From a virus (Duplodnaviria; Heunggongvirae; Uroviricota; Caudoviricetes): a stretch of DNA of 20,373 nt. Position 1 is the stretch's first letter. Each line of letters starts with the position of its first letter. The DNA lies in the IMG/VR virus record IMGVR_UViG_2513237361_000008, positions 1 through 20,373 of that record, one strand, 5' to 3'. This document shows, one piece after another, positions 1-20,373 of the stretch. The translations under genes and the position numbers were made by a program. The notes under the pieces are model-generated. The model did no database searches. It was not told the DNA's origin and saw nothing but the letters and a program-made list of their open reading frames with translations.

Positions 1-1236
1 CTACGATAACCGCGCATTCAACATGGCTATCTGTTCGTCGTTCATGTCATCAATCCACATACCGTAAATTTCATACACCATCTGCGCAGTTTCATGCCCC
101 ATTTGGCTGGCTATAAATGCCGGGTTCGCTCCTGCCGTCAACAGCCAGCAGGCAAAAGTATGTCGCGTATGGTACGGATTACGGCGGCGAATACCAGCAC
201 GTTTTACTGCTGCATTCCACCTTGCCCCCAAACTGCTTACCGAGTAATAAGGTTTTTGTTTTCCGTTACACACCCTGGGCATGAAAACAAAATGCAGTTT
301 TTGCTTTTCGGTTCTGCCGTACTCCCGATGATAAAAGGTGATTTCGCTTTTGCGATGATGCCCGGTCAGTTTGTATTGCTCCTTCAGTGCTTCAAGAGCA
401 GGCTGCAGTAGTGTTACTGTTCGGATCCCGGCATTTGTTTTTGGGGGACCGAACATATCAAGTATCGTCAGGTTTCTTCTGACATTCACTATTCCCTTTT
501 CGAGATCCACATCCTCCCACGCCAGAGCTGCCAGTTCCCCGTGACGAAGTCCTGAGTAAACGGCAAATTTCCACAAGTTCTGGCTCTGTCCTTTTTCACT
601 TTCCATTAATGCATTGAATTCTGTTTTAGATAACGGATCAGGCTTTATTCTGTTTCGCTGTAATTTTTTTACTCCTTCAAATGGTTTGGTTGATATAAAT
701 CCCGACTGATACGCAAAACGCAACAGCGAACAGAGCAGGGCGATATAGTTATCAACTGTGCGCACGGTTCTTCCTTTTTTGTTGGATCTTGGATTATCCA
801 GGTAAAGCGTTTCTCCATGCAGCAGTTCATTCCGGTAGTTTAAGATATCGCTATAACGAATATGTGATATCGGGGTACTTTCACAAATTATTATTCTGAG
901 TGTTTTTAATTGTGATTTCGTTTTCTTCATTGTGTTTGTTGTTAACTCTGTCTCTTTAATTTTTGTCCAGATATCACAAAGCTCTCCGAACGTTTTTATG
1001 ACTCTCGTTGTCACCATTTTTGGCCCAGTGCTGGACTGGGGAAAACGTCTTAAATACTCAAATTCACCGGAGTTTATTTCATGAACTATCAGCGCTCTTA
1101 AATTTCCGGCCTTTTTAATATTACTGTTTGTAATCTCCCAGCCTTTTAATGTTTCCCGACATCGTTTTCCTCGAAACATGAACCAGATGCGAATGTATCT
1201 ACCTCTAATCTCGACACCTGTTGGTAATTTAGACAT
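1..1236 (-). CDS. intR: Prophage tyrosine integrase (Rac IntR-like), 411 aa
   Basis: Full-length ORF on the minus strand; translation MSKLPTGVEIRGRYIRIWF... has the C-terminal RHTFA...Y tyrosine recombinase motif region (HTRHTFACWLL ... YEIYGMW). The stop codon sits at the window start. Confidence 0.9.
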   Translation of the reverse strand: MSKLPTGVEIRGRYIRIWFMFRGKRCRETLKGWEITNSNIKKAGNLRALIVHEINSGEFEYLRRFPQSSTGPKMVTTRVIKTFGELCDIWTKIKETELTTNTMKKTKSQLKTLRIIICESTPISHIRYSDILNYRNELLHGETLYLDNPRSNKKGRTVRTVDNYIALLCSLLRFAYQSGFISTKPFEGVKKLQRNRIKPDPLSKTEFNALMESEKGQSQNLWKFAVYSGLRHGELAALAWEDVDLEKGIVNVRRNLTILDMFGPPKTNAGIRTVTLLQPALEALKEQYKLTGHHRKSEITFYHREYGRTEKQKLHFVFMPRVCNGKQKPYYSVSSLGARWNAAVKRAGIRRRNPYHTRHTFACWLLTAGANPAFIASQMGHETAQMVYEIYGMWIDDMNDEQIAMLNARLS

Positions 1237-1237
1237 A

Positions 1238-1453
1238 TCATGAGTCTTTGATAAACTGATTTATCTTTGGATAGTTGTACCAGATAATCCCTCGTTTGCT
1301 GTCTGGCTTACCTAAAGGAGATACTCGTTTGAAGTGGAAGCCCTCCACCCAACAGTTCTGGCGGTATGCTTCAATTTGTCTGGCCCCCAGACCAGTGCGA
1401 AGCATCAGGCCGTATTCAACCATCCACTCTTCATTAAAGATTACTTGTGCCAT
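1238..1453 (-). CDS. xisR: Excisionase-like small DNA-binding protein (YdaQ/XisR-like), 71 aa from ATG at 1453
   Basis: Lies immediately upstream of int on the same strand; GAGGTGAT Shine-Dalgarno precedes the ATG at 1453. The ORF-track start at 1477 is a longer in-frame extension without an SD. Confidence 0.7.
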
Positions 1454-1531
1454 CGCATCACCTCTGGCAGGCGCCAATGTTAGACTGAAATTGACGCCCG
1501 ATGTTGATTATTAATAATCAGCTATGAAGTT

Positions 1532-1753
1532 TTAATTTGAATACAATGCAATTCTCGAGGACTGAAGTTTCTCGCAATTAAAATTTATCAGTTTTACTTT
1601 CTGCTCTCTGGAAACGCCTGCTTCTTTTTTACCTGAGAGCATTTTTTCGCATTCTGATTTCGTTAGTTTAGATTTTGAATATCTTGTCCAGTTAGTAGGA
1701 GTGCCACCTTCCTTTTCAATAGTGGCGGTAATTTTATACATGAACACCTCCAT
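1532..1753 (-). CDS. ydaC: Rac YdaC-like small protein (alternative start at 1741, which has a GGAGG SD)
   Basis: Minus-strand ORF in the Rac early-left operon, translation MEVFMYKITATIEKEGG...; start codon uncertain among 1813, 1753 and 1741. Confidence 0.6.
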   Translation of the reverse strand: MEVFMYKITATIEKEGGTPTNWTRYSKSKLTKSECEKMLSGKKEAGVSREQKVKLINFNCEKLQSSRIALYSN

Positions 1754-1928
1754 TATTATTTCCAGTGGTTCGTTTATTCCATCTTTCGAGTGCTTCTTTT
1801 TCACTTCCACCATAACCGGTTCGGGATTCGCATCCGTTACACTTCGCTCGGTAATATCCTGAAATGGCTTTCACCGTTACTGATGGACAACCACAAAATG
1901 GACATGGTTTAACATTGTCATATCTCAT
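1734..1928 (-). CDS. ralR: Restriction alleviation protein Lar/RalR-like, 64 aa
   Basis: Translation MRYDNVKPCPFCGCPSVTVKAISGYYRAKCNGCESRTGYGG... has two Cys pairs (CPFCGC, CNGC), a zinc-ribbon pattern; positioned between recT and ydaC as in Rac. Confidence 0.7.
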   Translation of the reverse strand: MRYDNVKPCPFCGCPSVTVKAISGYYRAKCNGCESRTGYGGSEKEALERWNKRTTGNNNGGVHV

Positions 1929-1984
1929 AATTTTTCTCATAAAAAATATTTCAAGTTGGCGGTGCATTACACCGCCAGGCTGAA

Positions 1985-2794
1985 TTATTCCTCTGAATTA
2001 TCGATTACACTGTATTCCCCGGTTAATACAGAGGAATCTGCAGGATCGATTGTCAGTGGTTCCTTTTCATCCATTGATACTGCACGCTGGATCTCAATTG
2101 ATACGGGCAAATATTTGAACAGGCGACGAATAGCCGTTTTCTTTGCCATTTCTTCCCAGTGAGTTACCCACGGCCCGTTATTACCAGCTTTACTCAGGCT
2201 GCGCACCAGCTCAATCTGTTTGCGCGTCATAACTTCAAACTGAGTACCTCCGTCTTTCAGTCTTGCGACAGCATAGACGTGGGTAACCGGGGCATCTTCG
2301 TTTTCTCCCGGGCGGTGTATTAACTTTTCATCAAGGCCAAATTCGAAGCTAAACTCGTCACCTTCACGGACAACACGGGCTGACAGGCTGGCGATTTGAC
2401 CAGAACGGCGAGCCAGATCAATCATGCCGCGATAGCCAATGATTAGCTGAACGTTCTTTTTACCGCTCTTTTCGTTTTTATTACCAAAAGGCAGTAAATA
2501 TGCATGACCGAGGGCGCTACCTGGCTCAAGTCCGAGCTGTGAACACTGTACGATCGCACTGACAAAACTCATAGTGTCACAGTTTCCTAACGCCGGAACT
2601 TTACGAATTTCTGTGGTGGCGATACGGATCATACGTTCAGCCGTCATATGGCGTGGAAGAGCTGCTGCCAGTTGCTCTTTCATTGATGGCTGGTTAATAA
2701 AACTAATCACGTCGCTATTTTTAACTGCTGCTGGTGCACGGTTTCCCTGAGTTTTTTGCAGATCGGCTTTTGCGATTGGTGGTTGCTTAGTCAT
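1985..2794 (-). CDS. recT: RecT single-strand annealing protein, 269 aa from ATG at 2794
   Basis: Translation [24 protein letters not shown]... recognised as RecT; the ORF-track start at 2851 adds 19 residues upstream. The ATG at 2794 overlaps the recE stop (2787-2789) by 8 nt, consistent with coupling. Confidence 0.92.
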
Positions 2795-5408
2795 TTGCAT
2801 ATTCCTTAGCCCAGCGGGGCAGTGATAATGTCTTAATAGCTGGCCATTCATCGGTATTCAGGCAGTCAGACAGGGTTCGCAGATTGCGGTGATATTCCTG
2901 TTGACCTGCCAGTTTTGCTTCTTCGCCCATCATGAAAATTTCAACCGGATAACGTCCGCATTCAATAGTTGTGCTGGCAACCAGAAAAACGAAAGTTGGC
3001 TGCACTCCAAACTGTGCTTCATAACCGTCACTGTAGAATGCATCCTGAACGTGATAGCGGTAGTCGTAATAAGCGGTTTTGAATCGTTGAATATCCGCCG
3101 TAGTTTTCACGTCCATAATCCAGTGAAATTCAGGGATAATTTTGTCCGGACGGCACCGACACAAAATTCCTGTTTCAGGATCTTCCCAGTAAATTGATGA
3201 TTCAGCGTGTCCGGCGCTTTCAACAAGCCATTGCCCCAGCGGCAAAGCCATAACGCTTTGATACATGAGTTCAATTTTCCAGCCTTCTTCCGCAGTGATA
3301 ACCGTTTTTCCTGTGCTTGCGCATTCCATCAGAAACGCTTTCTCTTCTTCTTTTCCGGCGTTTGTACGGCGGTTAAATTCAGGTGCTACGATAAAGCGGT
3401 TACTGAATTCTTCCGGTTCAAGTACCCGGCAGTGGAAAGCGGTTCCTAAATCGAGCGTTTTTGTCTTTGTGGTGTCCACGGGGGCATTTTTACGCCACAA
3501 ATACAGTGCCGGAGTATCAGCAATGTCGTCGAGCTGAGACTTACTGACACCGGGACCCGCGTGGTAATTCTCATTCGAAATTCCGTAATAAATACCTGGC
3601 TCTATGTCTTCTACGATTACGGGATCTGCGACTTCGCCAGTTTCATCACTGCAATCGTGATGCGGATCGCTGCCTGCATTCTCATTGTGCGGATGTTCAG
3701 CGCCTTCCATTTCCTCCGGATCATTTTCCTTAGCTTCAACCTGATTCTCTTCATCGAATGTTTCCTGGTATGTTGCGTCGCCCATCACCGCACCACAGTC
3801 AGGGCAGTTATCCCCGCCAGTCTGACCGCAGGCATTGCAGACTATTTCCGGTTCCTGTTGCACTACTGGCTCAGGTTGTTTCACATCCGGGCTGGTTTTT
3901 TCCGTTTCTGGCGTGTTTTGTTCCGTTTCTGGCTGGTTCTGGTACACAGAATCGCGAGTCTGGATCCCCTTAACCCATTTCGGATTGTTCGGGTCGCTAA
4001 TTCCGTCAACAAATTCACCACGTGATGCAGCAAGCAATTTATCGTCATCGACAGGATTTTTTGATGGAATGTTTTTCCGGGCTTCATGGAGTTCTGCCCG
4101 CAGTTCCTGATATTTCGCATCAACAGAATTTACCTGTGACTGAGCATCCAGCGGCTGCGTGTCCTGATGATGTTCAGTTGCGTCCGGTTCCATTGTTTCA
4201 GCCTCTCCCTGTTCAACTGCCGTTGTTCCAGATGGTTGCGGTTTTTCTTCATCATCCTGTTTTCCTTCTTCTGTTACTCGCTGCGGCATCGGGGCAGAGG
4301 AGCGACCGCAGGCAATATCCACGATTTCCGGATCAGGGTTGGCATGATCGGTTTCAGTCAGTACTTTGTTCAGATATTCAGTGACGTGCGCGGGGATGAC
4401 CTCGATCCCAATTGGTGCTTCTTTTACGGACGCAACCACGATGGCGCGGGAATAATCCAGCCCGCCAGGCATGGTGATGAATTTGTCGCGGAAAACAGAA
4501 AAGGGCGGTTTATTTTCAGCGATAATTTCCTCAATGCGTTTAGCGTGTGCCGGATGAAGGTTATAGATGTCCAGATCCATTGAACGGGCCAGTACGCCAG
4601 TGGCTACGTCGCGCGCCAGTGACGTCAGATCGTGTACGAAACCTTCGCCGCGATCGGTGAGGTTTCCGCCGCCAGCATTAGCACCGGAAGCCGTGCGAGT
4701 GATGTGTGAAACACGATTACCCTTCATCCACTCTTTTGTCAGCAGTCCTCGATCGGTGTAGTCAGCGTTCAGGTATGCTTCGAAAAAAGCAGTTATCAGT
4801 CCCAGGTTTGAATTACCAGGATTAGGGAAAACTTTGTCAGTGTCACGAACCAGTTTGTGGAGTTCGCGAATTTCCAGCGGGTCGAGCAGGCTGGTTTTGT
4901 GGGAAACAGCCAGGGCAGTAACAGCCGGTAGTTCTTCAGCCCGAGCAATGTGTAATGCCTGGAGTCCGTCGCGTGAAACGTGCGTTACCGGTTTTTCGCT
5001 GCCGTGTTGAGCAAGCCAACGAATGGGCAGTTCCTGGCCAGAAATTGGGAGTAGCATATTCTCCTCAATCTCAGTCATGTCTTCGCCGTTGACGTTGGTA
5101 TTGCCTTGATAGTGAGCGTTGTCTGGTGCTGCTCCCGGTTTTAGTTCCCATGTCATGGAGTCTTTGCTGAGTTGATAGCGTTCACTCCAGGTAAAATCGA
5201 TCTCACCTTCAGCGGGCAGGTCATTAACGACAGGAAAATTCGTGGCAACAGCTTTAAAATAGCTGCTCAGTTTTTTACCTGACTTAACGATCAGGTAGTC
5301 CAGAGTGGCACAGGTCGATTCAAAATCGTTGCTTGCCCACAGGACGACGTCAGGTTCACCGGATGATTTTTTCGCTTTCCGTAACAGGAAGAGTGGTTTT
5401 GTGCTCAT
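2787..5408 (-). CDS. recE: RecE exonuclease VIII, 873 aa
   Basis: Long minus-strand ORF, translation [24 protein letters not shown]...; acidic low-complexity middle with a CNACG...CPDCG zinc-ribbon-like motif and a C-terminal nuclease region; followed directly by recT. Confidence 0.92.
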
Positions 5409-5480
5409 TGTTTTTTAACCTCAACTCAGATTAAAATTCGTTTTGTTCAGTGAATGATCTTGCCGGATACACACTGTTCA

Positions 5481-5503
5481 TAGCCTGCGCCATACGCAGG
5501 CTA
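5481..5503. repeat. Perfect 9-bp inverted repeat (tagcctgcg / cgcaggcta) with a 5-nt loop, between racC and recE
   Basis: Seen directly in the sequence; followed on the plus strand by TTTCTTT, but not by a U-tract in the minus (coding) orientation. Confidence 0.5.
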
Positions 5504-5509
5504 TTTCTT

Positions 5510-5785
5510 TCAGATTTCACCTTTTAATTTCATTGCAATTAGAGTTGCCAGAAATTCGGCTTTTTTTTCTGCGGGCAGATTCTTTCCGATATGCACCAGG
5601 CACATTTTTTTGACACCTTCATCAAGTGTTTTTACGTTGCCTGATGGACCATCGATATCAACCACAGTGAATGGGGTTTCTTTATTTTCTGTTTTAATTA
5701 CGTAGCCAATGCGCTTTCCTTCCAGATTCACCTCGTGAACAATGTCATCGGTAGTTACAACAGTGGCTTCATAATTGGTAATCAT
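5510..5785 (-). CDS. racC: RacC-like protein, 91 aa from ATG at 5785
   Basis: Translation MITNYEATVVTTDDIVHEVNLEGKRIGYV...; AAGGAG SD precedes the ATG at 5785. The ORF-track start at 5833 is an upstream extension. Confidence 0.8.
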   Translation of the reverse strand: MITNYEATVVTTDDIVHEVNLEGKRIGYVIKTENKETPFTVVDIDGPSGNVKTLDEGVKKMCLVHIGKNLPAEKKAEFLATLIAMKLKGEI

Positions 5786-5859
5786 GTTTTTCTCCTTAAT
5801 TAAGGTTGAGCGAATACCTGCCATTTCTGGCATAAATTCAGTTTCGAATAGTCAATTAA

Positions 5860-6030
5860 TTAAAGTTCATGTGCCATCTGGTCTTTTTCGGCACAAGCTT
5901 CACTGCAATATTTTCTCGGTTCGTCTTTTGATAAAATCCCGTGCATGAAGTGAAGCATTCTTTCAATAGCTTTGCTTTCTTCAACGTCTTTTTTGCAAAG
6001 GTGGTAAGCACATTTTATTTTCTTAGTCAT
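5860..6030 (-). CDS. ydaE: YdaE-like small Cys/His-rich protein, 56 aa (58 aa if started at 6036)
   Basis: Below the ORF-track length cutoff; I translated it by hand as (MV)[56 protein letters not shown]. Its start overlaps the kilR stop (TGATG), suggesting coupling. Confidence 0.65.
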   Translation of the reverse strand: MTKKIKCAYHLCKKDVEESKAIERMLHFMHGILSKDEPRKYCSEACAEKDQMAHEL

Positions 6031-6251
6031 CACCATGACTCCGCCTTTACAGGTAAACCATCACGACCGAGGAAGACTTTAATCATGCGGTCAGTAATGC
6101 ATGTTTTTGTGGTCAGGTTACGAATATATAGTTTTCGCTTTTTAATATTGTTTGCCGAGGCAATATATGTCCGGCCTTCATGAAGAACATAATCGCCAGG
6201 AGTCACACACTGACGTGGTATTTCATCAGTTCCGAAGTGATGTGCAATCAT
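6030..6251 (-). CDS. kilR: KilR cell-division (FtsZ) inhibitor, 73 aa from ATG at 6251
   Basis: Translation [35 protein letters not shown]... recognised as Rac KilR; the track ORF starts 4 codons earlier. Confidence 0.85.
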
Positions 6252-6692
6252 AATTATCTCCATTTTTACAAATGAACTTTGTTGATGCGGTGCCTGGTGC
6301 CTCCAGGTGACTGCAACCAGTTAACAATTACAGTCGGCTTTCCCACCCAAACCAATAAGGACTAACATGACTTTTAACTGTGCCACGTGCGCTTAGCCGC
6401 ATTCACCGCATCACAAAATTCACTTTAAAAAGGGCGGACATCAGCCGAACTTCAAGAAAAAAACTGATGCCGCCAGGACTACACACAGCAATGTCGTTAT
6501 TTACAACCGGAGGCGCACTCCCACCATTTAAATTTAACAGACAAGACCGACTCTTTATGGATATCGGAAATGCGCCTTCGTGTTGTGCCCGGTTTTATTT
6601 CACCACCTCCGGGCTTCGGTGGTCTCGGCTATACCCCTACAGCGAGAGCTTGTGTTAACATTTCAATACCCTTACAGTTGAGAGTTATTGAT

Positions 6693-7181
6693 ATGTTGGA
6701 TGTATTTACTCCATTGTTGAAACTTTTTGCTAACGAGCCACTCGAAATACTTATGTATACGATTATCATTTTTGGTCTCACTCTCTGGCTGATACCGAAA
6801 GAGTTTACTGTCGCATTCAATGCTTATACTGAAATACCTTGGCTCTTTCAGATTATCGTTTTTGCCTTTTCTTTCGTGGTCGCCATTTCCTTCTCAAGAT
6901 TGCGAGCACATATTCAAAAGCATTATTCATTACTACCAGAGCAACGAGTATTGCTTCGTTTATCTGAGAAAGAAATCGCTGTATTTAAAGATTTCCTTAA
7001 AACAGGAAATCTTATTATCACTTCTCCTTGCCGTAACCCGGTTATGAAAAAATTAGAACGGAAGGGCATCATTCAACATCAGAGTGATAGCGCAAACTGT
7101 TCTTATTATCTCGTCACCGAAAAATACTCCCATTTTATGAAGTTATTCTGGAACAGCAGGAGTAGACGTTTTAATCGTTAG
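6693..7181 (+). CDS. sieB: SieB superinfection exclusion protein, 162 aa from ATG at 6693
   Basis: Translation MLDVFTPLLKLFANEPLEILMYTIIIFGLTLWLIPKEF... with N-terminal hydrophobic helices; the track ORF (6570) is an upstream in-frame extension. Confidence 0.85.
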   Translation: MLDVFTPLLKLFANEPLEILMYTIIIFGLTLWLIPKEFTVAFNAYTEIPWLFQIIVFAFSFVVAISFSRLRAHIQKHYSLLPEQRVLLRLSEKEIAVFKDFLKTGNLIITSPCRNPVMKKLERKGIIQHQSDSANCSYYLVTEKYSHFMKLFWNSRSRRFNR

Positions 7182-7333
7182 CTTACTGTATGCTTCTCCA
7201 ACCATCGGCGCGCACCAGTTTCGGTTTTAAATGTTTTGCTTTTGGTATACGTCATGGCAGTGAACGTTCCATCCTGGTTGGGGAACACGCCGCACACCAG
7301 GGATTCGTTGTTGCCGAGGTCGATTTTTTGCAT
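7178..7333 (-). CDS. ydaF: YdaF-like small protein, 51 aa
   Basis: Below the ORF-track cutoff; hand translation MQKIDLGNNESLVCGVFPNQDGTFTAMTYTKSKTFKTETGARRWLEKHTVS. Its stop overlaps the sieB stop on the opposite strand. Confidence 0.55.
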   Translation of the reverse strand: MQKIDLGNNESLVCGVFPNQDGTFTAMTYTKSKTFKTETGARRWLEKHTVS

Positions 7334-7343
7334 TTTGCGAATC

Positions 7344-7478
7344 TCACATCTTGTTGCTGTGTATAGCGACTTCTGCCTGCCAGAGATCCCAGTCGTTGCT
7401 GCGTAAAGCCTGCACAGCCTGGTTGTAAGTGATACCGCAACAATCCATCAAATACTGAACTACTTCGTAATGCACCAT
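7344..7478 (-). CDS. ydaG: YdaG-like small protein, 44 aa from ATG at 7478
   Basis: Translation MVHYEVVQYLMDCCGITYNQAVQALRSNDWDLWQAEVAIHSNKM; first gene downstream of the leftward operator region. Confidence 0.65.
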   Translation of the reverse strand: MVHYEVVQYLMDCCGITYNQAVQALRSNDWDLWQAEVAIHSNKM

Positions 7479-7639
7479 CTTATCTCTCCCCTTAACGCCG
7501 GGTGGCGGAACTGAAACCTGCTGCACTGCAAAATCTGAACCCTGCCGTCATGTTCATACGCCTCGGGCTGGCTACTTAACCCCTGACCACTGCCTGGTAA
7601 CTCGAAGTATTGCCCTGCGTTCTGTGGGGCGGGGTGGGT

Positions 7640-7700
7640 TGGTAGGTATATAATGTACTTTGTGTTCATTGATGTAAAGTACTTTAAGTACATTTTGTGT
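7640..7700 (-). promoter_or_regulatory. Leftward early promoter/operator region (PL/OL-like) with ATGTACT-type repeats
   Basis: Copies of ATGTACTT at 7653-7660, its reverse complement AAGTACAT at 7686-7693, and the palindrome AAGTACTT at 7677-7684, embedded in AT-rich sequence with -10-like hexamers on both strands. Exact -35/-10 assignment is not resolved. Confidence 0.5.
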
Positions 7701-7768
7701 GTAAAAAAATGAGATGGGATAAAGTGAAGCACAAACCCGGAGGGGGACGCTACCGGATTTATGCTGGT

Positions 7769-8188
7769 TTAAGAGGCTTTTTGTTTTTTCTTTCGTGCTA
7801 GCTCTTCGTAAATTGCATTGTACTTCTGTTTTTTCTCCTCAAGAGTTTTTAAAAGTTCATCTGTCTCACTGTCAGGGAGCTCGTCCAGAAGGTCAATGAT
7901 GATTTTTTGTCTTGGATTTAACTCCTGATAGAAACGTACCTGTCCACTTTCTTCTGTATCCTCTCCCAAAAGATAGGTTGGTGTTGTTCCAATGAGTGTT
8001 GCTAATTCCCTTAATTTCTCTCGGCGAGGAATTGTTTCGCCATTAAACCATTTGCTAACCGCTTTTGGTGTTAATTTCATTCGACGGGCAATTTCTGCCT
8101 GCCTTCCATGTTGTTCATAACCAGCGTTTTCACAGGCTAGCGCAAGCCTACTGGCGAACTCTTTACGCGCTTTATCTTCATGAACCAT
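7769..8188 (-). CDS. Prophage repressor, cI-like HTH (XRE family), 139 aa
   Basis: Translation contains a helix-turn-helix signature (QAEIARRMKLTPKAVSKWFNGETIPRREKLRELATLIG) and is divergent from a Cro-like gene. No SD before the ATG at 8188, so it may be leaderless like lambda cI from PRM. Confidence 0.75.
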   Translation of the reverse strand: MVHEDKARKEFASRLALACENAGYEQHGRQAEIARRMKLTPKAVSKWFNGETIPRREKLRELATLIGTTPTYLLGEDTEESGQVRFYQELNPRQKIIIDLLDELPDSETDELLKTLEEKKQKYNAIYEELARKKKQKAS

Positions 8189-8267
8189 AAGTTCAATGAT
8201 ATTCGCTCTTGAATGTACTGTCAGTTCTGTTATAGCATGTACTCAAAGTTCACATTGTGAGGGTGAT
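8189..8267. promoter_or_regulatory. Divergent promoter/operator region between the repressor and the Cro-like gene (PRM/PR-like)
   Basis: Two direct copies of the ATGTACT motif at 8213-8219 and 8237-8243, the same motif as in the 7640-7700 region; TTGAAT -35-like hexamer at 8209-8214. Confidence 0.5.
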
Positions 8268-8522
8268 ATGAACCAGAAAACACTTGAAGATGTAATCAAA
8301 ACTGTTCGCGTTTCTGTTGTGGCCGACGTTTGTGGTGTCAGCCAAAGAGCAATCTACAAATGGATGGATAACGGAAAATTGCCTCGCACAGAATATACCG
8401 GCGAAACAAATTACGCTGAAAAAATCGCTCATGCATCAAACGGATTATTTTCTGCTGATGTAATTTTAACTATTGGCAGAAATAAAACTACTACGAAAAA
8501 GCTGATGGGAGTTGATTCATGA
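8268..8522 (+). CDS. Cro-like / YdaS-like HTH DNA-binding protein, 84 aa from ATG at 8268
   Basis: Translation MNQKTLEDVIKTVRVSVVADVCGVSQRAIYKWMDNGKLPRTE... with an HTH; GAGGG SD precedes it. The track start at 8196 would overlap the divergent promoter. Confidence 0.7.
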   Translation: MNQKTLEDVIKTVRVSVVADVCGVSQRAIYKWMDNGKLPRTEYTGETNYAEKIAHASNGLFSADVILTIGRNKTTTKKLMGVDS

Positions 8523-8941
8523 AAATCAAGCATGAGCACATCGAGTCAGTGTTGTTAGCCCTGGCAGCCGAAAAAGGGCAGGCATGGGTAGCCAATGCCA
8601 TTACTGAAGAATATCTGCGCCAGGGGGGCGGCGAATTGCCCCTGGTACCAGGCAAGGACTGGAATAATCAGCAGAATATCTATCACCGTTGGTTGAAAGG
8701 TGAAACGAAAACGCAAAGAGAAAAAATTCAGAAGCTGATCCCAGCAATTCTGGCAATCCTTCCGCGCGAGCTGCGTCACCGACTCTGCATCTTCGATACC
8801 CTGGAACGCCGTGCATTACTGGCGGCGCAGGAAGCGTTAAGTACGGCAATTGATGCGCATGATGATGCAGTCCAAGCCGTTTACCGGAAAGCGCATTTCA
8901 GCGGCGGCGGGTCTTCCGACGATTCTGTCATTGTTCATTAA
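8519..8941 (+). CDS. ydaT: YdaT-like protein (CII-position gene of Rac-type prophages), 140 aa
   Basis: ATGA overlap with the upstream stop; length matches the 140-aa Rac YdaT I recall; GGAG SD. Confidence 0.7.
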   Translation: MKIKHEHIESVLLALAAEKGQAWVANAITEEYLRQGGGELPLVPGKDWNNQQNIYHRWLKGETKTQREKIQKLIPAILAILPRELRHRLCIFDTLERRALLAAQEALSTAIDAHDDAVQAVYRKAHFSGGGSSDDSVIVH

Positions 8942-8953
8942 GCAAAAGTTTCC

Positions 8954-9811
8954 ATGCTGTTTGTGCTTATTCTAAGCCACCGGGCAGCATCATACGGGGC
9001 AATTATGGCCGCATTACCATACATGCAACTGTACATAGCTGATTACCTGGCTGACACCATGCATTTGTCAGCAGAGGAGCATGGTGCGTATTTGTTGCTG
9101 ATGTTCAATTACTGGCAAACAGGAAAGCCAATACCTAAAAACAGGCTGGCAAAAATTGCCCGTCTGACTAACGAGCGATGGGCTGATGTTGAACCATCCT
9201 TGCAGGAGTTTTTTTGCGATAACGGCGAGGAATGGGTGCATCTTCGGATTGAGGAAGATCTGGCATCAGTCAGGGAAAAATTAACCAAAAAATCAGCCGC
9301 AGGAAAAGCATCTGTTCAGGCCAGAAGAAGCAGAAAGGAAGCAGATGTTCAAACAAAACAAGAGAGAAATTTAACAGGTGTTCAAACAGATGTTGAAGTG
9401 GTGTTTGAACATGATGTCAACACAAAGGCAACTAATAAAGATACAGATAAAGATCTAAAAACAGATCCCCCCCTAAATCCCCCCCGGGGGAATCGAGGTG
9501 TCAAAAAGTTTGACCCTCTGGATATTGCTTTGCCGAACTGGATTTCTGTCTCGCTTTGGCGTGAGTGGGTTGAATTTCGCCAGGCATTGCGAAAACCGAT
9601 TCGAACGGAGCAGGGCGCTAACGGGGCGATACGGGAGCTGGAAAAATTCCGCCAGCAGGGTTTTTCACCTGAGCAGGTGATTCGACACAGCATCGCCAAT
9701 GAATACCAGGGCTTGTTCGCGCCGAAAGGTGTTCGACCTGAGACGTTACTCCGACAGGTTAACACCGTCTCGTTACCGGATAGTGCGATCCCGCCAGGCT
9801 TCAGGGGGTAA
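8954..9811 (+). CDS. ydaU: Replication initiation protein, lambda O-like N-terminus (YdaU-like), 285 aa
   Basis: Position upstream of the DnaC-like gene and length 285 aa as I recall for Rac YdaU; the start is uncertain (ATG 8954 has a weak SD). Confidence 0.7.
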   Translation: MLFVLILSHRAASYGAIMAALPYMQLYIADYLADTMHLSAEEHGAYLLLMFNYWQTGKPIPKNRLAKIARLTNERWADVEPSLQEFFCDNGEEWVHLRIEEDLASVREKLTKKSAAGKASVQARRSRKEADVQTKQERNLTGVQTDVEVVFEHDVNTKATNKDTDKDLKTDPPLNPPRGNRGVKKFDPLDIALPNWISVSLWREWVEFRQALRKPIRTEQGANGAIRELEKFRQQGFSPEQVIRHSIANEYQGLFAPKGVRPETLLRQVNTVSLPDSAIPPGFRG

Positions 9812-9817
9812 CTGACC

Positions 9818-18742: not shown

Positions 18743-19312
18743 ATGAGAGAACTACCTAAAGATTATTTTTTAGGAGTAGATGATGAGCTCGTCGATTATC
18801 TTGAAAAACAAGGGGAAGAGACGATACGAGAGATTCATCTTTCTAACAAAACCAATGTTGAGAATGGATACAAACTTCTGAACATTCAGATTGTTGGAAT
18901 TGGTTCATCTTTTTTATTGCTGACACAGAAAACTAATTTCGATTTTCTCACCGCCGGAATTACCACATTTACATTACTATGGACATGGTGCGCCATTTAC
19001 TTGGTATGTACTGGTTTATCTGTGAAGGTTAGGGGCCTGATCAATGCCCCTCCTGATCATCTATATCATGAAAAATATAAGGATATGGAGCCCTCGAGCT
19101 TTAAAATATTCGCTGATGCAGGATATTTAGGACCTGATAAGTTATTGCCGCTTATACGAAGGTATCGCCTTGTTGACTTGAGTGATACAGCAAGAGAGTT
19201 ACTGTTGGAAAATGAGAAAATCCGCACGAGTCTCGATAAAGCAAGGATGTATACCATCCTTGCTCCGGTAGCGGCGATGTTTATCTCGGCTGTTTTTTTA
19301 TATGTTCAATGA
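18743..19312 (+). CDS. Hypothetical membrane protein, 189 aa, AT-rich moron between Q and the lysis cassette
   Basis: GGAGGTGA SD before the ATG at 18743; hydrophobic segments (IQIVGIGSSFLLL, LTAGITTFTLLWTWCAIYLVCTGL, MYTILAPVAAMFISAVFLYVQ); about 32% G+C hand-counted on one line; followed by its own terminator. Confidence 0.7.
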   Translation: MRELPKDYFLGVDDELVDYLEKQGEETIREIHLSNKTNVENGYKLLNIQIVGIGSSFLLLTQKTNFDFLTAGITTFTLLWTWCAIYLVCTGLSVKVRGLINAPPDHLYHEKYKDMEPSSFKIFADAGYLGPDKLLPLIRRYRLVDLSDTARELLLENEKIRTSLDKARMYTILAPVAAMFISAVFLYVQ

Positions 19313-19442
19313 CTGAGTCGGCAGAATCTCCAACAAAAACACGACGTGTAGCAAAGTCTGTAGTACTTTGTGTTGGAGTTGGTTTTGGTGCCACGGGTTG
19401 CTGAGGTTTATTTTCACCTTGTGGTTTGTTTTTTTCAGACAT
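19281..19442 (-). CDS. Candidate small Pro/Gln/Lys-rich protein, 53 aa, convergent with and overlapping the 3' end of the moron gene
   Basis: ATG at 19442 preceded by an AGAGGA SD on the minus strand; low-complexity translation MSEKNKPQGENKPQQPVAPKPTPTQSTT...; could be spurious. Confidence 0.25.
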   Translation of the reverse strand: MSEKNKPQGENKPQQPVAPKPTPTQSTTDFATRRVFVGDSADSVIEHIKKQPR

Positions 19443-19546
19443 AAAAATCCTCTTTGTTTGAATTGTTACTTTTGGCGATTTAACGATATCAAACACGAGT
19501 ATATACCGCCAGAAGCTTAATCTGGCACTCCATCTGGCCCCGGCAT

Positions 19547-19571
19547 GTCCCGGGGCTTTTTCGTTGTTAGG
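19547..19571 (+). terminator. Rho-independent terminator between the moron and the holin
   Basis: GC-rich 7-bp stem gccccgg / ccggggc with a 6-nt loop, followed by TTTTT (19567-19571). Confidence 0.7.
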
Positions 19572-19659
19572 CTCCGGAAACATCCTCGACTTCTTGTTAG
19601 CAAGCCTGAGAGCCTGAATCTTACACTTAGCACCATCCGAACTCTCGGAGGTGAGGCTT

Positions 19660-20001
19660 ATGAAAATGCACAATGCCCCTCATTCCTGGCCTGACTTACT
19701 GGAACTCTTACAAAGTTGGTGGCGTGGAGATACGCCGCTGGGTGCAGTGGTTATGTCAATTATTATGGCTGGTTTGCGCATTGCCTATTTTGGCGGTGGC
19801 GGCGGCTGGAAACGAAAAACGCTTGAGATTCTGCTTTGTGGTGCTCTGACGCTGACCTTTGCATCCGCGCTTGAGTATGTCGGATGGCCTAAATCACTTT
19901 CTGTTGCCATTGGTGGTGGGGTGGGGCTGATTGGTGTTGATGCTATTCGTGGTGCGGCAATGAGGGTCATCGGTAACAAGTTCGGTGCCCATAAGGAGTA
20001 A
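19660..20001 (+). CDS. Holin, lambda S-like class I (three predicted TM helices), 113 aa with a Met-Lys-Met dual-start motif
   Basis: GGAGGTGA SD; translation begins MKMHNAPHSW..., paralleling lambda S MKMPEKHDLL; three hydrophobic segments; immediately upstream of the endolysin. Confidence 0.8.
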   Translation: MKMHNAPHSWPDLLELLQSWWRGDTPLGAVVMSIIMAGLRIAYFGGGGGWKRKTLEILLCGALTLTFASALEYVGWPKSLSVAIGGGVGLIGVDAIRGAAMRVIGNKFGAHKE

Positions 20002-20004
20002 TTA

Positions 20005-20373
20005 ATGCAGACACTTAATTCCCAGCGTAAAGCTTTCCTTGATATGGTGGCATGGTCAGAAGGAACAGATAACGGACGGCAGAAAACCAGAAATCACGGT
20101 TATGATGTTATTGTCGGTGGCGAACTGTTCACTGATTACTCCGATCACCCCCGCAAACTTGTCACGCTAAATCCGAAACTCAAATCAACAGCCGCTGGAC
20201 GTTACCAGCTTCTTTCACGCTGGTGGGATGCCTACCGCAAGCAACTTGGCCTGAAAGATTTTTCTCCAGAAAGTCAGGATGCTGTAGCGCTGCAGCAGGT
20301 ACGATATAGCATCAATCCAAGTAAAAATGCGCTTTCATTTCACATTAACTTACAGCCATTGGTATACGATTAG
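20005..20373 (+). CDS. Lambda R-like endolysin (lytic transglycosylase), 122 aa, apparently truncated or divergent at the C-terminus
   Basis: The first ~98 residues match lambda R as I recall it (NSQRKAFLDMVAWSEGTDNGRQKTRNHGYDVIVGGELFTDYSDHPRKL...), including the catalytic Glu in WSEGTD; after ALQQ the sequence diverges and stops at TAG 20371-20373, the last codon of the window. Confidence 0.65.
   Translation: MQTLNSQRKAFLDMVAWSEGTDNGRQKTRNHGYDVIVGGELFTDYSDHPRKLVTLNPKLKSTAAGRYQLLSRWWDAYRKQLGLKDFSPESQDAVALQQVRYSINPSKNALSFHINLQPLVYD

Follow-up and report, generated by a model that had tools for sequence, protein, structure and literature searches.

The gene at positions 18743–19312 of the DNA studied here is, as judged from comparison of related loci, the larger of two genes that form a prophage accessory cassette, which is self-contained and moves horizontally. 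We analyzed a stretch of 20,373 nucleotides (the window) from an E. coli Rac-like lambdoid prophage. Converging on the large gene, which encodes a 189-aa membrane protein, is a 53-aa ORF on the minus strand that an earlier reading of the same DNA (the first-pass annotation) had overlooked. The cassette probably plays a part in conflict between phages. Sequence and analogy tentatively suggest that the two genes are antagonists switched by the phage life cycle, the membrane protein being the effector, which would bring about exclusion or abortive infection at the inner membrane. Many anti-phage and host-modifying functions reside in the cargo slots of prophages, whose content for the most part is still without annotation. 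The cassette is a compact unit of ~0.9 kb found across Enterobacterales, its two genes always together.

The Q-to-holin slot and its membrane-protein gene

The first-pass annotation placed the gene between antiterminator Q with its terminator and the holin. This placement is borne out by a Q gene matching PF06576, a terminator hairpin at 18602–18627 and a holin matching PF05106. The plus-strand features of the slot are as follows.

17979–18521, plus: Q-type late antiterminator (DUF1133), left border of the slot; PF06576, E 2.8e-109, with a weak match to PF06530 (Phage_antitermQ)
18456–18485, plus: candidate pR'-like late promoter, TTGGCT-18-TATATT, from a consensus scan
18519–18547, plus: alternative pR'-like candidate, TTGATT-17-TTCAAT, picked by eye and by analogy with TTGATT...TATGCT in related loci
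18602–18633, plus: tR'-like intrinsic terminator after Q (hairpin 18602–18627), a 10-bp stem followed by TTGTTTCT
18706–18722, plus: putative extended -10 element of the 189-aa gene (TG at 18706–07, G, TAAAAT at 18709–14, probable +1 at A18722), without a -35
18734–18738, plus: Shine–Dalgarno (SD) GGAGG of the 189-aa gene, 4 nt 5' of the ATG
18743–19312, plus: 189-aa membrane-protein ORF, ATG start; WP_001208722.1; PHROG 11870
19536–19562, plus strand only: intrinsic terminator (hairpin 19536–19557), an 8-bp stem with 7 G-C pairs, then TTTTT
19660–20001, plus: lambda-S-type holin, right border of the slot; PF05106, E 1.9e-27

RefSeq names the gene at 17979–18521 'DUF1133 family protein', and a phage record calls it 'antitermination protein Q'. 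Each related locus has a terminator of its own at the tR' position.

The 189-aa ORF is a real gene, as had been proposed. Most of its homologues are full length, a dN/dS of about 0.09 indicates purifying selection, and the SD is as strong as described, with GGAGG at a 4-nt spacing from the ATG. The first protein search returned 104 homologues, most of them exactly 189 aa long, and an exhaustive search gave 104 clusters at 50% identity. The gene had also been called AT-rich, at ~32% G+C. The computed value is 38.9%, so that figure does not stand, yet G+C is indeed lower than in the neighbors (47.1% for Q and 51.2% for the holin gene, with 43.6% for the whole window).

The suggestion of two to three transmembrane (TM) segments also held. 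There are three hydrophobic helices, at approximately residues 45–62, 68–92 and 169–189. Lys and Arg, counted from the sequence, number 6 in residues 1–44, 1 in residues 63–67 and 14 in residues 93–168, which would fit an N-in, C-out orientation with both soluble parts in the cytoplasm. From the N-terminus, the protein is laid out as an acidic cytoplasmic helix, TM1, TM2, a 75-residue basic cytoplasmic region and the C-terminal TM3. In this predicted topology only ~6 residues (the gap between TM1 and TM2) and ~3 at the C-terminus face the periplasm. TM1, rich in small residues, carries an invariant IVGIGSSF and is the best-conserved part of the protein. The product belongs to the inner membrane, which it spans with three TM helices, and has a helical bundle on the cytoplasmic side.

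No family had been recognized for this protein, and none emerged here. Searches of Pfam, NCBIfam and PADLOC were negative for both cassette proteins, and PHROGs yielded only families of unknown function, PHROG 11870 among them; for the 189-aa protein, PDB and BFVD gave no match either. The PADLOC-DB 2.0 defence models, a library from 2023 that predates later systems, matched neither protein at E values up to 1, and PDB sequence searches with two profiles gave no meaningful match. The remote-homology and structure check proposed earlier was run, and the fold searches returned only generic three-helix, BAR-like matches. Among Pfam models, SLATT, PycTM and YLATT did not match the 189-aa protein of the window, nor did holin, antiholin or spanin families. 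When 66 diverse family members were scanned against Pfam, only scattered sub-threshold matches of TM type came up, including PycTM (E 0.016) and YLATT (E 0.054) in one member each. No paper turned up when the literature was searched with the accession and the PHROG number. As far as these comparisons reach, the cassette has no relative among characterized proteins.

Upstream of the large gene, the putative -10 element is conserved across genera: little or no variation is seen at the T, A and T of the hexamer, at the G 2 nt before it or at the A 8 nt after it. A TAnnnT hexamer occurs at –42 to –24 in 34 of 40 distinct upstream regions, versus 6.3 ± 2.3 in shuffles, and distant members also have the TAAAAT element with G at –14 and A at +1. 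Morganella and Pantoea members lack TAAAAT, and their gene starts 20–25 nt past tR'. There it can therefore only be a read-through, late gene.

The first-pass annotation gave the gene a downstream terminator of its own at 19547–19571. This did not stand up: the true site is 19536–19562, and it is shared by the slot. It lies 224 nt past the stop codon, beyond the small gene and its promoter region, in a pre-holin module common to other cargo, and so it is not strictly the gene's own. Its position is conserved in most loci, and it accompanies different cargo genes too. It probably insulates the lysis genes from plus-strand transcripts that are not antiterminated.

The convergent small gene and its upstream block

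The remaining features of the cassette relate to the minus strand and to the DNA just before the pre-holin terminator.

19442 to 19281, minus: 53-aa hydrophilic partner ORF, MSEKNKPQGENKPQQP...DFATRRVFVGDSADSVIEHIKKQPR; PHROG 14506
5 nt 5' of that ATG, minus: Shine–Dalgarno AGAGGA of the 53-aa gene
19281–19312, both strands: 3'-to-3' overlap of the two genes, 32 nt
19449–19491, minus: highly conserved non-coding block TGATATCGTTAAATCGCCAAAAGTAAC (TG at 19491–90, TATCGT at 19488–83, +1 at about G19476)
19508–19526, between the block and the terminator: inverted repeat GCCAGA-N7-TCTGGC, present in most loci

The small ORF adjoined all 37 distinct homologues of the large gene first examined (37/37), as well as the loci re-examined later. 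Every intact homologue examined has such a partner, including relatives of only about 27% identity. At 27–28% identity a homologue of the small ORF is still recognizable; at ~20% identity there is only a Pro/Gln-rich ORF in the equivalent convergent, overlapping position. In taxonomic range the small-protein family equals the large-gene family, and its members are never fused to another domain. It is conserved as protein in all loci, with dN/dS of 0.08–0.36 for most pairs. The overlap, too, persists, measuring 20–35 nt in all close relatives and 20–71 nt over every family member examined (24 nt in locus L099, ~29 nt in L109 and L110, and 71 nt in L111). An AF2 model of the 53-aa protein showed no globular fold, with a lone short helix at residues 41–50 and a pTM of 0.27.

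RefSeq has a 71-aa version of this gene (19281–19496), which would make the upstream block coding. We rejected this option, as other genera have stop codons that close the frame, even though their DNA is still conserved. The RefSeq call is probably over-extended.

We interpret the TGATATCGTTAAATCGCCAAAAGTAAC block as a likely extended -10 promoter together with the first part of the small gene's 34-nt leader. In 23 loci, T, G, T, A and T are invariant at its key positions (TGnTATcGT). The candidate promoter elements are TAAAAT on the plus strand, for the 189-aa gene, and TGATATCGT on the minus strand, for the small gene, and each cassette gene probably has a promoter of the extended -10 type, without a -35. 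A sigma-70 scan that required a -35 found nothing upstream of either gene. Inspection of the block by eye gave no convincing -35, CII-type, LexA, CRP, ArcA, CpxR or IHF site and no convincing sigma-54 or sigma-28 promoter, and an Rfam search of 18400–19750 gave no match. The conserved 'ACATTCAGGTAAAAT...GGATGT' upstream of the 189-aa gene was considered as an RNA hairpin that sequesters the SD and was set aside; RNAalifold found no consensus structure, and single-sequence z-scores were near 0. In the loci that have it, the inverted repeat between block and terminator has a loop of 5–7 nt, and arms of the variant form GCCGC/GCGGC occur.

Distribution among prophage slots

The complete cassette is present in 223–255 of 5426 E. 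coli genomes (roughly 4–5% of complete genomes), and it occupies three kinds of slot. The first is the Q-to-holin interval, where it occurs with three antiterminator families and with different holins (holin_3_1, holin_2_1 and unclassified). The second lies directly 3' of cI, the position of rexAB in lambda. In L111, a locus of this kind, the small ORF begins 16 nt past the cI stop on the same strand, and the large gene is antisense to the stretch where the cI transcription unit ends. The third is between the tail chaperone and tape-measure genes, the position of gp15 in HK97.

Conversely, other prophages with a matching Q or holin carry tRNA genes, an ORF6N gene or other gene pairs in the slot. 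The Q type of the window is elsewhere followed by tRNA genes and then a different holin, and its holin type is elsewhere preceded by other gene pairs; most prophages with this holin do not have the cassette. The first-pass annotation took the gene to be a moron, that is, cargo. Variable presence, low G+C, a terminator downstream and the three cargo slots all favor cargo status, and three of the signs expected of a moron in the Hendrix/Juhala sense were seen: absence from the same site in close relatives, a downstream terminator and a G+C content that departs from that of the neighbors. What changes is the unit, which is a convergent two-gene cassette, not a single gene.

Q-to-holin cargo in Stx and other lambdoid phages includes stx, nanS-p and tRNA genes. 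The cassette resembles such cargo in lying 3' of pR'/tR' and 5' of the holin, and in varying in presence among similar prophages. It differs in that its product is not a secreted toxin or enzyme and in having promoter-like signals, an antisense partner and other slots too. That the slot carries stx in Stx phages could suggest a lysogenic-conversion factor that helps the bacterial host, through virulence, envelope modification or stress tolerance, and low G+C together with promoter-like signals would be consistent with expression in the lysogen. Yet only ~6 + ~3 residues of the membrane protein would be periplasmic, searches showed neither an enzyme motif nor a match to a family, and members are found in non-pathogens such as Pantoea, Sodalis, Serratia symbiotica and Trabulsiella. 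We regard a host-benefit role as highly unlikely. Virulence in particular is unlikely because the protein has almost no periplasm-facing part and because its family, distributed over Enterobacterales, extends to plant-, insect- and environment-associated taxa.

The same distribution bears on a role in lysis. The large gene sits directly 5' of the holin gene and 3' of tR', in late-operon orientation, and in Morganella and Pantoea its ATG follows directly on tR' with no promoter-like element. These facts are what one would expect of a late-expressed accessory of lysis or lysis timing, for instance one that modulates the holin or primes the membrane, and that is without function in the lysogen. 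However, the cassette accompanies at least three unrelated holin types, some copies lie beside cI or in the tail module, and most prophages with the window's holin do without it. A terminator separates the gene from the holin, the antisense partner is obligate, and there is no similarity to holin or antiholin families. A match to a known lysis gene had been named in advance as evidence against the cargo interpretation. No lysis-family match was found, and the pair also sits far from holins. This last point disfavors a pure lysis accessory role, which we consider improbable.

Relation to known systems and candidate functions

The cassette shares its positions, and part of its anatomy, with several characterized prophage systems. 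HK97 gp15 is reportedly a superinfection-exclusion protein of the inner membrane (Cumby et al. 2012). Like the cassette, it is an accessory gene amid essential late genes, of lower G+C and with a terminator after it, and encodes an inner-membrane product; cassette relatives occupy its slot. Unlike the cassette, with its two convergent overlapping genes (189 + ~50 aa), gp15 is a single 62-aa gene, and the sequences are not similar (hhalign of our family profile A2 against gp15, probability 1%). RexA/RexB and SieB, exclusion and abortive-infection systems that act at the membrane, are likewise prophage-encoded, Rex being a two-component system with an inner-membrane partner, and one cassette relative sits at the rexAB site, flanked by cI and the pL region. 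Here the differences are that the same profile shows no similarity to lambda RexB (hhalign probability 0.2%) or Rac SieB (0.3%), that the cassette's partner is a disordered 50-aa protein rather than a 279-aa sensor, and that the genes are convergent rather than co-directional.

Type I pairs of Bacillus prophages, txpA/RatA and bsrG/SR4, combine a toxin of <60 aa with a non-coding antitoxin. The cassette is like them in pairing a prophage membrane-protein gene with a convergent partner that overlaps its 3' end, an overlap that in the cassette is seen at the level of the genes. It is unlike them in that its membrane protein has 189 aa and its antisense partner codes for a conserved protein. The resemblance would suit a purely selfish addiction module, akin to a toxin–antitoxin pair, that stabilizes the prophage or the cassette and has no role in defence. 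So would the fact that an intact membrane gene without the small gene was never seen. The prophage of the window already has two type I modules, ralR/RalA and hok/sok. On the other hand, a 189-aa toxin would be large for this class (<60 aa) and a protein-coding antisense partner atypical, and broken membrane-gene alleles, which are common and persistent, speak against strong addiction. We give this explanation little credence.

Also similar in gene anatomy are two noncontiguous-operon immune/anti-immune pairs of prophages, both of them antisense pairs that switch between lysogeny and lysis. In the tha/ith pair of 80alpha, tha, co-transcribed with cI, is the immune effector, and ith is antisense (PMC11087260). 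For taiEcA/atiEcA of phi80, expression of Q lowered the product of the antisense gene (PMC11364771). Each is an accessory pair on opposite strands, with one gene antisense in a cI or Q-dependent late operon and one small partner, and the cassette matches this arrangement: its small ORF is antisense inside the Q-dependent late region and has a putative promoter of its own. When a partner is antisense in an operon under life-cycle control, lysogenic and lytic transcription favor opposite partners. The differences are that the cassette's large partner is a three-TM membrane protein, whereas the other two pairs have soluble effectors, namely a HEPN RNase and a tail-assembly inhibitor (PMC11087260, PMC11364771), and that the cassette genes overlap 3' to 3'.

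On our preferred, tentative model, transcription of the small gene in the lysogen would oppose the silent late operon (in one relative the gene is apparently co-transcribed with cI), and the membrane gene would be expressed only weakly. After induction, Q-modified polymerase would pass tR' and make more mRNA for the membrane protein, and collision of polymerases as well as antisense pairing across the 3' overlap would suppress the small gene. The membrane protein would disturb or occupy the inner membrane, leading to superinfection exclusion or abortive infection, and the small, largely disordered protein and the antisense transcript would restrain it.

Which partner is the effector is a separate question. 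Four independent lineages have a broken membrane gene beside an intact small gene, and the reverse was not seen; this 4:0 asymmetry is suggestive, not significant, as the target sizes of the genes differ 3.6-fold. We read the breakage, the conservation of TM1 and the lack of a fold in the small protein as pointing to the membrane protein. Against this, the analogy with tha/ith could allow the opposite assignment, since the immune effector of that pair is encoded by the gene that shares a transcript with cI. In addition, a toxin released early after induction beside cI would harm the phage itself, and the membrane protein shows no homology to known families of exclusion, abortive-infection, toxin or holin proteins.

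With roles reversed, the small protein would be the lysogeny-phase effector, for example blocking a step that incoming lambdoid phages need, and the membrane protein would provide self-immunity or counter-defence in the lytic phase, sequestering or neutralizing the small protein once the resident prophage is induced. The small gene is on the lysogenic side in both contexts, antisense to late genes or, in L111, apparently with cI, and the membrane gene points the same way as the late genes, which mirrors tha (with cI) and ith (antisense) of 80alpha and taiEcA/atiEcA of phi80. Retention of the small gene beside a broken membrane gene is what one would expect if it were valuable alone, and the membrane protein's N-terminal helix, which is acidic, could complement the small protein's basic C-terminus. 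Yet a foldless 50-aa protein would be an unusual stand-alone effector, and the membrane protein is the more strongly conserved of the two. Moreover, the usual promoter-like element of the membrane gene, if constitutive, would cause the effector to be neutralized in the lysogen too. We judge the reversed assignment unlikely.

The cassette architecture matches a recently described prophage solution for reconciling immunity with self-tolerance. If exclusion or abortive infection proves correct, the cassette would be a membrane-acting addition to that class, and small antisense ORFs, often missed or mis-started in annotation, would be flagged as functional partners; if the cassette is inert, both the slot and the small gene nonetheless now have a corrected annotation. 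More speculatively, the cassette might represent an undescribed life-cycle-switched system, in which a three-TM protein forms or gates a membrane lesion under the control of an antisense-encoded disordered protein of ~50 residues. A single 0.9-kb unit would then combine exclusion or abortive infection in the lysogen with automatic release when the late operon fires.

The TGATATCGTTAAATCGCCAAAAGTAAC block is also found 5' of different minus-strand cargo genes in other prophages. Lying 5' of holins, it may be a portable, lysogen-active antisense promoter for an entire set of uncharacterized Q-to-holin cargo genes.

Two co-inherited, convergent genes between Q and the holin

The large gene of the cassette, at 18743–19312 (+), begins with ATG, comprises 189 codons and is preceded by the strong Shine–Dalgarno (SD) sequence reported in the first-pass annotation (GGAGG, 4 nt 5′ of the ATG). 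It lies where that annotation had placed it, with a DUF1133/Q-type antiterminator gene upstream and a lambda-S-type holin gene downstream. Terminator-like hairpins with T-rich tails, at 18602–18627 and 19536–19557, give the window cassette terminators on both sides; the second had been called at 19547–19571, and the hairpin does exist, about 10 nt further left. G+C content, estimated earlier at about 32%, measures 38.9%, compared with 47.1% for Q, 51.2% for the holin gene and 43.6% for the entire window. Hydropathy analysis revealed three hydrophobic stretches, in line with the two to three TM segments proposed earlier, and an AlphaFold2 model (43 homologues, mean pLDDT 81) has three long helices (residues 14–62, 68–92 and 134–188). 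The positions of Lys and Arg predict that residues 1–44 and 93–168 are cytoplasmic, with almost nothing facing the periplasm. The large product is a three-TM inner-membrane protein with cytoplasmic domains. The initial observation was partly confirmed, and its interpretation partly supported.

A search among 5.8 billion proteins returned 104 relatives of the 189-aa protein, most of them 189 aa and all named 'hypothetical', from Escherichia, Klebsiella, Citrobacter, Enterobacter, Morganella, Providencia, Proteus, Serratia, Yersinia, Pantoea, Salmonella, Sodalis and other hosts. Searched exhaustively with a profile, 1.84 billion cluster representatives yielded no more than 104 clusters, most of them 160–200 aa long. 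Conserved positions fall in the N-terminal helix (DDxLVxFLEKQGE, SNxxNxENGYKLL), in TM1 (IVGIGSSFLLLTQ) and in a further cluster, RRYRL, and dN/dS against an 89%-identical relative is 0.09. As the first reading had it, no recognised family emerged: the protein has no Pfam, NCBIfam or PADLOC match, and PHROG 11870 is of unknown function. Diverse members gave scattered sub-threshold hits only, comparison with the PDB by sequence plus fold searches returned nothing specific for remote homology, and profile comparisons with Rac SieB, lambda RexB and HK97 gp15 were negative. By its sequence record, this is a real, conserved and uncharacterised family, with the gene present in only 5 of 50,697 deposited phage genomes. 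The suggestion that the membrane protein is a virulence factor is disfavoured, as both topology and host range count against it.

The large gene is accompanied by a convergent partner:

19442 to 19281, minus strand: small gene, 53 codons, SD AGAGGA 5 nt before its ATG

The final 32 nt of the small gene overlap the end of the large gene. A convergent small ORF is called or readable in Serratia, Pantoea and Morganella, and was found beside 37 of the 37 distinct homologues first examined and at additional loci revisited afterwards, GTG-start variants and one divergent copy among them. Because the small ORF so persistently accompanies large-gene homologues, selection acts on the pair as a unit rather than on the 189-aa gene by itself. 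The small protein has the consensus MSxxNKPxGExKPQxP...DF(S/A)xxRxxVG(D/N)SA(D/E)xxRKKxK, with dN/dS of 0.08–0.36 for most pairs. A search for its family recovered only proteins of about 47–53 aa from the same taxa, plus longer calls with over-extended starts, and never a fusion to another domain. The RefSeq version spans 19281–19496 (−) and encodes 71 aa (WP_152948782.1); other records give 68–100 aa. The comparisons indicate that the conserved product is 53 aa and starts at ATG 19442. AlphaFold2 gave it no globular fold (pTM 0.27), the sole helix being short (41–50); the small product has no fold of its own. Pairing and 3′–3′ overlap are kept in two metagenome relatives of 27–28% identity, loci L099 and L111, whose small proteins read MSNQKPSQPKPQQPP...RAIVFDHAE and MSESKKNSNENKRPQAPQ...KVFLDSAE, respectively. 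Relatives at about 20% identity have only Pro/Gln-rich ORFs in the equivalent overlapping position. The cassette consists of two co-inherited, convergently overlapping, protein-coding genes.

Slots and predicted expression signals of the pair

The pair is mobile among cargo slots. It occurs (i) between antiterminator genes of three families (DUF1133, Phage_antitermQ and Antiterm/P22 gp23-like) and lysis genes with holins of several types; (ii) in L111, directly 3′ of a Peptidase_S24 cI repressor gene, the place of rexAB in lambda, with the small ORF on the cI strand, starting 16 nt past the stop codon of cI, and the large gene convergent; and (iii) in prophages of Klebsiella and related ones, where it follows tail tube or tail-assembly-chaperone genes and precedes the tape-measure gene, the place of the gp15 moron in HK97. 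In (i) and (iii), the large gene and the late genes share a direction, to which the small gene is antisense. That the membrane protein is a lysis accessory is disfavoured, since the cassette also occurs at a distance from holin genes and next to unrelated holins. Where a prophage shares the Q or the holin but lacks the pair, the slot is filled by tRNA genes, an ORF6N gene or further convergent pairs (a 76-aa plus-strand gene with a 92-aa or 170-aa minus-strand gene); these alternative contents had no match in Pfam or PADLOC.

Upstream of the large gene, a conserved ACATTCAGG-TAAAAT lies 28–34 nt 5′ of the ATG, downstream of each phage's own terminator resembling tR′, the terminator after Q. 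In the alignment, the opening T and A and the final T of the hexamer are invariant or nearly so, as are a G two nt before it and an A 8 nt after it. This conservation is as expected for an extended −10 promoter and its start site:

18706–18714, plus strand: TG-G-TAAAAT, extended −10 of the large gene predicted from conservation

The hexamer was correctly placed in 34 of 40 distinct upstream regions versus 6.3 ± 2.3 in shuffles, a figure that is indicative only, the sequences being related. In distant members, TATAAT, TACAAT, TATGCT or TAAAGT is found equally far from the ATG. No promoter was called 5′ of the large gene by a standard scan, for which a −35 is mandatory. An RNA hairpin, considered as an alternative to a promoter, received no support. 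The TAAAAT element is wholly absent from Morganella and Pantoea members, so the large gene there would be expressible by read-through only. Reading by eye, we also noted a promoter-like site, TTGATT-17-TTCAAT, just 3′ of the Q stop codon (18519–18633 (+) region), which with the terminator at 18602–18633 would yield a short RNA of about 75–80 nt, analogous to lambda 6S RNA and the StxS sRNA of Stx phages. The scan tool offered an alternative, TTGGCT-18-TATATT, at 18456–18485.

The block TGATATCGTTAAATCGCCAAAAGTAAC, 5′ of the small gene, is conserved above the level of either coding sequence, and its invariant positions fit TGnTATcGT. We infer from this conservation an extended −10, with a predicted start near G19476 and a 34-nt leader. 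Past the block come an inverted repeat, GCCAGA-N5-7-TCTGGC (variants GCCGC/GCGGC), and a plus-strand terminator. The block was found in 263 of 5426 genomes. Elsewhere among E. coli prophages, this combination of block, repeat, terminator and holin leader stands ahead of other minus-strand cargo genes. Coordinates of the module are:

Window, 19449–19575: pre-holin module (block, inverted repeat, plus-strand terminator, holin leader)
Locus L105, 3385–3500: pre-holin module
Locus L107, 2500–2610: pre-holin module

With the module common to different cargo, the right-hand part belongs to the slot, not to this cassette, and has the look of a portable unit for antisense expression of slot cargo. Tail-slot relatives have the small gene with a different upstream region. 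The module sits just 5′ of holins of two different classes. The other cargo after it comprises the unrelated minus-strand genes of 92 and 170 aa, each convergent with a 76-aa plus-strand gene; their proteins belong to uncharacterised families.

A proposed switch and the choice of effector

In a lysogen, transcripts from the late promoter pR′ would end at tR′. The small gene would be transcribed from its own promoter, or together with cI in L111, and the large gene would be at most weakly expressed from its −35-less promoter, with a transcript ending at 19536–19562, before the holin. After induction, Q-modified polymerase would traverse the cassette and raise large-gene mRNA, and the small gene would be opposed by polymerase collision and by duplex formation across the overlap. 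For tha/ith of 80alpha, RNA-seq detected reciprocal transcripts, and immunity and induction are balanced only by the native antisense layout (PMC11087260). For taiEcA/atiEcA of phi80, TaiEcA is lowered by Q expression (PMC11364771). Both antisense layouts are lysogeny/lysis switches for antagonistic partners (PMC11087260, PMC11364771).

We favour the membrane protein as the effector, because TM1 is its best-conserved part and rich in small residues, because the small protein resembles a labile binding peptide, and because the membrane gene is found broken beside an intact small gene. Four lineages show such breakage independently of one another (Leclercia; E. coli/E. marmotae; a widespread K. 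pneumoniae GAG-to-TAG allele; C. freundii), and the reverse, a broken small gene beside an intact membrane gene, was never seen; with gene lengths differing 3.6-fold, this 4:0 asymmetry is statistically not significant. Against these arguments stands a serious rival, in which the roles are reversed: the small protein would be the lysogenic effector and the membrane protein a lytic-phase antidote, in exact analogy to tha/ith. The K. pneumoniae allele was recorded at this prophage locus:

L115, 2501–3203: cassette with a single GAG-to-TAG nonsense allele of the membrane gene, small gene intact (Klebsiella pneumoniae prophage)

Among K. pneumoniae assemblies, some 40 sample blocks contain this allele. 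The L115 cassette lies before the tape-measure gene and adjoins a Rha/antirepressor-like gene.

Moron-type accessory cassettes, these cargo slots and antisense partner logic are already known in kind. Our literature search found no description of either protein family, of the obligate convergent overlap or of a portable pre-holin antisense module. The cassette is a clean, cheap experimental target, and not one to astonish phage biologists.

The surrounding prophage

Chromosomal prophages of several E. coli strains match the stretch 18520–19660 with 100% identity, and 223 of 5426 complete genomes contain all of it. The annotation around it in E. coli D3 is that of a Rac-like lambdoid prophage integrated beside ttcA, in the order intR, xisR, ralR, recT, recE, kilR, sieB, repressor/cro, replication genes, a 1210-aa gene, hok, DUF1367, DUF1364, DUF1133 (Q-like), two 'hypothetical proteins', holin, endolysin, an Rz-like gene, trkG and terminase. 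The same segment is present in four induced phage isolates, vB_EcoS-666R9 and its relatives.

In the 1210-aa protein (12187–15819 (+)), the 'first AT-rich moron', the N-terminal domain is a P-loop NTPase of YobI-like type (PF20693, E 8e-123). The protein fits the PADLOC model of the Tmn defence system (E 1e-66), so the prophage already has a likely anti-phage gene at its replication/late-regulatory junction. Type I antitoxin RNAs, RalA (partner of ralR) and sok (partner of the hok/gef gene), scored above Rfam gathering thresholds, giving the prophage at least two antisense-regulated toxin modules besides the cassette:

1557–1735, plus strand: RalA antitoxin RNA (Rfam)
16299–16473, plus strand: sok antitoxin RNA (Rfam)

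Segments 7645–11353 and 16589–16730 do not align to the D3 prophage, which is 96–99% identical elsewhere. Judged by this alignment, the immunity and replication module of the window is exchanged relative to D3, and holds:

7769–8188: HTH repressor
8519–8941: YdaT-like gene

The match of the lambda-R-like endolysin ORF (20005–20373) to the intact D3 prophage ends after 20298; unrelated sequence follows, with a stop codon at the window end. This lysis gene appears to have been truncated via a rearrangement or insertion in this genome.
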